Shown here: positions 1 through 64,000 of the stretch, in pieces
How the letters are laid out: the number at the start of each line of letters is the position of its first letter
How positions within the stretch are numbered: position 1 is the stretch's first letter
Sequence record: LC739532.1
Source: Escherichia phage phiWec177
Strand: one strand, 5' to 3'
Length of the DNA: 64,000 bases
Position numbers and translations under genes: made by a program
Notes under the pieces: model-generated
What the model saw: the letters and a program-made list of their open reading frames with translations, nothing else
The model's database searches: none
Told to the model about the DNA's origin: nothing

Positions 1-1798
1 TGGTATCCGTGATATTAAAACGGGAAGACTTTTTGAGTCACCACAATTTATGTTTATGGGTATGGCTATGAAAGCCTTTGAGAAGCAACCAAAGCACCGT
101 AGACTGCAAGATGTTATCAAGCTGTACACTTACCTATCTGACCTGAAGATTAACGCTCCTACACCTTATTTAAATGGTTTAAGAGCTACTAAATCAGGTT
201 ATGCGTCATGCTGTTTGATTAAGGCAAATGATACTGCTGAATCACTTGGTATTGCTGCAAAGGTTGCTTATGATATGACTACAAAGCAAGCTGGTATTGG
301 TATGCTGATGGAGACTCGCACTATTGGTGATGGTATCCGTCAAAATACTATTGAGCACATGGGTAAGCTACCTTATTACAAGCTTGTACGTTCATCTGTA
401 GAGGCAAATAAACAGAAGAGTCGTGGTGGTTCAGCTAATAACTTCTACACTGCTCTAGACCCGCAGATTGAAGATTTACTGCGTTTGAAGCACCCTACAA
501 CGGTTCCTTCTAAACGCATTAACGAGATGGACTACTCATTCGGCACAAACGATTATTTCTGGCAGTGTGTTCAGTATGATACAGATTGGTTGCTATTCTC
601 TTACAAAGATGCACCAAAACTCTATGACATGTTCTACACAGCATCTGCTGATGAGTTTGCTATGGCAGTTGGTCATGCAGTACATTCAGGTGTTAAACAT
701 AGACGAGTCAAGGCTCGTGAAATTGCTAAGCTGTTTATTCAACAGCGTTATGCTACAGGTCGTGTGTATCCATTCTTCACTAACAATGCGAACACACATA
801 CACCATTTAAAGAACCATTGAAGATGTCAAATCTTTGTATGGAAGTTGTGTTGCCAGTGTATGGTTTTGAGAAAGAGACAGACCTTTACAGAGATGATGC
901 TGTGAAAGAGGATGGTGAGGTGGCTCTTTGCTTCCTAGCTAGTTTGGTTGCAGGGAGAATTTCAGAAGATGAATACGCTGACGTTGCTTATTATGCTCTT
1001 GCAATGGTTGACTCCGTTATTGACCTTATGGATTATCCGTATCCGTCGATGCGTAACCATGTTCAGAAGCGTCGTTCTGTTGGGATTGGCCTTACAAATG
1101 TGGCTCATTACCTTGCGAAGAACTACGTGAACTACTCTTCACGAGCAGGTAAAACGAAACTTCATGAACTTGCAGAGATGCACTCTTACTATCTGCATGA
1201 AGCCTCTCTGAGACTTGCTAAAGAGCGTGGTGTTCCAGAGTACATGAAGTTCACTAAGTACCCTGAAGGCTGGGTTCCTCCAAAGACAGCTAACAAGAAG
1301 ATTGATGAAAAGCATGATGCAAAACTACGATATGATTGGGATGACTTAGCACAACGTATCAAAGAAAATGGTGGAATCCGAAACTCTGTATTAGAAGCTT
1401 ACATGCCTAATGAGAGTTCTTCACTAGCAACTAATACGACAAATGGCTTGTACCCAATTCGTGACTTTATTTTAACTAAAAAATCTGCAACTGGTAACGT
1501 ACTGTTTATTGTTCCAGATTATGAAGAGTTGAAGTATGTCTATGAGATTGCTTGGGGTATTGACACCTTTGACCTGATTGATTGTTATGCAATTGTTCAA
1601 AAGTTCACTGGTCAAGCTATCTCTTCAGATTTCTATGTTGACTACGCAAAAGCTAAGAAGGTATCATTGGCTCAAGCTTTGAAGTACATGATTTATGCCA
1701 ACTCGGTAGGTATGAAAACCATGTACTACCTTAACAGCCGCATTGGTGTAGGTAAATCCGCACTGCAAGATGCTTATTGCGAGGGTTGTGGTGTTTAG
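1..1798 (+). CDS. nrdA: Ribonucleoside-diphosphate reductase alpha subunit (class Ia), 5'-truncated by window edge
   Basis: Frame open from nt 2; SNLCMEV active-site-like motif; C-terminal CEGCGV cysteine pair typical of class I large subunit; followed by nrdB. Confidence 0.85.
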   Translation, partial: GIRDIKTGRLFESPQFMFMGMAMKAFEKQPKHRRLQDVIKLYTYLSDLKINAPTPYLNGLRATKSGYASCCLIKANDTAESLGIAAKVAYDMTTKQAGIGMLMETRTIGDGIRQNTIEHMGKLPYYKLVRSSVEANKQKSRGGSANNFYTALDPQIEDLLRLKHPTTVPSKRINEMDYSFGTNDYFWQCVQYDTDWLLFSYKDAPKLYDMFYTASADEFAMAVGHAVHSGVKHRRVKAREIAKLFIQQRYATGRVYPFFTNNANTHTPFKEPLKMSNLCMEVVLPVYGFEKETDLYRDDAVKEDGEVALCFLASLVAGRISEDEYADVAYYALAMVDSVIDLMDYPYPSMRNHVQKRRSVGIGLTNVAHYLAKNYVNYSSRAGKTKLHELAEMHSYYLHEASLRLAKERGVPEYMKFTKYPEGWVPPKTANKKIDEKHDAKLRYDWDDLAQRIKENGGIRNSVLEAYMPNESSSLATNTTNGLYPIRDFILTKKSATGNVLFIVPDYEELKYVYEIAWGIDTFDLIDCYAIVQKFTGQAISSDFYVDYAKAKKVSLAQALKYMIYANSVGMKTMYYLNSRIGVGKSALQDAYCEGCGV

Positions 1799-1853
1799 TT
1801 TTAACAACTATGAGGGTCGTAAAAGACCCTCTAAAAATAACTTTGGAGAGACC

Positions 1854-2111
1854 ATGAAAGATTTAATAGAAAAACATAAGCGACCTATATACTTGCTCCA
1901 CAAGCCTCGGAAAACGATGTACTATGTGAGTAGCACAGACATGATGATAAAACAAAATGATGACTCATGGGTTGCTGGTATCTCTTACATCTCTACAGCA
2001 GATTGTAAAATCTACGCAAGACCTTATGAGATGTTTAACAAAGAAAATTGGGAAGTTTTAGACAGAAAACAAGCCTTAGAAATGATAAAGAAAGGAGAAA
2101 TCACATTATGA
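1854..2111 (+). CDS. Hypothetical small protein between nrdA and nrdB
   Basis: ATG at 1854 preceded by GGAGAG; in-frame part of track ORF 1770..2111; ends ATGA-overlapping the nrdB start. Confidence 0.45.
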   Translation: MKDLIEKHKRPIYLLHKPRKTMYYVSSTDMMIKQNDDSWVAGISYISTADCKIYARPYEMFNKENWEVLDRKQALEMIKKGEITL

Positions 2112-3181
2112 TTAACCAGCACCCAATCTTTTTAGGTGGTGAGAGAAAAACTTTTGACTCACTTAATAAACACTACCCAAAAATCTTTGAACTATATAAG
2201 CAACAAAAAGCACAAGATTGGTCAGAAGATGAGTTCCCTTTTGAACAATCACGTCTTGATTTTGAGAGTGTTCCAGCATCTATGTCAGGTGTAATGCTTG
2301 AGATTCTCAAGTGGCAATGGGAAGCAGATACTCAAGTTGCTAAGAGCTTGGCATTTGCCTTTGCACCCTTTATCTCTGATGACATCTATGCAACTGCAAT
2401 TATGAAGCAGTCTGAGATTGAAAACCTACATGCCCTTACTTACTCAGAGATTGTAAGGCAATGTATTAAAAACCCTGAAACAATCTTAGATGAGATTAAC
2501 CAGAATGTTGCTGTGCAAGACCGATTAAAAACTGTGAATCGTGTTCTTGAAGAATTACTGGATGAAGGGATAAATTACCGACTGAGTTATGTCCGTGATT
2601 CACTTCTGGACAAAGACCCTTTACACTTCCATAAAGTGATTCTAAAAGGTCTATTTGCAGTGACTGCACTTGAAGGTATATCTTTTATGGCATCCTTTGC
2701 ATGTACTTTTGCACTTGATGCTCAAGATAAATTTCAGGGTATTGCTCAAGCTGTCCAGAAAATTATGCTTGACGAAATCCTTCACACTAAAATTGATATT
2801 GAAGTTTTAAAAGAAACTTTAAGAGATGATGAGTGGCAGAAAGCTTTTCAACAAATTCTTCCAGAGATTAAAGTAATCTTAGATGAAGTGGTTGAAAGTG
2901 AAGAGAAATGGTCGTATTATATCTTCTCCGAAGGACGTGCTGTAGTTGGGTTAAATACAAAGCTTCTTCATGAGTGGGTTTACTATAATGCTGCCCCACT
3001 GTATGACATGTTTGGCATTCCCAGAGATTTTGTAGCTCCTAAAGAACCACCTTTGAAGTATATGATTAAGAAGATGGAAATTGATAAAGAGCAGAATGCT
3101 AATCAGGAGCAACAGAACGGTGCGTATTTATTGAATACTGTTGTAGATGATTTGAATAGTGGATTTTTAGAGGTTCCTTAA
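2108..3181 (+). CDS. nrdB: Ribonucleoside-diphosphate reductase beta subunit
   Basis: ATG 2108 after AAGGAGAAA; ExxH-type di-iron ligand motifs (SEIENLHALTYSEI, DEILHTK); size and position after nrdA. Confidence 0.8.
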   Translation: MINQHPIFLGGERKTFDSLNKHYPKIFELYKQQKAQDWSEDEFPFEQSRLDFESVPASMSGVMLEILKWQWEADTQVAKSLAFAFAPFISDDIYATAIMKQSEIENLHALTYSEIVRQCIKNPETILDEINQNVAVQDRLKTVNRVLEELLDEGINYRLSYVRDSLLDKDPLHFHKVILKGLFAVTALEGISFMASFACTFALDAQDKFQGIAQAVQKIMLDEILHTKIDIEVLKETLRDDEWQKAFQQILPEIKVILDEVVESEEKWSYYIFSEGRAVVGLNTKLLHEWVYYNAAPLYDMFGIPRDFVAPKEPPLKYMIKKMEIDKEQNANQEQQNGAYLLNTVVDDLNSGFLEVP

Positions 3182-3423
3182 TGACTTATGTAATTTACTC
3201 CAAAACTGGATGCCCTCAGTGTGAGACTGCAAAGAATTTTGCGAAAGCTCGTGGTATTGACCATGTTGTGAGAATGTTAGGGCAGGATTATGAACTGCCA
3301 GACCTGATGGATATTGCACAGATGCCAGTTCGTCAGATGCCATTCATCATGAAAACTGACGGTCAAAACCTAAAACCTGTTGGAACGCTACAGAATTTTA
3401 TGACAGAGGTGAATAATGCTTAA
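3181..3423 (+). CDS. nrdH: Glutaredoxin-like protein (NrdH-like redoxin)
   Basis: 80 aa with CPQC redox motif near N-terminus; located inside nrd cluster. Confidence 0.7.
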   Translation: MTYVIYSKTGCPQCETAKNFAKARGIDHVVRMLGQDYELPDLMDIAQMPVRQMPFIMKTDGQNLKPVGTLQNFMTEVNNA

Positions 3424-3622
3424 ACGCCTTTGGGAAGGTTTGGTTGTTGATGCACCAGCTATTGTGATTGGTATGCTTGTTGTTAACCTATTTACTGATT
3501 TTGAACAAGGTTCATTGTTTGGAGCCATGTTACTATGGGTTATCTTTGAAATATTAGAGATACAGCTAGGCATCACTGAAAAACTAAGAAAACTCGTTTC
3601 AAAGTTTTCTAAAAAGATTTAA
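3416..3622 (+). CDS. Small hydrophobic membrane protein
   Basis: 68 aa, two hydrophobic helices by eye; overlaps nrdH stop. Confidence 0.4.
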   Translation: MLKRLWEGLVVDAPAIVIGMLVVNLFTDFEQGSLFGAMLLWVIFEILEIQLGITEKLRKLVSKFSKKI

Positions 3623-3629
3623 AATGAAA

Positions 3630-3651
3630 GGGTCTCTTCGGAGACCTTTTT
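3630..3651 (+). terminator. Rho-independent terminator
   Basis: GGGTCTC-ttcg-GAGACC hairpin followed by TTTTT. Confidence 0.6.
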
Positions 3652-3670
3652 AGCATGTAAAGGGGCAATA

Positions 3671-4867
3671 ATGAACAAAGTACAGATTATTAAAAAGAAT
3701 GGCTCACTTGAAGAACCTGATATCAAAAAAGTTTTAGCAGCAGTAACTAAGTCAGCTAACAGGGTTGGATATAAAGAACTCCCACCAGATGTTACCCAAG
3801 CTCTTGAGTCAGCATTTATGAGGATTCTGGTAAAGTCCACTAAGCAGAATAATTTGCTGATTTCTGTAAATGATATTCACAGTATTGTTGAGGGTGCTTT
3901 GGCAGAAGTCAATCACGAGATTTATGAGTCTTACTCAACATATAGAAATTACCGTAAAGAAGTTGCTCAAAATTGGGATGAACTCTACCAGAAGACCAAA
4001 GATACACTCTTCTTAGGCGACAGAGAGAATGCTAACTTTGACAGCAGTTTAATTTCTACAAAAGGTTCAATTATTCGTGGTTATCTGACTAAAGAAATCT
4101 TTAAGCAGTACCACTTAACACCAGAGGAACTTGAAGCCATTGAAAAAGGGTTTATCTACATCCATGACTTAAGAGACCTAATTTTTGGTGGTATCAACTG
4201 TTGTCTGTTTGACATCGGTAAAGTACTGAAAGGTGGCTTTGAAATGTCTGGCATTGAATACTGTGAACCAAAGTCTGTGCTGTCGGCCTTACAGGTTATT
4301 GGTGACATAGTTCTTTCAGCAACTGCACAGCAATTTGGTGGTTTTACTTTAGCAGAGATTGATAAGGTACTTGTACCGTATGCTAAGAAGTCTCTACGCT
4401 ATCATGCTGAGAAAGCAGCATCTTATGGTATTCCTAAAGAGCATTACCACAATTATGTCATGGAGCAGCTACAGATTGAACTGACTCAAGGTTTCCAGTC
4501 ACTTGAAATGAAACTAAACACTGTACCTTGTAGTCGTGGGGATTTTGCATTTACAACTTTGACATTCGGGTTACTTGATTCAGATATGTCCAATGAAGAT
4601 AACCGACTGCAATATATGATTGCAAGTACTCTCCTAGATGTTCGTATGAATGGACAAGGTAAGAGCAAGAAACCTGTTGTATTCCCTAAACTGGTTTATA
4701 TTTATGACCAGAAGAGACATAATGAGAATATCTGTCAATGCCACCTGTACAGTAAAGCTATTGAGTGTTGCTCTAAAGCAATGTATCCAGATTTCTTAAG
4801 TGTGTCTGGTCATGGGGCTGTAGCAGAGGCTTTTGAGCGTTCTGGCAAGGTTATTTCGCCGATGGGT
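3671..4867 (+). CDS. nrdD: Anaerobic ribonucleoside-triphosphate reductase, exon 1 (nominal ORF runs to stop at 4870 inside intron)
   Basis: N-terminal ATP-cone-like segment (VQIIKKNGSLEEPDIKKVL); ORF stops 3 nt into a group I intron; C-terminal half of the protein resumes at 5589. Confidence 0.7.
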
Positions 4868-5588
4868 TAACAGGCTCTATAGCTCATCTAAAACGTGCCT
4901 AAACAGGGAAACTCTACATATGTAGACAATCCTGTGCTAAATGATGTACGATGTAAGAAACTATACAACATAGGAGTCTTACATGCCAAACTATCACGTC
5001 ACTGAAGATGGAAAAGTCTTTAGGGAAAATGGTGTAGAGCTTACGCAGTGGAAATCCAACACTGGGTATATGAAAGTGAGGTTTTACGGTAAGAAGAATC
5101 GTGACATGTATGTCCACAGGTTAGTTGCTGAGAAGTATGTACCTAACCCAAATAATCTTCCAATTGTAAAACATAAGGACGATAACAAACTAAATAACCA
5201 CGCATCTAACTTAGAATGGGGTACTCATTCTGAGAATGCTAAAGAAGGTTATGAGAACGGATGCTACAAGTTCCAAAAGCGTTCATATGCCGTGAAAGCC
5301 ACACACAAAGTGACAAAGGAAGTTATTGTTGCTAAGTCAATACGAGAGTTATCCAATATACTTGGACACAATCGCAAGACCATCTCTTCAATATTGAAGG
5401 GTGTGAAAGAGCATAATAACTTTGAGTATGAGTTTGAATACATCTAAATGCCGAACGACTAACCGTGATGAATGTAGCGGTGTAGGGTCAAGCGACTCGA
5501 AATGGTACGCTACTTAGAAATAAGTAGAAGATATAGTCTGGACTTACTGGCGACAGTAAGCAGCTTGAATAAAGCGGGGTAAGCTTAG
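4868..5588 (+). mobile_element. Group I self-splicing intron (IA-like) interrupting nrdD; boundaries approximate to a few nt
   Basis: 5' region resembles phage group I intron P3-P6 as I recall the T4 td intron (CTAAACAGGGAAACTCTACATATGTAGACAATCCTGTGCTAAAT); R-like element CGAACGACTAA (5451-5465); S element AAGATATAGTCTGGAC (5528-5543); P9 hairpin CTTACTG-GCGA-CAGTAAG; U.G pair possible at 4867/4874; G at 5588 before exon 2. Confidence 0.75.
4983..5447 (+). CDS. Intron-encoded HNH homing endonuclease
   Basis: ATG 4983 after AGGAGTC; HNH-type motif (HRLVAEKY...HKDDNKLNNHASNLEWGTHSEN); lies between intron P6 and P7 regions. Confidence 0.75.
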   Translation: MPNYHVTEDGKVFRENGVELTQWKSNTGYMKVRFYGKKNRDMYVHRLVAEKYVPNPNNLPIVKHKDDNKLNNHASNLEWGTHSENAKEGYENGCYKFQKRSYAVKATHKVTKEVIVAKSIRELSNILGHNRKTISSILKGVKEHNNFEYEFEYI

Positions 5589-6557
5589 CGAACTTACCTG
5601 AACAACAAGTGTAGAGCATTTTTATCACCATACTATAACGAATATGGTGAAGAGTTTTATGTAGGTCGTGCAAACATTGGTGCTGTATCTTTGAACTTAC
5701 CGATGATTTACCAGTATTCTAAAGAGAATGGTTTAGATTTCTGGAAAGAGCTTGATAAGTACCTAGAAATAATTCGCAGCTTCCACAAGAAACGCTACGA
5801 AATGATTGCTAATATGCCAGCAAGTTCTAACCCTCTTGCATTTACACAAGGTGGTCTGTATAAAGGAACTAAGAATCCTACTGACAGGGTTGGTTGGGAT
5901 ATTGTGAAGTCCTTCACAGCTTCTTTTGGGGTTACTGCGCTTGATGAGCTATCTGTTCTTGCTGAAGGTAAACGGCTTCATGAAGTTGGAAGCTGTAGTT
6001 TTACATACGATGTTCTGGCATACATTAACATGAAAACTGAAGAGTTTAAAAATGAAGACGGCTTCTTATATGCCGTCTATGGTACTCCAGCAGAATCACT
6101 TTGCGGAACTCAGCTAAAACAGTTCAGAGATATGTTTGGCGTTATCAAAGGTGTTTCTGATAAGGAATACTTTACAAACAGTTTCCATATGAATGTTGCA
6201 GCAGACATATCACCATTTGAGAAGCAGGACTTAGAAGAGCCATTCTTCCATATCTGTAGAGGTGGGAGAATCCAGTATGTCAGGGTAGCTAACCCAGAAA
6301 ACTTAACAGCACTTAAAAGTTGTATTACCAGAGGGATGTTGAAAGGTTTTTATCAGGGGCTTAACTTTGACTTAGCAATCTGTGAACATTGTGGTAACAG
6401 ACCAAAGGCTGATGTTGAAGAATGTGAGGTTTGCCATTCACATGATATCTCTGTGATTAACAGGGTGTGTGGGTATCTTGGATGGACTAAGATTAAAGGT
6501 GAATCCCGAATGAACGATGCAAAAATCGCTGAGATTCGTGATAGAGTCTCTATGTAA
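5589..6557 (+). CDS. nrdD: Anaerobic ribonucleoside-triphosphate reductase, exon 2
   Basis: Frame open from 5589 (track ORF 5691 uses an internal TTG); zinc-ribbon CxxC...CxxC and glycyl-radical motif RVCGYLG near C-terminus. Confidence 0.75.
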   Translation, partial: RTYLNNKCRAFLSPYYNEYGEEFYVGRANIGAVSLNLPMIYQYSKENGLDFWKELDKYLEIIRSFHKKRYEMIANMPASSNPLAFTQGGLYKGTKNPTDRVGWDIVKSFTASFGVTALDELSVLAEGKRLHEVGSCSFTYDVLAYINMKTEEFKNEDGFLYAVYGTPAESLCGTQLKQFRDMFGVIKGVSDKEYFTNSFHMNVAADISPFEKQDLEEPFFHICRGGRIQYVRVANPENLTALKSCITRGMLKGFYQGLNFDLAICEHCGNRPKADVEECEVCHSHDISVINRVCGYLGWTKIKGESRMNDAKIAEIRDRVSM

Positions 6558-6566
6558 AACTTGACA

Positions 6567-6606
6567 AGGTGATGTGGGTCTTGATAGGCTTACATCACCT
6601 TTTTAT
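6567..6606 (+). terminator. Rho-independent terminator after nrdD
   Basis: AGGTGATGT...ACATCACCT hairpin followed by TTTTT. Confidence 0.55.
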
Positions 6607-6710
6607 TGGATGTTAGATATGACAGATAGTATTATTGGGTTGTTCATAGGTTCTGTCTTACTGGGGTTCTTTTTAGGACTCTCTTATTGTGAATTGAGAG
6701 ATAAGTTAAA

Positions 6711-6911
6711 ATGTTTAAGATATCAAAAGCGTTGATATACATACTCCACATTCTAATCTTCTTCTTTGGTGTTAGCGTTATGGTATGGGGTTTTTCAGAC
6801 CCACAATGGAGTTTCTCATATCATGGTCAGATGGATTTATGGTCATGCTTCAAACCATTTTTAGGATTAGCTATAGCATTCAGTGCATTACCAACTAAGG
6901 TGAAATTATGA
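6711..6911 (+). CDS. Hypothetical small membrane protein
   Basis: 66 aa ORF with hydrophobic stretches; start/stop overlap with next ORF. Confidence 0.4.
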   Translation: MFKISKALIYILHILIFFFGVSVMVWGFSDPQWSFSYHGQMDLWSCFKPFLGLAIAFSALPTKVKL

Positions 6912-7303
6912 TTAAGTTGAACCAAAAACAGTTAGAGTGGATTAAAGATTACGCCTCAGAGTGTGGCTCTTGTGAAAAGAACCACGTAAGATACTCAACA
7001 TTCCATACGACCTTCACATTGTATATCGGTGACAATGTTCTAAGTGATTCTGTAGAAGATGGTGTAGCATTGCCTAATGAATTGCTTGACAAATTAGCTG
7101 TAGTCACTGGAACTTGGTCTGAAGAAGATGGGCATGAACTATCTAACGCTGTTGTCTTCTACACCCTTGAAAACATCATGAACCCAGAGTACATTATGCT
7201 AATGACTTGCGCACAAGATTGTGTACCATTACAAAACTTCATTAAAGAACACTGTGAAGAATTTATTACTAAACAGGTTCCTTGTCAGGTAGTGTTTGAA
7301 TGA
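6908..7303 (+). CDS. Hypothetical Cys-rich protein
   Basis: 131 aa ORF, ATGA overlap with upstream ORF. Confidence 0.45.
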   Translation: MIKLNQKQLEWIKDYASECGSCEKNHVRYSTFHTTFTLYIGDNVLSDSVEDGVALPNELLDKLAVVTGTWSEEDGHELSNAVVFYTLENIMNPEYIMLMTCAQDCVPLQNFIKEHCEEFITKQVPCQVVFE

Positions 7304-7338
7304 GTAAAACAATTAAATAGTCTTGGTGAGGTAACTAG

Positions 7339-7824
7339 ATGAATTACATGGAGATTCGACCATTTGACACAGCTAATGGTGAAGGGGTTCGGGTAAGCCT
7401 CTTCGTAGCTGGCTGTAAACATCACTGTGAAGGCTGCTTTAACAGGGAGTCTTGGAAGTTTAATGCTGGTAAAGAGTTTACTTATGCAAACCTCTACGGC
7501 ATCATTAAGTTAATGGATGATAAGGCCATTAGTGGGTTGTCAATACTTGGTGGAGAGCCTCTGGATGACAGAAACATTCAAGAGGTCACCAACATATGCA
7601 AACGTATTAAAACTGTTTACCCAGAAAAATCTATATGGCTTTGGACAGGTTTTCAGTTACACGAAAAAATCCACCTAGATGTGATGAAATATGTTGACGT
7701 GGTGATTGATGGTAAGTATGATTCATCTAAACCAACAGTTAAACCGTATCGTGGTTCTGATAACCAAAACCTCTGGAGAAAAGAGTATGGGTGGCAAGGC
7801 GATTGTCAATGGCGAGCAGAATGA
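7339..7824 (+). CDS. nrdG: Anaerobic ribonucleotide reductase activating protein (radical SAM)
   Basis: CKHHCEGC (CxxxCxxC) radical-SAM cluster motif near N-terminus; about 160 aa; in nrd cluster. Confidence 0.8.
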   Translation: MNYMEIRPFDTANGEGVRVSLFVAGCKHHCEGCFNRESWKFNAGKEFTYANLYGIIKLMDDKAISGLSILGGEPLDDRNIQEVTNICKRIKTVYPEKSIWLWTGFQLHEKIHLDVMKYVDVVIDGKYDSSKPTVKPYRGSDNQNLWRKEYGWQGDCQWRAE

Positions 7825-8062
7825 TTATTCTGGCAAGTGGACTTATGACATCAACAAGTTAGATGCCTGGATTATTTATACAAGAGAAAAATTTGGTGCA
7901 CATTCATTATGTGCTCTTGCAACGATTGTAAAGAATGTCACCTTTGTCATACACGAGTCAGATAAATTTGGAGACTTCTACAGGATTCAAAACATGAGAG
8001 AGGGTATCACTCCAATAGGAATCACTGAAGAAGAACTTCATAAGTTCTGTATTAAACTTTAA
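7787..8062 (+). CDS. Hypothetical protein
   Basis: ATG 7787 after GGAG; overlaps nrdG 3' end in another frame. Confidence 0.4.
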   Translation: MGGKAIVNGEQNDYSGKWTYDINKLDAWIIYTREKFGAHSLCALATIVKNVTFVIHESDKFGDFYRIQNMREGITPIGITEEELHKFCIKL

Positions 8063-8077
8063 TGAGAGAGACTAAAA

Positions 8078-8344
8078 ATGGGAATTTTAGGTAATATGAA
8101 AGCTGGTTTCTTAGCTGCACTGGCAAAAGCAGCAGCAATTGTTTCTATGACTGGAAAGCAGGTCGGTGTAGATGCTTCAGCGGTTGCACAGGTTCTTACA
8201 AGCCAAATTGAACAGCAGCCTTACATCTATGTAGGCCGTGGCAAAGGTGGTAAGAAACAAGCCCACCGTCCGTCTGGTGCAGCAGCTATTAAACGAGCAG
8301 CTAAGAAAGCTCGTAACCGTAAACGTAATAAGAAGGCTAAATAA
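8078..8344 (+). CDS. Hypothetical protein with basic C-terminus
   Basis: 88 aa ORF; Ala-rich N-terminal half, Lys/Arg-rich tail. Confidence 0.45.
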   Translation: MGILGNMKAGFLAALAKAAAIVSMTGKQVGVDASAVAQVLTSQIEQQPYIYVGRGKGGKKQAHRPSGAAAIKRAAKKARNRKRNKKAK

Positions 8345-8346
8345 TC

Positions 8347-8667
8347 ATGAGCAAAGTTTATAACACTCGTAAATTACAGATTTTCTTACTGTGCCAGTTT
8401 ATGGCTAGAGAGCATAACTCCTACTATTGTGGTACAGGATTCATTAGTGATAATGATGGCTCATATCTCCCATTCAAAGAGGCTGTAAAACTCTTCAATG
8501 AAGAGAAAAGCTCTGAGAAAGATATTGAAAAGGTTAAATTAACCTATAGTAAGAAAGATAAGAAGATTATCTGCCTAGACAACTTTGTGAAAGTTACCAA
8601 AGAAACTAAAGAGTTAATGGAAGAAAGTGAAATTCCATTCACAAGAATCTTGAAAGTAGCTCAGTAA
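8347..8667 (+). CDS. Hypothetical protein
   Basis: 106 aa ORF immediately after previous gene. Confidence 0.45.
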   Translation: MSKVYNTRKLQIFLLCQFMAREHNSYYCGTGFISDNDGSYLPFKEAVKLFNEEKSSEKDIEKVKLTYSKKDKKIICLDNFVKVTKETKELMEESEIPFTRILKVAQ

Positions 8668-8680
8668 GCAGATACTATAA

Positions 8681-8708
8681 GGGAACTGTAAAGGTTCCCT
8701 TTTTATTT
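8681..8708 (+). terminator. Rho-independent terminator
   Basis: GGGAAC-loop-GTTCCC hairpin followed by TTTTTATTTT. Confidence 0.6.
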
Positions 8709-8718
8709 TGGAGATAAT

Positions 8719-9234
8719 ATGTATCTGTCAAATCTGAAACGTTCTGCTGCAATGTCAGTGTTAAGACTCAGTTTTGAGGAACGTCAAGAGTTCATTGACT
8801 CTCACCAATACGACCCTTCCAACTCCAATCACATGATTCTCTGGAATCGTGAGAGTACTCGTGAAAGAGCATTATTTCGATATTACCCACACTATACCAT
8901 AGACAACCTATATGAATGCTTTGTTGTGAAGAACACCATTACAGTACTCAATAAACTTTGCAGATACACAGGCAGTCAATCCTTCACATTAGGTCACCAC
9001 AAACCTGTTACAAAAGGTGGTGAACATCACTGTGCAAACTGGTTTATCCAGACTAAACTTGATAACCAGAAGCAAGGGGATAGTCTTTTAAGTACCCCTA
9101 AGATGACCTACGAAGAGCAAGAGAAATATATCAAAAATAATATGCCAGATGTGCTTGACAACCACTATACAGATTTGGCAATATCTCTCCTGTTGAAGTT
9201 CGAGACAGTTTATAGGGCAACTTACAATGGCTAA
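8719..9234 (+). CDS. HNH endonuclease-like protein
   Basis: HNH-type motif LGHHKPVTKGGEHHCANW...N...K. Confidence 0.5.
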   Translation: MYLSNLKRSAAMSVLRLSFEERQEFIDSHQYDPSNSNHMILWNRESTRERALFRYYPHYTIDNLYECFVVKNTITVLNKLCRYTGSQSFTLGHHKPVTKGGEHHCANWFIQTKLDNQKQGDSLLSTPKMTYEEQEKYIKNNMPDVLDNHYTDLAISLLLKFETVYRATYNG

Positions 9235-9505
9235 AGAAAAGTGGGAGATTTTACCATTAGTCAGTGAAGGAGGTAATGGTTGTGAAATGTACATGATACG
9301 TGGTCATGTTCCAGAGCCAATTGCACTTGAGATGGTAAACAACTTTACAGATGGTTCTTACAAAGACTTAGGAGAGCCAACTATAAAGCAGCAATGGGTA
9401 AAGCCTGTACCAGACAGCACAGGTAACTGTAGTGTACTTTATCACGTTGTAGACCCTGCAAAATGCAAATCTGCAATGGCAGTAACAAACGTAACTTTTG
9501 ATTGA
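9227..9505 (+). CDS. Hypothetical protein
   Basis: 92 aa ORF, overlapping stops/starts with neighbours. Confidence 0.4.
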   Translation: MAKEKWEILPLVSEGGNGCEMYMIRGHVPEPIALEMVNNFTDGSYKDLGEPTIKQQWVKPVPDSTGNCSVLYHVVDPAKCKSAMAVTNVTFD

Positions 9506-9516
9506 GAGAGAAAACT

Positions 9517-10398
9517 ATGAAAACATCTATCCGTGTTACAGTTCATTCACCAACTAAAGGGACTCATGAAGAAGAGTTTAACATCGTCCAATTCCCTTCT
9601 GGTGAGATTGGTGGACACTTTTCACCGGAGTTTGTTGATTTCACTGCTTATGCAGCATCATCTATCAACAATGTGATTATGATTGTAAAAGGTTATGATA
9701 AGGACACATTGTTTGCTGTGGCACTTGCTAAAGAAGCAATTGATGATTTAATTCCTCATGATTATGCTTTAAAGACTGTCATCTTTTACTACTTACCAAA
9801 TGCACGATATGACCGTCACATGTTTAAAGGCGACGCAGCAGCTTTAAAGGTTTTTGCTAAACAGGTAAATGCAATGGGGTTTGGTGCAGTCTGTGCAGTT
9901 GACCCTCACAGTTACGTTCCAGATAACCTGTTTAACTGCTTCCAGAGTATTCCTCAAAAGGAGATTGCAGTCCACTACGCAAATGACCCACTGATTGATT
10001 ACTTAGTAGCCCCAGATGCAGGTGCTGCTAAGAAGATTGCAGAGACTGCTAAAGAGGTGGATAAACCATACATCACAATGTCTAAAGTGCGTAACCTTAA
10101 GACTGGTGAAATTACTGGTATGCGAATCCTTGATGATGTTGATTTGACAGATAAAACCGTCATGATTCTGGATGATATCTGTGATGGTGGTCGAACCTTC
10201 ATAGAAGCAGCGAAACATCTTCGTGAAGCAGGTGCAAAACGTGTGGAACTATATGTAACACATGGTATCTTCTCTAAAGATGTTGAAAACCTTCTTGACA
10301 ATGGTATCGACCATATTTACACTACAAACTCTTTAGGCGAAGCTAAAGACCGTGGCTTAACACATTACAGTCAAGTTACTGTAGCAAACCTTGATTAG
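9517..10398 (+). CDS. Ribose-phosphate pyrophosphokinase homologue (Prs-like; candidate ADP-ribose pyrophosphokinase of an NAD+ reconstitution pathway)
   Basis: ATG 9517 after GAGAGAG; PRTase motif VMILDDICDGGRTF and Prs-like VTHGIFS; adjacent to NAMPT homologue. Confidence 0.65.
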   Translation: MKTSIRVTVHSPTKGTHEEEFNIVQFPSGEIGGHFSPEFVDFTAYAASSINNVIMIVKGYDKDTLFAVALAKEAIDDLIPHDYALKTVIFYYLPNARYDRHMFKGDAAALKVFAKQVNAMGFGAVCAVDPHSYVPDNLFNCFQSIPQKEIAVHYANDPLIDYLVAPDAGAAKKIAETAKEVDKPYITMSKVRNLKTGEITGMRILDDVDLTDKTVMILDDICDGGRTFIEAAKHLREAGAKRVELYVTHGIFSKDVENLLDNGIDHIYTTNSLGEAKDRGLTHYSQVTVANLD

Positions 10399-10406
10399 GT
10401 AACAGT

Positions 10407-10898
10407 ATGAATAAGGGTTATTTTGAAAAATACCTAATATATGAACCAGATACAGGTTTATTAATTTGGAGAGTAACCCTTTGCAGTACCGCTATTGCTG
10501 GTAATGTGGCTGGCACAAGGTCTAAGAAGGGTTATATCCAAGTCCAGATAAATAAGAAGAGGTACTATGCACATAATATTGCATGGATTATGTCTGGAGG
10601 TGAGATACCAAGTGGATATGAGATAGACCACATAGACCTTGATAAAGCTAATAATAAGTTGGAGAATTTAAGACTTAGCACAAAGTCACAAAATCAGAGG
10701 AATAGGGGTATACACAAGAATAATAAAACTGGTGTGAAGGGTGTAAGTTTTTGTAAACAAACAGGTCTTTACAAAGCAAGAGTCATGCTTTACCGTAAAG
10801 AATACTTTTGTGGAAGATTTAAAACGGTAGAAGAAGCAAAAGAAGCTGTAATTAAAAAGCGAATAGAACTTCATGGTGAGTTTGCAAGACATAACTAA
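10407..10898 (+). CDS. Free-standing HNH-AP2 homing endonuclease
   Basis: HNH-type motif EIDHIDLDKANNKLENLRLSTKSQN plus AP2-like DNA-binding segment GVKGVSF...YKARV...GRFKTVEEAKEA; sits between the two NAD-pathway genes. Confidence 0.65.
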   Translation: MNKGYFEKYLIYEPDTGLLIWRVTLCSTAIAGNVAGTRSKKGYIQVQINKKRYYAHNIAWIMSGGEIPSGYEIDHIDLDKANNKLENLRLSTKSQNQRNRGIHKNNKTGVKGVSFCKQTGLYKARVMLYRKEYFCGRFKTVEEAKEAVIKKRIELHGEFARHN

Positions 10899-10913
10899 GA
10901 GAGAGATTAAAAG

Positions 10914-12695
10914 ATGACTAAATCACTTTATGCAGTACCAGCAGGTCTTAATGCAGATGCTTACAAGGCATCACATATATATCAGTATCCAGATGCTACG
11001 CAATATCTTATGTTGAACCTGACACCACGTAGTGACAAATGGTTTAACAGCCCTTTAGCAATTGACGGTGTAGTGGCTTTTGGTATTCAACGTTTTGTTA
11101 AAGATTACTTGATAGACCACTGGAACGCCACTTTCTTTGAACGTGACAAAAAAGAAGCAATTGACGAAATCTTAGAAGTCATGAACGGTGTTCTAGGTAA
11201 AGATGCTATCGGTCGAGAGCATTGGGAAGCACTTCACGACTTAGGTTATCTACCAGTTGAAGTATACGCTGTAGAAGAAGGCACAGTTGTCCCTATGCGT
11301 GCCCCAATGATTGTCTTCCAGAACACTATTTCAGGTTTCCATTGGGTAGCTGGGTATCTGGAAGATGCTTTCTCTGCTGAGATTTGGAAGGCTTGTACCA
11401 TTGCAACTATTGCATTGCACTACAAACGTATCTGTAAGAAGTGGGCTGACCTTACTTGTGACAACGACTTGCATCTACCCTATCAGTGCCATGACTTTGC
11501 TATGCGTGGTATGTCCGGCTTTACTGATGACGCATTTAACGCTGTAGGTCACTTAACCAGCTTTAAAGGAACTGATAGTTTCCCTGCTGTTTATACAGCT
11601 AAACGCATCTACGGTCAGTCCTACCCAATCTCTGATATTGGTAACTCTGTACCAGCCACTGAACACTCTGTAATGTGTGCAAACATTGCTTGGGAAGGTG
11701 GTAATGAGTTGATTGAAGAAGAAAGACGCTTTAAAGGTGAGTTACAAACCTTCCGTCGTTTCTTAACAGAAACTTACCCAACTGGTATTGCAAGTATTGT
11801 TTCAGATACTTACAACTTCTGGAGAACTGTGTCAGAAATCTTACCAGCACTCCGTAAAGAAATTATGGAACGTGATGGCAAACTGGTAATTCGCCCTGAC
11901 TCTGGAGACCCTGTACATATTGTCACAGGTTATAAAGCAATTCACTTAGAGTGTGCTAAGAAGGCTTATTACGAGCACCTAAGCAAGCTAGAGGCAAGTG
12001 ACACAATGCTGAACTCTGTCCTGAACATGAAGCTTGAAAACATCAATTATGGTATTGCTGGATGGCTACTGTCAGAAGGCTACGAAATGGTTGTTGACAG
12101 AGAAGACTTTGAAGTTGCTGATACAGTGCTGTTGAAAAATGCTTATATGGTTGGTTCTGCAAACGTTGTAACACGTCCTGTAGCGGAGATTGATGGAGCT
12201 ATCAAGACACTGTATAACATCTTTGGGGGAACTATTAACTCTAAAGGGTTTAAGGTACTGGATGAGCATATCGGCCTTATCTATGGTGACTCTATCACGC
12301 TGGAACGTGCAAACGAAATCCTGAAGCGTCTGTATGAAATGGGTTTTGCAAGCTCTAACGTAGTGTTTGGCGTAGGCTCTTACACTTACCAGTACATGAC
12401 TCGTGACACCTTTGCATTTGCTGTTAAAGCAACTCTTGCAAGCATTGGTGGTAAAGAGATTATGCTTGCAAAAGACCCTAAAACAGATAGTGGTGTTAAG
12501 AAGTCTGCTTTTGGTGGTGTAGCACCTATGTGGGATGGTGATAAGTTGAAAGCTGTAGATGGCTATGGATTCCAGAGCTTTGCAGATGCACTTGACCACC
12601 CAGCTTGTGCTTTACGTTTAGTCTTTAGTGACTCTGAGCAGTACGGTTACACATCTCTTGGTGATATTCGAAATAATATTGACAAGCAGCTTTAA
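10914..12695 (+). CDS. Nicotinamide phosphoribosyltransferase family protein (NAMPT/NadV-like; candidate Namat)
   Basis: 593 aa with overall NAMPT-family pattern by recollection; adjacent Prs-like gene. Confidence 0.65.
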   Translation: MTKSLYAVPAGLNADAYKASHIYQYPDATQYLMLNLTPRSDKWFNSPLAIDGVVAFGIQRFVKDYLIDHWNATFFERDKKEAIDEILEVMNGVLGKDAIGREHWEALHDLGYLPVEVYAVEEGTVVPMRAPMIVFQNTISGFHWVAGYLEDAFSAEIWKACTIATIALHYKRICKKWADLTCDNDLHLPYQCHDFAMRGMSGFTDDAFNAVGHLTSFKGTDSFPAVYTAKRIYGQSYPISDIGNSVPATEHSVMCANIAWEGGNELIEEERRFKGELQTFRRFLTETYPTGIASIVSDTYNFWRTVSEILPALRKEIMERDGKLVIRPDSGDPVHIVTGYKAIHLECAKKAYYEHLSKLEASDTMLNSVLNMKLENINYGIAGWLLSEGYEMVVDREDFEVADTVLLKNAYMVGSANVVTRPVAEIDGAIKTLYNIFGGTINSKGFKVLDEHIGLIYGDSITLERANEILKRLYEMGFASSNVVFGVGSYTYQYMTRDTFAFAVKATLASIGGKEIMLAKDPKTDSGVKKSAFGGVAPMWDGDKLKAVDGYGFQSFADALDHPACALRLVFSDSEQYGYTSLGDIRNNIDKQL

Positions 12696-12710
12696 AAGTA
12701 TATGATAAGA

Positions 12711-12732
12711 GGCTCCTACGGGAGCCTTTTTA
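12711..12732 (+). terminator. Rho-independent terminator
   Basis: GGCTCC-tacg-GGAGCC hairpin followed by TTTTT. Confidence 0.65.
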
Positions 12733-12748
12733 ATTTCTGGAGAAAACT

Positions 12749-13084
12749 ATGAAAATCAAAGAGATGAATATCAACATTGTCTTAGAAGAACGTTGGGAGA
12801 ACATTAAGAAACCTGAAAATGGTCATAAGTTCCTTAACAAAATTTTAGTAGCAGCTAAAGAAGAACTGACTGGCAAGATTGCAGCAGCAATCACAATAAA
12901 AATATGTATAAAAGGTCTTCCACAACATCACCAATTTGCGCTTGACGAGTTTAAAGAAAGCTTCTACAATCCAAACAAACAGATGCTTGAAAGTAACTTT
13001 GCAGTATCTACAAGTATCGTCCATGACAGAAGCTTTATCCTTTACAAAAATATGAGAGGTGAGTCATGCAAGCATATTGGATAG
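12749..13084 (+). CDS. Hypothetical protein
   Basis: 111 aa ORF after terminator. Confidence 0.45.
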   Translation: MKIKEMNINIVLEERWENIKKPENGHKFLNKILVAAKEELTGKIAAAITIKICIKGLPQHHQFALDEFKESFYNPNKQMLESNFAVSTSIVHDRSFILYKNMRGESCKHIG

Positions 13085-13257
13085 AAATTTTACTGTCACT
13101 TAGTAGTGTAGCAGTTTTTGTTTACCTTCTTTGCAAGTACTATGCAGAGTACAAGAAGTGTGATTACTGCAATGGGAAGGGTATACAAGAGCAGGTTGTT
13201 GCCCTATGTGTGGTGGTTCTGGTAAAATGTTTAATAAGTAATTTAACAGTAAACTAA
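13066..13257 (+). CDS. Small membrane-anchored Cys-rich protein (possible frameshifted zinc ribbon)
   Basis: N-terminal hydrophobic helix then CDYCNGKG; a second CPMCGGSGK motif lies in the -1 frame (13197-13241). Confidence 0.35.
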   Translation: MQAYWIEILLSLSSVAVFVYLLCKYYAEYKKCDYCNGKGIQEQVVALCVVVLVKCLISNLTVN

Positions 13258-13269
13258 GAGGAAAGTATT

Positions 13270-15636
13270 ATGCGCATGGTAAATGACCACGCAGAAGTGA
13301 TTAAGAGTTCAACTTCTTTGGAGACATCTCAAGCACAGATTACAATGACACCTGAAATGTTCAGCCTTTTGAGTTCTGGTGTATATACCTTTAAAGAAAG
13401 GGCAGTGATTCGTGAACTGTCATGTAACGCAGTAGATGCTCAGAAAGAAGCTGGAAAAGAGAATATCCCGTTCCATGTGCATTTACCTACTCGTTTTGAG
13501 CCTTACTTTGAAGTCCGTGATTTTGGAACTGGATTGACTCATGATAAAGTTATGAGTTTGTACCTAAACTACGGGGCTTCTACGAAGAATGACTCTAATG
13601 ATTACATTGGTGCAATGGGTATCGGTTCAAAATCTCCATTTGCAATTGCTCAGTCATTCACAGTATCTAGCTATGTTGATGGTGTTGTTAATAAGTACTC
13701 TGTTTACCTTGAGAATGGTATCCCTCAAGTAACTAAGCTGACCACTAACCCAACAAAAGAACCTAATGGTTTAGCTGTACGTGTGGCAGTTGCTGACCAC
13801 CGTATTTCAAAGTTCTTTGAAGAGGCTGGTCACGTATACTCATACTTTGCTGTAAAACCAGAAAGTAATATTGTATATGATGACGTGTTAGCAGACATGA
13901 ATGTCATTGCTCGTGAAGAAGGTGTTTATGACGCTATGATTCATAAGCAAAGCTGGCGTTCTAGTGGTAACAGGACAGAGTTTAATGTGGTGATGGGTAA
14001 TATTGCCTATCCAGTTAATATGGAAGCATTACTTGGTGATGATTTCTTCAAAGTCTTGCCAGAGTTTTTCCGTAGGAGCGTAGACCTTGTAAACATTTAC
14101 ATGCCTATTGGTTCAGTTGCTATTGCAGCTTCTCGTGAAGCATTGCAGATGAATGATACGACAAAAAATGTTATCATTGAGGCTACTAAAAAGATAACTG
14201 AAGCCATTACAAAGGATGTTATCAAGAAAGTTAACAGCCAACCTACACTCATGGATGCTGCACAGGCTTATGCTGAGTTACGTTTGAACTCACGAGAGAT
14301 GTTTAATGTTGTGTGTCCAAAGCTAGAGTGGGGAGGCGTTAAGCTTGATTCTCTGGAAGTAGAATTACTAAACATCCGTCGTGGGATTATCTACGCAGAA
14401 GACGGCTCAGTCATTTATGAACGTGACGGTAAAGGTAATATCAAGGTTGATAGGAACGGGAACAATATCCCTAAAGTGGATTATCTTTATAATCCAGTTG
14501 CTTATGTCAAGTTCAACTCTTTAGAGAGTAAGATTCGTGCAACAGCACTTTCCTACACTCAAGAGGCAAGTATGTTCAATATCTTTGGTGCAATGCGTAA
14601 AAGCCAAATTGAACAGTTTTTGTTCGTGATTAATGACCGTCGTAATAAAAATGGCACTGAGAAGACTGTAGGCCGCAATCAGATTCTGCGTGGTGCATGT
14701 CGAGATTACGCCAGTGAGTCAAGTCTGTTTCACAGATATAATGGTATTGTGTTTGTATTCTCGACTGAAAAAGAGCTAGATGACTTAATCAACCTACACA
14801 AACTTGATAAAAGCTTGTTAAAGATTGTGAAGATGTCTGATAAGGAACATCACTATCAGCGTAAAGAAGCTGTAAGAGGTGTTGTAAAACTCTGGAAAGC
14901 TGTTCCAGCAGAAGGTGTAGCCTCATACACAGAGGTGTCAGAAGACTTAGACACAATTGAAGAACCTCAGCTTTACATTAAGGCAGTTGGCGACACAGTT
15001 GATGGTGAATGTTTTTGCTCATCTCCAGAAGATGTAGCTAAGTCAGTTGCTAATGTTATAGGGAAGACAGTCTATGTTTTCCGAAAAGCAAATTGGAAAA
15101 AGATACCAGAAGACTGGATTGAAGTAGATGAGAAGCTCTTGAACGACAGCTTAACTGATGTTCATTGGATTAATCATAACAGGTATATGACACGCATCTG
15201 TATGCGTGGTGTCCTTAACCTTACAAGCTGTTGGATTATTACCAGAAACTTTACGTTCAATAACAGGAAGATTTCTGATGGTTATTGCTATTCACGGGAC
15301 ACAAACAAAACTATCTTCCTAGAAGGTAATGAAGATGCTGTTGAGGCAATGTTCGGTAAAATCCAATACGTTGCTGCACAATTTGCATACACTTACACTA
15401 TTAGTGTGTTGCAAGATTTGAAAAGGTGTCTTGATAATGATACAAAGCTTTACAAGAAAATTAAGAAAGCTGGTGACCGTATGTTTATTAAGGTGACAAA
15501 CTACTTCTCAAAAAGAAAACAAGAAAACTTCTTGCTTTCTCATTTAGATTGGAATAAAGTGTCACCCATCGAAGTGAGTAAGTTCTTGGGCTTTGATGTG
15601 AAGTGTGTTCCAGAAGGGACTACAATTTACGATTAA
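13270..15636 (+). CDS. rIIA: rIIA-like protein with GHKL/histidine-kinase-like ATPase domain
   Basis: N-terminal Bergerat-fold motifs (ELSCNAVDA; RDFGTGL; GAMGIGSKS); 788 aa; followed by rIIB-like gene. Confidence 0.6.
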   Translation: MRMVNDHAEVIKSSTSLETSQAQITMTPEMFSLLSSGVYTFKERAVIRELSCNAVDAQKEAGKENIPFHVHLPTRFEPYFEVRDFGTGLTHDKVMSLYLNYGASTKNDSNDYIGAMGIGSKSPFAIAQSFTVSSYVDGVVNKYSVYLENGIPQVTKLTTNPTKEPNGLAVRVAVADHRISKFFEEAGHVYSYFAVKPESNIVYDDVLADMNVIAREEGVYDAMIHKQSWRSSGNRTEFNVVMGNIAYPVNMEALLGDDFFKVLPEFFRRSVDLVNIYMPIGSVAIAASREALQMNDTTKNVIIEATKKITEAITKDVIKKVNSQPTLMDAAQAYAELRLNSREMFNVVCPKLEWGGVKLDSLEVELLNIRRGIIYAEDGSVIYERDGKGNIKVDRNGNNIPKVDYLYNPVAYVKFNSLESKIRATALSYTQEASMFNIFGAMRKSQIEQFLFVINDRRNKNGTEKTVGRNQILRGACRDYASESSLFHRYNGIVFVFSTEKELDDLINLHKLDKSLLKIVKMSDKEHHYQRKEAVRGVVKLWKAVPAEGVASYTEVSEDLDTIEEPQLYIKAVGDTVDGECFCSSPEDVAKSVANVIGKTVYVFRKANWKKIPEDWIEVDEKLLNDSLTDVHWINHNRYMTRICMRGVLNLTSCWIITRNFTFNNRKISDGYCYSRDTNKTIFLEGNEDAVEAMFGKIQYVAAQFAYTYTISVLQDLKRCLDNDTKLYKKIKKAGDRMFIKVTNYFSKRKQENFLLSHLDWNKVSPIEVSKFLGFDVKCVPEGTTIYD

Positions 15637-15715
15637 AGTGTTTGACAAGGGGCTTCAAAGCCCCTTAGAATATCCTCACAAAATGATTTATTAACTAACA
15701 AGAGAGAGTAATAAG

Positions 15716-16825
15716 ATGACTACTAAAACTAAATCACAGATTGACGCAGAAATTTACAAACTGGTTAAAGATGGCAAGCTGACTAAAACAGCTATTGCAC
15801 AGAGATTTAATACTTCAACCCGTTCAGTTGGTCGTGCTGTAGAGCGTCATGAAGCAACCTTAAAAGGAAATAAGAAGGTGACTTCTACACCAGCTACGAA
15901 GACTTTGAAGCAAGTTGCTAAGACCTTTAAAAAGAAAGCTGGCAAACCAGTTGAAAAGGTTGTTAAAGATGCTGTACAGAAAGCTCCGGTAAATAAACTG
16001 CATGAAGCTATGCAGAAAGATGACAAGATTGAGTACATGATTACTGGTGACTCTGTAATTATGACTTACGGTTCAGAGTCTGAAATTGTTGAATCTACTC
16101 ATCCGAACTATCAAGAGATTGTAGTTCATGTTGTGAAAGGTGAGTTTAAGAAAGCCTTTGAACTGATGAACATTCGTAAGTCTATCGAAAACTTCACTCA
16201 GGGGGCTATCACAATCAAAGGTGACAAGCTATTCTACGGTGCTGTTGAGATGCGTTCTACTCTGGTTGACCGTATTCTTCACATGATGAAGACTGGTGAT
16301 AAAGGTTTTGAACGACTTGTAATGTTCTTCGAAAAACTGATGGAAAACCCATCTAAAGATTCTGTAGAACAACTTTGGGGCTTCGTATCTCACCTTGATG
16401 TTGAAATTGATGAAGAAGGCTACATCATTGGTTGGAAGAAAGTATCCACTCGTGAAGGCAAGCTGGTTGACTCCCACACCTACAGAGTACCTAATGATTT
16501 AGGTAATATTGTAGAAATGCCACGTTGGATGGTTGATAATAACCGTAACGTGACTTGCTCTCAGGGTCTTCATGTTGGTGCTTGGGATTATGTTCGTTGC
16601 TTCTCAGGTGATACAATTCTGAAGGTTCGTGTTCATCCACGAGATGTTGTATCTGTTCCAACTGATTACAACGATATGAAGATGCGCTCGTCTCGTTATG
16701 AAGTTGCAGCAATCGTTGATAATCAACGTAAAGTACTGAAAGCATGGGATGGCAAGACTGAAGCTTTTCATGTCATCGTTGGTACTGCTGGAGAACTTAT
16801 CTCTCAGCGTAAACGTGAAATCTAA
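15716..16825 (+). CDS. rIIB: rIIB-like protein (putative)
   Basis: 369 aa ORF immediately downstream of rIIA-like gene; assignment from synteny only. Confidence 0.4.
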   Translation: MTTKTKSQIDAEIYKLVKDGKLTKTAIAQRFNTSTRSVGRAVERHEATLKGNKKVTSTPATKTLKQVAKTFKKKAGKPVEKVVKDAVQKAPVNKLHEAMQKDDKIEYMITGDSVIMTYGSESEIVESTHPNYQEIVVHVVKGEFKKAFELMNIRKSIENFTQGAITIKGDKLFYGAVEMRSTLVDRILHMMKTGDKGFERLVMFFEKLMENPSKDSVEQLWGFVSHLDVEIDEEGYIIGWKKVSTREGKLVDSHTYRVPNDLGNIVEMPRWMVDNNRNVTCSQGLHVGAWDYVRCFSGDTILKVRVHPRDVVSVPTDYNDMKMRSSRYEVAAIVDNQRKVLKAWDGKTEAFHVIVGTAGELISQRKREI

Positions 16826-16842
16826 TAAGTAATTTCTTAAAA

Positions 16843-16866
16843 GGCTGCTTCGGCGGCCTTTTTTAT
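16843..16866 (+). terminator. Rho-independent terminator
   Basis: GGCTGC-ttcg-GCGGCC hairpin followed by TTTTTTATTT. Confidence 0.65.
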
Positions 16867-16894
16867 TTGTATTTTGTGCAGAGTGCTGTATAAT
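16866..16894 (+). promoter_or_regulatory. Candidate sigma70-type promoter (TTTGTA -N17- TATAAT, TG just upstream of -10)
   Basis: Perfect TATAAT at 16889-16894; contains TTGTGCAG motif shared with 21053/21173. Confidence 0.4.
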
Positions 16895-16925
16895 TGTTGT
16901 CACGATAAACTAAACAGGAGAACCA

Positions 16926-17474
16926 ATGAAGAAATTGATTCTAGGTTTGTGCTTAATGTTTACAGCACACTTATCTTATGCAGTTGACTGCCCAGAGCTA
17001 TCAATTAGCCAAAAAGTAAACATGTTAAAAGCTTACCAGTATGGTGAGAATAACATGGGTAAAGGTTGGGGTATCACTCTAGCTGCTATAGCCTTACAAG
17101 AGTCAGAGTTAGGTCTGAAGGTAGAGAATAAAAAGACACATGATTATGGTATTTTCCAGAATCACTTGAAGACTGTTGTAAAGCGTAACAAAATTAGTCC
17201 TAATGTGGCTAAAAAGAAACTCTTAAAAGACTTTGACTATGCTGCGAAGGAAACGCACAAAGAACTTGAGTTTTGGACAAAGGTGCATGGTCAGCCAAAG
17301 TCAAAGAAGATTTTACAAAAAGTTTTAGCATCATATAATGCTGGGTATTCGTACAGAATCCCTAAAGCTAAGAAATATTCTCAAGATGTCTATAACAACA
17401 TGAAAGTTATCGCTCAATGTGAATTTGCAACAAACATTTCTAAGGTAAATCATGAAAAAATTAAGAAAGTCTGA
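16926..17474 (+). CDS. Secreted lytic transglycosylase-like protein (SLT domain) with signal peptide
   Basis: N-terminal signal peptide MKKLILGLCLMFTAHLSYA; SLT-like motifs AIALQESELG and DYGIFQ. Confidence 0.55.
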   Translation: MKKLILGLCLMFTAHLSYAVDCPELSISQKVNMLKAYQYGENNMGKGWGITLAAIALQESELGLKVENKKTHDYGIFQNHLKTVVKRNKISPNVAKKKLLKDFDYAAKETHKELEFWTKVHGQPKSKKILQKVLASYNAGYSYRIPKAKKYSQDVYNNMKVIAQCEFATNISKVNHEKIKKV

Positions 17475-18147
17475 TGAAGTACTGTGCCATGCTTATGACT
17501 TGCATCCTCATGAGTTAGGTCTTGATTCTGACATATGGACTCCAGAACAGTGTAGGGATTTTGAAGACACCGCAAGAGAAGTTGTATGTTCACTCGAAGA
17601 GTTCCACACATCAGAGCCAATTGTGAATGTTGTAGATAAAGAGACTGGACAAACTATAGGTGTGAGTCGTGATAGCTTAGTCATAGTCAATAAAGACCTT
17701 GTAGAAAAAGGGAATCTCATCTTAGCAGATATTGATGGTGTTCTTACAAATTTTAATCACGAAGATTGCTCAACGGAATTGACCGACGGTTCATTCTCGC
17801 AGTATACCAATCTTCTTGATTCTGTAAGAGCAAAGCCGACGTATGTTTTCAATATCATTGATGCAATTGCTAATCATGCTGCTGTTGGACTCTTGACAGC
17901 GAGAGGTGAATCTCAGAGAATACCTACTGAGATGTTTTTAAGGCATAACACAGAGCATGACTACATGCTTTTTATGCGTGGTTTTGGGACTAACTCTATA
18001 AGTGCAGAAAGTTTGAAAGTGAGGATAATTCAGTCTTGCATTCTGCCTTACTTTAATATAGTATGTTTTATAGAAGACACAGAGAAGAATGTGCAGAAGG
18101 TGAACAGAATCCTTCCACACATTAAAACCATGTTAGTTAAACATTGA
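17452..18147 (+). CDS. HAD-superfamily hydrolase-like protein (putative nucleotidase/phosphatase); start uncertain
   Basis: DxDGVL-type motif (ILADIDGVL) followed by LLTARG and IEDTEKN segments. Confidence 0.35.
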   Translation: MKKLRKSDEVLCHAYDLHPHELGLDSDIWTPEQCRDFEDTAREVVCSLEEFHTSEPIVNVVDKETGQTIGVSRDSLVIVNKDLVEKGNLILADIDGVLTNFNHEDCSTELTDGSFSQYTNLLDSVRAKPTYVFNIIDAIANHAAVGLLTARGESQRIPTEMFLRHNTEHDYMLFMRGFGTNSISAESLKVRIIQSCILPYFNIVCFIEDTEKNVQKVNRILPHIKTMLVKH

Positions 18148-18157
18148 GAGAAAACTT

Positions 18158-18622
18158 ATGAACAATATCATTACGGTAGCACTGGACGTTACGGCAAACA
18201 AATCTGAAGTAGTTCGTAACATTATCAAGAGCAACTTTGAGGGTAAAATCTTCCGTGCTGTCAATGTAAAAGCAGACGGTAACATCCGAGAGTATCGTGC
18301 TCTTTTGAATGTTAAGAAACACGTAAAAGGTTCTGGCTCAACGACAGCACATAAAGAAAATCTGATGACTATCTATGATATGGGTATGGCTTCAGAATTA
18401 GGTGCTGAAGGTATTGTTAAAGAAGGTGCTCCGTATCGCTCTTTCAATCTGGAAACTGCTCTTATGCTTTCCTTTACAAGTGGTTCTAAAACAACTACTT
18501 ATCTCTTTACTGATGCTGCAACGGTATCTGCTATTAAGGATAGCACTATCAAAGCTGGCGTAGTTGCTGCTGCAAAAGCTTCTTCGATGGCTGCGAATAT
18601 CCTTGCTAAAGTCCTCGGTTAA
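18158..18622 (+). CDS. Hypothetical protein
   Basis: 154 aa ORF, Ala-rich C-terminus; followed by terminator. Confidence 0.45.
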   Translation: MNNIITVALDVTANKSEVVRNIIKSNFEGKIFRAVNVKADGNIREYRALLNVKKHVKGSGSTTAHKENLMTIYDMGMASELGAEGIVKEGAPYRSFNLETALMLSFTSGSKTTTYLFTDAATVSAIKDSTIKAGVVAAAKASSMAANILAKVLG

Positions 18623-18634
18623 GGTTAAGATACA

Positions 18635-18656
18635 GGCTCCTTCGGGAGCCTTTTTC
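18635..18656 (+). terminator. Rho-independent terminator
   Basis: GGCTCC-ttcg-GGAGCC hairpin followed by TTTTT. Confidence 0.65.
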
Positions 18657-18674
18657 ATTTTAGGAGATTGTTAA

Positions 18675-19022
18675 ATGACATTTAAAGAGTTCTGTCAAGC
18701 TACTTTCATAATTGTTTTCTTAGTTGGTGCAGGTGTCTGGGGAGGATACTCTTACAGAGACTATCAAGTTGCTGAAACTGAGCTAAACAATCAAAAGCTC
18801 ATAAGTGTTGCTAAAGATGCTTATCAGGAAGGATTAGTCACACTGAGCACCAATTACAAAAATGATTTGAAAGATGTGCTTGCTAAGAATAAGCATACAA
18901 AAGAGGTACTAACATATGAAAAAACTAAGCCAGAGTTTTATAATGTTTGTGTTACTGATAACTATGTCAGGGTGTTCAACGAACAAAGTGAGCAGTACAT
19001 TCAAAAACTCCCAAGTAAGTGA
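18675..19022 (+). CDS. Inner-membrane spanin component (Rz-like)
   Basis: N-terminal TM helix then charged coiled-coil-like periplasmic region; contains the embedded lipoprotein ORF in +1 frame. Confidence 0.55.
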   Translation: MTFKEFCQATFIIVFLVGAGVWGGYSYRDYQVAETELNNQKLISVAKDAYQEGLVTLSTNYKNDLKDVLAKNKHTKEVLTYEKTKPEFYNVCVTDNYVRVFNEQSEQYIQKLPSK

Positions 19023-19185
19023 GAGTGATAAGTACACTCAAGAAGAATCACGGTATATCATCAAAGGTAACACAGGCAGTGATGTAGCAGCAGCCCTTGA
19101 GTCCTATCGTGACGGCTTTTACCAGTGCACAATCAAAGCTAACAACCTTATTGACATGATTTTATTAGGAAATAAACAGCAATGA
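18916..19185 (+). CDS. Outer-membrane lipoprotein spanin component (Rz1-like), overlapping Rz-like gene
   Basis: Signal peptide with lipobox-like LITMSGC; starts inside previous gene in another frame. Confidence 0.55.
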   Translation: MKKLSQSFIMFVLLITMSGCSTNKVSSTFKNSQVSESDKYTQEESRYIIKGNTGSDVAAALESYRDGFYQCTIKANNLIDMILLGNKQQ

Positions 19186-19451
19186 CAGAGAATGAAGATA
19201 CTTTTTACGTAGAAGGGTACTTACTGTTACCACGCCCAAAAGAAACTTATATGCGAATTGACTTCATACCAACCATTATGGATAATGTGATGTGTCATAT
19301 CTTTATGCAGGGTGTCACAGCACAGCTTAAGCATGTTGGTAAAGACTGCAAAATAAAGGTTGACACTCATCCAGAAATCAAAGAGAATCACTACACATGG
19401 TTCTTACCAGATTCTAAAGAAATCTTAGCAGTTCTTAAAACGAGGAAGTAA
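19182..19451 (+). CDS. Hypothetical protein
   Basis: 89 aa ORF, ATGA overlap with upstream gene. Confidence 0.4.
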   Translation: MTENEDTFYVEGYLLLPRPKETYMRIDFIPTIMDNVMCHIFMQGVTAQLKHVGKDCKIKVDTHPEIKENHYTWFLPDSKEILAVLKTRK

Positions 19452-19453
19452 AT

Positions 19454-19783
19454 ATGCAGATTAATGGAAGAGACTTTGTAGCCGTTTACTACGACGAGAA
19501 AGATAAAGAAGTTGGCGTAGCACAAGTATCTTATGGCAATGGTAAGTGGTTGTATGGGACAATCGCAGTAGTCGGAACAAGAAGTGATACAAAAACTTTT
19601 AAAGACTGTGTTGACCTTCTTGAAGAATCCATCCATAATCATTGGTGTCTGATATGGATGACTGACAACGAAGTGATAGAACGCTTCAAAAAGATTGGTA
19701 TCAACATTGATAGCATTGAGCATGTTGACTTGTATGAGCTAACTGAGAAGGTAAACTATGAAAGTAATACTAGCCAGAGATAA
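19454..19783 (+). CDS. Hypothetical protein
   Basis: 109 aa ORF. Confidence 0.4.
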   Translation: MQINGRDFVAVYYDEKDKEVGVAQVSYGNGKWLYGTIAVVGTRSDTKTFKDCVDLLEESIHNHWCLIWMTDNEVIERFKKIGINIDSIEHVDLYELTEKVNYESNTSQR

Positions 19784-19991
19784 AAAGACCCGCAAGATTG
19801 TACGTTCAGCAGTATTCATAGGGAGAGATGAAGTCGTCCCGTTTGCAGGGGAAGATGTGCTAACTTATAAGAAGGGTTTAAAACGTAAATTCAGTGACCG
19901 TTTACGCGGCTTCATCTCTGAACCATTAGAAGATTTCAAAAGTCGCTGTGGCGAAGGCATCATCATCCAAGAGGCAATTATTCATGGCTGA
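19758..19991 (+). CDS. Hypothetical protein
   Basis: 77 aa ORF. Confidence 0.35.
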   Translation: MKVILARDKKTRKIVRSAVFIGRDEVVPFAGEDVLTYKKGLKRKFSDRLRGFISEPLEDFKSRCGEGIIIQEAIIHG

Positions 19992-20184
19992 CTTCTGCAA
20001 AGATTGTGCTATCGAAATGTTCGGACGTGATACAGGTGACTTAAAAGGTCTTATCACTGAAGATGACTTTAAAGCTGGCTATGCAATGCCAGTAATCTGT
20101 GAAGGTTGTGGATGTATCTGGGTAGACCACGAAGGGCAACGTGTAAAGCCTTCAGAAGATAAAGAATCTTGGGAGAGATGTTAA
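19984..20184 (+). CDS. Small Cys-rich (zinc-ribbon-like) protein
   Basis: ATG 19984; CKDC...CEGCGC cysteine pairs. Confidence 0.4.
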   Translation: MADFCKDCAIEMFGRDTGDLKGLITEDDFKAGYAMPVICEGCGCIWVDHEGQRVKPSEDKESWERC

Positions 20185-20964
20185 ATGGGTATTGTAAAAG
20201 TTGTAAAAGGTAACTTACTAGCTGCCTTCAAAAACACAGACATTGAGTTAATTGCTCATGGTTGCAACTGTCGTAACCTCATGGGTGCTGGAATCGCTCA
20301 AAAAATTGCTAAGATTTTCCCAAAAGCTGAAGAAGCTGACCGGAAGTTCCATAAAAAGTTTGGCTACAGTGCCCATGATATCGGATACCAGATGGCTGGT
20401 GAGGTGTCACATGCTCGAACGGAGTATGGTTACATTTTTAACCTATATACACAGTTGGATGTTGGGAAGTGTGCATCATACCGATACTTAGTGGAGTCAC
20501 TAGAAAAACTCCGTAAATTTTGCTGGCTGCACAACATTCGTAAGATTGGTTTACCCATGATTGGGGCAGGTATAGGCGGTTTAGATGCACAAGCTGTGAA
20601 AAGCCTCATTAATAGTGTTATGTATAACGTTGATGTGTACCTATACGTCTATGATGAAGCAATGGCAAGTGTAGTTACCACTAAGTATGCTACCTCAGCA
20701 CCACAATTCTATGATGGTGTCGTGCTAAGTGACGGGAAGACTAATCAAGTTACCCTCTATCAGCTTGTTGATGGCAAGGTTGAGGTTAGTTACCCTCTGG
20801 TTAGTGAGATGGGTATGTGTAACAGTGAAATGTTCCCAGTTGACCCGTTTGGAAGATATGAAGGTGTATTCTTTGATAACTACCCAGCAGCGTACATCTA
20901 CACAACAAATCAGGATGAAGTTCACTACTTGCTGTATTCTAAAAAGTTCAAATTCATAAGCTGA
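20185..20964 (+). CDS. Macro-domain protein (ADP-ribose binding/hydrolase fold) with C-terminal extension
   Basis: Macro-domain signature IAHGCNCRNLMGAGIA ... LPMIGAGIGGL in the first ~150 aa. Confidence 0.65.
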   Translation: MGIVKVVKGNLLAAFKNTDIELIAHGCNCRNLMGAGIAQKIAKIFPKAEEADRKFHKKFGYSAHDIGYQMAGEVSHARTEYGYIFNLYTQLDVGKCASYRYLVESLEKLRKFCWLHNIRKIGLPMIGAGIGGLDAQAVKSLINSVMYNVDVYLYVYDEAMASVVTTKYATSAPQFYDGVVLSDGKTNQVTLYQLVDGKVEVSYPLVSEMGMCNSEMFPVDPFGRYEGVFFDNYPAAYIYTTNQDEVHYLLYSKKFKFIS

Positions 20965-21039
20965 TTAGTACTTCACAGTATCTACAAATCATCTAAGAAG
21001 GCTGCCTAACCCATTGAAAAATTTAAGGTAAGGCGGCCT

Positions 21040-21210
21040 TTTTCATTTTCAATTTGTGCAGGTATCTGGAGGGGTCTGTACAGATATCCCAAAAAATCTC
21101 ATCGCCGGATAGAAAAATCATTTTCAAAACGTGCAGAGAAAAATCAGGTCGGGCAAGAAAAATCATTTTAGAATTGTGCAGGTAGGTGGGTGTAGGTGGG
21201 GATGTCGCCA
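21040..21210 (+). repeat. Three spaced copies of a TCATTTT-N-TGTGCAG(G) motif
   Basis: ttttcattttcaatttgtgcagg / aaatcattttcaaaacgtgcagag / aaatcattttagaattgtgcagg seen directly. Confidence 0.45.
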
Positions 21211-21359
21211 TTTCTCACAAGGCTACCACATCTAAAAAGAAAAGTCAACAGAAAAATTTGTAGCGGATTGAAAAATAATTCTTGATTGTAGTTCTGTTTT
21301 GTGGTAGTCGTGCGCGCCCGTTCCTCTCCCAAACTTACAAAAATATTTAATAAAAACTA

Positions 21360-21388
21360 TTGACACACAAAACAGGTTTACGTAATAT
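21360..21388 (+). promoter_or_regulatory. Sigma70-type promoter (TTGACA -N17- TAATAT)
   Basis: Consensus -35 and near-consensus -10 with 17 bp spacer upstream of the small-gene array. Confidence 0.55.
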
Positions 21389-21437
21389 TTGCATCAGACG
21401 GGCAAGCAAGCCCACTCCCTAAACTGGAGATTCTAAA

Positions 21438-21644
21438 ATGTTATATCAACGCCAATTGATGATTGTAGACAATAACAAGACTAAAAAGCGCCGTTTCTTT
21501 ATGCTTATTTGTGATGTATGGCAACGTATCTCAGAAAAGGATTTTGATAAATATGTTGATACATCAATCAGGTCAGATTGTTATTTGACAAATCACACAA
21601 GACAGTTTACAAGACATACAGCAGTTTACTACTATGACGTTTAA
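21438..21644 (+). CDS. Hypothetical small protein (first gene of small-gene array)
   Basis: Preceded by CCTAAACTGGAGATTCTAAAATG initiation cassette. Confidence 0.45.
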   Translation: MLYQRQLMIVDNNKTKKRRFFMLICDVWQRISEKDFDKYVDTSIRSDCYLTNHTRQFTRHTAVYYYDV

Positions 21645-21818
21645 AAGGGCTTGACAATGATTAAAGAAGGCAATGTAATAAGCTACAAAGATTTAGACGG
21701 ATACCCAAAAATTGGGAAAGTTTTCTACCTTTACAAGTCAGTGATGGATAATGACTGCATAGCCCTAACAAATGGCGACAAGATAACCATGAAAGATTTT
21801 ATAAAAATTATTTCATAA

Positions 21819-21905
21819 AGTGCTTTACATGGGGTTTAAAAAGGTAGTATCTTAAGCCCCAGATAAAGAGCTTTACCACTCAATCCTAAATTGGAGAACT
21901 TAAAA
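21819..21905 (+). repeat. Intergenic cassette type A copy 1 (hairpin + RBS)
   Basis: AAGTGCTTTACA..GGGG..-loop-..AAGCCCC..AGATAAAGAGCTTTACCACTCAATCCTAAA(T/C)TGGAG; shared with 22287, 23361, 24156, 25423. Confidence 0.6.
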
Positions 21906-22286
21906 ATGGCATACCGCGCACCGAAATTCATCAATAAAGAAAATTTTCGTAATGTATTAGAGAAGGCGCTTGATGAAAAATTTAACGGCAAAATAATTGT
22001 TGTTCACTCGTTCAATTTTAAGTATGATATCAACGGGAATAAAATCAACCATTACACGGCAACCATGTTAGATGGTACTCTTTCAAGTGAAAAAACAATT
22101 CTCCATGCACTTGCAGGACGTGGTAAAAACCTGATAAGATGCGATAAGAGACGTTATCAGGGTGGCGCATATGGTTATGATGATGCTGTTTATCATCTTG
22201 AAAATATGGGCTATTCAGTGGAAAAAGCTGGAGTGTCTCAAATAATCGGCAGTGACGGCTATGTGACAATTTTCAAAATTAACTAA
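21906..22286 (+). CDS. Hypothetical protein
   Basis: ATG 21906 downstream of type A cassette. Confidence 0.45.
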   Translation: MAYRAPKFINKENFRNVLEKALDEKFNGKIIVVHSFNFKYDINGNKINHYTATMLDGTLSSEKTILHALAGRGKNLIRCDKRRYQGGAYGYDDAVYHLENMGYSVEKAGVSQIIGSDGYVTIFKIN

Positions 22287-22374
22287 TAAAGTACTTTACA
22301 GGGGGCTTACAGTTCGATAAAGTAAGCCCCAGATAAAGAGCTTTACCACTCAATCCTAAACTGGAGTTTCAAAA
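22287..22374 (+). repeat. Intergenic cassette type A copy 2
   Basis: Near-identical to 21819-21905. Confidence 0.6.
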
Positions 22375-22671
22375 ATGAAACTATCAAATAAAGCCCGTGA
22401 AAATCTAAGCAAGTTACTTAACAAAATTGATTTTATTGAAACATCAAGGAATAGTCATGATGTTATGGAATGGTTACACGGCAAAATAAAAGGCCGTCGT
22501 GTAGTAATTTGCTTATGGAATAGTTGCAGGGAATATAAAAAACCTGTATTACAAGTCAATATCTACGATGATACTTTTAAAAGCCCTGTAAAGTCTAAAA
22601 GCGATTTATTAGAATCTTATGAGATAACTGTAAGTGGCAAAGTATCACGTAAAGAGGAAACACCGTGTTAA
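22375..22671 (+). CDS. Hypothetical protein
   Basis: 98 aa ORF after cassette. Confidence 0.45.
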   Translation: MKLSNKARENLSKLLNKIDFIETSRNSHDVMEWLHGKIKGRRVVICLWNSCREYKKPVLQVNIYDDTFKSPVKSKSDLLESYEITVSGKVSRKEETPC

Positions 22672-22997
22672 TGACTGGTATCACTGCAATCATTGCCATT
22701 TTCGCGCTATATAAGGCATATAAAGCCTATAATCTAGCAAATAAGGCAATCACACAGCAGGTTAGCAATAACCTTGTAGAGAGCTTTCTAGGACGCCTCA
22801 GTGATGAGCAAATAAAGCGGCTAGAGATGAGCTTCAGATATAAAGCGAAAACCTATCAGATAAGTGACATCTTCAAAGATGATTTTCAGTTAGTCGATGA
22901 TTATAATTCACTGATAAATGCTTTGAATGTCAGTGACTTAAAAGATTATTACGTTGTAATTGTTCAAGAATTGAGCAAACGAAAAAATTCCTCTTGA
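22665..22997 (+). CDS. Hypothetical membrane-anchored protein
   Basis: 110 aa, N-terminal hydrophobic helix. Confidence 0.4.
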   Translation: MLMTGITAIIAIFALYKAYKAYNLANKAITQQVSNNLVESFLGRLSDEQIKRLEMSFRYKAKTYQISDIFKDDFQLVDDYNSLINALNVSDLKDYYVVIVQELSKRKNSS

Positions 22998-23009
22998 TTT
23001 TGGTTTTTA

Positions 23010-23087
23010 AAACAAGTAAATTACTAATCAACGGTGAGGGAATGAACTTCCCCACTAAGTAAAGTCCTTAAACTAGGAGATTCAAAA
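23010..23087 (+). repeat. Intergenic cassette type B copy 1 (hairpin + RBS)
   Basis: TCAACGG(G)GAGG..-loop-..CCCC ACTAA(A/G)TAAAGTCCT(T)AAACT(A/G)GGAGATTC; shared with 23884, 25100, 26180, 26780. Confidence 0.55.
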
Positions 23088-23360
23088 ATGTATACTACTA
23101 ACAACGGTCGCACTTTAAACGTAACCCTACGCCACTATGTGAACGGTGTAATGCACTTCGAGGATTTACAAGCCGAACAACACATTTTAGATTGGCAACT
23201 TGCAGGACTCCAAAAAACTGTTACAGGATACGGGAAAAAGATTCCAACTAGCTGGAAAGTATACTACGAAGGCCGTTTGCGCAGAATTTATCAAGATGTA
23301 TACAGCAATAGCGCAACAAGTTACATCATGGTAAAAGGTAAAAAGCTGCATTTAGCATAA
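23088..23360 (+). CDS. Hypothetical protein
   Basis: 90 aa ORF after type B cassette. Confidence 0.45.
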   Translation: MYTTNNGRTLNVTLRHYVNGVMHFEDLQAEQHILDWQLAGLQKTVTGYGKKIPTSWKVYYEGRLRRIYQDVYSNSATSYIMVKGKKLHLA

Positions 23361-23446
23361 AGTACTTTACAAGGGGCTTATAGTTCGATAAAGTAAGCCC
23401 CAGATAAAGAGCTTTACCACTCAATCCTAAACTGGAGAACTTAAAA
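23361..23446 (+). repeat. Intergenic cassette type A copy 3
   Basis: Near-identical to other type A copies. Confidence 0.6.
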
Positions 23447-23851
23447 ATGGCTATTAATAACCGTGAATTATCAATTTTAAAAGCACGTTTGACCGTTAAC
23501 CGGATTAATGTTATTACGTCATCAGCACCAGATGAAACATTGCACAGCATTATTGGGAAGATTCAAAGTATTATTTTAGACGTTGAAAACGTAAAAAGTT
23601 CATTGGCTGACGTTGCAGCAGGTATCACGCTAGACGGTGCGCAATATGAAATGATTGATATGCTAGGCAAATCTAAGGTAATGAATAGGGAGTTAGATTT
23701 GAAAATGTTTAGATTTGCTGTTAAAGTATGGCTATCCGTCGAGTATGACGCTAATTTTGCAATCGCTGATTTCTTTGCCACTTGGTTACAACGTAATTTG
23801 ACAAATCACGATTTTCGTGATGTCTGTGATGCAATTTATGCAGAACTCTAA
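23447..23851 (+). CDS. Hypothetical protein
   Basis: 134 aa ORF. Confidence 0.45.
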   Translation: MAINNRELSILKARLTVNRINVITSSAPDETLHSIIGKIQSIILDVENVKSSLADVAAGITLDGAQYEMIDMLGKSKVMNRELDLKMFRFAVKVWLSVEYDANFAIADFFATWLQRNLTNHDFRDVCDAIYAEL

Positions 23852-23860
23852 AAAATTTTG

Positions 23861-23889
23861 TTGACACTGATTTTTAGATAGGTTAAATT
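23861..23889 (+). promoter_or_regulatory. Candidate promoter (TTGACA -N17- TAAATT) inside type B cassette
   Basis: Consensus -35, weak -10. Confidence 0.35.
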
Positions 23890-23951
23890 ACACATCAACG
23901 GGGAGGCGATAACCTCCCCACTAAATAAAGTCCTAAACTGGAGATTCTAAA
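23884..23951 (+). repeat. Intergenic cassette type B copy 2
   Basis: CAACGGGGAGGCGATAACCTCCCCACTAAATAAAGTCCTAAACTGGAGATTCTAAA. Confidence 0.55.
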
Positions 23952-24155
23952 ATGGCTATTATCAACGGCTTACACATTGAAACAACTCACATCAAAGATA
24001 TTAAAGTTGGTGATATAGTTCTCTTTCACGGCGTAGAAAAAACTGTCACGGCGAAAGATATTACAGAAGAATCTTTCATGGGCCGGTCACTCTTCGGTGA
24101 TTCTTATTGCTTAGGTTACCGTGCAGTTTTAAAAGTTGTCAAAAATAACAAATAA
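23952..24155 (+). CDS. Hypothetical small protein
   Basis: 67 aa ORF. Confidence 0.4.
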   Translation: MAIINGLHIETTHIKDIKVGDIVLFHGVEKTVTAKDITEESFMGRSLFGDSYCLGYRAVLKVVKNNK

Positions 24156-24240
24156 AGTACTTTACAAGGGGCTTAAAAGTTGGTATCTTAAGCCCCAGAT
24201 AAAGAGCTTTACCACTAAATCCTAAACTGGAGATTCAAAA
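24156..24240 (+). repeat. Intergenic cassette type A copy 4
   Basis: Near-identical to other type A copies. Confidence 0.6.
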
Positions 24241-24783
24241 ATGAAATGCTTTCATGGTACTACTCAAGAAAACTTTATCAACCTGATTAATAACGGTGAT
24301 AAACCATCGGGCGCATGGAATTGTTCGGATATGGACGGCAATTTTTACGTTTATCCAGAAAATAAAATCTATGGCGACGATGAGGAAGAGATAACAGCCG
24401 AAGGTATCCAACAAGCTCTAGGCAATGCCACTATCACCGCAGCTTTTCAGATGAAGACTCAAAATATTGTTATCTTAGAACTCGATATTCCAGAGGATGA
24501 GCTAAACGATGATTATTCTTGTGATAATATGTCGAGTGTAGCAAGTTTTACAGAGTACTTTGATGTAAGTTGGATTAAAAAGGTTTACGTAACAGAATTT
24601 AATGCGATGTATTCGCCTTTTTGTCTTCCTTCACTGGATAACCCAAATATGAACTATCTTGATGAGTCTCTGGAGCTTCTCGCTAAAAGTGTTCAACAGT
24701 CGGACAGTATTCAGGTTTTTTGTGACATCATGGATACACTAACGGGAAACATCACAGAGAGAGACTTAAAGAGCTTTTTTTAA
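24241..24783 (+). CDS. Hypothetical acidic protein (N-terminal FHGT motif; speculative ADP-ribosyltransferase-like fold)
   Basis: 180 aa; FHGTT at residues 4-8, FYVY about 30 aa later, acidic LELDIPEDELNDD segment. Confidence 0.4.
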   Translation: MKCFHGTTQENFINLINNGDKPSGAWNCSDMDGNFYVYPENKIYGDDEEEITAEGIQQALGNATITAAFQMKTQNIVILELDIPEDELNDDYSCDNMSSVASFTEYFDVSWIKKVYVTEFNAMYSPFCLPSLDNPNMNYLDESLELLAKSVQQSDSIQVFCDIMDTLTGNITERDLKSFF

Positions 24784-24811
24784 AACCTATACAATCACCT
24801 TATAAACACTA

Positions 24812-24833
24812 ATCAGCCCCTTACAGGGGCTTT
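24812..24833 (+). terminator. Rho-independent terminator
   Basis: AGCCCCT-taca-GGGGCT hairpin followed by TTTT. Confidence 0.5.
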
Positions 24834-24848
24834 TAGAGGGCTTAAATC

Positions 24849-25082
24849 ATGCTAACAACCGTTTATCTCATCCTCTCAATTTGTAATGGCCATTCATGCG
24901 ATTTTAAAGGGCTTGAGGAGTTTACAGGGAGTAAAGAGAATGCTGTTCAAGTTTGCCAGATAGCAAGGCAAGACTATCCCGCAAGTGATGATATACAATG
25001 TTACTTTAAGACAGAAGATGACGAAGGAATCTATTTCGACAGTGTTGATGGACAATATGAGATTATCATTGAAAAAGACTAG
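24849..25082 (+). CDS. Hypothetical small protein
   Basis: 77 aa ORF. Confidence 0.4.
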   Translation: MLTTVYLILSICNGHSCDFKGLEEFTGSKENAVQVCQIARQDYPASDDIQCYFKTEDDEGIYFDSVDGQYEIIIEKD

Positions 25083-25099
25083 ACAAGCCTGATAAAAAT

Positions 25100-25173
25100 C
25101 TGTAAATTGTCAATCAACGGGGGGGGGGAATGACCTTCCCCACTAAATAAAGTCCTAAACTGGAGATTCTAAA
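25100..25173 (+). repeat. Intergenic cassette type B copy 3, containing a homopolymeric G tract (about 10 G)
   Basis: CAACGGGGGGGGGGAATGACCTTCCCC...; the G run replaces GGGGAGGG of sibling copies. Confidence 0.55.
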
Positions 25174-25422
25174 ATGTATACTAAAACGCAACTTAAAAGC
25201 ATGGTTAACAATGGTTTAATGGATGAAGTCTACAAAGAATGTAGACGCTATGGAAAAATCATGGATAAGTCTAGTTATGAGTATACTCACACAATAGATT
25301 TCAAAACTAATGAAAAACAAACTGACTTTATCACTGTAATAGTTATTGAATATAAACACTTGCTGTGGACTTTTGAGCTAGTAAAAGGTGAGTGTATAGA
25401 AATCGAATACAAAGACGCTTAA
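25174..25422 (+). CDS. Hypothetical small protein
   Basis: 82 aa ORF. Confidence 0.4.
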   Translation: MYTKTQLKSMVNNGLMDEVYKECRRYGKIMDKSSYEYTHTIDFKTNEKQTDFITVIVIEYKHLLWTFELVKGECIEIEYKDA

Positions 25423-25501
25423 AAGTACTTTACAGGGGGCTTAAAAGTTGATATCTTAAGCCCCCAGATAAAGAGCTTTCCTAAACTGGAGATTCAAAAA
25501 G
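25423..25501 (+). repeat. Intergenic cassette type A copy 5 (internally deleted)
   Basis: Same 5' half as type A, shortened 3' part ending ...CTAAACTGGAGATTCAAAAAG. Confidence 0.5.
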
Positions 25502-25648
25502 ATGACACATACTATTGAGACAGTTTTTAACAACCCTGTATTCTCAGAGATGATTTTCTCATTTGTCATGATGTTACTAGTAAAAACCATGAAAAAAGCA
25601 GAAAAACTGCATTTAAAGAAAAAATCTATTGTAAACCGTCTTAAGTAA
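25502..25648 (+). CDS. Hypothetical 48-aa hydrophobic peptide (below ORF-track cutoff)
   Basis: ATG 25502 right after cassette RBS; hydrophobic core FSEMIFSFVMMLLV. Confidence 0.3.
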   Translation: MTHTIETVFNNPVFSEMIFSFVMMLLVKTMKKAEKLHLKKKSIVNRLK

Positions 25649-25694
25649 AGATAAAGTATCTAGCAATCTCACTTCCTAAACTGGAGAATCTAAA

Positions 25695-26036
25695 ATGGCT
25701 TATGTAACCGTAATTACCGATAAAGAGAATTCATCTTGGTCAACTCAGGTTAGTGACAAGATGTCACCTATGCAGTGCCTAAAATACTTTGAACAGTGGA
25801 ATAGAGGTGAGGATACAAGCCCCTTTCAAGTGATGCAGATTATCCATACAGATAACGAAGGGAATAAAACGACTTTAAATAGTGAGTACTACGCAAGCCG
25901 TTTTGAAACGAGAAGTAGAACAATGAAGCTTCTACGTGAATCCGGTTATGCTCATATTGCCGCTCTAATCTGGGATGACCTGCTAAAAAGTCAGCGTATC
26001 AGCTATGTAAAACCTGAAAAAATATTCATCAGTTAA
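25695..26036 (+). CDS. Hypothetical protein
   Basis: 113 aa ORF preceded by CCTAAACTGGAGAATCTAAAATG. Confidence 0.45.
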   Translation: MAYVTVITDKENSSWSTQVSDKMSPMQCLKYFEQWNRGEDTSPFQVMQIIHTDNEGNKTTLNSEYYASRFETRSRTMKLLRESGYAHIAALIWDDLLKSQRISYVKPEKIFIS

Positions 26037-26179
26037 TCAATAACTTACAAAAAACTTTTAAAAAAGTGTTGACAATACCCCTTGACATTGGTAACTTTGT
26101 TCGAGGGGGTTTATCTAAAAGGGATTCACTTAAAAGATTCTTTATAGATAAGCTTAAAAATTGCTTGCATTCAACTATC

Positions 26180-26255
26180 AAAACAAGTAAATTACTAATC
26201 AACGGGGAGGCAATAACATCCCCACTAAATAAAGTCCTAAACTGGAGATTCTAAA
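26180..26255 (+). repeat. Intergenic cassette type B copy 4
   Basis: AACAAGTAAATTACTAATCAACGGGGAGGCAATAACATCCCCACTAAATAAAGTCCTAAACTGGAG. Confidence 0.55.
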
Positions 26256-26786
26256 ATGAACAAATTTCAAGCTATCAACCACATTCGTTCAAATAGTGTC
26301 ATGTCTAAGCCTGTTAAAGACACATATGAGTTCCGTTGTAATGGGGTACACTTTGCAACCATCACTAAATCAGAAAACGGGGCTTATTACGTTCATCGTC
26401 GTAATGTTTATACCGTTGTAGTCTCTCACTTTATGCAAGCTGTAGCAGAGTTATTACCGTTATTCTTAGAGATTTACTTAGATGAGTGTAAAAACGTTCA
26501 CAACCACGTTAAAAACCTTTTAAACGGTTATAAAATGGCTTATGAGCGTTCTATCAAGTCCTTAAACAAGTTCTATAAAGCCCCTGCAAATACTGTTTCA
26601 ATGGCTTACAGTGTAAGCGGTGAGTTGGTTAGTCTCTTCGAAGTGGAAGAAATCGAACTATATAACTCACGCCCTAGCGGTTACTCTAAGACACTGGGAG
26701 AGGGCTTATCTTTCAATATCAAGAACTTAGAGAAAACTTTAAAAGATATTGAAAAAGATATTGACGAGACAATCAAAAATCTGTAA
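26256..26786 (+). CDS. Hypothetical protein
   Basis: 176 aa ORF. Confidence 0.45.
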   Translation: MNKFQAINHIRSNSVMSKPVKDTYEFRCNGVHFATITKSENGAYYVHRRNVYTVVVSHFMQAVAELLPLFLEIYLDECKNVHNHVKNLLNGYKMAYERSIKSLNKFYKAPANTVSMAYSVSGELVSLFEVEEIELYNSRPSGYSKTLGEGLSFNIKNLEKTLKDIEKDIDETIKNL

Positions 26787-26852
26787 ATTGTCAATCAACG
26801 GGGAGGGAATGACCTTCCCCACTAAATAAAGTCCTAAACTGGAGATTCTAAA
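26780..26852 (+). repeat. Intergenic cassette type B copy 5
   Basis: Near-identical to 25100-25173 but with GGGGAGGG instead of the G run. Confidence 0.55.
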
Positions 26853-27101
26853 ATGGCAACTATCCGCGCCACTGTTAACGAATTTGGTTTTTACTCTCTG
26901 GATGTTAAATTTGACCTTGTAGGCACTGACAACGCCTTTGAAATGGTGAAAGGTCTTATCAGTCAGACCATCAAGGACTATAACCCCTCTAATGAGTTCT
27001 GGAAAGAAACAAAACAGGAAGTTCTTAAAGATGGTTACACTTTTCACTATTGGGGTGAAAAAATCGTCTCCCTGTACTACGACAAAGAAGGCACTAACTA
27101 A
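26853..27101 (+). CDS. Hypothetical small protein (last plus-strand gene before non-coding region)
   Basis: 82 aa ORF. Confidence 0.45.
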   Translation: MATIRATVNEFGFYSLDVKFDLVGTDNAFEMVKGLISQTIKDYNPSNEFWKETKQEVLKDGYTFHYWGEKIVSLYYDKEGTN

Positions 27102-27139
27102 ACACCGCAGCGGGGCTAAATAGCCCCAGATACCTGAAC

Positions 27140-27166
27140 AGCCCCTATTTAAAGGGGCTTTTTTAC
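27140..27166 (+). terminator. Rho-independent terminator (tandem hairpins)
   Basis: GGGGCT-aaat-AGCCCC then AGCCCCT-attta-AAGGGGCT followed by TTTTTT. Confidence 0.6.
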
Positions 27167-27340
27167 GTCTATTGAATTCTTATACAATCCCTTTCCCTCA
27201 CCTTCCTAGAATCTTATCAGACCTTAAAAGCAATAACTCTATAGTCTACTCTATAACCTCTTATCAAATCAACTAAGTGGCATTGTTACCAATCCCTTAA
27301 ATATAAGCCCATAACCCGAAAGGGAAGGGCAATCCCTTAA

Positions 27341-27430
27341 ACGCTCTATAACGCTCTATAACGCTCTATAACGCTCTATAACGCTCTATAACGCTCTATA
27401 ACGCTCTATAACGCTCTATAACGCTCTATA
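27341..27430. repeat. Perfect tandem repeat, 9 x 10 bp (ACGCTCTATA)
   Basis: Nine identical contiguous 10-mers seen directly; no spacers. Confidence 0.95.
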
Positions 27431-27599
27431 ACAGCCTTATCAACCTAACTTAAGCAATCATATTAACCCACTCTAAAAAGCCCTTTATAGAGCTTCTCAG
27501 AGCCTTAAAAGAATCTTATAAGGGTGTAAGCTTTATCGTCTCGTTAGTATTCTTGTGAATATCTAAAAAGGACTTGTTAGTGTCTTAAAAGTATGTTAT

Positions 27600-28260
27600 A
27601 GGGGCTATGAAGTTACGTAAAAGTAGCTTAAAAGTAGCTTAAAAGTTACGTAAATGCTAGCCCCCTTAACATTTTCTTAACAATTTCTTAACAATCCCTA
27701 CATAGTTATACTTTTAAGGCACTTGTTAGCAACTTGTTAGCCCCTTGTTAAATCTCTGTTAAGACCACGTAAAAGCCTTGTAAGAGTCTTTGACATAGCC
27801 TTAAAAGCTCCTGTAAAGCCCTATAAAGAGCTATCCATACAGTTGAGGGGTAAATACTAGGAAGAGACTTAAAAGAGCTTATAAAGAGCTATAGAGAGCT
27901 TTTAAGAGGTATGTTTAAGGAATCACTAGGGGTTGGTAACAATACCAATTAAGAGGGAAAGGGAACGATAAGACCAGAGATAGTGACCATGTTAATAGCT
28001 TGTTAAAAAGATTAAACACTTGTTAGGAACTTGTTAATTATCTTAACAAAATAACTCTTTAAAATTAACTTGTTAGCTCTTGTTAGGCATCTGTTAAGAT
28101 TCTGTAAAGACTATTCAGCACTTGTTAGAAAACTGTTACAACCTTGTTAGTTCTGTTAAGAAACTGTTAAGACCTTTGAAGAGTTGTTAAGAAGATGTTA
28201 GAACTGTTAAGAGATTGTTAAGGATATTTTAAAATTTTGCAAAGTACTTGTAAGGGAGCT
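27600..28260. repeat. Dense array of (C)TTGTTA(A/G)/CTGTTAAG heptamers and their complements at about 10-12 bp spacing
   Basis: More than 25 copies counted by eye, many at one-helical-turn spacing; also AAAAGTAGCTT x2 and TTCTTAACAAT x2 direct repeats. Confidence 0.8.
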
Positions 28261-28864
28261 GTTAAGGGCTACCAAGCAGATATACATCTTCTACAGATAT
28301 TTTTGAGTTCCTTCAAAGACCCTAAAAAATGACTTGATAGTCCTATTTTATAAAAATTTTAAGATTCTGAATAATTACCTATACAGTCTTTTAAAAATAC
28401 AGGTAGAAACAGGCTTATAAGATACCTTGTTAGTACCGTGTTAGACCTTGTGAGATAAGGCCTGTAAAGATATTCCTGTTAAGTTTGTTAAAACAGTCTA
28501 TATAGAGGCTTAGTAATACCTAGTGAACACCTATAGAGGGTATCATAGCTGACATAGAGATTAAGAGGTGTATAGGAGCTTCTAAGGGGGTGTAGAGAGA
28601 TGGTTAAGGTGATTGTATAGGCTGTTAAGAAGGTTTGTTAGAGGGCTAGTTAGAAGGGTTATACAGAGGGCTATTAAGACCACTAGATAGTTACTAAGAT
28701 ACTATATAGTACTATATAACTATATATATAGAGAGTAAGATTAAGAAGGCTGTTAAGAAGGATAGATATTTTATTCACATATGATGGTGACCCAGAGGTT
28801 GGGACAACCGATAAAATTTTATAAAAATTAAAAAGCCCCCAATTAAGGAGGCTCTTAAGATATT

Positions 28865-29545
28865 TTAAATCAGTGTTTCCAGAACTGTTTTTAGGGATGA
28901 CTTAGTTGTCTGATAAAAATGAGTGAATCCATTGTTGTTATCGAATATCTGCATCATGATATCATCTCCCTTGATTGGGTACACTCGGATATCATAGTGA
29001 AAACCATTAAAGACACAAGAACCACTACAGAATTCACTAAAGTCAGCCACTGAGATATACTCTTCGTGACCTGTGATTTTTATACAGACACCTTTACTCG
29101 GTCTCTTAGGTTTGATATCTTCCATAATAGACATACTCTGTCCACCAAGAGATACCATAGTGACCACTTTACGGTTCTGCTGTTTAACATACATTTCAAG
29201 TTTCTGCAAAGTATCTTTATAGAACGGATAAGACTCCTTAACAAAGATACCTTTTAGTGGCTCTTTACCATTCTTAACTTCTCTGATATGCCGTACTGAT
29301 AAGATAAGCTGCTCTAGTCTGTTAAGGCTTTCTTTGGATAATGCTTCTTGAACATCATTCCAGTCAAGTACCAAGTACTTTCTCTCTAATTCAAACTGTT
29401 TTTCCATATCTATCAAATCCTGAAAATACTTCTTAGTGATTTTTGACCACTCAGCAAAATGAATCTTTTTCTTCTTCCGAAGGAGAACCATATCTTTCAA
29501 GTTCATCCAATTCATCCTGCGAAGGTGTCCCGTAAGATTCTTCAT
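28865..29545 (-). CDS. Hypothetical protein
   Basis: 226 aa ORF, first gene of minus-strand block; start uncertain. Confidence 0.45.
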   Translation of the reverse strand: MKNLTGHLRRMNWMNLKDMVLLRKKKKIHFAEWSKITKKYFQDLIDMEKQFELERKYLVLDWNDVQEALSKESLNRLEQLILSVRHIREVKNGKEPLKGIFVKESYPFYKDTLQKLEMYVKQQNRKVVTMVSLGGQSMSIMEDIKPKRPSKGVCIKITGHEEYISVADFSEFCSGSCVFNGFHYDIRVYPIKGDDIMMQIFDNNNGFTHFYQTTKSSLKTVLETLI

Positions 29546-29710
29546 CGTACAATTTCATAGTGTGGTATAGAGTAAGTTTTATTTCCAGATGACATAGCTA
29601 AATCTTCTTTAGTAGAGTTATTCAGTATTGCTTTACGAACAATTTCTTTAAGTTTCATTTTCACTACCTTTTTTGGTTAAGAGGGGCTATCAAGTAACCC
29701 CTTCAAGATT

Positions 29711-29938
29711 TTACTCAGAATCCTCAGATTTCTTTTCAGTCTTCTTCGTTTTCTTTTCAGCTTTCTTCTCAACTTCTGGTTTTGATTCTACAGTAGCTTC
29801 AATAGCAATGTCCAGAAGTTTTGAAAGGTCAGCTTTAAGAACCGTTACAGGTTGTTCATTGTAGTAGTTCTTGTCAAGGTGCTCTTTCAGTTCGTTCAGA
29901 GAGCTAAAGCCGAATGGCTGGATAGGTGTCTTAATCAT
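29711..29938 (-). CDS. Hypothetical protein with Lys/Glu-rich C-terminus
   Basis: 75 aa ORF. Confidence 0.4.
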   Translation of the reverse strand: MIKTPIQPFGFSSLNELKEHLDKNYYNEQPVTVLKADLSKLLDIAIEATVESKPEVEKKAEKKTKKTEKKSEDSE

Positions 29939-30014
29939 TACTTAGTTTCTCCATAGGCATCTTTTAAGATTGCCTTATTAATCATTTCAGCGATTGCAAA
30001 ACGAACACATACAG

Positions 30015-30548
30015 CTATAATTGTAGGTTGCATTCTTTACTTACCTCTTCAAGTTTAAACTCAGAGTCCTTAAGTCGTTTCTTATGAACTCTGAACCTCA
30101 TTAGTGAGATGATGATACCAGCTAAAGGGACAGTATACAAGTACCAGATATCATGTAGCTTTGCAGTAATCTGTGTAATTGTCAAATCTTGAGCTATGCA
30201 GCTAATTGCTGATACTGCCAGTAACATTACTAAGAAGAACGCCAGTACCATAACAATACTTAGGCATCCTCTGGCATGGTGTTCATGCTTAATACACTTA
30301 TTCTTTTCGTCAACAACTCTGTTGTAGTCATTTGCAAAGTCTCTGTAGAAGGCTTTCAAGTATTCTTGATTGTAACCTTCAAAGCAACCTGTACCGTACC
30401 AATAATCACCACCAAAATGTGCTATGATACCAGTCTCTCCATTTGGTTTTGTCACTCTTAAAGAAGTATGATGGCAAGTATCCTGAAAATCTATCTTATA
30501 TCTTTCTTCGTAAATCATTTTCCAACCCCTCTCAATCGTTTGTTCCAC
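30015..30548 (-). CDS. Hypothetical membrane protein
   Basis: 177 aa; two hydrophobic helices in C-terminal half. Confidence 0.45.
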   Translation of the reverse strand: MEQTIERGWKMIYEERYKIDFQDTCHHTSLRVTKPNGETGIIAHFGGDYWYGTGCFEGYNQEYLKAFYRDFANDYNRVVDEKNKCIKHEHHARGCLSIVMVLAFFLVMLLAVSAISCIAQDLTITQITAKLHDIWYLYTVPLAGIIISLMRFRVHKKRLKDSEFKLEEVSKECNLQL

Positions 30549-30733
30549 TCAAGGTCAACAAGTCTTTGCAGGACTTTCCCTCTAGGTGTCACACCTTTTA
30601 AATCTGCATCGTAACAACGGTAAAAGTCACCTTCAGCGTGTTTACCATAGCATTTTCTAATATTCTGGCTTCTGCGATACTGCTCTAACAGGGACAGTTT
30701 GTAGTAGTCTTCGACTGTAGTTAGTTTTTTCAT
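30515..30733 (-). CDS. Hypothetical protein
   Basis: 72 aa ORF. Confidence 0.35.
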   Translation of the reverse strand: MKKLTTVEDYYKLSLLEQYRRSQNIRKCYGKHAEGDFYRCYDADLKGVTPRGKVLQRLVDLEWNKRLRGVGK

Positions 30734-30816
30734 TCTTTCACCGTGTCTCTTCTTTAGAAACTAAAAAGGGAACTACCTCTCGATAGCCCCCATCATAGTC
30801 AATATTGTATACTCGG

Positions 30817-31398
30817 TCAAGAGTATTTTTTAGGCAGCAATGCACTGCGCTTGTTACTCTCTTCACTCAACAGTGCAATGAAATCATCACTTTTACCTTT
30901 CCACGGGCTGAATGAAGGGATATGTTCACGGATAGCCTCAATCACTGTTTTAAGTGCTGTGTTCTTCATCCACCAATCAGAATCTGCTGATGCTACCACG
31001 TAGTATCCACCATCATCAGTTAAAATTGGCTCTGAAATACATGGTGAAATCAAAGTGGTGATGATTGAACCGTTGTTCATGTAGTATGTACGCTTCATAA
31101 CCTTTTCAAGAAGCTTGTGAAGGTCACCAAACAATGTTACAAGTTCTTTGTGGTCAATATCTTTTTCTAGGTTTGCTCGATACTTCAATAGTGCGGCATC
31201 AACCTCTCTGTCATTGAACTTGAAATATTGAACTTCTTCAATAAGGCAAACACTGATGTTGTTAACATTCATAGTCAACTTGCAAACTTTTGCAGGAGAG
31301 TTGATACTTGGCTGAAAAAGTGCAATACACCCTTCAATATTTCCAAAGTGTTGTACTAGTGTTACTTGTGGAGTAATATTCTGTTGCTCTTCGGACAT
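30817..31398 (-). CDS. Hypothetical protein
   Basis: 193 aa ORF. Confidence 0.45.
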   Translation of the reverse strand: MSEEQQNITPQVTLVQHFGNIEGCIALFQPSINSPAKVCKLTMNVNNISVCLIEEVQYFKFNDREVDAALLKYRANLEKDIDHKELVTLFGDLHKLLEKVMKRTYYMNNGSIITTLISPCISEPILTDDGGYYVVASADSDWWMKNTALKTVIEAIREHIPSFSPWKGKSDDFIALLSEESNKRSALLPKKYS

Positions 31399-31742
31399 TA
31401 CAGTTTCCTCATTAAATACTTTTTAAGTTGTGTGTTAGGTTTCTCAAAAACTTCTATAGAAGATATCTTGACAGATTCACCACGCATACCAGTATGTTTG
31501 AATATGTAGTACTCTAACATCCCTATGTACTTTGCTGGTAAGTCATGCTTGACATACACCGTTACAGAATCTTCAAACTCAACAACCTTTGTACCATCTT
31601 TGTAGTTAAACTCTTTAGGATGGTCGTAGTTGTCTATGTCGTACATTAAAAAGAGTCTTTTACGTTGTAAGTCAAGCTTATTTGTTAAAGACTCTTTGAT
31701 ATCTGAGAAGTTTTTGTAAACTGTGACATGGAGCTTACTCAT
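31398..31742 (-). CDS. Hypothetical protein
   Basis: 114 aa ORF, start/stop overlap with neighbours. Confidence 0.45.
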   Translation of the reverse strand: MSKLHVTVYKNFSDIKESLTNKLDLQRKRLFLMYDIDNYDHPKEFNYKDGTKVVEFEDSVTVYVKHDLPAKYIGMLEYYIFKHTGMRGESVKISSIEVFEKPNTQLKKYLMRKL

Positions 31743-32028
31743 CGTTAAACTCTCTGACGAAGAAATAGTTGACTTTGTTATTACCTACCATAAGGTCAAA
31801 GCAGGTATTCTCAAAAGGTTTGTTGTAGGCATCATATGAAACGTATGGGTCAGATACTTGCTTAGTACTTAACTTCTTACTTGATGGGTTTAAGAGGCCA
31901 CCATATAGTTTCTTGATAGCCTCTTCTACAACAGACCAGATAATATCGTCAGTAATTTCTTCGTACAGGTCAAGTTCACGCTCTAGTGAGAAGTCACAAA
32001 TAGGGAAAATAACCTGTACTCTACTCAT
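31735..32028 (-). CDS. Hypothetical protein
   Basis: 97 aa ORF. Confidence 0.4.
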   Translation of the reverse strand: MSRVQVIFPICDFSLERELDLYEEITDDIIWSVVEEAIKKLYGGLLNPSSKKLSTKQVSDPYVSYDAYNKPFENTCFDLMVGNNKVNYFFVREFNDE

Positions 32029-32426
32029 TAACGAATAACCTGTGAGACTTGAATTGCTTCAGTTACTGACAAATCACCCACTTTCTCTTCTTTGATAAAA
32101 GTGAAGGTGAGTTCAACAGGCTCTTGCTCTTCTTGCTCAACTGGAACACCATTAAGCTCATCAAAGATTGATTGAGTTGTCCAGTCTTCTCCACCATCTG
32201 GGTAGTGGATTGCGTAAAGAGGGAACTCTAAATTATACCAACCAAATACAGGGCAGCCATCTTCATCATCTCGCACCCGATGAAGGATGCTTCCAGACCC
32301 TGTAAAACGAATGAATAAATCTCCGTTGCACTTGAATATTACTGCGTCGGCAAAACCGATGTCTTCTCGACCATCATAACCAAATGTGTCAACCTTTACT
32401 TGAATGTCTCTAACATCTTTATTCAT
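32028..32426 (-). CDS. Hypothetical protein
   Basis: 132 aa ORF. Confidence 0.45.
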   Translation of the reverse strand: MNKDVRDIQVKVDTFGYDGREDIGFADAVIFKCNGDLFIRFTGSGSILHRVRDDEDGCPVFGWYNLEFPLYAIHYPDGGEDWTTQSIFDELNGVPVEQEEQEPVELTFTFIKEEKVGDLSVTEAIQVSQVIR

Positions 32427-32817
32427 AAAAACCTCTCTCTGCTTGTTCGATTTTTGCTCTTAAAGTTTCGCAATGCTGTAGATGGTAGTTAGCTTCTTGT
32501 TCATGTGTTGCTAACTGCCTTTCCAGAACAGATTTATAGTAACCTGCAAGTTGCTCTTTTGTCAATGGGTGCTCTGAAATAATATCAAGTCCACTTTCAC
32601 CAAGAGGATTGAATTGTCCATGTTCGTTGACATTGTAAGTCTCAAACTTGAACAGACCATTGTTCACAGACTCAATAGGTGAGAGTTCAACAAGCTCTAC
32701 AGTAAACCGTGTATATACCTTGTCACCTCTTGAAACCACATTGTTCCCGACAATGCGTACAAGCGAGCCATTACGAGTGTACTTAAAAGTCCCAAAGTCA
32801 CTAGCCCAAAGTTTCAT
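32419..32817 (-). CDS. Hypothetical protein
   Basis: 132 aa ORF. Confidence 0.45.
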   Translation of the reverse strand: MKLWASDFGTFKYTRNGSLVRIVGNNVVSRGDKVYTRFTVELVELSPIESVNNGLFKFETYNVNEHGQFNPLGESGLDIISEHPLTKEQLAGYYKSVLERQLATHEQEANYHLQHCETLRAKIEQAERGFYE

Positions 32818-32827
32818 AGTTTTCTCC

Positions 32828-32852
32828 TTAGAAAATAAAAAAGGCTCCCGAA
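32828..32852 (-). terminator. Rho-independent terminator (minus strand)
   Basis: On the minus strand GGCTCC-ttcg-GGAGCC followed by TTTTTTATTTTC, just downstream of the lysozyme gene. Confidence 0.6.
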
Positions 32853-32868
32853 GGAGCCTATGAAGATA

Positions 32869-33333
32869 TTACTTTGGATATAGATTGTCAAGATAAATGT
32901 CAGCTTCCTTCCTACGTCTGTTTTTCAGGCCGTTTGAAGTGACCTTCTTACCTTTGACTGTGACCTTGTTCCACCACTGCATAGCTTCTGCACAACCTAC
33001 CTTATTACCATCGTTGTGGCGCTTGATAAATGTAGAGTCCTGCATAGCCGTGATGCCAATGTTGTATGTTTCACTTACAAGTGCATCAAACTCGTTCTGA
33101 GAAGTTGGAACCTTGATGGCTTTGTTCACTGCTGCAACGAACTTTTCAACATCTGCGAGAAGGTACTGTTCAGCTTGTTCAGCGGTAATCTTCATACCCA
33201 TCTTAACAGGTTTACCAGCAATACGGATAGTCCCATACCCAATTGTGGGGATTCCAGCAGAATCTTCGTAAGCCTCCAGCTTAAGACCTTCAAAGAACTT
33301 AATAGCTTCTAAACCTTTTCTTGAGAGTTGCAT
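32869..33333 (-). CDS. Lysozyme (glycoside hydrolase family 24, T4 E-like); candidate endolysin
   Basis: N-terminal EGLKLEAYEDSAGIPTIGYGT catalytic-region motif; 154 aa. Confidence 0.75.
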   Translation of the reverse strand: MQLSRKGLEAIKFFEGLKLEAYEDSAGIPTIGYGTIRIAGKPVKMGMKITAEQAEQYLLADVEKFVAAVNKAIKVPTSQNEFDALVSETYNIGITAMQDSTFIKRHNDGNKVGCAEAMQWWNKVTVKGKKVTSNGLKNRRRKEADIYLDNLYPK

Positions 33334-33971
33334 TATACCCCCACTGCTGGGATAACTGTAACTGTAACTGTTGCCGCATTAGATGTTACATAGCCACCTG
33401 CACCAGTCACTACACAAGTGTAGATTCCTGAATCAGCAGTGGTTGCACCTTCTTTGGTGTAAGTTGCAGTAGTTGCGTCTGGGATGTTTTCCTCACCCTT
33501 CTTCCACTGATAACCTGTTGCACCTGTTGCCACAACATTCAGCGTTAAGGTCTCACCTTCAGTGATTTCTTGATTGGTTGGCTGTTGAGTGATTGATGGT
33601 GGCTTGATAGCATCCTTCAGCTTAGCATTCAGCATTGAGAAGGGCTTAACTCTTGCCAACCATTCACAATAAACTGTATCAACGTCTTTACCATTGATAA
33701 TTGCATATTGTAAGTCCATGAAGAAGTCAGAAGTTCTCATTTGAGCACCGATGCTGTAAAGCAACTCATCACTAAATGGGACTTTATAGTCTGGTTTGTA
33801 GTCAAACTTCTCAACTTCTGCAATATCAGCTTCAGGCCAATATGAACTATAGGTGAGTGGTAAAATAGCCTCTTGATATGTTCTAAAGTCATATCTCTTA
33901 CCAGCCTTTACATTTGCAATGAAGCCCTTCACAAACTCTTTGAAGTCTGGGTAAGTCTTTGCTTTAATCAT
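33333..33971 (-). CDS. Hypothetical protein with C-terminal Ig-like domain; paralogue of next gene
   Basis: N-terminal about 110 aa align by eye with 33968..34339 (shared ...GRFLMDIQYVI / ...SDFFMDLQYAI); C-terminal Ig-like segment YQWKKGEENIPDATTATYT...ADSGIYTCVVTGAGGY. Confidence 0.5.
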   Translation of the reverse strand: MIKAKTYPDFKEFVKGFIANVKAGKRYDFRTYQEAILPLTYSSYWPEADIAEVEKFDYKPDYKVPFSDELLYSIGAQMRTSDFFMDLQYAIINGKDVDTVYCEWLARVKPFSMLNAKLKDAIKPPSITQQPTNQEITEGETLTLNVVATGATGYQWKKGEENIPDATTATYTKEGATTADSGIYTCVVTGAGGYVTSNAATVTVTVIPAVGV

Positions 33972-34339
33972 TTCTTTTTAGCCTCTAAATGTGCGTTTAG
34001 TCTAAAATAACCTTTGTGATGCGGAGATACATCACCAACAACAATGCCTTTAACCTTATAACCTTTACCAATTACATACTGGATATCCATAAGGAATCTT
34101 CCAAGACCAACAATATGGAACATTGGATATAATAGATTCTCAGAATCTGGAATGTTGATTTCAGGTTTGTAGGTGCGTTGTTCTCTTGTTGGTGTAATAT
34201 CTTCTTCAGGCCATTTACTGAGTCTCCATGTCAAAGGTGTTGGGATAACATCATTAAGATTGTATCTTTCACCATTTTTCACGGAATTGATATAGGATTG
34301 TAGGAAGCAATAAAAGTCTTTTGCACTCTTAGCCTTCAT
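33968..34339 (-). CDS. Hypothetical protein, paralogue of N-terminal domain of 33333..33971
   Basis: 123 aa; shared motifs with downstream gene. Confidence 0.5.
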   Translation of the reverse strand: MKAKSAKDFYCFLQSYINSVKNGERYNLNDVIPTPLTWRLSKWPEEDITPTREQRTYKPEINIPDSENLLYPMFHIVGLGRFLMDIQYVIGKGYKVKGIVVGDVSPHHKGYFRLNAHLEAKKK

Positions 34340-34386
34340 TAAATATCCTTATAAATAGTTAAAGGGGCATCAGCCCCTATTCACAC

Positions 34387-34977
34387 TTAAGCTTTGGTCT
34401 TAAGTAGGTTCTTAAGTTTTTTAAGATTCATACTCTCATCAAACTTAAAACCAAATCCATTGACATAATCAATGAACTCGGATTTCTTACTGAGTGACAA
34501 TGCGTAACTCATATCAAAGTTCTTACTTGTTTCTGCGTCTGGACTAGAGTTCACATCAAATGAAATTTCTGTAGGTTCTTGCTTACTTTTTCTCATATTA
34601 TCAACCAACAAACATGTATAGTTTGCTGGATAGAAGTTTACACTACCATCAACGTAGCCGTACTTATTATTATGGGTAAGGTTGGAAAATACCTTAAGAA
34701 ATGTTTCTGGGTCGTGGCAAACAAGTTTGAATTGGCTGCTCTCTCCAAGCGCAACTAATGAGTACGGACTTTCACTATCAAAGTCATAATTTGGATTCGA
34801 TGCCGTTACTGTTACACGCATCAAGTTATTAGCAATAGTCTTCTGTTTAAAAGAATTTGGGACATAGTGAAAACCTCTGTCACACTGATTAACTAATTCT
34901 TTCAATAGGTCATTTGCATATGGTGAGTTAATTGATACAGAGCCATCACTATTGTAATTAAAACTTACTGTTAACAT
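34387..34977 (-). CDS. Hypothetical protein
   Basis: 196 aa ORF. Confidence 0.45.
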   Translation of the reverse strand: MLTVSFNYNSDGSVSINSPYANDLLKELVNQCDRGFHYVPNSFKQKTIANNLMRVTVTASNPNYDFDSESPYSLVALGESSQFKLVCHDPETFLKVFSNLTHNNKYGYVDGSVNFYPANYTCLLVDNMRKSKQEPTEISFDVNSSPDAETSKNFDMSYALSLSKKSEFIDYVNGFGFKFDESMNLKKLKNLLKTKA

Positions 34978-35204
34978 TTTTCAGTTCTCCTGCGGTTTAT
35001 AATTTTGCTGCAATAGAGAAACGAAGTAAACTCACTGGAAGAAACCATTAAGTGTTGTTCACTAGATTGAGCCATTGCCCTGAAATACATTCCAGTCAAA
35101 GCATCATAGTGACTATTCTTTCCAATTGAGGTTATATAGCCATGACTCTTTGCAGTTTGATATAAATCTATAATATCTGCGATTTCTAATTGGGAACTAC
35201 ACAT
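34971..35204 (-). CDS. Hypothetical protein
   Basis: 77 aa ORF. Confidence 0.35.
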   Translation of the reverse strand: MCSSQLEIADIIDLYQTAKSHGYITSIGKNSHYDALTGMYFRAMAQSSEQHLMVSSSEFTSFLYCSKIINRRRTEKC

Positions 35205-35368
35205 AGATAATCCTCTTGTCTTCTGTAATTTTGAAAGAACAGGTACAGACCAATTTCAGAGGATGAATAGTAGATTAACTCTACCCTTTTTGATTCCTTA
35301 CAGTGATTGGTATTCTTACCTTTCTTCGGTTTATTTGATTTTCTCATTAAGTCTCCTTTGTAGAACAA
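35186..35368 (-). CDS. Hypothetical basic small protein
   Basis: 60 aa ORF at 5' end of minus block. Confidence 0.3.
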   Translation of the reverse strand: MFYKGDLMRKSNKPKKGKNTNHCKESKRVELIYYSSSEIGLYLFFQNYRRQEDYLCVVPN

Positions 35369-35595
35369 GGCAGACCTACAGCTTTAAGTAAGATGGTACA
35401 GTAATCCATACAACAAGTCAAGAACTATTGCAAGTTAAAAAGTTGTTGACAAAGTACTTGACAAGGTGTAGGCTTATAAATACTTAGAAGATAACTTAAA
35501 AGGTTCCTCTAAAAAGGCTATTTAAACAGATATCTTTCTGGATATCTATCTTTTATCTTAAAAGCCTTTTAAGAGGTCTTATAAGAGGCATACCA

Positions 35596-35967
35596 ATGAA
35601 AAACAGAACAAACAAAGGCCAGTTTAAAAAAGGCCAGTCTGGAAACCCATCTGGAAGACCAAAAGGCTCTCGTAACAAAAGCTCACTCGTAAAAGCTCAA
35701 CTGACCATTGATAATTCTGCTGAGTTTGCTGCAAAGTTGTTTGAAGCGATTGTTACAAGGGACGCTGCTAAGCTTGCAGAGTTCGGTTTGACGACTGATG
35801 ATGTAAACCTGAAGGCGATGATGGAAGCTGGTAAAACTATCATGACCCACTCAGCAGGTGAGATGAAAGCAATTGCAGCAGACACTAAGAAGACTCCTGA
35901 TAACGGTGGTCAGTCTCAGACAGATAACAAACCAACGTTCTCTGCTGTTGCAACCCTCAAAAAATAA
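35596..35967 (+). CDS. Hypothetical protein with N-terminal GNPSGRPKG motif
   Basis: 123 aa; basic Gly/Pro-rich N-terminus KGQSGNPSGRPKGSRNK. Confidence 0.45.
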   Translation: MKNRTNKGQFKKGQSGNPSGRPKGSRNKSSLVKAQLTIDNSAEFAAKLFEAIVTRDAAKLAEFGLTTDDVNLKAMMEAGKTIMTHSAGEMKAIAADTKKTPDNGGQSQTDNKPTFSAVATLKK

Positions 35968-36048
35968 TTTTAAAAGGTGTTGACAGACTCTACAAAATTG
36001 CTCTAAAGTCTGTCACATCAAACAACAAATGAGAGAAGAGAGTAAAAT

Positions 36049-53766: not shown

Positions 53767-54213
53767 ATGGCTATGTATCAGCAATATTCCCCTAAAGACG
53801 TTGTATGTAGCTGGAACGGCATTGCTATTGAAGGCTTTGCTCCAGACTCATTCTTGCGTCTACAGAGAACATCACCACTTGTGACACCAGTTGTTGGGGC
53901 GGGTGGTCAGGTTGCTCTGACAAGAAATGCAGACAAGACAGGTACTATTGAGATTGAGTTAATGCAGACTTCTCTCTCTAACCAGATGCTTTCTGCAATT
54001 CAAGCTAAACAAGACAATATGGAACTTGAAGAAGATATCTCTTCTAACTTCGTAATCTACGACCCATCAGGCTCTGTTCTGGCAACTGGTATTAACGCTT
54101 GGTTGCAGGAGTTACCACAGATTGAACTTGGTCGTGACCAGAACTCTAAAACTTGGATTTTTGGTTGTGAGAAGTTAGACTACACTTCTACAATTCCAGC
54201 GTCAAGTGTTTAA
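53767..54213 (+). CDS. Tail tube protein (putative)
   Basis: 148 aa after sheath, followed by strong terminator and chaperone pair. Confidence 0.45.
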   Translation: MAMYQQYSPKDVVCSWNGIAIEGFAPDSFLRLQRTSPLVTPVVGAGGQVALTRNADKTGTIEIELMQTSLSNQMLSAIQAKQDNMELEEDISSNFVIYDPSGSVLATGINAWLQELPQIELGRDQNSKTWIFGCEKLDYTSTIPASSV

Positions 54214-54225
54214 TAAATCCTATAA

Positions 54226-54257
54226 GGGGGAGACTTTAAAAGGTCTCCCCCTTTTTT
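54226..54257 (+). terminator. Rho-independent terminator after tube gene
   Basis: GGGGGAGAC-loop-GTCTCCCCC hairpin followed by TTTTTT. Confidence 0.7.
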
Positions 54258-54286
54258 GTTTCTTTTAAAAGTATTAAGGAATCACA

Positions 54287-54685
54287 ATGAAAACAGAATC
54301 TAGAGTAATTAATGGCAAGAAAGTAAATATCATTCTGCTTGGGGCAAGAGATGGTATTAAGATGTCTATGAAGTTGGGTAAAATTGTTGTTCCAACTTTT
54401 GCACAGATGCTGTCAAGTCTGACTGATAAAGATAAGAAAGAAGCTCCAATGGTTCCATTTAAAGAACTTGTTGAAGCTTGTTTTGACAGAATTGAAGAAA
54501 TCAACCTTGAAGAAATGGCTACCTTATTGTTTCAAGGGGCAACTGTTGATGACTTCCCACTTAATATTGATACATACTTCCAAGCAAACTACGGTGAGTT
54601 TATTGATTACTTAGCATTTGCGCTGGAGGCAAACTTCGGAAGTTTTTTCGAAGCAAGCATTTTCAAAAGCCTAACTTCTCAGTAA
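54287..54685 (+). CDS. Tail assembly chaperone (G-like)
   Basis: 132 aa immediately upstream of tape measure; slippery heptamer near 3' end. Confidence 0.55.
   Translation: MKTESRVINGKKVNIILLGARDGIKMSMKLGKIVVPTFAQMLSSLTDKDKKEAPMVPFKELVEACFDRIEEINLEEMATLLFQGATVDDFPLNIDTYFQANYGEFIDYLAFALEANFGSFFEASIFKSLTSQ
54643..54649 (+). promoter_or_regulatory. Candidate -1 programmed ribosomal frameshift site (T TTT TTC)
   Basis: Slippery heptamer in zero frame of 54287..54685; -1 frame is open from here into ORF 54688..54927. Confidence 0.5.
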
Positions 54686-54687
54686 AC

Positions 54688-54926
54688 ATGGGTAACACTC
54701 TACAGACACCACTAACTGATGCTGCTGTAGAGGCAACCTATGAAGAAGCAGACGAGATGAAATTTGTGCTTGCTATTTATGGTATGGAAGGGTGTAAAGA
54801 AACACTTGACCAACTCTTTGCTATGACATTCTCTGATTTATTATCATTGAGACAATTTCTTGAAATTCAGAGGTCGTATAAAGAGGAAATTGCTTACAAC
54901 GAACTTAGAAGAGCAGGAAAAATGTA

Positions 54927-54927
<1 letters not shown>
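54688..54927 (+). CDS. Tail assembly chaperone extension (GT-like, probably expressed by -1 frameshift)
   Basis: 79 aa ORF in -1 frame relative to upstream chaperone, no stop between slippery site and its start. Confidence 0.5.
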
Positions 54928-62958
<8,031 letters not shown>

Positions 62959-62960
62959 TA

Positions 62961-64000
62961 ATGGCAGTAGGTGAAATTCAAATTAGTGCCTTGCCTCAAG
63001 CAGCCTTACCAATTGACCTTAGTGATATCTTCCATCTTAAACAGGGTATTGAGGATAAGAGATGCACTCTTGAGCAATTACTTGCTCCACACTCAAGCCT
63101 AAGAAATAACCCTCATGGTGTTACTAAAACACAAATTGGTTTAGATAATGTTATTAATGCTCTTCAGTTAGTTGCTGCAAATAACTTATCAGATATTATT
63201 AATGTAGCTGAGGCAAGAGCAAATCTACAGATTATGTCTTCAGAAGAGGTTAATAATCTTGTTCAACAGCATATTCAGGACAAGAGCAACCCACACAATA
63301 CAACTAAGGCACAGGTTGGTCTAAGTAATGTTCAGAACTGGACAGTATCTAACCTTTATAACGAAGATGCAGATAAGTACGCTACAGCAAGAGCAGTAAA
63401 TAACTTGTACAAGGCTGTTCAGGCTTCTTATCCAGTAGGTACTATCCATCTTTCCATGAACTCTGCAAACCCTTCTACATACTTAATTTGTGGAGGTACT
63501 TGGGAGTTAGTTTCAAAGGGTAGGGCATTGGTTGGTTATAACTCTGATACAAGACCAGCAGGCTCTGTATTTGGGGCTTCAACTGTCACTTTATCAGTTA
63601 ATAATATGCCTCAGCATTCTCACTCTGTGTCGCTTAGCGGTGGTGGTCACACTCATAATGCAACTGTGTCAATTTCAGCTTTTGACTATGGAACTAAGGC
63701 TACCAACTCTTTCGACTATGGAACAAAAGAGACTAATACAACAGGTAACCATACACACAACGTATCAGGTAACACAAGCACAGATGGTACACACAACCAT
63801 GATGTGTACCCTAGAGAAAATGATGGTACTGGTAATGCTGTAGCTGACTCTGATGGTGGTGGTGCATGGAGAACATCAAGGACATCTAGTGACGGTGCAC
63901 ACTCACACAGTTTTAGCGTTACATCTGGTGCATCTGGTAACCACAGCCACGTAGTTGGCATTGGTGCTCACAGCCACACAGTCGGTATTGGTTCACATAC
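62961..64000 (+). CDS. Tail fibre protein with His-rich (HxH) repeats, 3'-truncated by window edge
   Basis: ATG 62961; frame open to window end; repeated TK(A/T)Q(I/V)GL(D/S)NV motifs, collar-like YLICGGTWELV, then repeated GxHxH segments. Confidence 0.6.
   Translation, partial: MAVGEIQISALPQAALPIDLSDIFHLKQGIEDKRCTLEQLLAPHSSLRNNPHGVTKTQIGLDNVINALQLVAANNLSDIINVAEARANLQIMSSEEVNNLVQQHIQDKSNPHNTTKAQVGLSNVQNWTVSNLYNEDADKYATARAVNNLYKAVQASYPVGTIHLSMNSANPSTYLICGGTWELVSKGRALVGYNSDTRPAGSVFGASTVTLSVNNMPQHSHSVSLSGGGHTHNATVSISAFDYGTKATNSFDYGTKETNTTGNHTHNVSGNTSTDGTHNHDVYPRENDGTGNAVADSDGGGAWRTSRTSSDGAHSHSFSVTSGASGNHSHVVGIGAHSHTVGIGSH

Follow-up and report, generated by a model that had tools for sequence, protein, structure and literature searches.

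Several intron-encoded systems described in phages bear comparison with the element examined here. Mobile introns usually favour conserved, functionally critical sequence, and the nrdD (sunY) intron of phage T4 encodes the GIY-YIG endonuclease I-TevII (PMC2988022). An intron in another ribonucleotide reductase gene of a T-even-type phage, nrdB of RB3, encodes the HNH enzyme I-TevIII (PMC1865063). [quoted passage not shown] Within the genus Felixounavirus, indels of homing endonucleases have been described as the main differences (PMC3728262), nrdD has been noted to be split by a homing endonuclease gene in UAB_Phi87, HB-2014, and JH2 (PMC4837284), and “two introns” were counted, without detail, among the ncRNAs of SPJ41 (PMC9951933); the Felix O1 genome paper reported no introns (PMC3185647). 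Our literature search found no account of the intron structure or junctions, and no demonstration of splicing for any member of the Felix-type nrdD intron family.

The stretch of DNA analysed here, which we call the window and which spans 64 kb, comes from a Felixounavirus, i.e., a Felix O1-like phage. Positions 4600–5900 are 100% identical to Escherichia phage phiWec172, where all three genes of this region bear the label “hypothetical protein”; with many Felixounavirus genomes from Salmonella and Escherichia phages, identity is ~97.5%. The nucleotide-metabolism block around nrdD is the usual one (nrdB, glutaredoxin, nrdD, and nrdG; Table 1), and a scan of the window places 23 tRNA genes beyond it. 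The nrdD frame that begins at 3671 stops in the ORF list at the TAA of 4868–4870, as an earlier note on this DNA had described. Our reading is that positions 4868–5609 form a mobile group I intron of IA2-like architecture, inserted in nrdD between the codons for Gly399 and Cys400 and carrying the gene of an I-HmuI-like HNH endonuclease; we give this reading a probability of about 0.92, with splicing and the activity and specificity of the endonuclease as its predicted parts. The observations on which it is based are the boundaries of the element, its conserved and covarying RNA, the homology and intactness of the endonuclease, and the polymorphism of alleles among relatives.

Table 1 Features of the nrdD locus and its intron, in window coordinates.
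Feature	Position	Strand	Details	Basis
nrdB	2048–3181		Nucleotide-metabolism block around nrdD	
Glutaredoxin gene	3181–3423		Same block as nrdD	
nrdD exon 1	3671–4867	+	399 codons: ATP-cone and N-terminal half of NrdD; ends ..SPMG	
Group I intron	4868–5609	+	742 nt, IA2-like	Bounds from intron-less alleles, Rfam matches, covariation
P1	4861–4888	+	Exon GAUGGGU (4861–4867) with internal guide GCUCAUC (4882–4888)	Fold
P10	4874–4881 with 5610–5617		GCUCUAUA with UGUAGAGC, 8 bp	Duplex search
P3, 5′ strand	4894–4899	+	3 pairs with compensatory changes	
P4	4903–4908 with 4930–4935	+	2 pairs with compensatory changes	
P5	4913–4917 with 4922–4926	+		Thermodynamic folds
P6/P6a, 5′ strand	4936–4948	+	GC..GAUGUA; pairs with 5439–5451; loop between holds endonuclease gene	
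Hairpin	4951–4984	+	AUGUAAGA / UCUUACAU; 8 bp, 4951–4958 with 4977–4984	Fold, z-score −1.6
HNH homing endonuclease gene (predicted)	4983–5447	+	154 aa, in P6a loop; last three codons overlap P6a 3′ strand	
P6a/P6, 3′ strand	5439–5451	+	UACAUC..GC	
Catalytic core	5452–5542	+		Rfam alignment, folds
R-like element	5452–5462		CGAACGACTAA; present	
P7	5457–5461 with 5534–5538	+	Invariant	
P7.1	5462–5466 with 5477–5481	+	One compensatory pair	
P7.2	5485–5489 with 5494–5498	+		Folds
P3, 3′ strand	5504–5509	+		
P8	5510–5516 with 5521–5527	+		Folds
S element (J8/7)	5528–5543		AAGATATAGTCTGGAC; present	
P9	5543–5549 with 5554–5560	+	GCGA loop; 3 pairs with compensatory changes	
P9.1	5563–5566 with 5572–5575	+		Fold
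P9.2	5577–5583 with 5593–5599	+	4/7 pairs compensatory	Fold
Intron 3′ tail	Ends at 5609	+	GAACAACAAG; terminal G5609	
nrdD exon 2	5610–6557	+	315 codons and stop; first codon TGT = Cys400 of PMGCRAF	
nrdG	7339–7824		Same block as nrdD	

The exon 1 product matches the Pfam ATP-cone and positions 1–250 of the NRDD profile, and is colinear with the uninterrupted NrdD of Felix O1. The 5′ splice site follows the final base of exon 1, U4867, a placement made in the earlier note that intron-less alleles bear out; the first three bases of the intron, UAA, stop the exon 1 frame, and its last base is G5609. The insertion point falls within the conserved motif PMGCR, between the codons of its Gly and Cys (MG/CR, where the slash marks the insertion point here and below). 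By homology with C290 of T4 NrdD, we take the Cys of this motif to be the thiyl-radical residue: Logan et al. are said to have identified, in 1999, the cysteine at about position 290 of T4 NrdD as the thiyl-radical cysteine, and the PMGCR Cys of T4 lies ~110 residues into exon 2, around position 290. With this identification, the Felix-type intron splits nrdD exactly at the codon of the catalytic Cys.

The earlier note described such an intron as known for T-even nrdD, which does not hold for this element. The T4 nrdD intron is like that of the window in its host gene, its general ribozyme type, and an ORF looped out of the core; its 5′ exon ends in U as well, identity in short stretches of the core is 87.5%, and its P1 guide, GCUCAUG, is similar. 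The T4-type intron, as seen in phage IME537, nevertheless follows ..DAFQAYE, which corresponds to residue 279 of the window NrdD and lies ~120 codons upstream of MG/CR, and its GIY-YIG endonuclease contrasts with an HNH_3 protein in the window. On insertion site and endonuclease family, we rejected the possibility that the window intron is an orthologue of the T4 nrdD intron. The T4 td intron is ~70% identical to the window over 143 nt in its 3′ half (P7–P9.2) and likewise carries P7.1/P7.2 and P9.1/P9.2 extensions, but it interrupts another gene and encodes an endonuclease of another family.

A default Rfam scan of the whole window returned no intron match. A permissive scan matched Intron_gpI (RF00028) at 5380–5560 with 33.1 bits (E 1.9e-6 local, 1.2e-4 for the whole 64-kb window), and also matched the P4–P6 part at 4903–4986. 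In this covariance-model search, of the kind proposed in the earlier note, the match is above chance, yet below the curated gathering score of 50 bits. The score is low because the 465-nt ORF in P6a splits the model. Alleles that lack the ORF exceed the threshold (55.1 bits in FGS030 and 60.4 bits in RPN213), with ribozyme parts that are near-identical to that of the window (~2 bases different), and ORF-less homologues at the same site, among them three uncultivated viral contigs from IMG/VR, reach 70–75 bits. The element is a group I intron, and its splicing is predicted from the sequence. The hallmarks listed in the earlier note, i.e., the R-like and S elements, the P9 hairpin with its GNRA loop (GCGA, 5543–5560), and the U.G pair at the 5′ splice site, are all present, as is the core itself, and the ORF at 4983–5447 that lies in the P6 region is HNH_3, in line with the HNH endonuclease of the note.

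Covariation was assessed on ORF-trimmed sequences of the window, RPN213, phi92, JEP1, F88, and the three IMG/VR contigs, for helices P1, P3, P4, P7, P7.1, P9, and P9.2. Across these eight homologues, which come from few lineages and from one of which the structure was drawn, all 41 pairs in the seven helices were 100% paired (328/328 cells were standard pairs) and 14 of the 41 showed compensatory changes; none of 500 shuffles matched the observed pairing values, and controls with slid partners paired at 31–44%. P1 was paired at every position in all eight, with one compensatory pair, and its splice-site pair, U4867.G4882, was U.G in each; in P9.2, four of the seven pairs had changed on both sides. 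The 5′ strand of P10 lies directly 5′ of the P1 guide strand, and P10 abuts P1 and begins at the first base of exon 2. Vibrio phage F88 has a fully compensated equivalent, in which GAUUGGCA pairs with UGCCGAUC over 8 bp, again abutting P1 and beginning at the first exon base.

Because the MAFFT alignment of the eight homologues misaligned P5, P6, P7.2, P8, P9.1, and the 3′ end of F88, the helices P5, P6, P7.2, P8, and P9.1 are taken from single-sequence folds. Minimum-energy folds of seven homologues, in which only the P7 strands and exon 2 were blocked, mostly agree on P1, P3, P4, P5, P6/P6a, P7.1, P7.2, P8, P9, P9.1, and P9.2, with those of L015, L027, and F88 departing in places from the common layout. 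P7.1 and P7.2 between P7 and the P3 3′ strand, together with P9.1/P9.2 extensions, appear in most of the seven folds, and these are the features of subgroup IA2 as Michel and Westhof are said to have defined it in 1990; the architecture is IA2-like, as in T-even phage introns. In alleles that lack the ORF, the P6/P6a strands are joined directly. A minus-strand “terminator” at 5598–5578 is P9.2 read backwards.

The ORF looped out at P6a matches Pfam HNH_3 (1.3e-10, 41.2 bits against a cut-off of 24.8) and PHROG 59 (1.9e-42). Residues 3–152 align by phmmer with residues 12–169 of I-HmuI (1U3E), i.e., over the full length, at an E of 3.2e-9. An AlphaFold model of the protein (mean pLDDT 89.8) was compared with the PDB using Foldseek, and I-HmuI was the sole significant match (E 1.6e-11, 163 columns); the full-length layout of I-HmuI is present, with an N-terminal beta region, an HNH domain, and a C-terminal helical DNA-binding part. 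Both proteins are encoded within introns, and they are of 174 aa in I-HmuI and 154 aa here; identity is 27%, and intron, gene, and host differ. Among 30 homologues, H64, N76, and N85 do not vary. Immediately before the catalytic His, the protein has Lys (..IVKHKD..) where I-HmuI has Asp (..VVDHKD..), presumably a metal ligand there; catalytic equivalence with I-HmuI is thus not fully established, and we do not claim identical metal coordination. On sequence and model evidence, the ORF is an I-HmuI-like HNH endonuclease of predicted activity and specificity. I-TevIII is likewise an HNH enzyme in a T-even-type intron of a ribonucleotide reductase gene, but the gene is that of the class I small subunit, and the enzyme is larger, dimeric, and makes a double-strand break; no specific similarity of the window endonuclease to I-TevIII was detected. 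We also considered an intein and rejected it, since the intron begins with an in-frame stop codon and the ORF has a different context.

The endonuclease ORF is intact in all nine full alleles (the window and eight IMG/VR loci), and the differences among them are almost all synonymous, with pN/pS of 0.03–0.10 in divergent pairs (about 0.07) and pS up to 0.45. Purifying selection on the endonuclease of these full alleles is strong, and the predominance of synonymous differences argues for a working protein. The hairpin upstream of the ORF encloses the Shine-Dalgarno sequence AGGAG (4972–4976) and reaches two bases into the start codon (4983–4985). Translational control by a hairpin over the start region is described for T4 intron endonucleases (PMC2988022), and the hairpin here may act as a translational brake on the endonuclease, although with a z-score of only −1.6 this is suggestive at most. 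A promoter scan found nine sites against 9.4 expected and gave no sign of a dedicated endonuclease promoter; it also identified no T4-type late promoter.

In the phage collection, where record counts are approximate given that it holds duplicates, the Felix-type intron is found in 93 records, ~60 with the ORF and ~33 without, such that ORF-less forms make up about a third of the intron-carrying relatives; nrdD is uninterrupted in ~167 related records, Felix O1 included. Phage Mushroom is a further carrier of the intron, wV8 is intron-less, and EC6 represents the ORF-deleted type. The intron measures 316 nt in Salmonella phage FGS030 and 292 nt in RPN213, and in both the ribozyme parts match the window almost base for base. 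In the 316-nt form, ATGCCAAA survives along with the final ten codons of the ORF, still in frame (MPN joined to NFEYEFEYI and the stop); this form therefore reflects an internal deletion of 426 nt from the endonuclease gene and is not an ancestral empty intron. In RPN213, the deletion is a different one, of 450 nt. Invaded, endonuclease-deleted, and empty sites coexist in the genus, which is what a homing cycle predicts. In a comparison aimed at a co-conversion tract, differences between the exons of intron-plus and intron-less alleles were most numerous within the opening 60 nt of exon 2 (12–13 versus ~2–4), but a pair of intron-less alleles likewise showed 8 differences there, so the peak is no clear sign of such a tract.

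Introns at MG/CR are present in other phages as well. Colinear endonucleases are encoded in those of JSE (Krischvirus, Straboviridae; 54% identical to that of the window), JEP1 (Vequintavirus; 51%), and Vibrio phage F88 and its relatives (unclassified in the record; 42%). The intron of Escherichia phage phi92 (Justusliebigvirus) is ORF-less, and the authors of that genome annotated a “spliced variant”, gp192A; those of the three IMG/VR contigs also lack an ORF. Compared with the window, the introns of JSE, JEP1, phi92, and F88 have the same insertion point, a homologous ribozyme with compensatory changes, and, where present, a homologous HNH endonuclease; they differ in belonging to other phage subfamilies and in their P10 and P9.x sequences, and in phi92 the ORF has been lost. 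JEP1 has a further interruption upstream, which gives a weak group I signal. A phi92-like contig, L028, retains a remnant (..YDYEFCYEM) of a JEP1-type ORF, and loss of the endonuclease by deletion has therefore occurred repeatedly. Homologous ribozymes and endonucleases at MG/CR in several groups suggest that both travel together across phage subfamilies. We lean, though not strongly, towards the view that a single intron/endonuclease unit, specialised on the MG/CR DNA of the thiyl-radical Cys loop of class III RNR, has spread through five or more phage groups that are only distantly related (Felixounavirus, Vequintavirus, Justusliebigvirus phi92, Krischvirus JSE, and Vibrio phages), with all three stages of the homing cycle found in Felixounavirus.

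The 3′ boundary was placed differently in the earlier note, in which nrdD resumed at 5589 and SPMG was joined to RTYLNN. An intron of 4868–5588 would give NrdD a seven-residue insertion, RTYLNNK, directly before CRAF and its catalytic Cys. G5588 does precede an open frame, and the 21-nt difference between the two ends preserves the frame in the window, phi92, JEP1, L015, and L027; the frame is open mechanically from 5589, after the TAG of 5586–5588, and as 21 is a multiple of three, the misplaced junction also kept it. The note was thus correct that splicing 4867/5589 keeps the frame, but its junction was wrong, and exon 2 starts at 5610. In Felix O1, DaR-2019b, and Citrobacter phage Michonne, nrdD is uninterrupted (..VISPMG-CRAFLSPY..; DNA ..CCGATGGGT/TGYAGAGC..), and the residues RTYLNNK and their 21 bases are absent from all three. 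The product read from 5589 matches positions 264–560 of Pfam NRDD and the glycyl-radical domain, but the NRDD match begins only at residue 8, and homology resumes at 5610. Joined across an intron of 4868–5609, the CDS is 2145 nt, the same as in Felix O1 and DaR-2019b, and its product, a 714-aa NrdD of the length seen in Felix O1, aligns with solved NrdD structures without a gap through PMGCR; alignment of the joined exons with NrdD proteins, which the earlier note had suggested, is thus continuous with the end at 5609, whereas the end at 5588 leaves seven extra residues. The disputed bases also hold the 3′ strand of the covarying P9.2 (CUUACCU, 5593–5599, pairing with GGGUAAG, 5577–5583), and P10 would have 3 bp at most with exon 2 starting at 5589, against 8 bp at 5610. 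Tails equivalent to the 21 bases measure 22 nt in L031, 23 nt in JSE, and 25 nt in F88, where a 5588-type junction would break the frame and G/UGY works in all three. U4867 and G5609 agree with both group I splice-site rules, every homologue retains the terminal G, and the full alleles recovered from the phage collection with the corrected intron as query all span 742 nt. A shift of both splice sites by one base is excluded, as the terminal G would be lost. The true end of the intron is G5609, 5588 having been misplaced by 21 nt, and the predicted exon junction is GGT/TGT (..CCGAUGGGU/UGUAGAGC..); we find the shorter intron scarcely credible.

One may postulate an alternative scenario without splicing, in which insertion of a homing endonuclease cassette has left nrdD in two parts, each translated on its own, whose products reassemble. 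The nrdA/mobE arrangement of Aeh1 is a documented functional split RNR gene of this kind, without an intron (PMC3653736), and GenBank and RefSeq list two NrdD CDSs and an HNH gene in dozens of relatives. Position 5610, however, has neither a start codon nor a ribosome-binding site, and the earliest downstream start, TTG 5691, would yield a product that lacks the catalytic Cys400 together with 27 conserved residues; moreover, the ORF is embedded in a group I core that is complete and covaries, and this core is kept in alleles from which the ORF has been deleted. A split gene of the Aeh1 type is therefore very improbable here. The element could also be a decaying relic, with an inactive ribozyme or endonuclease and with nrdD a dispensable pseudogene, given that the common ORF-deleted forms (~33 records) reflect loss of the endonuclease in part of the genus and that anaerobic RNR may be dispensable under laboratory conditions. 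Both exons are nevertheless intact and conserved, every core pair is maintained, and purifying selection acts on the endonuclease in the allele class to which the window belongs; we consider decay the least improbable of these alternatives, and still a very unlikely one.

Under our preferred reading, that of a mobile group I intron ending at G5609, the pre-mRNA would fold into P1–P10, and free guanosine would attack after U4867, held in P1 by its U.G wobble with G4882. The guide would then align exon 2 through P10 (4874–4881 with 5610–5617), and the 3′-OH of exon 1 would attack after the terminal G5609, to yield an mRNA for a 714-aa NrdD that is colinear with, and equal in length to, that of intron-less relatives. 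The P6a loop would supply the 154-aa I-HmuI-like HNH endonuclease, which in a mixed infection may nick or cut an intron-less nrdD near GGT/TGY; in Felix O1 nrdD, the presumed homing target is ..CCCGATGGGTTGCAGAGCTTTC... Repair from an intron-bearing genome would then copy the intron in (homing).

The element is of an ordinary kind and changes no concept; what is new here is a well-delimited intron, with its structure and junction, of a type already known. Instead of a single spliced 714-aa NrdD, dozens of Felixounavirus genomes in GenBank and RefSeq show a pair of “NrdD” proteins plus a free-standing HNH gene, and the exact junction, GGT/TGT, with an intron of 742 nt, makes a correct join() annotation possible. 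A junction picked by frame continuity alone can err by whole codons, and the proper guides are intron-less alleles and P10. The locus adds a well-defined mobile intron that targets the codon of a catalytic residue in an essential-type enzyme and is common to several phage subfamilies. If a single intron/endonuclease unit has indeed moved among these phage groups, Felixounavirus would be a natural system for measuring the gain, decay, and loss of mobile introns in lytic phages.

The endonuclease gene has been deleted from the same nrdD intron (alleles of window 4868-5609) in two different ways, one represented by a Salmonella phage FGS030 allele and the other by an RPN213 allele (see table), and we found ORF-less forms of the intron in approximately 33 database records. 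Comparing the window copy of the gene (4983-5447) with those at phage loci L013, L017, L018, L021 and L024 reveals two clades. Roughly 40% of synonymous sites differ between these clades, compared with only about 3% of non-synonymous sites, and the ribozyme sequences flanking them differ at just 7-10 of 277 bases.

At the start of the endonuclease gene, an 8-bp hairpin (window 4951-4984) encloses the Shine-Dalgarno sequence and covers the first two bases of the start codon. The arrangement recalls how translation of the T4 intron endonucleases is controlled, but the hairpin is statistically not strong (z -1.6). Further into the ORF, at window 5033-5040, there is a second copy of TGTAGAGC, the octamer that begins exon 2 and serves as the P10 partner; this recurrence is probably a coincidence.

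In different genes of other phages we found the P7.1-type core motif of the nrdD intron (GTGATGAATGTAGC.G.GTAGGGT) or, alternatively, ribozyme 3′ halves at 73-75% identity. In a Pseudaeromonas phage the element lies between CDSs annotated as "structural protein" and "tape measure protein", while an Aeromonas phage example is found among genes with no annotation beyond hypothetical. These occurrences suggest a wider family of related introns occupying other sites.

Phage loci with ORF-deleted alleles of the nrdD intron or with related ribozyme sequences
Feature	Locus	Detail
ORF-deleted allele	L001:1501-1816	426-nt in-frame internal deletion; remaining ORF MPN|NFEYEFEYI*
ORF-deleted allele	L002:1501-1792	450-nt internal deletion; ORF start also lost
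Core motif or ribozyme 3′ half	L009:2501-2628	
Core motif or ribozyme 3′ half	L011:2501-2589	
Core motif or ribozyme 3′ half	L014	
Core motif or ribozyme 3′ half	L016	
Core motif or ribozyme 3′ half	L019	
Core motif or ribozyme 3′ half	L025	
Core motif or ribozyme 3′ half	L030	

GenBank records MG065662-MG065690 are labeled as phages of Campylobacter jejuni ("Campylobacter phage A1xx"). Their sequences match nrdD of Felixounavirus at approximately 95-98%, yet an intron core and an endonuclease of the Vequintavirus type are present as well, so that mislabelling or mixed assembly is probable. In phiWec172, which is identical to the window, the three genes under the corresponding stretch (LC739530.1 19230-20530) are annotated just as "hypothetical protein". 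Elsewhere in the window, a cluster of 23 tRNA genes (37630-43226), typical of Felix O1-like phages, includes two tRNAs with long variable arms (39970-40057 and 43056-43145).

The nrdD gene of Escherichia phage JEP1 (L008:841-1721) has a further, upstream interruption following ..TLTSVNG. It contains an ORF of its own (1062-1595) and gives a weak signal against Intron_gpI (27.7 bits, E 1.5e-4); if this interruption is an intron, JEP1 would have two introns in one nrdD gene.

Follow-up and report, generated by a model that had tools for sequence, protein, structure and literature searches.

The reconstitution of NAD+ by the NARP1 pathway is the subject of a study by Osterman et al. that reportedly appeared in Nature in 2024. 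NARP1 was discovered in phage Bas63 (JohannRWettstein), where it is encoded by genes 79-80; without these two genes, the plaque count of Bas63 on SIR2-HerA cells drops about 20-fold and the ADPR-PP signal is lost, and the NARP1 effect is independent of host pncC or nadR (Osterman et al., bioRxiv 10.1101/2024.02.11.579819). In vitro, the Adps enzyme of Bacillus phage SPbetaL1 converted ADPR and ATP into ADPR-PP and gave no product in a Prs-activity test, and Namat preferred ADPR-PP over PRPP. Biochemical characterisation of the SPbetaL1 Adps and crystal structures of Namat are also available (PMC12774641). [quoted passage not shown]

The locus described here lies in a window of 64,000 nucleotides from Escherichia phage phiWec177 (LC739532.1), identical (100% nucleotide identity) to phiWec172 (LC739530.1), of the genus Felixounavirus. 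Its sequence allows it to be read with high confidence as the NARP1 operon of a Felix O1-like phage, in which an HNH homing-endonuclease gene most likely arrived by homing and whose pathway should still work. The NARP1 system itself has already been described and is not a new finding: the supplementary tables of Osterman et al. list LC739530_00026 of phiWec172 as Adps (Sup Table 1) and LC739530_00024 as an 'Adps-associated' Namat (Sup Table 2). Bas63 belongs to the same genus and carries NARP1 at the same place, between nrdG and rIIA. The order of its genes 77-80 and the lengths of their products (293 residues for Adps, 593 for Namat) are those of the window. The two loci differ downstream of namat, where Bas63 has an extra small gene (bas63_0081), and above all between the two enzyme genes, with a 45-nt spacer containing a GC hairpin in Bas63 and a 500-nt HNH cassette in the window.

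All five open reading frames between 8719 and 12695 are on the plus strand, with the coordinates originally given for those that had been noted. The block is bordered by two terminator-like hairpins on the same strand, detected as consensus matches only. The first (8679-8701), just 5' of the block, has a 9-bp stem with four GC pairs and a TTTATTTT tail; the second (12707-12730), 12 nt after the namat stop, has a 10-bp stem with five GC pairs and a T-rich tail. They probably mark the 5' and 3' boundaries of one transcription unit.

The first gene (8719-9234, plus strand) encodes a 171-residue protein of family phrog_3500 (PHROG profile, 1.5e-91), which the original prediction had taken as an HNH gene and as a sign of homing around the locus. 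An HNH-like motif (H93...N107...N116) is indeed present, and is invariant in homologues of 38-39% identity. The match to the PHROG HNH family phrog_2214 is weak (2.8e-4), and no HNH match was found in Pfam or NCBIfam. The AlphaFold2 model (pLDDT 74.8) has a beta-beta-alpha element at residues 89-121, and fold searches with it returned nothing significant. Homologues occur in 428 phage records, and in phi92-like and phAPEC8-like phages they adjoin a helicase gene, away from NARP1. The motif thus stands, and the argument for homing does not: this conserved, immobile gene belongs to the syntenic core, cannot be shown to encode a homing endonuclease and has no specific tie to NARP1. It is followed by a frame absent from the original prediction (9227-9505, plus strand), the start of which overlaps the stop of the 171-residue gene and the end of which lies 11 nt 5' of adps. 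Its 92-residue product, a conserved hypothetical protein (phrog_4726), has homologues in 230 records, all from Felix O1-like Ounavirinae phages, and no match in a Pfam and NCBIfam profile search.

The adps gene (9517-10398, plus strand) encodes a Prs-family protein of 293 residues from its ATG, with an upstream TTG at 9502 as a possible alternative start. Together with namat it forms the Prs-like and NAMPT-like pair first predicted, and the profile matches of both are far beyond chance (for Adps, Pribosyltran 1.2e-11, Pribosyl_synth 4.4e-10 and phrog_619 5.9e-97). Whether the enzyme is a PRPP synthetase or an ADP-ribose pyrophosphokinase (the ADPR-PP synthetase of NARP1) had been left open by eye. 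The comparison favours the latter, on its orthology with Bas63_0079 (78% amino acid identity, syntenic), on the predicted catalytic lysine K190, whose counterpart in the alignment with SPbetaL1 Adps is the catalytic K162, and on sub-cut-off Prs scores. By sequence, the protein lies nearer to SPbetaL1 Adps (36% identity, E 3e-29); E. coli Prs is more distant (29%, E 2e-15). Its PRPP-type loop reads DDICDGGRT, and among PDB structures an archaeal Prs matches it best (5e-18).

The 5' part of adps (9517-10030, plus strand) is deeply dimorphic. Sliding nucleotide identity to Bas63 falls there to 58-78%, against about 95% in the flanks, and two allele classes exist inside Felixounavirus, independently of the HNH state (dS about 3, dN 0.24, dN/dS 0.08). 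The window carries the 'MKTSIRVT' class and Bas63 the other: the C-terminal thirds of the two proteins are about 96% identical, and the N-terminal 180 residues are about two-thirds identical to the allele tested in vivo in Bas63.

The namat gene (10914-12695, plus strand) encodes the Nampt-family nicotinamide ADPR-transferase of NARP1. The 593-residue protein matches NAPRTase (7.9e-35), NAMPT_N (9.3e-6) and phrog_448 (5.5e-201), and is 97% identical to its syntenic orthologue Bas63_0080. Its top PDB matches are 9w5w and 9w5x (E 8.6e-128), presumably the SPbetaL1 Namat crystal structures. The His, Arg, Asp and Phe residues of the catalytic core are conserved (F195, R198, D221, H251, R327, D329), and the clamp helix, G488-SYTYQYMTRD-498, fits the Namat signature. 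Bas63 Namat has the same clamp residues. Compared with SPbetaL1 Namat, the clamp loop is longer, Lys-Trp (K42-W43, identical in Bas63) replaces the stacking Arg40, and an insertion of about 75 residues (353-427) is present.

Conventional salvage would be another way to read this pair: a true PRPP synthetase would supply a true nicotinamide phosphoribosyltransferase (NadV), and the resulting NMN would be processed further by NadR or PncC of the host. The Pfam, PHROG and GenBank names of both proteins fit such a route, the broad TIGR01251 subfamily model is marginally passed by Adps (123.6 bits against a cut-off of 113), and Namat homologues do make NMN from PRPP in vitro if ADPR-PP is absent. 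In NCBIfam, however, Adps scores only 42-104 bits in the equivalog and PRK-type models for Prs, which have cut-offs of 296-536, and it is at least threefold short of the equivalog cut-offs. The clamp signature, the lack of product from SPbetaL1 Adps in the Prs test and the place of the protein among Adps entries with an associated Namat in the published tables argue in the same direction. Moreover, the Bas63 orthologues function in a host that lacks both pncC and nadR, and they yield ADPR-PP in vivo. Salvage of this kind thus appears extremely improbable. That no NMNAT had been seen in the window is confirmed, and the same applies to almost all of the genome: a Pfam scan of frames of at least 140 residues, in the window and the remaining 22 kb of phiWec172 except four pieces (the tape-measure frame, two tail-fibre frames and an N-terminal NrdA piece), gave no NMNAT or CTP_transf_like match. 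In Vibrio phage KVP40, NARP2 (Nampt/NadV and Nmnat/NatV) likewise employs a Nampt-family enzyme to restore NAD+ in infection. It requires Nmnat and PRPP, whereas the partner in the window is a Prs-family Adps.

A NARP1-type pair, as originally proposed, is the preferred reading. Its chemistry has been shown for homologues, in vivo in the congeneric Bas63 and in vitro with the SPbetaL1 enzymes, and orthology and conserved residues suggest the same for this phage. After cleavage of NAD+ into ADP-ribose and nicotinamide by an NADase effector of the host (of the SIR2, TIR, SEFIR or a similar type), Adps, with ATP, would pyrophosphorylate the free ribose of ADPR to give ADPR-PP; Namat would then swap the pyrophosphate for nicotinamide, so that NAD+ is regenerated and phage replication can go on.

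The HNH cassette (10399-10898, plus strand) consists of an 8-nt leader, GTAACAGT, and a frame of 163 codons (10407-10898) exactly between the two enzyme genes, as predicted. The HNH part has matches far beyond chance (HNH_3 5.6e-19, phrog_99 3.8e-68); the AP2 part (3.8e-4, 21 bits) is under Pfam's cut-off. The cassette is found in 63 of about 257 related records, roughly a quarter. Comparison of 15 phylogenetically non-independent loci (eight with the gene, seven without) places it at an identical site in Felixounavirus, Suspvirus and Mooglevirus. Bas63 and six other relatives have in its place a conserved intergenic hairpin of roughly 30 nt, GGGGCTTGAAAGCCCC followed by TTTT. The frame is intact in the seven loci translated (7/7; dN/dS 0.09-0.17). 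Across genera, its synonymous divergence is 2-4 times lower than that of the flanking genes; between the window and phiSUSP1, dS is 0.40 for the HNH gene, 1.62 for namat, and 1.55 and 0.79 for the 5' and 3' parts of adps. The gene behaves as a genuine free-standing homing endonuclease would: it is polymorphic, keeps to one site and has spread horizontally, and the homing suspected at this position is supported. Endonuclease activity, a cleavage site and ongoing mobility are suggested by these comparative patterns.

The HNH gene might instead be an old, now immobile resident that was repeatedly lost. The HNH-less phages tootiki and Seyj1-1 carry the HNH-type 5' haplotype of namat, which fits precise loss, and in some comparisons inside Felixounavirus the gene has diverged further than the sequence on either side (between the window and Felix O1, its dS is 0.40, compared with 0.06 for the adps 3' part). 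Such a history accounts poorly for the low cross-genus divergence and for the HNH tree, in which, against the flank trees, the Felix O1 gene is nearer to that of phiSUSP1 (dS 0.20) than to that of the window. Every HNH-less locus also has the one conserved hairpin, which looks like an empty site rather than deletion scars. Repeated loss is thus unlikely, though of some weight. According to the preferred scenario, the gene most likely came in during co-infection, when its product cut HNH-less genomes close to where adps and namat meet and recombinational repair copied it into the break; its entry would have replaced the hairpin and brought along roughly the first 60-100 nt of namat. The first 100 nt or so of namat (10914-11015, plus strand) indeed form a haplotype, ...YKASHI..., present in all eight HNH-containing loci and two of the seven others, most HNH-less relatives having ...YKSGHV.... 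The linkage repeats in Felixounavirus and in Mooglevirus/Suspvirus. This segment is a candidate for a tract of co-conversion or for the region that the endonuclease targets.

Insertion of 500 nt of foreign sequence between the two cistrons, with deletion of the hairpin of all seven HNH-less loci, could also have uncoupled or crippled the operon and left NARP1 as a decaying remnant. This is very improbable, since neither enzyme gene is truncated, purifying selection on both is strong (dN/dS 0.02-0.04 for namat, 0.04-0.17 for adps), and some 60 sequenced phages from three genera, Felix O1 included, maintain the HNH-containing arrangement. A consensus scan between 8701 and 12707 detected no terminator-like sites except weak intragenic matches. 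Furthermore, namat retains a GAGAGAGA-type ribosome-binding spacer, GAGAGAGATTAAAAG (10899-10913, plus strand), which in the junction alignment is of the HNH-less type, unlike in other HNH-containing phages. With both genes intact and this site kept, the pathway should therefore still work; loss of the conserved intercistronic hairpin means that the expression balance could differ from that in Bas63.

Compared with SPbetaL1, the window has in common the two-enzyme architecture, the catalytic lysine of Adps and the Namat core with its clamp helix. Identity is just 36% for Adps and 43-45% for Namat, and in SPbetaL1 the two genes overlap, with no insert, where the window has its HNH gene. This gene resembles the Seg and Mob proteins of T4 and the HNH-AP2 endonucleases of Felix O1, where such enzymes have long been annotated: an intergenic frame, present or absent at a fixed site. 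Linked flanking polymorphisms and a DNA-binding domain fused to the nuclease (here AP2-like and sub-threshold) are likewise features of free-standing phage homing endonucleases. A third gene within or beside adps and namat is also known from NARP1-AP, with the Macro-domain phosphatase Adpp (10.64898/2026.01.28.702374), and from NARP1 with the RyR-domain glycosidase RyDEP (10.64898/2026.05.28.727677). No Macro or RyR domain was found within the NARP1 operon of the window. A Macro-domain protein encoded 7.5 kb away resembles DarG and is not a demonstrated Adpp. The NARP1-AP and RyDEP operons add an ADPR-processing enzyme, whereas the insert in the window is an HNH_3/AP2 endonuclease, a putative selfish element.

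Read from its sequence, the locus at 8719-12695 is a putative NARP1 operon, the phage system that rebuilds NAD+; what looks like a genuine free-standing homing endonuclease gene separates the two NARP1 genes. Five ORFs on one strand fill this stretch, and terminator-like hairpins at 8679-8701 and 12707-12730 (consensus matches only) bracket the block. By ORF calling, a 171-aa ORF (8719-9234, +) is followed by a 92-aa one (9227-9505, +), whose start overlaps its stop, then by the Prs-like gene adps (9517-10398, +; 293 aa from the ATG), an HNH ORF of 163 aa (10407-10898, +) and the NAMPT-like gene namat (10914-12695, +; 593 aa). The start of namat thus lies 516 nt past the adps stop, with the HNH gene as the sole gene between the two. 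The sequence of the region matches that of Escherichia phage phiWec172 (LC739530.1, Felixounavirus) at 100% identity and that of many Felix O1-like phages at 95%. The window and positions 25000-47300 of that record (termed L006 here) together make up the entire 85,970-bp phiWec172 genome, in which GenBank labels the NARP1 genes "nadR: ribose-phosphate pyrophosphokinase" and "hypothetical protein". An Rfam scan of the whole window gave no match in the NARP1 locus, and returned only tRNAs at 37.6-43.2 kb, where a cluster typical of Felix O1-like phages is found (37630-43229, +; 24 genes by ARAGORN, 23 by Rfam).

The domain calls originally made by eye for the Prs-like, NAMPT-like and HNH genes were confirmed by profile searches. 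The 293-aa protein matches Pribosyltran (1.2e-11), Pribosyl_synth (4.4e-10) and phrog_619, a family assignment which leaves two candidates, a housekeeping ribose-phosphate pyrophosphokinase (Prs) or an Adps, the enzyme that converts ADPR to ADPR-PP. The original prediction had proposed a profile-HMM comparison to separate them. Against the NCBIfam Prs equivalog and PRK-type models, the protein scores 42-104 bits for cut-offs of 296-536, and most of these matches begin near residue 87. The equivalog cut-offs being missed by a factor of at least three, the housekeeping enzyme is unlikely; the only Prs model passed is the broad subfamily TIGR01251 (123.6 bits versus 113). The protein is also nearer to the characterised Adps of Bacillus phage SpbetaL1, at 36% identity (E 3e-29), with E. 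coli Prs further off at 29% (E 2e-15). In alignment, K190 of the window protein (MSKVRNLKTGE) pairs with the catalytic lysine of SpbetaL1 Adps, K162 (GHKQRNFHTGE), the B. subtilis Prs counterpart being K197. A sequence search of the PDB found Prs structures only and none of Adps. On these comparisons, the Prs-family protein of the window is assigned to the phage Adps clade and not to cellular Prs.

The 593-aa protein matches NAPRTase (7.9e-35), NAMPT_N and phrog_448 (5.5e-201). In the crystal structure of SpbetaL1 Namat, nicotinamide or NMN is bound by F189, R192, D215, the catalytic His, R306 and D308 (PMC12774641), with which F195, R198, D221, H251, R327 and D329 of the window protein align, giving a Nampt-like core. 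What distinguishes Namat from Nampt is a clamp-helix signature, GSxPhixPhixPhiTRD, in which positions 3 and 7 are aromatic. The corresponding helix here reads G488-S-Y-T-Y-Q-Y-M-T-R-D498. The clamp loop, TPRSDKWF, has K42 at the third position, where Arg, Lys or Tyr is expected, followed by W43 as the predicted stacking residue. It is the same as in the Felixounavirus Bas63, for which the fourth residue was modelled as the stacking one by the authors. Relative to SpbetaL1 Namat and human NAMPT, the Felixounavirus enzyme has two insertions, one of about 75 aa at residues ~353-427 (11970-12194, +), also found in Bas63, and a smaller one near residues 259-273.

Other NAD+ systems were considered. 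A NARP2 pathway would combine Nampt with Nmnat, and the absence of an NMNAT gene from the window had been noted at the outset. This still holds after extension of the Pfam scan to most of the phiWec172 remainder: neither CTP_transf_like nor another NMNAT family was found among ORFs of at least 140 aa in the window and L006, the tape-measure ORF, two tail-fibre ORFs and the N-terminal NrdA piece being set aside. NARP2 is therefore excluded within these ORFs. Extended NARP1 variants were described in 2026 (10.64898/2026.01.28.702374; 10.64898/2026.05.28.727677), namely NARP1-AP, with a Macro/Adpp gene, and RyDEP, with a RyR gene. No Macro or RyR domain was detected in 8719-9234, 9227-9505, 10407-10898 or 12749-13084 (Pfam, E up to 1). 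Since no such gene lies within two genes of NARP1, both extensions were rejected, and the operon is of the plain NARP1 type. Pfam found a single Macro-domain protein (259 aa, 20185-20964, +; PF01661, 1.1e-6, above cut-off), the gene for which follows namat at a distance of about 7.5 kb. Among NCBIfam models it comes closest to the DarG antitoxin ADP-ribosyl glycohydrolase (8.5e-15), although well short of the cut-off. Its identity to the Felix O1 counterpart is only about 40%, and no more than 12 phage records have it at 95% identity or above. It may counteract DarT, process ADPR, or serve as an Adpp-like NARP1 partner encoded at a distance.

The 163-aa protein between adps and namat matches HNH_3 (5.6e-19) and phrog_99 (3.8e-68), with a sub-threshold AP2 match (3.8e-4). 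Its cassette (10399-10898) is present in 63 of about 257 related records, always at one fixed site, and the phages carrying it belong to Felixounavirus (including Felix O1), Suspvirus and Mooglevirus. Thirteen further Ounavirinae loci were compared with those of the window and Bas63, giving eight loci with the HNH gene and seven without it. In all seven translated copies the ORF is unbroken and the DHID...N...N motif is kept, with dN/dS of 0.09-0.17. The HNH-containing junctions are alike: the adps stop TAG, an 8-nt leader, the 492-nt ORF, then a GAGAGA-type spacer. Bas63, which has no HNH gene, shows a 45-nt spacer with GGGGCTTGAAAGCCCC followed by ATTTT and the namat ribosome-binding region. 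The GGGGCTTGAAAGCCCC hairpin (-13.2 kcal/mol as RNA, z -2.5) is present in each of the seven HNH-less loci and absent from all eight HNH-containing ones. Compared with the Suspvirus phiSUSP1, the window has a dS of 0.40 for the HNH gene, 1.62 for namat, 1.55 for the 5' part of adps and 0.79 for its 3' part; the Felix O1 HNH gene has a dS of 0.20 to the phiSUSP1 copy and 0.40 to that of the window. The relationships among HNH copies thus disagree with those among their flanks, and these divergence patterns point to horizontal spread of the endonuclease.

The original prediction of homing around this locus is supported for the HNH gene at 10407-10898, which is polymorphic at one site, encodes an intact domain and has a history unlike that of its flanks. 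It had also named the upstream ORF (8719-9234) an HNH gene and taken it for a further sign of homing; as a sign of homing it did not stand, this gene being widespread and identical to its Bas63 counterpart at background level only. The 171-aa protein belongs to phrog_3500 (function unknown), with a weak HNH PHROG match (2.8e-4) and no match in Pfam or NCBIfam; by sequence, the PDB yielded nothing beyond low-complexity hits on Protein A repeats, all of them spurious. A GH(H/Y)xPxxKGGxH...NWxIQT...N pattern is invariant in homologues of 38-39% identity, and falls on a beta-beta-alpha element in the AF2 model (pLDDT 74.8). From this weak profile evidence, pattern and modelled element, the protein may be called HNH-like at best. 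Homologues occur in 428 phage records, and in 399 of these at least 80% of the protein is covered. The gene is 94% identical in nucleotides to that of Bas63, which is the genomic background and bears no mark of mobility. A role as a NARP1 accessory was also considered for this gene and the 92-aa one, both lying in the terminator-bounded unit, and was rejected for the 171-aa gene: in phi92-like and phAPEC8-like phages the homologue adjoins a helicase, with no NARP1 nearby. In addition, the genes upstream of adps differ in the Mooglevirus Mordin and Henu11 and in the Felixounavirus Seyj1-1; position-wise identity upstream of adps was disregarded for phiSUSP1, Mijalis, Henu11, Mordin and Seyj1-1, for which the sequences are out of register or nonhomologous.

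On the other side of the cassette, the first ~60-100 nt of namat exist as two haplotypes. One (...YKASHI...) is common to all eight HNH-containing loci and is found in two of the seven HNH-less ones, the other five of which carry the second (...YKSGHV...). The same contrast recurs independently in Mooglevirus/Suspvirus. Such an HNH-linked haplotype fits co-conversion of flanking markers, and suggests that the endonuclease target may lie in or near the codons of the conserved N-terminal pocket segment of Namat (D15, Y17). The right junction of phiWec172 (10899-10925, +; GAGAGAGATTAAAAG ATGACTAAA) is of the HNH-less type, alone among the eight HNH-containing loci. Codons 1-3 of namat encode MTK in phiWec172 (ATGACTAAA), and MSK in the remaining HNH-containing loci (ATGAGTAA). 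This HNH-less-type junction would mean that recombination ended precisely on the stop codon of the HNH gene.

A second discontinuity is found within adps. In a sliding comparison, nt 1-500 of the gene (9517-10030) are 58-78% identical to Bas63, for about 95% on both gene flanks; the drop starts at the adps start codon, and the 3' part is back to about 90%. Two allele classes coexist in Felixounavirus, "MKTSIRVT" (window, VpaE1, pinkbiff, ASO1A, warpig, TP1 and Seyj1-1) and "MKTVIEAV" (Bas63, Felix O1 and tootiki), independently of the presence of the HNH gene. The divergence between classes is as deep as between genera, with saturated dS (about 2-3), dN of 0.22-0.24 and dN/dS of about 0.08-0.10. 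Saturated dS combined with low dN/dS argues for old, functional alleles swapped by recombination, and against fast-evolving sequence. The main residual doubt on function is that the adps class of the window, "MKTSIRVT", differs from the one tested in vivo in Bas63.

These observations could be joined into a scheme of an endonuclease-maintained recombination hot spot at the Felix O1-like NARP1 locus, although as a whole it seems rather unlikely. The resident HNH endonuclease would target the DNA encoding the conserved N-terminal nicotinamide-pocket segment of Namat. Its homing would erase the conserved intercistronic hairpin, which could alter the Adps:Namat ratio. Gene conversion would shuffle two anciently diverged alleles of the Adps N-terminal domain between genomes otherwise ~95% identical, and balancing selection might keep both alleles, for example through a host factor sensing or inhibiting Adps.

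Homing endonucleases are known to be many and variable in Felix O1-like genomes, and several other endonuclease genes or candidates were seen in this phage. The anaerobic ribonucleotide reductase gene nrdD is in two parts (3671-4870 and 5691-6557, +), split by an HNH_3 ORF (4983-5447); in the Bas63 record the equivalent gene is annotated as a join of two pieces, with a homing endonuclease inside it. In L006, the DNA polymerase region (9656-13135) contains two ORFs (727 and 184 aa) in place of the single 909-aa gene of Bas63. Behind these ORFs comes another HNH_3 + AP2 endonuclease, paralogous to that between adps and namat, and L006 2250-2747 encodes a SegE-like endonuclease of the GIY-YIG type. 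An ORF inside the tRNA cluster (38135-38656), overlapping the tRNA-Tyr end, carries an HNH-looking 'EHKIPW...N' motif. The surroundings of NARP1 show further indel polymorphism: bas63_0072 (300 nt, before nrdG; 761-1060 of the Bas63 segment L005) and bas63_0081 (345 nt, directly after namat; L005 6009-6353) are absent from the window phage at 7303-7339 and 12695-12749, respectively. Felixounavirus NARP1 DNA was also met, at 97-98% identity, in GU169904 (Staphylococcus phage SA1) and MG065664 (Campylobacter phage A132), which are probably contaminated or mislabelled assemblies.

A reader of sequence only can thus recognise a NARP1 anti-defence operon despite misleading "Prs/NadV" annotations. 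Where phages of the Felix O1 group are candidates for therapy, resistance to NAD+-depleting systems such as SIR2-HerA, DSR, type I Thoeris and SEFIR is predicted from the operon. The polymorphic homing endonuclease, the hairpin loss and the Adps N-terminal dimorphism are minor, low-cost leads on the evolution of anti-defence loci, none of them amounting to a discovery on its own.

NARP1 was first found in Bas63 (JohannRWettstein, MZ501086, Felixounavirus) (10.1101/2024.02.11.579819). Without its genes 79-80, plating on SIR2-HerA cells is about 20-fold lower and the ADPR-PP ion is abolished; the effect of NARP1 is independent of host pncC and nadR (10.1101/2024.02.11.579819). In vitro, the SpbetaL1 Adps makes ADPR-PP from ADPR and ATP, and its Namat makes NAD+ from ADPR-PP and nicotinamide (10.1101/2024.02.11.579819). 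Bas63 genes 77-80 match the window ORFs in order and lengths, with 78% identity for Adps (syntenic with Bas63_0079) and 97% for Namat, and the Namat gene lies within ten genes of adps, the neighbourhood used to recognise NARP1. In the supplementary tables of Osterman et al., LC739530_00026 of phiWec172 sits in the Prs/Adps sheet of Sup Table 1 and LC739530_00024 in the Namat sheet, labelled "Adps-associated" (10.1101/2024.02.11.579819), and the locus has therefore already been catalogued as NARP1. The NARP1-type gene pair of the original prediction is thus borne out by synteny with and identity to Bas63, by the Namat clamp signature and by these table entries, and NARP1 is here already known, down to phiWec172 itself.

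Follow-up and report, generated by a model that had tools for sequence, protein, structure and literature searches.

Phage T4 possesses a dispersed set of lysis genes; those considered for comparison were e, t, the pseT.3/pseT.2 spanins, rI, and rIIA/rIIB. A scattered arrangement of lysis genes has already been published for Felix O1 (Whichard 2010, PMC3185647), Moogle (PMC4319497), and Meda (PMC6486253). Two-component overlapped spanins are composed of a type II inner-membrane protein and a small outer-membrane lipoprotein (Summer et al. 2007, cited in PMC4319497). LysF1, the endolysin of the E. coli O157:H7 phage FAHEc1, is active, has a 1.71 Å crystal structure (7M5I), carries a Glu15/Asp24/Thr30 triad, and lacks a SAR domain (PMC8228626). 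Finally, T4 Vs.1 was described as a conserved ORF between regB and vs with a 'marginal SLT match' (Nolan et al. 2006, PMC1524935).

The window, i.e. the whole stretch of 64,000 nucleotides analysed here, originates from Escherichia phage phiWec177 (LC739532.1). Very probably, it carries the lysis system of a Felix O1-like myovirus, dispersed in T4 style, to which an extra periplasmic enzyme outside the canonical lysis pathway has been added. The dispersed layout, the spanins, and the endolysin have all been published or annotated before, the endolysin together with a crystal structure. The finding is therefore ordinary as a discovery, and its useful residue is the annotation of the gene for an SLT-type protein.

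The window belongs to a Felixounavirus and is 100% identical to Escherichia phage phiWec172 over the region of interest. The segment 16.8-19.3 kb is at least 80% covered in 250 phage records of the Felixounavirus type. An earlier note, made from the letters of this DNA, had placed an SLT protein at 16926-17474, an i-/o-spanin pair at 18675-19185, and a lysozyme at 32869-33333. All four ORFs are present exactly there and are real, conserved genes. The lysis genes are also dispersed as proposed, with 13.7 kb between the spanin genes and the lysozyme gene, which is read from the opposite strand. T4 and phiWec177 share separate loci for endolysin, holin (a candidate only in phiWec177), and spanins, a soluble endolysin of the GH24 type, and the presence of rIIA/rIIB.

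The minus-strand gene at 32869-33333 encodes a soluble T4L-like GH24 endolysin of 154 amino acids, which matches PF00959 (E 9e-41) and phrog_7 (endolysin) and aligns with T4 E. The triad Glu15/Asp24/Thr30 can be read in its sequence and fits the pattern Glu-(X)8-Asp/Cys-(X)5-Thr. With 146 of 154 residues identical (~95%), it is very close to LysF1 (PDB 7M5I), and none of the eight substitutions between the two proteins affects the triad. These matches agree with the previous assignment of the lysozyme to the T4 type. They also point to the GH24 lysozyme as the endolysin, a question that had been called unclear, since LysF1 is an active endolysin. A search for a SAR or signal sequence in the GH24 lysozyme was negative (hydropathy maximum 0.81, KD). 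Lacking an export signal, the enzyme would accumulate in the cytoplasm and would need a hole-forming holin. Its endolysin role in vivo is inferred, the activity and structure being those of the 95%-identical protein.

The endolysin start overlaps (ATGA) the stop of a gene for an Ig-domain tail/virion protein (33333-33971, minus strand; phrog_3995 tail protein, E 5e-116; Pfam Ig_3), and the two genes are translationally coupled. The endolysin gene is therefore the last one of a minus-strand unit, an operon whose first genes are virion genes. A terminator scan revealed an intrinsic terminator directly after it (32842-32859, minus strand), which corresponds to t35 of Felix O1 (PMC3185647 Table 2). 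The hairpin sequence is identical to that of the terminator preceding the spanin genes. The latter (18634-18651, plus strand) corresponds to t5 of Felix O1 by the same scan and table, and lies directly upstream of the i-spanin ribosome-binding site.

The i-spanin (Rz equivalent; 18675-19022, plus strand) is a protein of 115 amino acids that matches phrog_1152 'Rz-like spanin' (E 1e-41). Its hydropathy profile displays a TMD, a 19-residue uncharged stretch at approximately residues 9-27, with a hydrophilic remainder; the periplasmic domain has one cysteine, C92. Homologues are annotated as i-spanin or Rz-like spanin in many records and occur also in phiEco32-like phages, but no T4 homologue was detected by tblastn. 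The o-spanin (Rz1 equivalent; 18916-19185, plus strand; 89 amino acids) matches phrog_4180 (E 9e-49) and phrog_456 'Rz-like spanin' (E 5e-5). It carries a signal and the lipobox I-T-M-S-G-C20 with Ser at position +2, and its mature form comprises 69 amino acids. Cys20 is present in 6/6 full-length aligned homologues, a count that leaves aside two N-terminally truncated gene calls without the lipobox region; Cys71 is conserved and the C-terminus is invariant. The Moogle homologue, named o-spanin, has the lipobox L-I-S-G-C.

The two spanin genes overlap by 107 nt. The o-spanin gene uses the +1 frame; its start lies within the i-spanin gene and its end past the i-spanin stop, as is the case in overlapped spanins elsewhere. 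The N-terminal TMD, the lipobox Cys20, the length of the overlap, and the PHROG matches bear out the earlier description of a classic overlapped i-/o-spanin pair, and both partners are of the membrane types given by Summer et al. (2007) for such systems. Two features are different. The pair is located outside any lysis cassette, unlike the two-component spanins compared, and the mature o-spanin contains no proline, unlike the proline-rich Rz1 of lambda. In T4, the spanin genes pseT.3 and pseT.2 are adjacent, share a 4-nt start/stop junction, and lie upstream of pseT, whereas the overlapping, +1-frame genes of phiWec177 lie downstream of the polynucleotide kinase (PNK) gene. In both phages, however, they are one gene away from the kinase gene. 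The PNK-spanin interval of phiWec177 contains a gene for a 154-aa protein of phrog_2267 (18158-18622, plus strand; unknown function) with no TMD and no signal by hydropathy. Judged from its families, the pair probably functions as spanins. The i-spanin in the inner membrane and the o-spanin, an outer-membrane lipoprotein attached via Cys20, would span the periplasm and, after the murein has been cut, disrupt the outer membrane.

The survey for holins agreed with the earlier observation that none is adjacent to either locus. The hydropathy scan of all ORFs revealed no other membrane protein beside them: apart from the SLT signal and the i-spanin, no TMD-bearing ORFs flank 16.9-19.5 kb or 32.4-34.4 kb. 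Seven small membrane ORFs were identified by hydropathy in the window (3416-3622, 6574-6735, 6711-6911, 13066-13257, 22665-22997, 30015-30548, and 41311-41868). None of them matched holin families in PHROGs or Pfam, the PHROGs being labelled 'membrane protein' or of unknown function, and none was accepted as a holin. The only candidate proposed in this phage group is encoded ~3 kb beyond the right end of the window, two genes after the tail-fibre gene. This 121-aa protein combines a coiled coil with a single TMD at the N-terminus and is 92% identical to the 'putative holin' of Moogle. Neither it nor its 64-aa neighbour matched holin families in PHROGs or Pfam, and no T-type holin of T4 was detected with these databases among the window membrane ORFs and the off-window candidate. 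We regard the 121-aa protein as a weak holin candidate. The authors of the Meda study found no holin (PMC6486253), and for no Felix O1-like phage has one been established. Because of this, and because the candidate matches no holin family, a holin-independent lysis route may exist in these phages. The holin of UE-M6, a Schitoviridae phage, was set aside as a comparison. Felix O1-type phages are used in Salmonella and E. coli biocontrol, which makes the identity of the endolysin and the candidate-only status of the holin practically relevant.

The gene for the SLT protein (16926-17474, plus strand; 182 aa) resides in a T4-early-like block. The first gene of this block is the rIIA homologue (13270-15636, plus strand), annotated as rIIA at the syntenic position in finno, VpaE1, and Moogle. 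It is followed by the rIIB homologue (15716-16825, plus strand; phrog_609 'RIIB lysis inhibitor', E 1e-88), annotated as rIIB in relatives. Between rIIB and the SLT gene, the scan detected an intrinsic terminator (16839-16862, plus strand) whose hairpin is that of t2 in Felix O1 (PMC3185647 Table 2). After this terminator, the plus strand reads TATAAT at 16889-16894, a putative promoter, and AGGAG at 16917-16921, the ribosome-binding site of the SLT gene. In finno, the rIIB-SLT intergenic region has the identical sequence; in VpaE1, a single base is inserted and another one substituted. The 3' end of the SLT gene is overlapped by 23 nt by the gene for a T4 PseT-like polynucleotide kinase/phosphatase (17452-18147, plus strand; phrog_3970, E 3.5e-133; annotated PNK in relatives). 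The gene order rIIA-rIIB-x-SLT-PNK is retained in a relative at only 38% identity.

The N-terminus of the SLT protein, MKK-LILGLCLMFTAHLSYA followed by VD, has the features of a Sec signal peptide (residues 1-19, nt 16926-16982). It includes a positive n-region (MKK), a hydrophobic core of 11-16 residues (LILGLCLMFTA, extended by HL), and a small-x-small site, S-Y-A, in front of the valine. The longest uncharged stretch comprises 11 residues and is followed by His and the S-Y-A site. Judged by a heuristic check of charge, hydropathy, and the -3/-1 residues, this signal peptide looks cleavable, as the earlier note had suggested. No lipobox was recognised in the same N-terminal check. A lipoprotein anchored via Cys9 was rejected, with Leu at -1 and merely five hydrophobic residues before the cysteine. 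A SAR endolysin fails as well: there is no 18-22-residue Gly/Ala/Ser-rich TMD, and the S-Y-A site is signal peptidase-like.

The Pfam SLT match of the protein alone is weak (E 0.0023), its 17.9 bits falling below the PF01464 gathering threshold of 21.3 bits. Of 15 aligned homologues, 14 match the same family at E<=0.01, with a best E of 8e-12. Membership in GH23/SLT therefore rests on transitive homology and on the fold. The AF2 model (pLDDT 85) displays a lysozyme-like alpha-helical fold that can be superposed on solved GH23 enzymes, and its structural neighbours include phiKZ gp144 and T7 gp16. The catalytic Glu59 (nt 17100-17102) is part of the E59-S60 motif, which closes helix 48-60 of the model; the other GH23 motifs are G75..Q78, S136-Y137-N138-A-G140, and Y151. 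A PDB search with the single SLT sequence gave no match even at E 10. The family profile, in turn, reached EtgA as the best match (E 2.4e-4) and also goose lysozyme. An NCBIfam search with the SLT protein and the spanins yielded nothing but spurious sub-threshold matches. The protein is thus a predicted periplasmic GH23 enzyme with the lytic transglycosylase/goose-lysozyme fold, and these two activities, lytic transglycosylase and g-lysozyme-like hydrolase, are indistinguishable from sequence. Cys22 and Cys165 may form a disulfide.

EtgA resembles the SLT protein in being small (about 150-190 aa for these proteins), Sec-exported, and composed of a single GH23 domain. The two proteins share only ~20% sequence identity; moreover, the SLT protein has a phage context instead of a secretion system, and no activating partner is known for it. 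Enzymes of the IagB/IpgF/VirB1 type are specialised lytic transglycosylases of secretion systems. Asp73 of the SLT protein aligns with the Asp of the EtgA motif 'YDIG'. We considered it as a second catalytic Asp by analogy with EtgA and g-lysozyme, but dropped this assignment and do not claim it, as the position varies within the family: of the 150 representatives described below, 93 have Ser, 39 Asp, and 13 Ala.

In T4, the tblastn match of the SLT protein falls on the ORF annotated as Vs.1. By sequence comparison, the SLT protein is an orthologue of T4 Vs.1, with 32% identity over residues 1-155 (BLASTP, E 3e-16). Both proteins are of near-equal length (181 aa in T4 versus 182 aa), begin with a signal peptide followed by the GH23 domain, and contain the E-S, G..Q, S-Y-N-x-G, and Y motifs. 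Both are encoded among early-type genes. They differ in cysteine content, T4 Vs.1 having none and the SLT protein having the Cys22/Cys165 pair common to many other members, and in gene neighbours, which are regB/vs in T4 and rIIB/PNK here.

Homologues of the SLT protein were detected by tblastn in 2,125 phage records, including Tevenvirinae, Ackermannviridae, Schizotequatrovirus, and Acinetobacter T4-likes, and the Vs.1-type family comprises 1,245 clusters at 50% identity (E <= 1e-3). Residues E59, G63, Q78, Y137, N138, G140, and Y151 are invariant in the 15 homologues together with an alignment of six phage lineages including T4, and so are the motifs G75..Q78 and S136-Y137-N138-A-G140. Among 150 representatives of the 50%-identity clusters, E59, Y137, G140, Y151, and S/T60 are each present in 150/150, and position 78 is occupied by Q in 76 and by H in 66. 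A hydrophobic N-terminus starting at about residue 5 was found in 136/147 family representatives. This family of more than 2,100 phage genomes, with its invariant catalytic Glu and near-universal signal peptide, is functionally uncharacterised even in T4. Our literature search for experiments on SLT/Vs.1 function in any phage found none, only the comparative-genomics remark of 2006, and for this reason we infer the role of the protein.

Most likely, the SLT protein is an accessory periplasmic murein-cleaving enzyme and not the endolysin. Its listing among the lysis functions in the earlier note is unsupported, the Vs.1 orthologue being encoded inside the rIIA/rIIB/PNK block and not in a late block. 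The protein would be translated from this block and exported by Sec, with the signal peptide cut after Ala19. The mature form, which belongs to the Cys-bearing subfamily, is probably stabilised by the Cys22-Cys165 disulfide. It would act as a soluble, basic periplasmic GH23 enzyme, in which Glu59 cleaves MurNAc-GlcNAc bonds independently of a holin. Its job would most likely be to remodel or loosen the sacculus to a limited extent in the course of infection.

A possible, though on balance unlikely, alternative is that of a dedicated non-lytic periplasmic enzyme of the infected cell. Such an enzyme could keep the sacculus expandable once the host has been shut off or while lysis is delayed, modify murein against superinfecting phage, or clear room for an envelope-spanning complex of the phage, as do EtgA, IpgF, and VirB1, possibly upon activation by a phage partner. 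Among proteins of solved structure, the T3SS-specialised EtgA is closest in sequence; it is alike in size and architecture and has an Asp aligned with Asp73, but this residue is not conserved. The genes of the family lie in early-type regions beside those for other periplasm-targeted proteins, for example ahead of rI in T4 and in the Acinetobacter phage Kimel, and the family is kept in more than 2,000 large virulent phages, each with a separate endolysin. Against this stands the fact that neither a partner nor a phenotype is known. The proposal also overlaps with the accessory-enzyme reading and merely sharpens it.

It is much less probable that the SLT protein serves as the true endolysin, or as a second, redundant one, exported early by Sec and released upon collapse of the proton-motive force, caused by a small membrane protein. 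Precedents are the endolysin of the Oenococcus phage fOg44, which has a signal peptide, and those of P1 and phage 21, which are of the SAR type. The export signal, the intact GH23 catalytic motifs, and the GenBank label 'putative lysin' speak for this role. It would also account for the missing canonical holin, as homology yields none, and small 2-TMD proteins are encoded in the window at 3416-3622 and 13066-13257. In RT-PCR of Felix O1, ORF3 (SLT), ORF6 (i-spanin), and ORF35 (lysin) were all assigned to the 25-min class, although this data set is noisy, with the major capsid gene scored at 5 min (PMC3185647). The common time class would fit a lysis role for the SLT protein as well. However, the 11-16-residue h-region with its S-Y-A site indicates a cleavable signal and not a SAR anchor, which would be Gly/Ala-rich and ~20 residues long. 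A signal-less, soluble, active endolysin of the GH24 type is present and conserved, and the SLT gene is located among rII/PNK-type genes instead of late genes. In T4, the orthologue Vs.1 exists alongside complete t, e, and spanins. T4 e mutants are classically lysis-defective; they do not lyse, and Vs.1 is therefore no substitute for the endolysin.

A virion-associated murein cutter acting at DNA entry, like T7 gp16, phiKZ gp181, and PRD1 P7, is extremely improbable: phage GH23 domains are often virion-borne, and phiKZ gp144 and T7 gp16 are among the structural neighbours, but the N-terminal Sec-type signal is near-universal in the family, the protein is small and single-domain with a gene far from the structural modules, and it is absent from the 17 virion proteins of Felix O1 (PMC3185647) and the 22 of VpaE1 in the published proteomes.

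With the SLT protein taken as an accessory periplasmic enzyme, a broader and rather doubtful proposal is that Vs.1-type GH23 enzymes provide a fourth, holin-independent envelope function in T4-like, Felix O1-like, ViI-like, and some jumbo phages. In one version, the enzyme would pre-cut or remodel the sacculus, leading to abrupt lysis. In another one, it would cooperate with a partner made by the phage, as EtgA does with the T3SS rod; the spanin complex and a component of periplasmic lysis inhibition are examples of such partners. If true, this would give a role to an ORF that ranks among the most widely conserved uncharacterised ones in T4-type phages.

Felix O1-like GenBank records label the SLT gene 'putative lysin' or 'hypothetical protein'. 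Elsewhere in the family, one GenBank note reads 'Vs.1; putative lytic murein transglycosylase, putative periplasmic secretion signal' and another one 'similar to T4 vs.1'. In the Felix O1-like records, the label should read 'Vs.1-like periplasmic lytic transglycosylase'.

Downstream of the spanin genes, the window contains a gene for a Macro-domain protein (20185-20964, plus strand; PF01661, E 1.1e-6, above the cut-off), which is of the T4-early type (cf. T4 Tk.4). A Macro gene is located downstream of the SLT gene also in one distant relative.

The region at 16.8–19.3 kb of the window is 100% identical to that in Escherichia phages phiWec172 and phiWec174, and is spanned by approximately 250 further Felix O1-like genomes (Felixounavirus and relatives), mostly at 90–97% identity. 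The gene order annotated in these relatives is rIIA, rIIB, 'putative lysin' or hypothetical protein, polynucleotide kinase, hypothetical protein, i-spanin, and o-spanin. All ORFs named in the earlier note were located where it had placed them, and its observation as a whole was borne out. Nearly all of this finding has already been published or annotated in GenBank records. Namely, the lysis genes of Felix O1-like phages 'are scattered around the genome' according to the Moogle announcement (PMC4319497), and Felix O1 was described as having no holin-lysin cassette, 'as with coliphage T4' (Whichard et al., PMC3185647). The gaps known beforehand are the identity of the holin and the role of the Vs.1 family.

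The family-24 lysozyme (32869–33333, minus strand; 154 aa), which had been assigned to the minus-strand block, matched PF00959 with an E value of 9e-41. E15, D24, and T30 make up the T4 lysozyme triad motif Glu-(X)8-Asp-(X)5-Thr, and the N-terminus is not hydrophobic by hydropathy. The protein shares 146 of its 154 residues with LysF1 of the E. coli O157:H7 phage FAHEc1 (PDB 7M5I). LysF1 was reported to be lytically active and to have this triad in its 1.71 Å structure, and was explicitly stated to lack a signal-arrest-release helix (PMC8228626). LyS15S6, a Felix O1-type endolysin that may or may not derive from the same gene, is listed in a review as active on permeabilised Enterobacteriaceae (PMC8614784). 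The gene at 32869–33333 is the last one in its minus-strand unit. Its start codon (ATG) and the stop codon of a gene for an Ig-domain tail protein (phrog_3995) overlap, and a strong terminator is located directly 3' of it. The GH24 protein is the endolysin of this phage. The earlier interpretation was therefore half right: the lysis genes are scattered, but the statement that the endolysin is unclear is not upheld, given the near-identity to active LysF1, the triad, and the signal-less N-terminus. Since this endolysin is soluble, a hole-forming holin is needed.

The 182-aa SLT protein (16926–17474, plus strand) begins with MKK-LILGLCLMFTAHLSYA, followed by VDCPE. The signal peptide claimed for it is present on prediction and is of the cleavable type, with a short positive n-region, an 11-residue uncharged core (16 residues when His15 through Ala19 are counted), and an S-Y-A site that fits the -3/-1 rule; no lipobox was found by sequence check. 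The sequence alone matched Pfam SLT with an E value of 0.0023, below the gathering score, and, as a single sequence, gave no match in the PDB. Homologues with 82% down to 31% identity were retrieved from a large protein collection, and 14 of 15 matched Pfam SLT (best E value 8e-12). E59, G63, Q78, Y137, N138, G140, and Y151 are invariant in their alignment and S60 is nearly so; together they form the signature that defines family-1 lytic transglycosylases (E-S, G-x-x-Q, A/S-Y-N-x-G, and a Tyr). Foldseek analysis of the predicted structural model agrees with assignment to GH23. The best PDB match of the family profile was EtgA (E value 2.4e-4), a type III secretion-specialised enzyme. Asp73 aligns with the Asp of the EtgA YDIG motif and is replaced by Ser or Ala in most family members (best 150). 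When 1.84 billion cluster representatives were searched with the profile, this yielded 1,245 relatives at E <= 1e-3, including 605 at E <= 1e-10. Among the best 150 of these 1,245, the median length is 180 aa, Glu59, Tyr137, Gly140, and Tyr151 each occur in 150/150, position 60 is Ser or Thr in 150/150, and a strongly hydrophobic segment from about residue 5 is present in 136 of 147. Judging from the sequence and structure comparisons that reveal its export features, catalytic motifs, fold, and family-wide conservation, the SLT protein is almost certainly an exported, active GH23 enzyme, whose sequence is compatible with either the formation of 1,6-anhydro ends or hydrolysis.

A tblastn search with the SLT protein produced matches in 2,125 of 50,697 phage records. 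Beyond the Ounavirinae, these included T4 and other Tevenvirinae, Ackermannviridae (Kuttervirus, Limestonevirus), KVP40-like Schizotequatrovirus, and T4-like phages of Acinetobacter, Aeromonas, and Klebsiella. The match in T4 is the ORF annotated as Vs.1, flanked by regB and vs, whose 181-aa product starts with MRKALLAGLLAISMMAHS and gave a BLASTP E value of 3e-16. At the sequence level, the SLT protein is the counterpart of T4 Vs.1. Nolan et al. described a marginal SLT match for Vs.1 (PMC1524935). Notes to this effect, which add a periplasmic secretion signal, stand in the GenBank records of the Acinetobacter phage Kimel and the Vibrio phage PG216; no functional study of Vs.1 was found in the literature. 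One family member is filed under Campylobacter coli (GCA_053226485.1, contig positions 8001–8582). A gene for chimallin, the PhiKZ nuclear-shell protein, is located 1.4 kb away on the same 215-kb contig (10019–11953), so this protein comes from a jumbo phage contained in a 'bacterial' record. In other clusters, the members that are named or lie on long contigs are phage-sized too. In T4-like phages, vs.1 is located upstream of rI, the periplasmic lysis-inhibition regulator (T4 locus L007, 3001–6041), and in Kimel (locus L011, 2408–4254) the next three ORFs are likewise annotated as having periplasmic secretion signals. Early proteins destined for the periplasm may thus be encoded as a cluster around vs.1.

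Use of the SLT protein as endolysin would agree with Felix O1 RT-PCR data, which put ORF3, ORF6, and ORF35 in one 25-min class; little weight was placed on these classes because the major capsid gene was scored at 5 min. Several features argue against it. The signal is short and cleavable, not a signal-arrest-release anchor. The gene directly follows the terminator of rIIB (15716–16825, plus strand), has a Shine-Dalgarno sequence of its own as well as a conserved TATAAT, and overlaps the polynucleotide kinase gene (17452–18147, plus strand); a metagenomic relative with no more than 38% identity keeps the order rIIA-rIIB-x-SLT-kinase. T4 encodes Vs.1 in addition to a full set of holin, endolysin, and spanins, and T4 e mutants do not lyse, so that Vs.1 cannot replace the endolysin there. 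Also, the SLT protein is absent from the virion proteomes of Felix O1 (17 proteins) and VpaE1 (22 proteins), which counts against a role at entry as well. The SLT protein is not the endolysin. It would be exported by Sec, its signal peptide probably being cut after Ala19, and may form a Cys22–Cys165 disulfide, since this pair, absent from T4, is shared by members of the Ounavirinae type, of Ackermannviridae, and of Vibrio phages. The mature protein would then cleave glycan strands in the periplasm during infection, in a limited and holin-independent manner. It could serve to loosen or remodel the sacculus, or, like EtgA, fulfil a specialised role that depends on a partner.

The overlapped spanin pair claimed in the earlier note has both a TMD-type stretch and a lipobox on prediction. 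The i-spanin (18675–19022, plus strand) carries a 19-residue uncharged stretch at aa 9–27 by hydropathy and matched phrog_1152, 'Rz-like spanin', with an E value of 1e-41; its relatives occur in phiEco32-like podophages, not in T4. The o-spanin gene (18916–19185, plus strand) starts in the +1 frame 107 nt ahead of the i-spanin stop and encodes the lipobox ...ITMSG-C20-S. Homologues with identities down to 79% keep Cys20, Ser at +2, Cys71, and the C-terminal 16 residues; among them, the annotated o-spanin of Moogle has a canonical L-I-S-G-C lipobox. The start that yields both signal and lipobox is that of the 89-aa form, which is preceded at 9 nt by the ribosome-binding site AAGAGG. Many database gene calls place the start at Met17 or later (68–73 aa; e.g., 6165–6386 in the phage finno locus and clusters P0030–P0043), which drops the signal peptide, so that the lipoprotein nature is lost in such annotations. 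One terminator hairpin, AGGCTCCTTCGGGAGCCT, is present both just before the spanins (18634–18651, plus strand) and just after the endolysin gene (32859–32842, minus strand); these copies are t5 and t35 of Felix O1, respectively.

The T4 gene order is alc, pseT.3 (i-spanin), pseT.2 (o-spanin), pseT.1, and pseT, while that in the window is polynucleotide kinase, one unknown gene, i-spanin, and o-spanin. In both, the spanins are one small gene away from the kinase (window 17452–19185; T4 NC_000866 134002–135781), but the order is inverted, gene architecture and overlap are not the same, and no homology between the i-spanins was detected. The linkage could be old or a coincidence. A domain match identified a Macro-domain protein at 20185–20964 (plus strand), a domain type to which T4 Tk.4 has also been matched (PMC1524935). 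With rIIA (13270–15636, plus strand), rIIB, the Vs.1 homologue, and this protein, the block thus carries a T4-early-type gene set.

As previously noted, no obvious holin is adjacent to either lysis locus: hydropathy screening of all ORFs from 40 aa upward revealed no other membrane protein beside the spanin/SLT or the endolysin locus. Possible Felix O1 holins listed by Whichard et al. are gp79, gp116, gp118, gp119, and gp131 (PMC3185647); the Moogle announcement annotates one 'putative holin' (PMC4319497), and no holin was found in Meda by its authors (PMC6486253). The Moogle candidate is encoded two genes downstream of the tail-fibre gene and convergent with thyA. Its counterpart in phiWec172, which contains the right end of the window internally with 1 mismatch, has 121 aa and 92% identity and is placed about 3 kb past that end. 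It possesses one N-terminal TMD followed by a long helical, coiled-coil-like tail. The 121-aa protein, its 64-aa neighbour, and the small membrane ORFs inside the window matched no holin family, and the holin assignment therefore stays putative. Upstream of rIIA, there are small, real ORFs whose products have charged C-termini and one or two TMDs (3416–3622, 6574–6735, 6711–6911, and 13066–13257, plus strand); their PHROGs are of unknown function or 'membrane protein'. As a whole, this region corresponds to the high-numbered genes of Felix O1, where transcription unit 97–131 runs into gene 1, and the holin candidates gp116, gp118, gp119, and gp131 of Whichard et al. are among the products of those genes.

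A 1.75-kb stretch without ORFs of at least 45 aa (27102–28864) marks the junction of the plus-strand and minus-strand blocks. It contains about 10 copies of the 10-bp tandem AACGCTCTAT (27340–27432) and, in either orientation, dozens of CTTGTTAG/CTGTTAAG words phased at 11 bp, and had no Rfam match. GC skew changes across it from -0.47 to +0.46. This stretch is conserved at about 90% across Felixounavirus, is annotated as 'repeat_region' in some records, and resembles a cis-acting region such as an origin of the iteron type. Further on (37630–43229, plus strand), 24 clustered tRNA genes with small ORFs between them were identified; 22 were reported for Felix O1 by Whichard et al., and such clusters are typical for Felix O1-like phages.

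Follow-up and report, generated by a model that had tools for sequence, protein, structure and literature searches.

The locus analyzed here raises the question of what a phage does with a macro domain joined to a second domain that lacks recognizable relatives, and of whether the NAD+ reconstitution genes of the same genome are part of the answer. The first-pass annotation of the window (the whole stretch of 64,000 nucleotides that was analyzed, from Escherichia phage phiWec177, record LC739532.1) had read the combination as an investment in countering ADP-ribosylation or NAD-based defence. The source genome is that of a FelixO1-like myovirus of the genus Felixounavirus. Over the 3.5 kb around the macro gene the identity was 99.6% with Escherichia phages phiWec172 and phiWec174, and 88–94% with many Salmonella and Escherichia Felixounaviruses. 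FelixO1-like phages have found wide use against Salmonella and E. coli, and the defences that they disarm bear on their host range.

The gene and its probable transcription unit

The open reading frame at 20185–20964 had been placed exactly, on the plus strand and with a product of 259 amino acids. The features of the locus and of its surroundings are the following:

9502..12695, plus strand, NARP1 NAD+ reconstitution genes, unlinked to the macro gene (Pfam matches)
9502..10398, plus strand, Adps/PRPP-synthetase-like gene (Pfam)
10407..10898, plus strand, HNH ORF (Pfam)
10914..12695, plus strand, Namat/NAMPT-like gene (Pfam)
18634..18661, plus strand, terminator-like site, 5' boundary of the ORF run 18675–20964 (scan and ORF layout)
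19984..20184, plus strand, upstream 66-aa CxxC...CxxC ORF, PHROG 2210, which has no assigned function (ORF list, PHROG)
20171..20184, plus strand, Shine-Dalgarno GGGAGA (20171–20176) and TAA stop of the upstream ORF (20182–20184), read from the sequence
20185..20964, plus strand, two-domain macro protein, complete CDS of 259 aa with ATG start and TGA stop (ORF list, PHROG 335, dN/dS)
20185..20655, plus strand, macro domain, residues 1–157, basic, pI 9.1 (Pfam PF01661, AF2, Foldseek)
20656..20706, plus strand, inter-domain linker, residues 158–174, helix at 158–164 and then coil (DSSP of the AF2 model)
20707..20961, plus strand, beta-rich C-terminal domain, residues 175–259 (AF2)
20995..21053, plus strand, intrinsic-terminator-like hairpin and U-run, about 30 nt past the stop codon (RNA fold)

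The macro gene is the last one in a tight run of ORFs (18675–20964) made up of the spanins, which were named from annotations in relatives, four small ORFs and the macro gene itself. The Shine-Dalgarno lies 8 nt 5' of the ATG, and this start codon abuts the stop of the CxxC...CxxC ORF, so that the translation of both genes is apparently coupled. This arrangement is common to UAB_Phi87, VpaE1, EcoM2, Si3 and pSJ21, with either of the macro alleles described below. On the 3' side, the hairpin was predicted at -23.3 kcal/mol (z = -5.1, 0/200 shuffles as stable), and together with its U-run probably ends the transcription unit. We discarded a structured RNA in the downstream gap, where the sole Rfam match was sub-threshold (E 0.13) and overlapped the terminator hairpin. 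Minus-strand ORFs of up to 66 aa within the macro gene were also dismissed, the plus frame being under strong purifying selection.

The ORFs flanking the macro gene had no Pfam matches and matched only PHROGs without assigned function, and no darT neighbour was found. A polynucleotide-kinase-like gene (17452..18147, PHROG 3970) is located 2 kb upstream, and HAD_PNKP is found in the syntenic loci. All the lineages in which the macro protein has the C-terminal domain carry it in one syntenic slot, downstream of rIIB and the PNKP-like gene, so that the two-domain gene is an ancestral one in the FelixO1-like phages. The NAD+ reconstitution genes that had been linked to the macro gene are indeed in the window, as a NARP1 system, but some 7.5–8 kb upstream and in a different operon. 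Between the two are rIIA, rIIB and further genes, and the macro gene is not within two genes of NARP1.

Macro domain, motifs and active-site type

The N-terminal macro domain is real. Pfam PF01661 matched residues 25–140 with 29 bits (gathering score 22, E 1.1e-6), and PHROG 335 matched residues 1–258 with an E of 6.5e-85. The annotation of this PHROG is 'phosphatase', and public records already label the gene 'phosphatase', 'macro domain-containing protein' or 'Poa1p-like'. A PDB search with a profile of 29 homologs retrieved TARG1 (2e-16), DarG (5e-12), BT1257 and SCO6735 (both ~4e-11) and Poa1p (3.5e-10). The AF2 model, built from the alignment of the 29 homologs, had a pLDDT of 93.1 and a pTM of 0.89, and presented the three-layer alpha/beta macro fold. 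Foldseek placed the DarG macrodomains of T. aquaticus and M. tuberculosis, TARG1 and Poa1p at the top (E ~1e-10 to 1e-9, TMt 0.78–0.86), with a probability of 1.00 to DarG, TARG1 and Poa1p. Profile and structure comparison, proposed from the start as the way to check the domain, found the macro fold with its glycine loops intact. As for the types suggested for that comparison, the match was to DarG and not to MacroD. By its sequence, the domain is of the ALC1-like type (DarG/TARG1/SCO6735/Poa1p), with a Gln in the place of the catalytic Lys, and belongs to a phage clade marked by HxCNC, MGxG, NxYxQ and IGxGxGG.

The motifs that carry this assignment are four:

20257..20271, plus strand, HGCNC, residues 25–29 (invariant columns H25, G26 and N28)
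20281..20298, plus strand, first glycine-rich loop MGAGIA, residues 33–38 (near-invariant M33, A35, G36 and I37, invariant A38)
20440..20454, plus strand, NLYTQ, residues 86–90 (N86–Q90 invariant in 29 homologs)
20563..20583, plus strand, second glycine-rich loop GAGIGGL, residues 127–133 (invariant G127, G129, I130 and G132)

Three of them had been read correctly from the letters, while NLYTQ is added here. Both ADP-ribose-binding loops are intact, in columns that are invariant or nearly so, and His25, Asn28 and Gln90 are invariant across the 29 homologs. In curated alignments Asn28 aligns with Asn22 of DarG, a named active-site residue (PMC13309987), and His25 with the His of 'AHVCN' in SCO6735, AHGCN matching this motif. 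NLYTQ aligns column-for-column with NFPTK, LITK and NMIGQ, so that Gln90 falls in the column of DarG Lys80, TARG1 Lys84 and SCO6735 Gln85; Gln is also found in BT1257. MGAGIA aligns with MGKG of DarG and MGAG of TARG1. The second loop resembles GxGNGGL of DarG and not GCGLDRL of TARG1, and Gly131 occupies the position of TARG1 Asp125.

DarG (PDB 5m31, 5m3i) was the best structural match (Foldseek E 1.4e-10, TMt 0.83–0.84), and the protein keeps the equivalent of its Asn22 and a GxGxGGL second loop, but the Lys80 of DarG (Lys78 in PhiKZ gp104) is replaced by Gln. The PADLOC and NCBIfam DarG profiles matched (E 8e-16 and 9e-15) over the macro half only, i.e., positions 2–151 of 329 in PADLOC and 2–165 of 338 in the NCBIfam equivalog NF048014, where the score was 54.8 bits against a cutoff of 250. 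The DarT-binding C-terminal half of DarG had no match here. TARG1/OARD1 was the best sequence match (profile E 2e-16), but its Lys84/Asp125 dyad is absent, with Gln90 and Gly131 instead. Since these two residues replace Lys80/Lys84 and Asp125, the domain is not a catalyst of the DarG type, nor of the TARG1 type.

A parallel for the putative active site is found in SCO6735 and BT1257 (PDB 5e3b, 2fg1), with which the domain shares the Gln of N-x-x-x-Q, the His of A-H-x-C-N and the G-x-G-x-x-G-G loop. SCO6735 releases ADP-ribose from thymidine in DNA and gives protection from DarT, and the exchange Q85A abolishes its activity (PMC9411070). Given that SCO6735 requires Gln85, a Gln at the Lys80/Lys84 position is compatible with catalysis. 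However, SCO6735 is a bacterial single-domain protein with only ~25% identity to the macro protein, its mobile loop after the Gln is five or six residues longer and has lysines used for DNA binding, and it has Lys34 in the first loop where Ala35 is found here. The H-x-C-N-C motif is common to Poa1p and the macro protein, and by manual alignment His25 corresponds to Poa1p His23. To our knowledge, Poa1p lacks an equivalent of the Gln. A structure of the Poa1p H23A mutant exists (PDB 6lfs).

The C-terminal domain and the allele structure

Following the macro domain there is an acidic region of 102 residues (158–259, pI 4.6). An extension of about 110 aa had been announced; it is present and without relatives, but somewhat shorter. 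Residues 175–259 (~85 aa) form six strands and one helix in the AF2 model, and this domain was also confidently modelled alone (pLDDT 83.8), whereas the linker segment 158–174 had low pLDDT when modelled without the macro domain. Across lineages, conservation in the C-terminal region is limited to a motif at the junction:

20701..20718, plus strand, junction motif P-x-x-[FY]-D-G, Pro173 to Gly178 (P16 and G21 are the only invariant columns of alignment A3)

A search of BFVD with the C-terminal domain retrieved only its own family, and a profile search over 1.84 billion representative proteins gave about six true members and no other relative. The full-length members are all fused to this macro domain, and the other two are fragments. 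Weak profile matches to long proteins turned out to be PQQ/BamB beta-propeller blades, a similarity restricted to a single hairpin that we do not take as homology. Homology to the DarT-binding half of DarG was not detected by either of the two full-length DarG profiles, and a generic DNA-binding or DNA-mimic domain found no support, the net charge varying from -5 to +3.8 among lineages. The domain appears to be an accessory module that diverges fast and is confined to this phage lineage.

We have found that the macro gene exists in deeply diverged alleles. Among 256 phage records with a full-length match, the allele described here was present in 12 (10 phages, with Escherichia or Salmonella hosts), with 93–100% nucleotide identity. 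The remaining records were below 60% protein identity, and the full-length ones among them that were sampled had 39–43%. Compared with the common Felixounavirus allele the identity is ~41%, over flanks that are ~86–95% identical, and the C-terminal domain (~20%) differs much more than the macro domain (~50%). The change can be located in the comparison with UAB_Phi87, in which blastn found 95% identity up to 19458, 86% at 19442–20327, none at 20328–21021 and patches up to ~21884:

20328..21884, no strand assigned, cassette with most of the macro allele and the downstream gap, DNA homology to UAB_Phi87 absent or patchy (blastn)

The break in identity at 20327/20328 indicates that a cassette was exchanged, starting near the 5' end of the macro gene. 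Such cassette-like turnover of alleles would be typical of a counter-defence gene. Within this allele (five phages) dN/dS in the macro-gene frame was 0.03–0.19, and both domains are under purifying selection (0.03–0.09 for the macro domain and 0.07–0.19 for the C-terminal domain). A module without fold relatives that evolves fast, together with two deeply diverged alleles in one genus, provides material for allele swaps.

The C-terminal domain diverges fast and yet is under purifying selection, and for this reason a macromolecular partner fits better than a role in a small-molecule phosphatase; the domain may well contact a macromolecule. A more specific idea, which we regard as speculative and rather improbable, is that of a target-binding module analogous, but not homologous, to the DarT-binding domain of DarG. 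It would grip DarT2 or another ADP-ribosyl or NAD-cleaving effector while the macro domain erases the product of the toxin, making a phage-borne, two-pronged orphan antitoxin, and the deep allelic split among Felixounaviruses that are otherwise nearly identical would reflect a match to different variants of the host toxin.

Phage relatives and candidate functions

Two phage macro proteins with known roles share these motifs, and they support the early suggestion of a role against ADP-ribosylation or NAD-based defence, one acting against DarT2 and the other against aRES. The link to Thoeris that had also been suggested found no support in our analysis. The first relative is Tk.4 of T4, found by transposon screening and by a clean knockout to be required for resistance to DarTG2; this evidence is purely genetic and was published as a preprint, the HIDEN-SEQ study, in which the protein was named AdfM, for anti-DarT factor, macrodomain (10.1101/2025.11.20.689424). 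The macro protein has 33% identity to Tk.4 (E 3e-22), with HGCNC, MGxG (MGSGVA in Tk.4), NLYTQ and IGAGIG in common and a Gln at the position of DarG Lys80. They differ in that Tk.4 is a stand-alone, acidic protein of 155 aa (pI 5.9) while the macro domain here is basic (pI 9.1) and is followed by the additional 102 residues, in that the T4 gene is located between vs and tk, and in that a DarTG2 phenotype is known for Tk.4 only.

The second relative is Adpp of Vibrio phage Gary, a Poa1p-like macro protein with ADPR-1''-phosphate phosphatase activity shown in vitro and in vivo. It turns ADPR-1''P, the product of the NAD+-degrading aRES, into ADPR, from which NARP1 rebuilds NAD+, and in some NARP1 operons its gene separates those of Adps and Namat. 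In Vibrio phage Pontus, the syntenic protein carries AHQCNC, MGRGIA, NVYGQ and IGCGLAGG, and is 28% identical to the macro protein (E 2e-14) and 36% to Tk.4. The genome analyzed here also encodes NARP1 (Adps and Namat), as in the Adpp system, but the macro gene is ~8 kb off instead of within the operon, the loop after the Gln is longer and basic in the Pontus protein, and Adpp has no C-terminal domain. In a neighbor-joining tree, which contains the Pontus protein as the single Adpp representative, the macro protein, all the two-domain homologs, the stand-alone phage homologs and Tk.4 formed a clade with 100% bootstrap that leaves the Pontus protein outside. None of the four close stand-alone homologs adjoins NARP1 genes; two of them are located between the DNA-polymerase region and a DnaB-like helicase, beside a Tad2-like gene. 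On the other hand, the score to DarG profiles, the pI or net charge of the macro domain and the co-occurrence with NARP1 do not separate AdfM from Adpp function, and the HIDEN-SEQ study, the PhageMaP work on Bas63 and the aRES paper with its supplements make no mention of the Felixounavirus macro gene.

With two phage counter-defence enzymes as its closest characterised relatives, we consider the gene a credible though unproven addition to this known kind of enzyme, with an uncharacterised extra domain. The explanation that we prefer, tentatively and with a little less than even confidence, is a two-domain anti-defence hydrolase, most probably AdfM-like, that would attack ADP-ribose conjugates at C1''. 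The macro domain would bind the ADP-ribose moiety through the two glycine loops, and an active site formed by His25, Asn28 and Gln90 (of the Gln type, as in SCO6735) would hydrolyse the bond at C1'' of the distal ribose. The most likely substrate would be ADP-ribose placed by the host DarT2 on thymidine of single-stranded phage DNA; its removal would let phage replication resume, and the protein would then be an orphan antitoxin of the AdfM type like Tk.4. Several observations argue for this role: the shared motifs and 33% identity with a protein whose knockout sensitises T4 to DarTG2, the 100%-bootstrap clade with Tk.4 that excludes the Adpp-type protein, the absence of NARP1 beside all four close stand-alone homologs, the cleavage of thymidine-ADPr DNA and protection against DarT by SCO6735, which has the same Gln, and the minority cassette-like allele, which would reflect the turnover expected of a counter-defence gene. 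Against it, NARP1 is encoded here and co-occurs with the two-domain gene even in LPML1, and the short loop after Gln90 is without the extra DNA-binding lysines of SCO6735. Besides, the AdfM with biochemically proven DNA de-ADP-ribosylation, PhiKZ gp104, keeps the DarG-like Asn and Lys (Lys78), and is a different AdfM subtype from the Gln-type protein described here.

After the AdfM-like role we place an unlinked Adpp-like one, namely that the protein removes the phosphate from ADPR-1''P made by aRES and the phage's own NARP1 rebuilds NAD+, making a NARP1-AP with an unlinked phosphatase gene. We consider it a strong rival, although the less likely of the two, and only on this reading would NARP1 be a possible partner of the macro protein in function. 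The proven activity of the Gary protein and the HxCNC, MGxG, NxYxQ and IGxGxxGG motifs of the Pontus protein speak for it, as do the profile and fold match to Poa1p itself (TMt 0.78) with the correspondence of His25 and His23. NARP1 accompanies the two-domain gene across the subfamily, including BPS17L1 and the most divergent lineage LPML1, and Namat is also found in many further phage groups that have this macro family. Moreover, aRES is present in E. coli, Klebsiella and Enterobacter, and the published screen took only macro genes at most two genes from NARP1, so that an unlinked one would have gone uncounted. The function may not follow the tree, since the Adpp-type protein shares the motifs, is no more distant from Tk.4 (36% identity) than the macro protein is, and is represented by one sequence. 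Nevertheless, that tree joins the macro protein to Tk.4 and separates it from the Adpp-type protein. The macro gene is also ~8 kb from NARP1 with rIIA and rIIB in between, and the terminator-like site at 18634–18661 suggests a separate transcription unit. T4 has this type of macro protein and is not known to carry NARP1. Nor is it obvious why a small-molecule phosphatase should have an extra domain that diverges rapidly. The reactions on the Adpp substrate and on the DarT2 product both exchange the leaving group at C1'' of the distal ribose for water, and one active-site type is plausible for both.

Other ADP-ribose conjugates and a protein without catalysis trail behind. The substrate might be ADP-ribose on host or phage proteins or on RNA, or the ADP-ribose-1''(2'')-phosphate by-product of RNA repair (the role of Poa1p in tRNA splicing), an explanation that seems to us improbable. 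The best sequence match, TARG1, is a protein and DNA de-ADP-ribosylase, SCO6735 acts on proteins besides DNA (PMC9411070), and a survey of viral NAD-ADPr systems makes the case that soluble ADPr derivatives are mainly what phage macro domains act on. A link to RNA repair could be seen in the polynucleotide-kinase-like gene upstream and in gp107 of Bas63, with a Tpt1/KptA-like fold (PhageMaP). However, the annotation of a RefSeq phage with this allele, read over 45 kb, shows no ADP-ribosyltransferase, no NADAR and no RNA 2'-phosphotransferase, the TARG1 dyad for protein substrates is absent, and the nearest characterised phage relatives are Tk.4, with DarTG2 resistance, and the ADPR-1''P phosphatase Adpp. 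As a reader or sponge, the protein would bind, sequester or mark ADP-ribose molecules and the C-terminal domain would be the effector. The protein indeed lacks the Lys that is canonical in DarG and TARG1, some macro domains only bind (viral NAD-ADPr survey) and one GenBank record says 'high-affinity ADP-ribose binding module'. But His25, Asn28 and Gln90 are invariant in the 29 homologs, catalysis by SCO6735 depends on the same Gln (PMC9411070) and Adpp, of the clade with these motifs, is a proven enzyme, all of which makes a purely binding role very improbable.

Should the AdfM-like role be true, Felixounaviruses would carry a built-in counter to DarTG2. If the protein were instead an unlinked Adpp, the NARP1 pathway of these phages would also cover aRES, and the counts published for NARP1-AP (15% of NARP1 phages) would be too low. 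The NARP1 genes g79/g80 of Bas63 counter Sir2-HerA (PhageMaP). The family also shows a single macro clade, with a Gln-type active site, put to two different counter-defence uses, and provides a natural system for studying the choice of substrate at C1'' of ADP-ribose.

Surroundings of the macro gene

The macro gene is immediately preceded by a small ORF, the stop codon of which abuts its start codon.

19984-20184: zinc-ribbon-like protein of 66 aa (two CxxC pairs), assigned to PHROG 2210 (unknown function)

Among the phages compared, this pairing was present with both macro alleles and, therefore, the two proteins may act jointly. On the 3' side of the macro gene there is a non-coding gap of about 470 nt, part of the segment without consistent homology to the typical Felixounavirus UAB_Phi87, and within it a 43-nt repeat is found in two adjacent copies that are 72% identical (21094-21181).

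The closest stand-alone homologs of the macro domain were found in two metagenomic phage contigs.

L013, 6606-7073: stand-alone macro-domain homolog
L015, 6621-7028: stand-alone macro-domain homolog

In both contigs a gene similar to Tad2 (an anti-Thoeris sponge) is located two genes away from the macro homolog, with a DnaB-like helicase gene in between. This arrangement hints at a small anti-defence cluster within a replication module.

Endonuclease ORFs in nrdD and NARP1

The anaerobic ribonucleotide reductase gene nrdD (3671-6557) is found in two separate pieces, and another endonuclease ORF is located between the two genes of the NAD+ reconstitution pathway (NARP1), Adps-like and Namat-like.

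3671..4870: nrdD, first piece, ATP-cone and N-terminal half
4983..5447: HNH homing-endonuclease ORF between the nrdD halves
5691..6557: nrdD, second piece, C-terminal half including the glycyl-radical domain
9502..10398: Adps-like gene
10407-10898: HNH/AP2 endonuclease ORF between the Adps-like and Namat-like genes
10914..12695: Namat-like gene

The annotation of phage BPS17L1 has the split nrdD with its HNH ORF arranged in the same way. In BPS17L1 the Adps-like and Namat-like genes are side by side, and for this reason the HNH/AP2 ORF looks like a recent homing-endonuclease insertion within an anti-defence operon.

Repeated modules and tRNA genes

Two different modules are each repeated five times in the window. 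In the intergenic one, TTTACA is combined with a GGGGCTTA...TAAGCCCC hairpin and with a -10-like box, and all five copies are followed by a small ORF. Its appearance is that of a repeated promoter containing a stem-loop. The other is a leader of about 70 nt in which a GGGGAGG...CCTCCCC hairpin precedes TAAATAAAGTCCTAAACTGGAGATTCTAAAATG; in four of the five copies TAAATAAAGTCCTAAACTGGAGATTCTAAAATG continues directly into ATG. Several small genes share this leader as their conserved 5' UTR and ribosome-binding module.

21818-21860, 22288-22330, 23359-23401, 24154-24196, 25422-25464: TTTACA/hairpin module
21800-21910, 22270-22380, 23341-23451, 24136-24246: extended copies of the TTTACA/hairpin module
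23009-23071, 23875-23954, 25097-25176, 26180-26258, 26776-26855: hairpin leader
37630-43229 (+): cluster of 24 tRNA genes covering 19 amino-acid specificities

Host labels of related records

OK283618.1 (loci L009 / L017) is named 'Listeria phage LPML1'. Since it is classified in the Ounavirinae, and its rIIA-rIIB-PNKP-macro synteny and NARP1 and nrd gene order are those of enterobacterial FelixO1-like phages, Listeria looks doubtful as the stated host. The records behind the phage-collection matches H101 (GU169904.1), H44 and H48 bear the labels Staphylococcus phage SA1 and Campylobacter phage C15. Both carry genes typical of enterobacterial phages, suggesting that they are mislabelled or mixed: the SA1 record has a Felixounavirus-type Namat (96.8% identity) and the C15 record a macro gene resembling those in enterobacterial myoviruses.

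Follow-up and report, generated by a model that had tools for sequence, protein, structure and literature searches.

What is the function of the similar linkers that join the small unrelated genes of a 5.7-kb array in a Felix O1-like phage? The window (the whole stretch of DNA analysed, 64,000 nucleotides) is Felixounavirus DNA, essentially that of phiWec172, and its array matches ORF15-23 of Felix O1; the array holds 15 genes and two linker families of ~90 bp, made up of a predicted promoter, an RNA hairpin and a ribosome-binding site common to both families. We consider it likely that these are two families of cassettes resembling the promoter-early stem-loop (PeSL) cassettes of T4-type phages, and that they serve early-gene expression as well as providing homology patches for gene exchange.

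A preliminary description had claimed five copies each of a type A and a type B unit, all ending in the same initiation region, and a motif search recovers them: type A (AAGTACTTTACANGGGGCTTA, ≤3 mismatches) occurs at 21818, 22289, 23360, 24155 and 25423, and type B (TAAATTNNNNATCAACGGGGAGG) at 23017, 23884, 25103, 26188 and 26784, against a chance expectation from shuffles of 0.01 copies of either. The initiation region (TIR), 23 nt of which are common to both families, is present in 12 copies: 11, all on the + strand at 21418–26844, match CCTAAACTGGAG with 0–1 mismatch, and the twelfth is the variant CCTTAAACTAGGAG at 23066. All these units and TIR copies lie at 21.4–26.9 kb, and a search of the whole 85,970-bp phiWec172 genome found no A, B or TIR motif outside the array. 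The claim that nearly every gene has a cassette holds for the 12 of 15 genes that use the common TIR; the genes at 21657, 22671 and 24849 have none.

The A and B units are intergenic: type A spans the interval from the preceding gene's stop codon to the next ATG, and type B reaches into the 3′ end of the preceding gene with its −35 element and spacer alone, neither of which is part of the repeat. The 15 cargo genes, all on the + strand (21438–21644, 21657–21818, 21906–22286, 22375–22671, 22671–22997, 23088–23360, 23447–23851, 23952–24155, 24241–24783, 24849–25082, 25174–25422, 25502–25648, 25695–26036, 26256–26786 and 26853–27101), encode proteins of 48–180 aa that are, as first described, unrelated and of unknown function: they fall into 15 different PHROGs, every one of unknown function; the 15 proteins have no mutual similarity (best BLASTP E = 0.095); and no Pfam match was found among the 10 proteins scanned. 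A role of the cargo in anti-defence or host takeover is a conjecture, the sole hint toward it being one weak instance of an ADP-ribosyltransferase-like fold. An origin of the repeats in tandem gene duplication, as leftover duplicated coding sequence, would account for the repetition itself and nothing more; given repeat boundaries at stop and start codons and 15 mutually unrelated proteins in 15 PHROGs, we reject this explanation and give it practically no weight.

The units had been described as hairpin plus ribosome-binding site only. This fails, in that both types also hold a promoter-like sequence, and we predict from their sequence that both are promoter cassettes. Type B units consist of TTGnnn-N17-TAAATT, a predicted start, a 5′ G-run/C-run hairpin and the common ribosome-binding site, and all five are on the + strand. 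In B1 (22994–23087), the −35 element TTGATT (22994–22999) holds the TGA stop of gene 22671–22997, and is followed by TAAATT (23017–23022), the 5′ hairpin, the TIR variant CCTTAAACTAGGAG and the ATG at 23088. B2 (23861–23951) has TTGACA at 23861–23866, TAAATT at 23884–23889, a predicted start at about A23897, the hairpin GGGGAGG/CCTCCCC at 23900–23919, the TIR at 23932–23943 and the ATG at 23952, with a fold of −17.6 kcal/mol (z = −3.4). In B3 (25080–25173), the −35 element TAGACA (25080–25085) holds the TAG stop of gene 24849–25082; TAAATT (25103–25108), a G10 run in the hairpin (25117–25126) and the ATG at 25174 follow. B4 (26165–26255) combines TTGCAT (26165–26170) and TAAATT (26188–26193) with a weaker hairpin and an ATG at 26256; upstream of it, in a 219-bp gap, sits a further promoter-like site (26069–26110, + strand; TTGACA-N17-TAACTT overlapping a CCCC...GGGG hairpin), recognized by eye and absent from the promoter/terminator scan list. 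In B5 (26761–26852), TTGACG (26761–26766) lies within gene 26256–26786, whose TAA stop is held by TAAATT (26784–26789), followed by the hairpin, the TIR and the ATG at 26853.

Among related phages, 109 of 143 distinct type B matches have TAAATT as the −10 element, the remainder having mostly TAGTAT, TAAAGT or TATAAT-like variants, and in 124 of the 143 one of the six commonest −35 boxes (TTGACA 36, TTGCAA 27, TAGACA 20, TTGATT 16, TTGACG 13, TTGACT 12), drawn from several unrelated upstream contexts, lies exactly 17 bp upstream. The array's first unit, P1 (21360–21437, + strand), has TTGACA at 21360–21365, N17 and TAATAT at 21383–21388, then a small GGGC/GCCC hairpin at 21400–21413, the TIR CCTAAACTGGAG at 21418–21429 and the ATG at 21438; its start-site geometry (ATC|A) is that of type B. 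P1, type A and type B all have, as the eighth base after the −10 element, an A that follows a C, and in Erwinia phage M7 the same start geometry is found in a hairpin-free P1 and in hairpin-embedded units.

Type A units, also all on the + strand, have TTTACA-N17-TAnnnT wrapped round a two-helix RNA hairpin, with the predicted start just 3′ of the inner helix. In the reference copy A4 (24153–24240), the stop TAA (24153–24155) is followed by TTTACA (24161–24166) and TATCTT (24184–24189); the outer helix pairs 24155–24164 with 24200–24209 and the inner helix 24168–24176 with 24188–24196; the predicted start is A24197, the TIR is at 24221–24232 and the ATG at 24241. A1 (21816–21905) comprises a stop TAA, TTTACA (21824–21829), N18, TATCTT, the two-helix hairpin and the TIR variant CCTAAATTGGAG ahead of gene 21906–22286 (fold −22.9 kcal/mol, z = −2.8); A2 (22284–22374; −35 at 22295–22300, −10 TAAAGT) precedes gene 22375–22671 (−24.2 kcal/mol, z = −3.4); and A3 (23358–23446; −35 at 23366–23371, −10 TAAAGT) precedes gene 23447–23851. 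A5 (25420–25501; −25.1 kcal/mol, z = −3.8), upstream of gene 25502–25648, has a 10-nt deletion between the outer helix and the TIR, so that the count of five type A units stands with one of them truncated.

The hairpins are well supported as RNA structures. Fold z-scores are −2.1 to −3.8 for type A and reach −3.4 for type B; in 42 non-redundant type A copies, 98.2% of cells are paired, vs. 35–64% in slid registers; 15 cells show double-sided changes, vs. 3.3 ± 1.5 in shuffles (0/500); and G-C to U-A swaps are seen in both type A helices. These shuffle statistics and the nominal p-values given here overstate independence, because the copies are closely related. U·G/G·U wobbles (41 of 102 at one type A inner pair; 94 vs. 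6 in type B) pair on the sense strand only, and therefore the structure is selected in + strand RNA.

Such selection on RNA raises the possibility, which we regard as rather unlikely, that type A is no promoter but an intercistronic processing site (RNase III-type or RNase E-associated) in long early transcripts started at P1 or type B, the two-helix hairpin of ~19 bp with its 3×3 internal loop being the cut site and cutting resolving the polycistron into stable monocistronic mRNAs, as for T7 early transcripts. The RNase III sites of the T7 early region (R0.3-R1.3) are two-helix hairpins with an internal loop between small early genes, as are the type A hairpins, and after cutting the hairpin could remain with the upstream mRNA and stabilise its 3′ end; with ~19 bp paired, type A is barely long enough for RNase III. 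The T7 sites differ in that they have no promoter, which type A units have by prediction. Every type A unit here lies downstream of P1 or a type B promoter, within its transcription unit; the type A structure can form in read-through transcripts only; and the outer helix explains part of the conservation of CTTTA and AGATAAAGAGCTT. It also leaves two possible causes for the invariance of the −35 element (TTTACA in 102 of 102 distinct copies, from 179 instances in Felixounavirus-type loci), because four of its bases are also in that helix. However, the unpaired CA of TTTACA is invariant too; TAnnnT recurs 16–18 bp downstream in 101 of the 102 copies as 12 different hexamers, its TA at a fixed 17–18 bp while the neighbours vary, where shuffles of the loop letters place it in a mean of 16 and a maximum of 25; and the hairpin-free P1 has the same −10-to-start geometry. 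The type A −10 hexamers are weak (3–4 of 6 positions match TATAAT), and their last T doubles as a stem base. The processing and promoter readings are compatible, as PeSLs by definition have both functions.

It is also improbable, in our assessment, that the hairpins act as terminators or insulators making each gene a separate transcription unit, as shown for one RB49 PeSL, whose stem-loop equalled rrnB T1 in reducing lacZ read-through (Arbiol et al. 2010, PMC2839356). Elsewhere in the window, σ70 promoters are found 2–5 nt ahead of canonical terminators (8650, 12679, 18603 and 32891), and the phage thus does combine both signals. However, no U tract follows any A or B hairpin and the + strand terminator scan lists none of them, so that PeSL-type termination is at most putative here; the type B hairpin lies 3′ of its own predicted start and would end its own transcript; and the true T-run terminators at 24815 and 27140 look different. 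The former, a terminator-like hairpin (24815–24840, + strand; AGCCCCTtacAGGGGCT followed by TTTT), is 3′ of gene 24241–24783, and the terminator scan reports it on the − strand. The next gene, 24849–25082, uses its own SD, and this gene pair stays together in 27 of 27 instances. The latter (27140–27165, + strand) is a canonical intrinsic terminator that ends the array and is terminator t23 of Felix O1 (Whichard et al. 2010, Table 2, PMC3185647).

Under the cassette explanation that we favour, each unit would be a self-contained expression signal and a homology patch. Type B would be a host σ70 promoter with its −35 element located within the upstream gene's 3′ end or directly behind it and TAAATT as −10; its transcript is predicted to begin 2–4 nt ahead of the G-run/C-run hairpin, which may stabilise the mRNA 5′ end and is followed by an A-rich leader and the common SD/ATG region. 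In type A, which begins at the upstream stop codon, the putative promoter is superimposed on the two-helix hairpin, and its predicted start is the A after CCCC, immediately 3′ of the inner helix; the hairpin would thus be missing from cassette-made transcripts and present in those reading through from upstream, in which it may work as an attenuator or processing site or stabilise the 3′ end.

The arrays of ~35 related loci are collinear but mosaic, with ~40 gene families in 75 distinct adjacencies, and the 5 arrays complete by the criterion applied have 5 different gene orders, so that relatives do not share an identical gene set. Arrays differ by unit-sized presence/absence, slot replacements, one duplication and two translocations. 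Indel junctions map within cassettes: in the three indels dissected, sequence switches from the left copy upstream to the right copy downstream between the −10 element and the ATG, with crossovers at varying points of the common sequence. One such junction, the right-hand end of the 25174–25648 insertion, corrects the otherwise confirmed layout of the first description: 25649–25694 (+ strand; AGATAAAG... plus TIR), upstream of gene 25695–26036, is a half-cassette, the 3′ part of type A without promoter or hairpin. A terminal remnant of a type A hairpin (27111–27131, + strand; GGGGCTAaaTAGCCCC AGATA), directly 3′ of the last gene, is a deletion junction in phage IME338 (L002:8718). Genes with a downstream cassette have up to 7 successors; those without one keep to a single successor (71 instances, one exception; Mann-Whitney p = 0.007).

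Cassette copies, as judged by their sequences, are homogenised within genomes: type B identity is 0.874 for different slots of the same genome, 0.871 for the same slot in different genomes and 0.841 when both differ, and the ratio of the two TIR alleles ranges, among genomes, from 11:1 to 1:11 and to 18:0. We propose that the direct repeats of 60–90 bp recombine homologously, within a genome or between co-infecting relatives, and would thereby delete, insert, replace or move gene-plus-cassette units while leaving the expression of neighbours undisturbed. Most of the variation consists of presence/absence at fixed slots; loss and exchange among relatives could be its main source, not the acquisition of foreign genes. 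The earlier idea of mobile cassettes shuffling genes thus keeps its mosaicism and its junctions, but as homologous-recombination linkers. That the units are mobile in their own right, or are acted on by a dedicated recombinase (MITE-like, integron-like or homing-type), is very improbable: the unit boundaries are precise, and the PeSL papers proposed G-run/C-run hairpins as protein targets, but none of 15 proteins is in a PHROG of known function and none of 10 scanned has a Pfam match, terminal inverted repeats and target-site duplications are absent, the units are confined to one locus, and crossover points differ within the common sequence. Integron cassettes are likewise unrelated small genes with structured recombination sites and a content that varies between close relatives; the present array differs in having no integrase or attC-type site, in a (predicted) promoter and ribosome-binding site per cassette, and in the proposed exchange by homologous recombination.

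The analogy with PeSLs, described in the T4-type phages RB49/phi1, T4/PST and KVP40/nt-1 (Arbiol et al. 2010, PMC2839356; Comeau et al. 2014, PMC4122927), is borne out by sequence comparison. Both systems have a σ70-type promoter sequence (TTTACW-N17-TAYWAT in the T4 pair, TTTACA-N17-TAnnnT here), a G-run/C-run stem-loop between −35 and −10, overlapping −10 or just downstream, and an SD at the unit's end; both cluster among small ORFans of a hyperplastic region, with indel and replacement crossovers within the cassette. The present system differs in its lineage (Ounavirinae, 86 kb), in two tightly homogenised families vs. a loose motif class, in the 23-nt initiation region common to both, in the second, covarying helix that extends the type A hairpin, in a type A −35 element not preceded by an AT-rich block, and in holding all units at a single locus. 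In myoviruses once grouped with Felix O1, a perfectly conserved intergenic repeat, TTGACA-N17-TAgAAT, was reported in 5–6 copies (2015, PMC4309531), likewise in a variable, presumed early region (11 kb); its sequence is unrelated, and no hairpin, common ribosome-binding site or link to breakpoints was described.

We infer that the array is expressed early, for which gel RT-PCR in Felix O1 is the sole experimental support: ORFs 16, 20, 21 and 22, each with an A or B repeat immediately upstream, have their maximum at 5 min post-infection. "Early" is not uniform, because ORFs 17, 19 and 23 peak at 25 min.

Direct repeats of 57 bp and 39 bp in Felix O1 were listed by Whichard et al. (2010, PMC3185647), absent from the promoters predicted there and with no structure, function or comparison drawn; the former (CTTTACATGGGGCTTAAAAGTCTGTAAAGTAAGCCCCAGATAAAGAGCTTTACCACT) is type A and the latter (TTGACACTGGTTTTTAGATAGATTAAATTACACATCAAC) the promoter half of type B. 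The repeats were thus on record without interpretation. The design is found in 283 phage records, including Mooglevirus and Erwinia Kolesnikvirus, and would extend the PeSL-type systems to a second phage lineage.

The phage is a Felixounavirus (a Felix O1-like myovirus); the first 3.8 kb of the query match Escherichia phages phiWec172 and phiWec174 at 100% identity, and the window is the reverse complement, rotated, of the 85,970-bp phiWec172 genome. Its array is the counterpart of Felix O1 ORF15-23, running from the macro-domain ‘phosphatase’ gene to terminator t23. A preliminary description had placed two families of repeated intergenic cassettes, type A and type B, among unrelated small proteins in this region, and both statements hold: five type A and five type B copies were found at the places it gave, with 0.01 copies of either type expected in shuffled sequence, and the 15 plus-strand genes of the array (48–180 aa) belong to 15 different PHROGs of unknown function, with no mutual similarity found among their products. 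For the 15 proteins there was no match to any PHROG of known function, nor to Pfam for the 10 that were scanned. The cassettes end in a common ribosome-binding and start sequence (the initiation region), and a Shine-Dalgarno GGAG lies 8–10 nt 5′ of the ATG in 12 of the 15 genes. CCTAAACTGGAG is present in 11 copies with ≤1 mismatch, all within 21418-26844, and a variant copy of the initiation region, CCTTAAACTAGGAG, is present once, at 23066. A search of the complete phiWec172 genome found the cassette and initiation motifs confined to the array.

All five type A units open at the upstream gene's stop codon (TAA-AGTACTTTACA), and only TAAAGTAC lies between coding sequence and the −35 element. 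Our survey of 102 distinct genuine type A copies (179 instances) found TTTACA in every one and TAnnnT 16–18 bp 3′ of it in 101; the latter takes 12 versions, including TATCTT, TAAAGT, TAAGAT and TAGTAT, and shuffling the loop letters alone retained the spacing in a mean of 16 and a maximum of 25 of the 102 copies. Five apparent TTGACA variants of type A lacked the hairpin and were discarded as false positives of a fuzzy regular expression.

The same bases form a two-helix hairpin with a 3x3 internal loop between an inner helix, GGGGCUUA(A)/(U)UAAGCCCC, and an outer helix, AAGU.CUUUA/UAAAG.AGCUU, with folding energies of −21 to −25 kcal/mol (z −2.1 to −3.8). Across 42 non-redundant copies, the Erwinia phage versions included, 98.2% of cells are paired, compared with 35–64% in slid registers, and changes on both sides of a pair number 15 cells vs. 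3.3 ± 1.5 in shuffles (0/500), with G-C to U-A swaps in both helices. One U.G pair occurs in 41 of the 102 copies and another in 95; as these would be C.A mismatches on the opposite strand, the structure is selected in the sense RNA.

The hairpin is placed between the −35 element and the start site, overlapping the −10 element; the predicted start is the A following CCCC (e.g. 24197), just 3′ of the inner helix, so that RNA started at the cassette would lack the hairpin, which would be found in read-through RNA only. Type A may be a deliberate DNA/RNA bifunctional element. In its DNA form it would act as a promoter starting exactly at the 3′ foot of the hairpin; in read-through RNA, and there alone, these bases would adopt a two-helix fold that undergoes processing or attenuates transcription; and each array gene would be served by two transcript classes of differing fate.

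Type B is built differently. Alignment of the five copies gives a core of TAAATT, ATCAAC, a G-run/C-run hairpin, ACTAAATAAAG, the common initiation region and ATG, and a −35-like hexamer (TTGATT, TTGACA, TAGACA, TTGCAT or TTGACG) lies exactly 17 bp 5′ of TAAATT in each copy. The sequence around this hexamer is otherwise unrelated between copies and often belongs to the end of the upstream gene, and several contexts carry A-rich runs (AAAAAGA, AAAATT) near it. The stop codon of the upstream gene falls within the −35 or −10 element or immediately 5′ of it (inside the −35 in B1 and B3, inside the −10 in B5), and every unit ends at ATG. In a set of 143 distinct matches drawn from 53 sources, 109 have TAAATT as the −10 and most of the others have TAGTAT, TAAAGT or TAATAT, and the six commonest −35 hexamers at a 17-bp spacing (TTGACA, TTGCAA, TAGACA, TTGATT, TTGACG and TTGACT) account for 124. 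Because a promoter-like box is held at fixed spacing across several unrelated contexts, it is best explained as a promoter.

The eighth base past the type B −10 is an A preceded by C, which places the predicted transcript start (e.g. 23897) 2–4 nt 5′ of the hairpin that begins 10 nt past the −10. Almost all of the 62 sequence variants of this hairpin still pair (6–8 bp, 5-nt loop), and they contain 94 G.U vs. 6 U.G pairs, so the hairpin pairs well only as plus-strand RNA. Given that mRNA decay in E. coli is 5′-end-dependent, we infer that the type B hairpin serves as a 5′-terminal stabilizer.

Neither hairpin resembles an intrinsic terminator, which consists of a GC-rich hairpin and an immediate U tract: no U tract follows either hairpin (type A continues with AGAUAAAG and type B with ACUAAAUA), and a plus-strand terminator scan returned 27140 and other unrelated sites but no type A or type B hairpin. 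A terminator role for the type B hairpin on the minus strand was rejected, as the array has no minus-strand genes and the T run is weak. T7 early-type RNase III sites comprise about two turns of double-stranded RNA, often with an internal loop, and type A, in which covariation supports helices of 9–10 bp and 9 bp on either side of a 3x3 loop, looks similar in its predicted geometry. An Rfam scan of type A yielded nothing above noise and no family match. The plus-strand elements that complete the array are P1, its first promoter unit (21360-21437), a divergent type B with TTGACA-N17-TAATAT, a small hairpin and the common initiation region; a half-unit at 25649-25694 comprising the 3′ half of type A; a terminal type A hairpin remnant at 27111-27131; and hairpins with T runs at 24815-24840 and 27140-27165.

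We compared the array with those of nine relatives from GenBank and some 25 loci from IMG/VR, delimiting complete arrays by gene-family maps. The backbone order is kept, yet almost every genome has its own gene combination: the compared arrays hold about 40 gene families in 75 distinct adjacencies, and the five arrays that are complete by our criterion have five different gene orders, in line with the cassette-linked variation in gene content that had been expected. The unit of variation is a gene plus a cassette. Accessory families mostly have cassettes of a single type on both sides (type A around family x16, type B around x22); slots can be replaced, e.g. family x17 stands in place of the 23952 gene; and the rearrangements include one duplication and two translocations. 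In three indels dissected by nucleotide (an insertion of 25174-25648 in the window, a deletion in Felix O1 of the genes equivalent to 23952-25082, and an insertion of family x23 in phage REP8), the short allele matches the left copy in its upstream part and the right copy in its downstream part, with the switch between copies always located between the −10 and the ATG.

Gene pairs without an intervening cassette (22375/22671 and 24241/24849) are never separated (27/27 each), whereas as many as seven different genes can follow a gene with a cassette downstream (Mann-Whitney p = 0.007 on successor entropy per gene). A 2x2 test of variable vs. fixed adjacencies was uninformative (p = 0.08), nearly all adjacencies being variable; both p-values are nominal, since cassette copies are related. 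Type B identity is 0.874 between different slots of the same genome, 0.871 for the same slot in different genomes and 0.841 for different slots in different genomes, and the two initiation-region alleles stand at ratios ranging from 11:1 in the window to 1:11 and 18:0 elsewhere; judged from these sequence comparisons, cassette copies are homogenized within genomes.

The unrelated genes 23088 and 25174 share their first 10 nt past the cassette, ATGTATACTA, as do the unrelated genes 23447 and 23952, ATGGCTATTA, and six of the 15 array genes start with Met-Ala, suggesting that cassette homology or second-codon selection reaches a few codons into the cargo. The last array gene is absent from phage IME338, where the B5 promoter core ATCAACGGGG is fused directly (8718-8790 of its sequence) to the terminal hairpin remnant GGGGCTAAATAGCCCC (window 27111-27131), which points to a deletion via G-run homology of just a few bases. 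A run of ten Gs (25117-25126) lies in the B3 hairpin, and the phiWec172 GenBank record is linearized exactly there; its joined ends add 12 nt relative to the window, an excess that is probably an assembly-end overlap in the homopolymer and not biology.

Type A is present in 283 phage records of Felixounavirus, Mooglevirus and Kolesnikvirus, including 26 Erwinia Kolesnikvirus phages at 77–81% identity, and an exact type A 20-mer matches IMG/VR solely on contigs of 53–94 kb. Erwinia phage M7 has an array of like design: its type A carries a compensated third stem pair (GGTG.../...CACC) and −10 boxes TAGTAT, TAGTCT, TACCAT and TAATCT; a second type of hairpin-embedded unit and a common initiation region of its own, CCTTAWAAAGGAAT, are present; and its hairpin-free first promoter has the same −10-to-start geometry as its hairpin units.

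The array borders carry repeats of their own. Directly upstream, at 20185-20964, a gene for a macro-domain-like protein annotated as ‘phosphatase’ (phrog_335, E = 6.5e-85) is kept in all relatives and provides a constant left boundary for the variable block. Past the terminator of this gene and ahead of the array's first promoter, a 23-nt motif (ATCATTTTCAAATTGTGCAGGTA-like) occurs three times, at 21042, 21117 and 21162 (21042-21184); M7 has four similar copies (TTTTTCATTTTCAATTTGTGCATAG) in the equivalent place, and these may be operator sites controlling array entry. On the other side, about 1.7 kb without an ORF (27170-28860) separates the array terminator from the first gene on the minus strand and is dense in short repeats with a strand bias: nine tandem copies of CTATAACGCT at 27340-27432, YTGTTAR at 14.8 per kb vs. 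0.47 per kb elsewhere, and an enrichment of CTTAAAAG. M7 has a comparable stretch in the equivalent position with different repeats (TCTTCTAAAC-like). It could be an origin, a packaging/terminus region or a protein-binding array.

Promoter-hairpin composites number 16 in the window, compared with 0–5 in shuffles, and those outside the array include 6561, 8650, 12679, 15642 and 18603 (plus strand) and 32891 (minus strand). At 8650, 12679, 18603 and 32891 a good sigma-70 promoter ends 2–5 nt 5′ of a canonical terminator hairpin with a T run, which puts the predicted start site within the hairpin's 5′ arm; the composites at 6561 and 15642 have their hairpin in the promoter spacer, the sequence at 15636 being TAA-AGTGTTTGACA-AGGGGCTTcaaAGCCCCT-TAGAAT.

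Promoter-early stem-loop cassettes (PeSLs) were defined in RB49/phi1 and later found in T4/PST and KVP40/nt-1 (PMC2839356, PMC4122927). The preliminary description had likened the array to them, and the analogy is supported by the stop-to-ATG units, promoter sequence, stem-loop, Shine-Dalgarno sequence and crossovers within cassettes. Like PeSLs, all type A and type B units are intergenic and run from stop to start, carry, at the sequence level, a sigma-70-like early promoter (−35, 17 bp, −10), have a stable stem-loop at the promoter, often of a G run and a C run, and end in a Shine-Dalgarno sequence and ATG; the array likewise is a hyperplastic cluster of small ORFans with crossovers in the cassette. 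Type A also agrees with the PeSL subclass met most often, whose stem-loop is placed between the −35 and −10 elements or over the −10 (PMC2839356). In the T4-type phages, PeSL traits further include termination or attenuation of upstream transcription by the stem-loop and mini-circles arising from recombination of adjacent cassettes. PeSLs have an AT-rich block 5′ of the −35, where type A has only TAAAGTAC and several type B copies have A-rich runs. Sequence features thus support placing the cassettes with PeSL-type elements, from which they are distinguished by two homogenized families, a common initiation region and an extended covarying type A hairpin. An integron, defined by an integrase and attC sites, does not describe the array: its 15 proteins match no PHROG of known function (nor, for the 10 scanned, any Pfam entry), and its crossovers fall at different points of the homologous sequence.

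The Felix O1 genome paper listed 57-bp and 39-bp repeats without interpretation, stated that the organization of transcription was unknown and, by gel RT-PCR, found ORFs 16, 20, 21 and 22 to peak at 5 min and placed ORFs 17, 19 and 23 at 25 min (PMC3185647). PAK_P1-like phages have a repeated 41-nt early-promoter motif within a variable region (PMC4309531). Our literature search found no Felixounavirus RNA-seq, transcriptome or start-site data, and no study that had extended PeSLs to Felix O1-like phages.

Among the phage's genes, only those of the array use the invariant 23-nt initiation region, which could be the handle for one RegA- or RegB-like post-transcriptional switch that silences the whole array. 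The array would then act as a plug-and-play platform, integron-like yet recombinase-free, that three Ounavirinae genera have retained, with host-takeover or anti-defence genes as its cargo. One possible example is 24241-24783, as a minimal H-Y-E ADP-ribosyltransferase; for this 180-aa protein, a profile search of PDB sequences gave no match and a single-sequence AlphaFold model, at a pLDDT of 38, was unusable. That type A bifunctionality, the initiation-region switch and a recombinase-free platform with takeover or anti-defence cargo all hold in one joint reading is a proposal we consider rather unlikely as a whole.

In conclusion, we provide a testable map of promoters and leaders across the block that varies most in the genomes of Felix O1-like phages, which are widely used in Salmonella and E. 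coli typing, biocontrol and therapy. The cassettes account for close relatives differing mainly in the array, and they are natural, expression-ready slots for engineered payloads, while the roughly 40 accessory families form a short list for screening for anti-defence or host-takeover activity. Cassette-mediated modular shuffling reaches beyond T4-type phages into a second, unrelated myovirus lineage, which speaks for a general solution to the carriage of early accessory genes that can be exchanged.

Follow-up and report, generated by a model that had tools for sequence, protein, structure and literature searches.

The window analysed here, i.e., 64,000 nucleotides of Escherichia phage phiWec177 (record LC739532.1; one strand, 5′ to 3′, position 1 being its first letter), harbors a perfect tandem repeat of a 10-bp unit within a stretch devoid of open reading frames. 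From its helical phasing, the original prediction took this array for a set of protein-binding sites (iterons, a partition site or a packaging site) or for bent DNA. The locus raises the question of whether the array itself is a functional element of the phage or an unstable repeat, and what role can be ascribed to the non-coding DNA around it.

The Array and Its Genomic Setting

At 27341–27430 on the + strand, nine ACGCTCTATA units follow each other head to tail without any deviation. The nine identical copies noted originally were confirmed both by direct reading of the sequence and by Tandem Repeats Finder, which delimits the repeat at 27340–27432 (period 10, 9.3 copies, 100% matches, no indels, score 186) and ranks it as the top-scoring tandem repeat of the window. 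The array cannot be attributed to chance, the probability that a 10-mer is repeated exactly eight more times being about 4^-80. The unit is exactly 10 bp long, so each unit drifts by ~17 degrees in phase relative to a helical turn of 10.5 bp.

The array resides in a spacer on which two transcription blocks converge, each of them closed by a terminator facing the spacer:

26853–27101, + strand: homologue of Felix O1 gp23 (82 aa, acidic), the last gene of the rightward unit according to the ORF list
27140–27159, + strand: rho-independent terminator closing the + block (7-bp stem with 5 GC pairs, then TTTTTT)
27165–28830, no strand assigned: conserved ORF-free spacer with a quasi-periodicity of 10–11 bp, within which the array sits
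28831–28856, − strand: rho-independent terminator closing the − block (10-bp stem, terminator scan)
28865–29545, − strand: homologue of Felix O1 gp24 (226 aa), the last gene of the leftward unit (PHROG 4330, function unknown)

The gp23 homologue is annotated as hypothetical in LC739530 and NC_005282 and belongs to PHROG 4559 (function unknown); a Pfam family was found neither for this protein nor for its counterpart on the other side of the spacer. In Felix O1, gp23 was reported to be virion-associated, as a structural protein (PMC3185647). In the same genome paper, Whichard et al. described the two blocks as transcription units 97–131/1–23 and 40–24; other direct repeats are given there and the spacer is not mentioned (PMC3185647). 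No ORF of 40 aa or more occurs in any frame between 27123 and 28865. The long ORF-free stretch of the original prediction is real, but the array is located ~180 bp inside it and not at its start. The spacer comprises ~2% of the genome and is found at ~17–18% of its length.

Copy Number of the Array among Related Phages

Around the array, 1.8 kb of sequence show 100% identity to phiWec172, an Escherichia phage of the genus Felixounavirus (LC739530). Matches were also found in 256 phage records, and in 191 of these they cover 80% or more of the query. Nine copies are present in phiWec172, as in the window, and eleven in the sister isolate phiWec174, both figures being derived from short-read assemblies. 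Over 6.8 kb, the differences between phiWec174 and the window amount to two additional units, the gain or loss of a TA within a TA run, and a mismatched base where the alignment starts.

For a broader view of the copy number, a flank-anchored search was carried out in a spread sample of 60 of the 250 GenBank relatives. The span turned out to be compatible with two units in 50 of the 60. Six of the ten relatives with a longer span were read: three units were found in radambza, four in ESCO50, and two in the remaining four, where the extra length consists of unrelated 12- or 23-bp insertions nearby. The units of radambza include a variant (ACGCTCTAAA twice, plus ACGCTCTATA). Two units were also read directly in 18 loci (Felix O1, Andreotti, and 16 felixounaviruses from IMG/VR), in which the first unit is always ACGCTCTATA and the second is either identical to it or one to two bases off (AAGCTCTATA, ACGCCCTATA, AAGCCCTATA, AAGCGCTATA). 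Two perfect ACGCTCTATA units are carried by the genomes of Mooglevirus and Suspvirus (Michonne, Moogle, SUSP1, and relatives) and are encountered in Felix O1 and Si3 as well; the two-unit site is kept across three genera. Despite the changes in copy number, the flanks of the repeat align between relatives.

Since the Mooglevirus and Suspvirus genomes possess two perfect units, the perfect doublet is considered to be the ancestral state. At least three lineages have expanded this doublet independently, and its copy number differs between near-identical genomes; hence, the array behaves as a slippage-prone repeat. Like other variable-number repeats generated by slippage, it combines perfect head-to-tail copies, a number varying between isolates and enclosed by conserved flanks, and a low-copy ancestral template. 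There is little doubt, therefore, that the array represents a variable-number tandem repeat expanded by slippage from the conserved doublet. It differs from ordinary repeats of this type in that its unit is a site retained in three genera and is embedded in an element with unit-sized indels (see below). The nine-copy array is recent and strain-specific; it is not a fixed iteron array. The comparison of copy numbers, suggested originally as a check, revealed an array that is highly variable, with two units in nearly all relatives and 3, 4, 9, or 11 in the others. Strong variation between close relatives had been named originally among the outcomes that would refute the prediction, and the nine-copy array fails on that count.

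Recurrent growth at one locus may also be viewed as adaptive, the extra copies of the unit (assigned below to motif class A), or their RNA, titrating a host or defence factor. Phage PhiTE reportedly escaped ToxIN through the expansion of a pseudo-ToxI repeat, and independent expansions in three lineages (radambza with 3 copies, ESCO50 with 4, phiWec172/174 with 9/11), as well as the 14 class-A units naturally present in phage phiEa21-4, would be in line with selection. At the same time, slippage at any perfect doublet yields recurrent change without selection, and 9 vs. 11 copies in sister isolates are a sign of instability rather than of a selected optimum. Moreover, the unit is only 10 nt long, lies between two terminators with no supported promoter, and lacks structure: no single-strand structure was predicted in the array, and 199 of 200 shuffles fold better than its + strand. 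Repeats of the type III antitoxin kind (~36 nt, beside a toxin gene) are not matched by the 10-nt unit, and no Rfam match was found in the spacer. An adaptive expansion is regarded as improbable; the increase from two to nine copies of one class-A site is probably neutral or nearly so.

Taken alone, the array is an ordinary unstable repeat that can serve as a strain marker and as a warning on assembly accuracy; Felix O1-like phages are widely used in Salmonella and E. coli typing, detection, and biocontrol. The surrounding element is of more value than the array, being conserved above the neighbouring genes and lacking a description in the accessible genome literature on Felix O1-like phages.

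Conservation, Periodicity, and Turnover of the Spacer

The distance between the two flanking genes is 1605–1807 bp in a set of 26 relatives with flanking proteins down to 50–60% identity. The nucleotide identity of the spacer to the window amounts to 91–95% within the genus and to 82–84% in Mooglevirus/Suspvirus, compared with 67–94% and 71–73%, respectively, for the gp23 gene and 77–97% and 71–74% for the gp24 gene. In most comparisons, the spacer is at least as well conserved as the genes flanking it.

The spacer is hallmarked by a period close to the helical turn. Once the array had been reduced to two units, the spacer showed a 4-mer autocorrelation of 63 per mille at lag 11 vs. 5.9 ± 2.1 in coding controls; a further signal is seen at lag 10 (29 per mille), accompanied by harmonics at 20–22, 31–33, and 40–44. 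Coding DNA displays the usual 3-bp signal instead. The dominant motif is TGTTA-N6-TGTTA, mostly in one orientation: within the spacer, the + strand contains 31 copies of TGTTA and the − strand 6, and the asymmetry is complete for CTTGTTA (12:0), TGTTAG (12:0), and CTGTTAA (9:0). Among 24 aligned relatives, the positions of the TGTTAR core are 93–97% conserved, vs. 79–88% between the cores.

The distinct indel events in the spacer follow the same measure. Eleven of them are 10–12 bp long, ten are 21–23 bp long, and three are 32–33 bp long, with single larger events at 99, 110, 132, and 143 bp; off-period events are few (three of 5–9 bp and three of 13–20 bp). Since these sizes cluster near multiples of ~11 bp, the whole element evolves by the gain and loss of ~11-bp units. 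The 10-mer array is the extreme case of this unit-wise turnover.

These data bear on the possibility of intrinsic bending, in which the DNA of the array would have a structural role (e.g., condensation or supercoil management) requiring no specific binder. Positive supercoils accumulate between convergent transcription units, and a wedge model does predict curvature: the ratio of end-to-end distance to contour length is 0.88 in the array vs. 0.96 for the window on average, placing the array in the top 1.3% of the 90-bp windows. To this extent, the model is in line with the bend proposed originally. However, the array unit contains no A-tracts, and in the same model the curvature is limited to the array and two other spots rather than being an element-wide property, the remaining periodic spacer, including the field of TGTTA repeats, being predicted straight (0.97). 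A bend of this type would also be missing from relatives with two units. Finally, the conservation of the cores above the intervening bases points to sequence recognition. Overall, a purely structural function of the array seems highly unlikely.

Motif Map of the Spacer and Its Counterparts in Other Genera

The motifs recognized within the spacer are as follows:

27237–27256, + strand: class-A doublet CTCTATAG-tcta-CTCTATAA with 12-bp spacing, kept in all aligned relatives
27273–27295, + strand: 23-bp mini-insertion TAAGTGGCATTGTTACCAATCCC, present at that position only in phiWec172 and phiWec174
27311–27334, no strand assigned: small conserved GC hairpin GCCC-ataa-CCC-gaaa-GGG-aa-GGGC, from sequence comparison
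27341–27430, + strand: the array, 9 × ACGCTCTATA, from the ancestral class-A doublet (direct reading and Tandem Repeats Finder)
27666–27694, − strand: three near-consensus ArcA-type direct repeats TTGTTAAGAAA-TTGTTAAGAAA-ATGTTAAG, by matrix score
27723–27762, + strand: four TGTTA direct repeats with exact 11-bp spacing (boxes of 11.9, 10.6, and 17.9 bits)
27989–28243, + strand: main field of TGTTA(R) direct repeats with 12 boxes of 9.9–17.7 bits (sub-arrays at 27989–28037, 28070–28108, and 28122–28243)
28274–28286, no strand assigned: non-repetitive 13-mer AAGCAGATATACA, identical in Erwinia phage phiEa21-4
28323–28385, no strand assigned: the most AT-rich stretch of the spacer (85–87.5% A+T in 40-bp windows)

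The array unit represents a second motif class (class A), YTCTA(T)AA, found as doublets to quadruplets; it was assigned to this class because the 10-mer does not score as an ArcA box (see below). The hairpin at 27311–27334, which in some relatives takes the form GCC-aataa-CCCC-agaaa-GGGG-at-GGC, has a folding energy of −5.9 kcal/mol as DNA (z = −1.8). The mini-insertion TAAGTGGCATTGTTACCAATCCC has an 88% inverted copy at 27928–27951, and HMD-P10 and SUSP2 have a related 23-mer, though not at the same place.

The spacer is present in the four Ounavirinae genera sampled. In Erwinia phage phiEa21-4 (Kolesnikvirus), a spacer of ~1.4 kb with a period of 11–12 bp occupies the same convergent position. 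It carries TGTTAAG/CTGTTAA repeats (GTTAAGA 12:0), and its left third contains 14 class-A units of the form YTCTA(N)AN (TTCTAA 12:1), arranged as doublets to quadruplets with a spacing of 10–12 bp; one of these stretches reads CTTCTATAAC, compared with GCTCTATAAC in the window. When the two spacers were compared by blastn-short, a collinear block emerged (28165–28286 in the window, 17367–17479 in phiEa21-4). Since phiEa21-4 shares the architecture of the spacer, the element is a subfamily-wide feature, and the array unit, normally present as a doublet, is among its regular components.

A scenario consistent with these observations is that replication slippage converted the ancestral ACGCTCTATA doublet into the 9 × 10-bp array. 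The doublet is one module of a conserved non-coding element situated where two convergent transcription units end, and this element is a mosaic of short motifs recurring every 10–11 bp, mostly in one orientation, with a gain and loss of ~11-bp units. Most likely, it acts as DNA, with a winged-helix-type protein presumably binding in a cooperative manner on a single face of the helix. The TGTTA field fits the binding architecture of phosphorylated ArcA (ArcA-P), an oxygen-response regulator of the host, and the class-A units would have a separate putative binder. The array is, with moderate confidence, best interpreted as an expanded module of such a putative cis-acting protein-binding platform of ~1.7 kb. 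The part of the original prediction that stands is the affiliation of the unit with a helically phased, conserved set of motifs, presumably recognized by protein; the nine-copy array as such is not a conserved functional array.

Replication Origin, Partition, Packaging, and DNA Entry

Direct repeats in helical phase are also typical of replication origins, and either the array or the whole spacer could be one, with iterons and an initiator beside an AT-rich unwinding region. This possibility can draw upon the stretch of 85–87% A+T at 28323–28385, one relaxed DnaA box at 28771, and the non-repetitive 13-mer AAGCAGATATACA common to different genera; the accessible papers on these phages mention no origin site. 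In E. coli, ArcA-P is reported to bind oriC. Still, the genes converge on the spacer and do not diverge from it, no initiator-like gene adjoins it (the flanking proteins lack a Pfam family), and no DnaA-box cluster, IHF site, or GATC was found in the spacer. The nearest AT-rich stretch is ~900 bp away from the array, a copy number ranging from 2 to 11 in close relatives is unexpected for a tuned iteron set, and the GC skew merely follows gene orientation. Plasmid and phage iterons (lambda ori, P1 incC/incA, P4 ori/crr) are likewise helically phased non-coding direct repeats with a potential for titration, but they are 17–22 bp long vs. 10 bp for the array unit, and the array is not accompanied by an adjacent initiator gene, a DnaA/IHF set, or a conserved copy number. 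An origin at this locus is unlikely, and the iterons of the original prediction found no support, given the lack of an adjacent initiator gene and of a DnaA-box cluster and the remote AT-rich stretch.

A partition site, which was among the functions proposed, found no support in the gene content and the lifestyle: families of partition NTPases or centromere-binding proteins were not found in eight neighbouring ORFs, and the phage is strictly lytic. In parC, the type II partition centromere of plasmid R1, ParR binds 11-bp repeats arranged in two sets of five. The spacer resembles it in having arrays of 10–11-bp direct repeats, which might likewise be covered cooperatively by a small protein; unlike R1, however, it has no parM/parR-like genes nearby, and its repeat array extends over more than 1 kb.

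The packaging-site reading, along with that of a terminal repeat, found no support in a comparison with UAB_Phi87, whose 608-bp terminal repeats were mapped by Bal31 digestion and run-off sequencing (PMC4837284). The deposited record of this phage appears to start at the mapped genome end. The homologous spacer is located at 14.55–16.25 kb of the record, i.e., ~14.5–16.2 kb from its start and, on this premise, away from the ends.

Another system with a superficially similar layout is phage T5, in which a repeat-rich non-coding region holds the injection stop signal. In both cases, a repeat-rich non-coding block of more than 1 kb is situated inward from one end, and the phage is a large, virulent one of enterobacteria whose genome has terminal repeats. 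The difference is that the spacer of the Felix O1-like phages is found at ~17–18% of the genome; to our knowledge, a two-step DNA entry has not been described for these phages.

Resemblance of the TGTTA Field to ArcA-Binding Sites

The sites of ArcA-P follow a published rule: a TGTTA core is repeated at 11 bp centre to centre, with two to five repeats per site (PMC3798270, PMC4173790). The spacer was scored with an 18-bp matrix for which 115 experimentally defined ArcA boxes of E. coli served as the training set (Park et al. 2013, Table S3). Its + strand has 15 matches at ≥10 bits, 10 at ≥12 bits, and 6 at ≥15 bits, so the density of matches is 9.0 per kb vs. 0.36 in the rest of the window at 10 bits and 3.6 vs. 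0.02 at 15 bits. In 500 dinucleotide-preserving shuffles, 0.95 ± 1.0, 0.35, and 0.06 matches were obtained at the same three thresholds, and none of 2000 column-permuted matrices reached 15 matches (mean 1.5, maximum 14). When the spacer columns of the matrix were made neutral, the 11-bp spacing gave 19 matches vs. at most 7 for any other spacing in the range of 8–15 bp. The + strand of the spacer contains 12 exact copies of TGTTA-N6-TGTTA, compared with a single one in the remaining 62 kb. Two overlapping 18-bp boxes on the − strand at 27666–27694 (TTGTTAAGAAATTGTTAAGAAAATGTTAAG) score 22.5 and 22.7 bits, the maximum listed for the training set being 21.4. A similar enrichment is observed in Felix O1, Andreotti, UAB_Phi87, Michonne, Moogle, SUSP1, and phiEa21-4.

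The spacer shares the TGTTA core, the 11-bp spacing, and the direct runs with the multi-repeat ArcA-P operators of E. coli (icdA, astC, paaA, phoH), and its individual 18-bp boxes, with 10–22.7 bits on the matrix of real sites, are within or above the range of scores of real boxes. As far as can be judged from sequence, the TGTTA field is statistically indistinguishable from strong ArcA boxes. The differences from the operators concern size and context: the chromosomal sites of E. coli comprise 2–5 repeats over a promoter (PMC3798270, PMC4173790), whereas the spacer has at least 28 TGTTA(R) over ~1 kb and no supported promoter, ArcA binding there being putative.

The resemblance does not extend to the array. 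No 18-bp stretch inside it exceeds a matrix score of −4.2 bits (+ strand) or −1.2 bits (− strand), so that all scores are below zero on both strands. On the − strand, the unit reads GCGTTAT, which is a weak ArcA repeat of 3.6 bits (a hand sum over the single-repeat matrix columns) with a spacing of 10 instead of 11 bp. Because of the negative scores and the 10-bp spacing, the ArcA reading does not explain the array, which is not an ArcA box.

Consensus patterns for other regulators, namely PhoP (TGTTTA-N5), CpxR (GTAAA-N5), PhoB, OmpR-like proteins, and TorR, were searched for in the spacer and did not match. As a further candidate, the DeoR operator half-site TGTTAGAA was rejected: the bases following TGTTAG vary, and the repeats are direct rather than palindromic. 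The homologue of gp23 was dismissed as a binder, since it is acidic (13 D/E vs. 9 K/R by hand count), lacks a Pfam match, and has a positional counterpart in phiEa21-4 that is just 15% identical. ArcA is described as conserved among the relevant hosts (PMC10653796); a literature search linking Felix O1 and ArcA yielded nothing relevant.

Some observations weaken the case for ArcA. In IMG/VR, at least 120 unrelated contigs, some of them from AT-rich giant viruses, contain four TGTTA repeats spaced by 11 bp, so the TGTTA pattern alone does not prove the involvement of ArcA. Some units of the spacer are spaced by 9, 10, 12, or 20 bp, and such deviations from 11 bp are reportedly tolerated poorly by ArcA, a 12-bp spacing having been reported to abolish the occupancy of the extra repeat (PMC3798270, PMC4173790). 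Host ArcA-P is tentatively put forward as a candidate for the main binder; a putative phage-encoded protein of similar specificity would fit equally well.

The motifs of the spacer might also operate in RNA, the spacer giving rise to one or several non-coding RNAs, e.g., a sponge for an RNA-binding protein. The strong strand asymmetry of the motifs (CTTGTTA 12:0, CTGTTAA 9:0), the high nucleotide conservation without coding capacity, and the small conserved hairpin could be understood in this way. However, an Rfam search of 26500–29500 at E ≤ 1 returned only a sub-threshold Phe-leader match, situated on a terminator, hence no Rfam family inside the spacer, and neither the array nor the motif fields have a predicted structure. 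Promoter-like sites are no commoner than in shuffles, and the terminators at both ends face inward; one candidate promoter, TTAACA-N18-CATAGT at 27677–27706, was dropped as belonging to a poorly conserved stretch. Moreover, the 11-bp optimum and the inverted arrangement at 27666–27762, where the − strand repeats (27666–27694) face the + strand run of four repeats (27723–27762), are properties of the recognition of double-stranded DNA. A function exerted through RNA is, on this evidence, very improbable.

If the DNA-level interpretation is extended to ArcA, the spacers would constitute a landing pad of 1.4–1.8 kb common to the Ounavirinae, with several dozen ArcA-type repeats binding phosphorylated ArcA in the course of infection. 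This extension, suggested by the matrix matches, is possible but doubtful. Were it true, the landing pad could couple the development of the phage to the oxygen/redox state of the host. Alternatively, a pad multiplied by genome replication could act as a decoy draining ArcA-P and thereby de-repressing the respiratory metabolism of the host. The spacer would, then, exemplify a phage-borne array of transcription-factor sites working as a sensor or as a sponge, with class-A units serving a second putative partner. Provided that the binding of ArcA is real, a global regulator of the host would be read or manipulated by a virulent phage via DNA sites, not via a protein, which would be a rarity, and the behaviour of these phages in the gut would be predicted to depend on oxygen.

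As a minor observation, the motif CTTAAAAG seems to be enriched on the + strand outside the spacer, where most of its copies are Leu-Lys codons of + strand genes.

Small-Scale Variation within the Spacer

In addition to the tandem array, the spacer harbors a mini-insertion of ~23 bp with the core GTGG-yATTGTTACCAA-yCCC, whose presence or absence, position, and orientation (both are encountered) vary among the relatives. The sites recorded are as follows.

Locations of the mini-insertion
Window, 27273-27295: first copy
Window, 27928-27951: second copy
HMD-P10 (L047) and SUSP2 (L048): directly 5' of the two-unit site
Three further relatives (L021, L023, L034): around the position equivalent to window 27983

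The two copies in the window form an 88% inverted repeat with 630 bp between them. The mini-insertion may represent a minute unit that duplicates or moves, or else it may reflect the gain of two units (2 x 11 bp). Another kind of variation is seen in a short TA-rich run (ACTATATAG/TATATATA; 28699-28728), in which phiWec172 and its sister isolate phiWec174 are set apart by a single TA unit; this run is a second slippage-prone spot of the spacer that holds the array.

A further element of this region is a small GC hairpin situated just 5' of the array.

27311-27334: hairpin, GCCC-ataa-CCC-gaaa-GGG-aa-GGGC

When folded as DNA, it yielded z = -1.8. Certain relatives possess the variant GCC-aataa-CCCC-agaaa-GGGG-at-GGC, in which both stems are kept. 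In the non-repetitive center of the spacer, adjoining its most AT-rich stretch, the 13-mer AAGCAGATATACA (28274-28286) is identical to positions 17467-17479 of the locus from the distant Erwinia phage phiEa21-4 (L045).

Annotation and Flanking Gene

The annotation of the spacer is inconsistent across GenBank: the record of UAB_Phi87 (JN225449; L044) features three tiny ORFs (78-150 nt; at 14525-15312) within the homologous spacer, whereas other records contain either no ORFs or repeat_region features instead. The spacer is preceded by a protein-coding gene.

26853-27101: 82-aa acidic protein, homolog of Felix O1 gp23, directly 5' of the spacer

Mass spectrometry identified the gp23 protein of Felix O1 in preparations of purified virions (PMC3185647); the search of its homolog from the window against Pfam matched no family. 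Two divergent allele groups of this homolog are in circulation, displaying ~85-93% and ~52-68% identity to the window copy, and both of them adjoin the near-invariant spacer.

Motifs beyond the Spacer and Depleted Tetranucleotides

Motifs of the CTTAAAAG/CTTATAAG type, resembling those of the spacer, are also present in a promoter region elsewhere in the window.

35430-35600: divergent promoter region separating the - strand block from the tRNA/structural block

The same region contains a single putative ArcA-type box (at 35432; 14.5 bits), as predicted by the matrix match.

On the scale of the whole window (1-64000), GATC is completely absent, against ~224 occurrences expected from the base composition. 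The absence of MboI/GATC sites was reported earlier for the related phage VpaE1 (PMC4690856). A strong depletion in the 64-kb window was also recorded for CCGG, CGCG, GGCC, and GCGC.

Follow-up and report, generated by a model that had tools for sequence, protein, structure and literature searches.

Terminal repeats and packaging sites of related phages

Outside T7, little is understood of how phages with exact terminal repeats identify the concatemer junction and cut it at two precise points that lie hundreds of base pairs from each other. For the Felix O1-like phages, which are widely used in Salmonella and E. coli typing, biocontrol and therapy, direct terminal repeats (DTRs) have been reported. 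The ends of UAB_Phi87 were shown biochemically, by Bal31 sensitivity and a drop in run-off sequencing that together gave a 608-bp DTR, and its terminase groups in the Felix O1-like DTR cluster (PMC4837284). The repeat of UAB_69 has been published as a short direct terminal repeat (PMC11350853), and PhageTerm gave lengths of 581 bp for Pr103Blw (PMC8303462) and 439 bp for SPARTY, a Kolesnikvirus (PMC8928762). With UAB_Phi87 and UAB_69, the terminal repeat itself is already described in this phage group. Its internal heptamer architecture, which is the subject of this report, appears to be undescribed: the part of the Felix O1-like DTR literature accessible to us, which leaves out much of the subscription literature and theses, gives the existence and length of the repeats and does not contain it. 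Neither the Felix O1 genome paper nor the Danish coliphage survey has anything on the gap, and the portion of the PhageMaP study of the Felixounavirus Bas63 that was available to us holds no result for this intergenic region.

Short motifs repeated at the ends of the genome are found in other phages. By our count, the T7 junction contains 13 same-strand CCTAAAG heptamers in ~450 bp, in and beside its 160-bp repeat. What T7's own heptamers do is, to our knowledge, unsettled, and the analogy with T7 gives no mechanism. In lambda, the cosB R-sites are repeats that adjoin the terminase cut site. Short repeats beside a terminase cut are also seen in the pacL and pacR boxes of SPP1, and wrapping of DNA around a ring has been proposed, the DNA-binding motifs of small-terminase rings being spaced by roughly one helical turn (PMC4737164). 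On its own, the DNA-binding domain of the SPP1/SF6 small terminase shows little preference for the box repeats of the pac site (PMC4737164), so repeats at a packaging site need not be recognition elements. In T7-like phages the concatemer carries one repeat copy and the second is synthesised (PMC10438801; for the T7-type analogy see also PMC5000459).

The locus described here lies in a 64,000-nt stretch of the Escherichia phage phiWec177 (the window). Its homologous element is the DTR of the Felix O1-like phages (UAB_Phi87, UAB_69, Pr103Blw, D4 and SeKF_63), with identical boundary sequences, the same two genes around it and a length of 569-618 bp. From these DTRs phiWec177 differs at the strain level only, in 11-bp units, a 22-23-bp palindromic insert and a nine-copy AACGCTCTAT array in the left flank. 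The nearest mechanistic precedent is the CCTAAAG arrays of T7, where a short exact terminal repeat with fixed ends is likewise accompanied by one heptamer that occurs more than ten times on one strand in and beside the repeat. In T7, however, nine of the 13 heptamers are in the flanks, all point the same way and none are closer together than 13 bp, whereas in phiWec177 most copies lie inside a repeat that is four times longer and are phased at 11 bp, some are inverted at one edge, and the flanks carry a second heptamer in mirrored form. The T7 junction also has promoters (phiOL is annotated at 405), whereas that of phiWec177 is insulated by convergent terminators, and the large terminase of phiWec177 is, as a further point of comparison, of the Terminase_6N/6C type. 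The cosB and pac sites have 2-4 repeats over ~100-200 bp and belong to cohesive or headful ends, in contrast to ~30 copies over >600 bp, two predicted cuts 614 bp apart and no recognisable small terminase in phiWec177. Iteron origins share with the locus phased direct repeats in a gene-free, A+T-rich region, but the unit in phiWec177 is much shorter and far more numerous, an initiator gene and a DnaA-box cluster are lacking, and the array coincides with the terminal repeat.

The gene-free gap and the ends of the genome

The gene-free gap spans 27102-28864 in the window, and the longest ORFs inside it are 31-34 aa. From left to right, the gap and its neighbours consist of the following features, with the cut sites as predicted from relatives.

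26853-27101, plus strand: left flanking gene, 82 aa, phrog_4559
27140-27165, plus strand: intrinsic terminator (stem 27140-27159, then a T-run) that closes the plus-strand block, the predicted right end of the physical genome
27237-27432, plus strand: left-flank CTCTATA heptamers, 11 of the window's 13 copies
27340-27432, plus strand: perfect 10-bp tandem array, 9.3 copies of AACGCTCTAT (Tandem Repeats Finder)
27610-27659, plus strand: 11-bp repeats AAGTTACGTAA / TAAAAGTAGCT, which abut the left cut site
27660-28273, no strand: predicted DTR, 614 bp, with cuts before 27660 and after 28273
27665-27695, minus strand: three inverted heptamers TTCTTAACAAT at 11-bp spacing, pointing outward, at the left edge of the repeat
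27721-27763, plus strand: four direct heptamers at exact 11-bp spacing, CTTGTTAG twice, CTTGTTAA and CTGTTAAG
27764-27987, plus strand: central TGTTA-poor section with related CTTAAAAG / CTGTAAAG / CTATAAAG motifs
27927-27949: 23-bp palindromic insertion within the central section
27988-28222, plus strand: main phased array, 18 TGTTA (17 on the plus strand, one inverted at 28044) and near-copies
28258-28273, plus strand: last outward-pointing copy and predicted right cut site, between GCTGTTAAGGGCTACC and AAGCAGATATACA
28274-28400, plus strand: unique, highly conserved sequence outside the right cut (mean pairwise identity 0.84-0.92 across three genera)
28428-28760, plus strand: right-flank copies, seven TGTTAR
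28501, 28532 and 28727: right-flank TATAGAG, mirroring the left-flank CTCTATA
28620-28679: right-flank 24-bp repeat
28831-28856, minus strand: intrinsic terminator that closes the minus-strand block, the predicted left end of the physical genome
28865-29545, minus strand: right flanking gene, 226 aa, phrog_4330

The original prediction placed a region without any ORF of at least 60 aa on either strand at 27440-28864, between convergent gene blocks. Nothing in the gap exceeds 34 aa, in agreement with this, and the right limit is correct. The left limit is not: the true gap begins at 27102, and the 338 bp that were omitted include the 10-bp tandem array at 27340-27432. The convergent arrangement is as described, although its meaning changes, since the two blocks are most probably the two physical ends of a linear genome that were joined by assembly. 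The genes that flank the gap belong to families of unknown function throughout (phrog_4559, 4725, 4330 and 4343). In all annotated relatives the interval is without genes and has convergent terminators on both sides, and homologous counterparts of both terminators are annotated in AYO145A and Mordin. The counterpart of the minus-strand block in D4 ends in lysis genes.

The gap is 100% identical to that of Escherichia phage phiWec172, 88-92% identical to ~200 Felixounavirus records and ~78-80% identical to Mooglevirus and Suspvirus. By these identities the window is a Felix O1-like phage of the genus Felixounavirus. Two relatives, vB_EcoM_D4 (581 bp) and SeKF_63 (613 bp), have 100% identical copies of one sequence at both record ends, and these terminal copies map to the window from 27660 (GCCCCCTTAAC...; GCCCCCTTAACATTTTC...) through 28273 (...GTTAAGGGCTACC). 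The left boundary is the same nucleotide in D4 and SeKF_63, the right boundary is also identical in the two, and the limits of the GenBank repeat_region 'DTR' of UAB_69 agree with both boundaries within 2 nt. The records of NBSal004, GE_vB_7A, ECOH1, BPS15Q2, mistaenkt and pEP20 start or stop at, or within ~15 nt of, the boundaries; the first base of NBSal004 aligns to the left boundary and the record end of pEP20 to the right one. The boundary sequences are invariant in 11 of 11 aligned phages. Thus, the same sequence stands at both ends of the relatives and is present as one collapsed copy with the same boundaries in phiWec177, and the record ends of the relatives are fixed, sequence-specific and non-permuted.

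Taken with the biochemistry of UAB_Phi87, the record ends of the relatives and the UAB_69 annotation place the DTR at 27660-28273. The gap is almost certainly the terminal repeat, or concatemer junction, of a Felix O1-like phage. The ends of phiWec177 itself are assigned to 27660 and 28273 from the boundaries conserved in relatives, and its virion DNA would start with GCCCCCTTAAC... and stop with ...GTTAAGGGCTACC, with 614 bp repeated at each end. Judged against the records that keep both copies, the assembly has merged the two repeat copies into one, of which 27660-28273 is the retained copy; as a result of the collapse, the right-end genes (plus strand) and the left-end genes (minus strand) appear convergent. 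Such collapse of DTR copies is common in short-read assemblies of DTR phages (PMC10438801). In Felixounavirus assemblies that have collapsed in this way, the 'convergent intergenic gap' shows where the genome truly ends, and many public records could be re-oriented on this basis.

Density, phasing and conservation of the heptamers

The repeated motif is best written YTGTTAR, with CTTGTTAG and CTGTTAAG(A) as its main forms. On both strands together, 32 copies of TGTTAR lie within 27575-28756 (28 on the plus strand, four on the minus strand), compared with 3.25±1.76 and a maximum of 10 in 2000 dinucleotide-preserving shuffles of the interval 27440-28864. Relative to the same shuffles, neighbouring copies are spaced 9-12 bp apart 17 times (0.03 expected) and exactly 11 bp apart 13 times (0.01 expected). 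The predicted DTR contains 24 of the 32 copies, and every other 614-bp window of the 64 kb has at most five. Across the whole 64-kb window there are 149 copies against 123±10 expected, and outside the gap the motif occurs at background frequency. The original prediction of more than 25 copies, many of them at spacings of 10-12 bp, is therefore borne out, and the enrichment over shuffled sequence that was proposed as its check is found. The stretch given as its example, 28060-28215, is the densest part: steps in the main phased array are mostly 9-11 bp, and a motif or near-motif recurs nearly without a break from 28071 to 28216. The two direct repeats that it named are also present, as 2.6 copies of TAAAAGTAGCT at 27618-27646 and 2.8 copies of CTTAACAATTT at 27665-27695 (Tandem Repeats Finder); the latter is the same heptamer in three inverted copies. 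A use of the heptamer as a phage promoter element was rejected based on its background frequency outside the gap and on its placement, which is not upstream of genes.

Density, strand bias and 11-bp phasing of the motif extend to four genera. Among 13 phages drawn from these genera, Erwinia phages included, each has 19-24 TGTTAR in its densest 600-bp window, with the same strand bias, and where both repeat copies have been kept (D4, SeKF_63 and vEam_W_25) this window coincides with the repeat. The Erwinia phage vEam_W_25 has a 401-bp DTR that is 100% identical at both record ends. Its sequence is barely alignable to that of phiWec177, yet it contains 19 TGTTA copies with seven spacings of exactly 11 bp, and its right boundary, between ...GCGGCCAC and TAAGTAGATATACA, is homologous to that of phiWec177. 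The main array at 27988-28222 is the best-conserved part of the repeat and the only part that can be aligned to the Erwinia phages.

Within an alignment of 11 phages, 79% of the columns in the motif cores are invariant versus 52% of the remaining repeat columns, and mean pairwise identity is 0.91 in the cores versus 0.79 in the other repeat columns. Circular shifts of the core mask reached the observed value in 4 of 613 cases. All multi-base indels inside the repeat measure 11, 11, 11, 22 or 23 bp, so that helical phase is preserved; the units of the block at 27721-27763, for example, are gained and lost among relatives as 11-bp blocks. Unlike in the repeat interior, copy number is free to vary in the AACGCTCTAT array and in the units directly left of the repeat. 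The AACGCTCTAT array is expanded to ~9 copies in the phiWec177 strain only, relatives having 1-2 units, and FO1a has far more repeat units left of the terminal repeat (expanded 22/33-bp units). The 11-bp repeats next to the left cut also differ in copy number among phages, although their last 20 bp, GTTACGTAAATGCTA, are conserved. In 11 of 11 phages compared, a further heptamer is mirrored about the junction, with CTCTATA in the left flank only and TATAGAG in the right flank only. The conserved sequence at 28274-28400 is a candidate cis-element for end recognition.

We conclude that the feature is real, strongly non-random and conserved. What it is has largely been accounted for: a terminal-repeat junction in a well-known genus, and not a new kind of element. 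A scan of IMG/VR for three phased TGTTAR gave, among the matches listed, Felix O1-like and Erwinia-phage contigs, most other matches being isolated and apparently due to chance; there was no evidence among the listed matches for use of the motif outside the Ounavirinae. Two dense arrays among them (L041 and L112) are unrelated palindromic TTAACATGTTAA and TGTGTTAAT iterons.

Proposed recognition of the junction and alternative readings

The heptamers are most likely binding sites of an oligomeric packaging protein, which would mark the junction and set where terminase makes its two cuts. We infer binding sites because the copies are co-oriented, phased at 11 bp and concentrated in the repeat, with outward copies at both edges. 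By analogy with T7-type phages, replication would yield concatemers with one repeat copy between genomes. A multimeric recognition factor resembling a small terminase would bind the phased heptamers, its subunits contacting successive helical turns, and would coat or wrap the repeat in the concatemer, marking it as the junction. The outward-facing terminal copies, perhaps helped by the flank motifs that mirror each other and by the conserved stretch to the right of the repeat, would position the large terminase for sequence-specific cuts between 27659 and 27660 and between 28273 and 28274, after which the repeat would be duplicated by synthesis in T7-type fashion. For a role of the heptamers in recognition by terminase or in placing its cuts, we put the chance a little below even, and we regard the explanation as a whole, a junction with a binding array for a packaging protein, as the best available and as evenly poised between right and wrong.

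Short repeated motifs lie beside the cuts, as at known terminase sites: each predicted cut is 6-8 nt beyond an outward-pointing copy of TGTTAAGGG, and arrays are found inside and beside the repeat. The large terminase (43674-45275) was assigned to phrog_979 and to Pfam Terminase_6N/6C. Neither a small terminase nor another DNA-binding protein was recognised with PHROGs, Pfam or the Pharokka annotation of D4, and the 66-aa ORF at 43452-43652 (phrog_4397), upstream of the large terminase, is without annotated function and without a Pfam match; this may reflect divergence instead of absence of the small terminase. The original prediction had read the array as a site of cooperative binding. The 11-bp phasing, the greater conservation of cores than of spacers and the indels in 11-bp units fit that idea. 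The array (~600 bp) is much longer than the contact length of a single terminase ring, which counts against a packaging role.

A different use of the same architecture would be in telomere-like ends, where a protein of phage or host origin would form a polymer along the heptamer arrays of the two repeats as the genome comes in, and would either pair these repeats for recombination into circles or concatemers or shield the ends from exonucleases. The array fills the entire repeat, which stands at each end and serves as substrate when ends recombine with each other; it is much longer than a single terminase ring requires, and co-oriented, phased sites would suit a filament. DTRs are generally credited with circularisation and protection (PMC5000459; PMC10438801). 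We nevertheless consider this role unlikely, in that no candidate protein was found and the outward copies exactly at both cuts, together with the copies in the flanks, fit end-cutting better than pairing. Telomere-like and packaging roles are compatible and may coexist. It is a good deal less probable still that the locus represents an undescribed phage 'telomere' system, in which a small unannotated protein would polymerise on the ~25 phased sites of each repeat, the filament formed would first, once the DNA has been ejected, pair or protect the genome ends and would afterwards act as a ruler for cuts 614 bp apart, and CTCTATA/TATAGAG would form a second recognition layer. A replication origin with the heptamers as iteron-like initiator sites beside an A+T-rich unwinding patch, one of the readings in the original prediction, is improbable. 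Many phased direct repeats, patches of 80% A+T at 28340-28380 and 28700-28740 and a local change of GC skew across the gap are what such an origin would show, but a 7-bp core in ~30 copies at 11-bp spacing is unlike the 17-22 bp iterons, the only DnaA box is a 1-mismatch copy at 28771, and the flanking genes carry no initiator, helicase or primase signature. GC skew, also proposed as a check, follows gene orientation at the scale of the window and does not support an origin, and the array coincides to the base with the terminal repeat.

The array might also have no function and have arisen by slippage and unequal recombination in a gene-free, recombination-prone terminal region. Changes in copy number are indeed common, as in the AACGCTCTAT array, the longer units of FO1a and the 11-bp units. 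We regard this origin of the repeats as improbable too, given that the cores are more conserved than the spacers, that density, strand bias and phasing persist in Erwinia phages with a barely alignable repeat, and that the orientation of the motif is fixed relative to both cuts. A structured non-coding RNA, or a partition or nucleoid-organising site, is very improbable indeed. Folded as the plus strand, the repeat is more stable than its shuffles (z = -3.5), but this stability comes from the left-edge inverted copies pairing with the right-hand array, and the opposite strand gives z = -1.6. The repeat matches no Rfam family: at E≤1 the only match in the Rfam search was a sub-threshold Phe leader on the minus-strand terminator. 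A sigma-70 promoter scan gave eight hits against 6.8±2.7 and no excess. Convergent terminators enclose the region, and the repeat tolerates indels of 11-23 bp. The phage is also virulent, with no known plasmid state. Of the readings first offered, the packaging site alone is supported, chiefly by the terminal-repeat junction; support was found neither for the origin nor for the structured RNA, and none emerged for a partition site or a nucleoid-like centre.

Returning to the binding of a packaging protein, the conserved and phased array of ~30 copies, confined to the junction, is a DNA bait for finding the recognition factor. The junction also gives defined cis-elements for engineering, including packaging signals for transducing particles and safe insertion sites. 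The edges of the repeat form an imperfect inverted repeat, in which the left boundary, read as its reverse complement, can be aligned with the right one (arms 27663-27694 and 28237-28268). The resulting inverted symmetry at the two cuts is suggestive, with a boundary-symmetry score of 38 compared with 17.3±3.4 in shuffles that do not correct for the heptamer shared by both arms.

Repeats on the flanks of the terminal repeat

The flanks of the 614-bp terminal repeat (27660-28273) carry a second heptamer that is mirrored about the junction, occupying 27237-27432 on the left and 28501-28733 on the right. CTCTATA was confined to the left flank and TATAGAG to the right in 11 of the 11 phages compared. 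Read inward from either genome end, the terminal repeat is met first and then the copies of TATAGAG. Two further elements were located in and beside the repeat:

27340-27432, perfect 10-bp tandem array of AACGCTCTAT, 9.3 copies
27927-27949, palindromic mini-element of 22-23 bp with the core TTGGTAACAATACCAA
27274-27297, partial copy of the mini-element

The AACGCTCTAT array behaves as a variable-number tandem repeat, because the 9.3 copies here compare with 1-2 units at the equivalent site in 10 related phages, the expansion being seen in phiWec177 only. In FO1a (about 3300-3590 of its comparison sequence), 22/33-bp units (GGGGCTTAAAAGTTACGTAAAAG / ...GTTACTTCAAAGTAACG...) form a long expansion adjoining the repeat boundary on the left, compared with just four or so units of 11 bp at that place in the window.

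The mini-element also occurs in other phages (comparison sequences L004, about 2368; L017, about 1404; and L009/L010), and between phages its insertion site differs and its orientation is opposite. It lies at 27927 in both the window and Andreotti, and is reversed, at the equivalent of 28069, in UAB_69, SUSP2 and SeKF_63. It looks like a tiny hairpin that is mobile or prone to recombination.

Similar letters and a record end in other sequences

Dense, intergenic palindromic arrays of TTAACATGTTAA or TGTGTTAAT were found in two unrelated metagenomic viral contigs among the matches listed, L041 (13900-14200) and L112 (6700-6990). Their overlap with the phage heptamer is limited to the letters TGTTAA, and each contig probably has here an iteron or operator array of its own.

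The GenBank record of Erwinia phage vEam_W_25 (PP079183.1) closes with AGATCGGAA, its last 9 bases (1993-2001 of the comparison sequence), directly after the terminal repeat. These bases resemble an Illumina adapter remnant, a small record error that incidentally marks a true physical end of the DNA in this phage.

Terminase and tRNA genes

36049-37464, product of 471 aa with a match to phrog_850 (annotation: RNA-binding protein)
37630-43229, cluster of 24 tRNA genes with interspersed small ORFs
43452-43652, 66-aa ORF of phrog_4397, a function-unknown family
43659-45275, large-terminase ORF as listed, with a TTG start at 43659

The large terminase probably starts at 43674 and not at the TTG, because the ATG at this position, preceded by GGAGG at 43663-43667, agrees with the 533-aa annotation in D4. 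By position, no ORF other than the 66-aa one just upstream qualifies as a candidate small terminase. The 471-aa product is encoded just upstream of the tRNA cluster; the PhageMaP study places a Ro60-like protein, gp130, directly upstream of the tRNA genes of the Felixounavirus Bas63.
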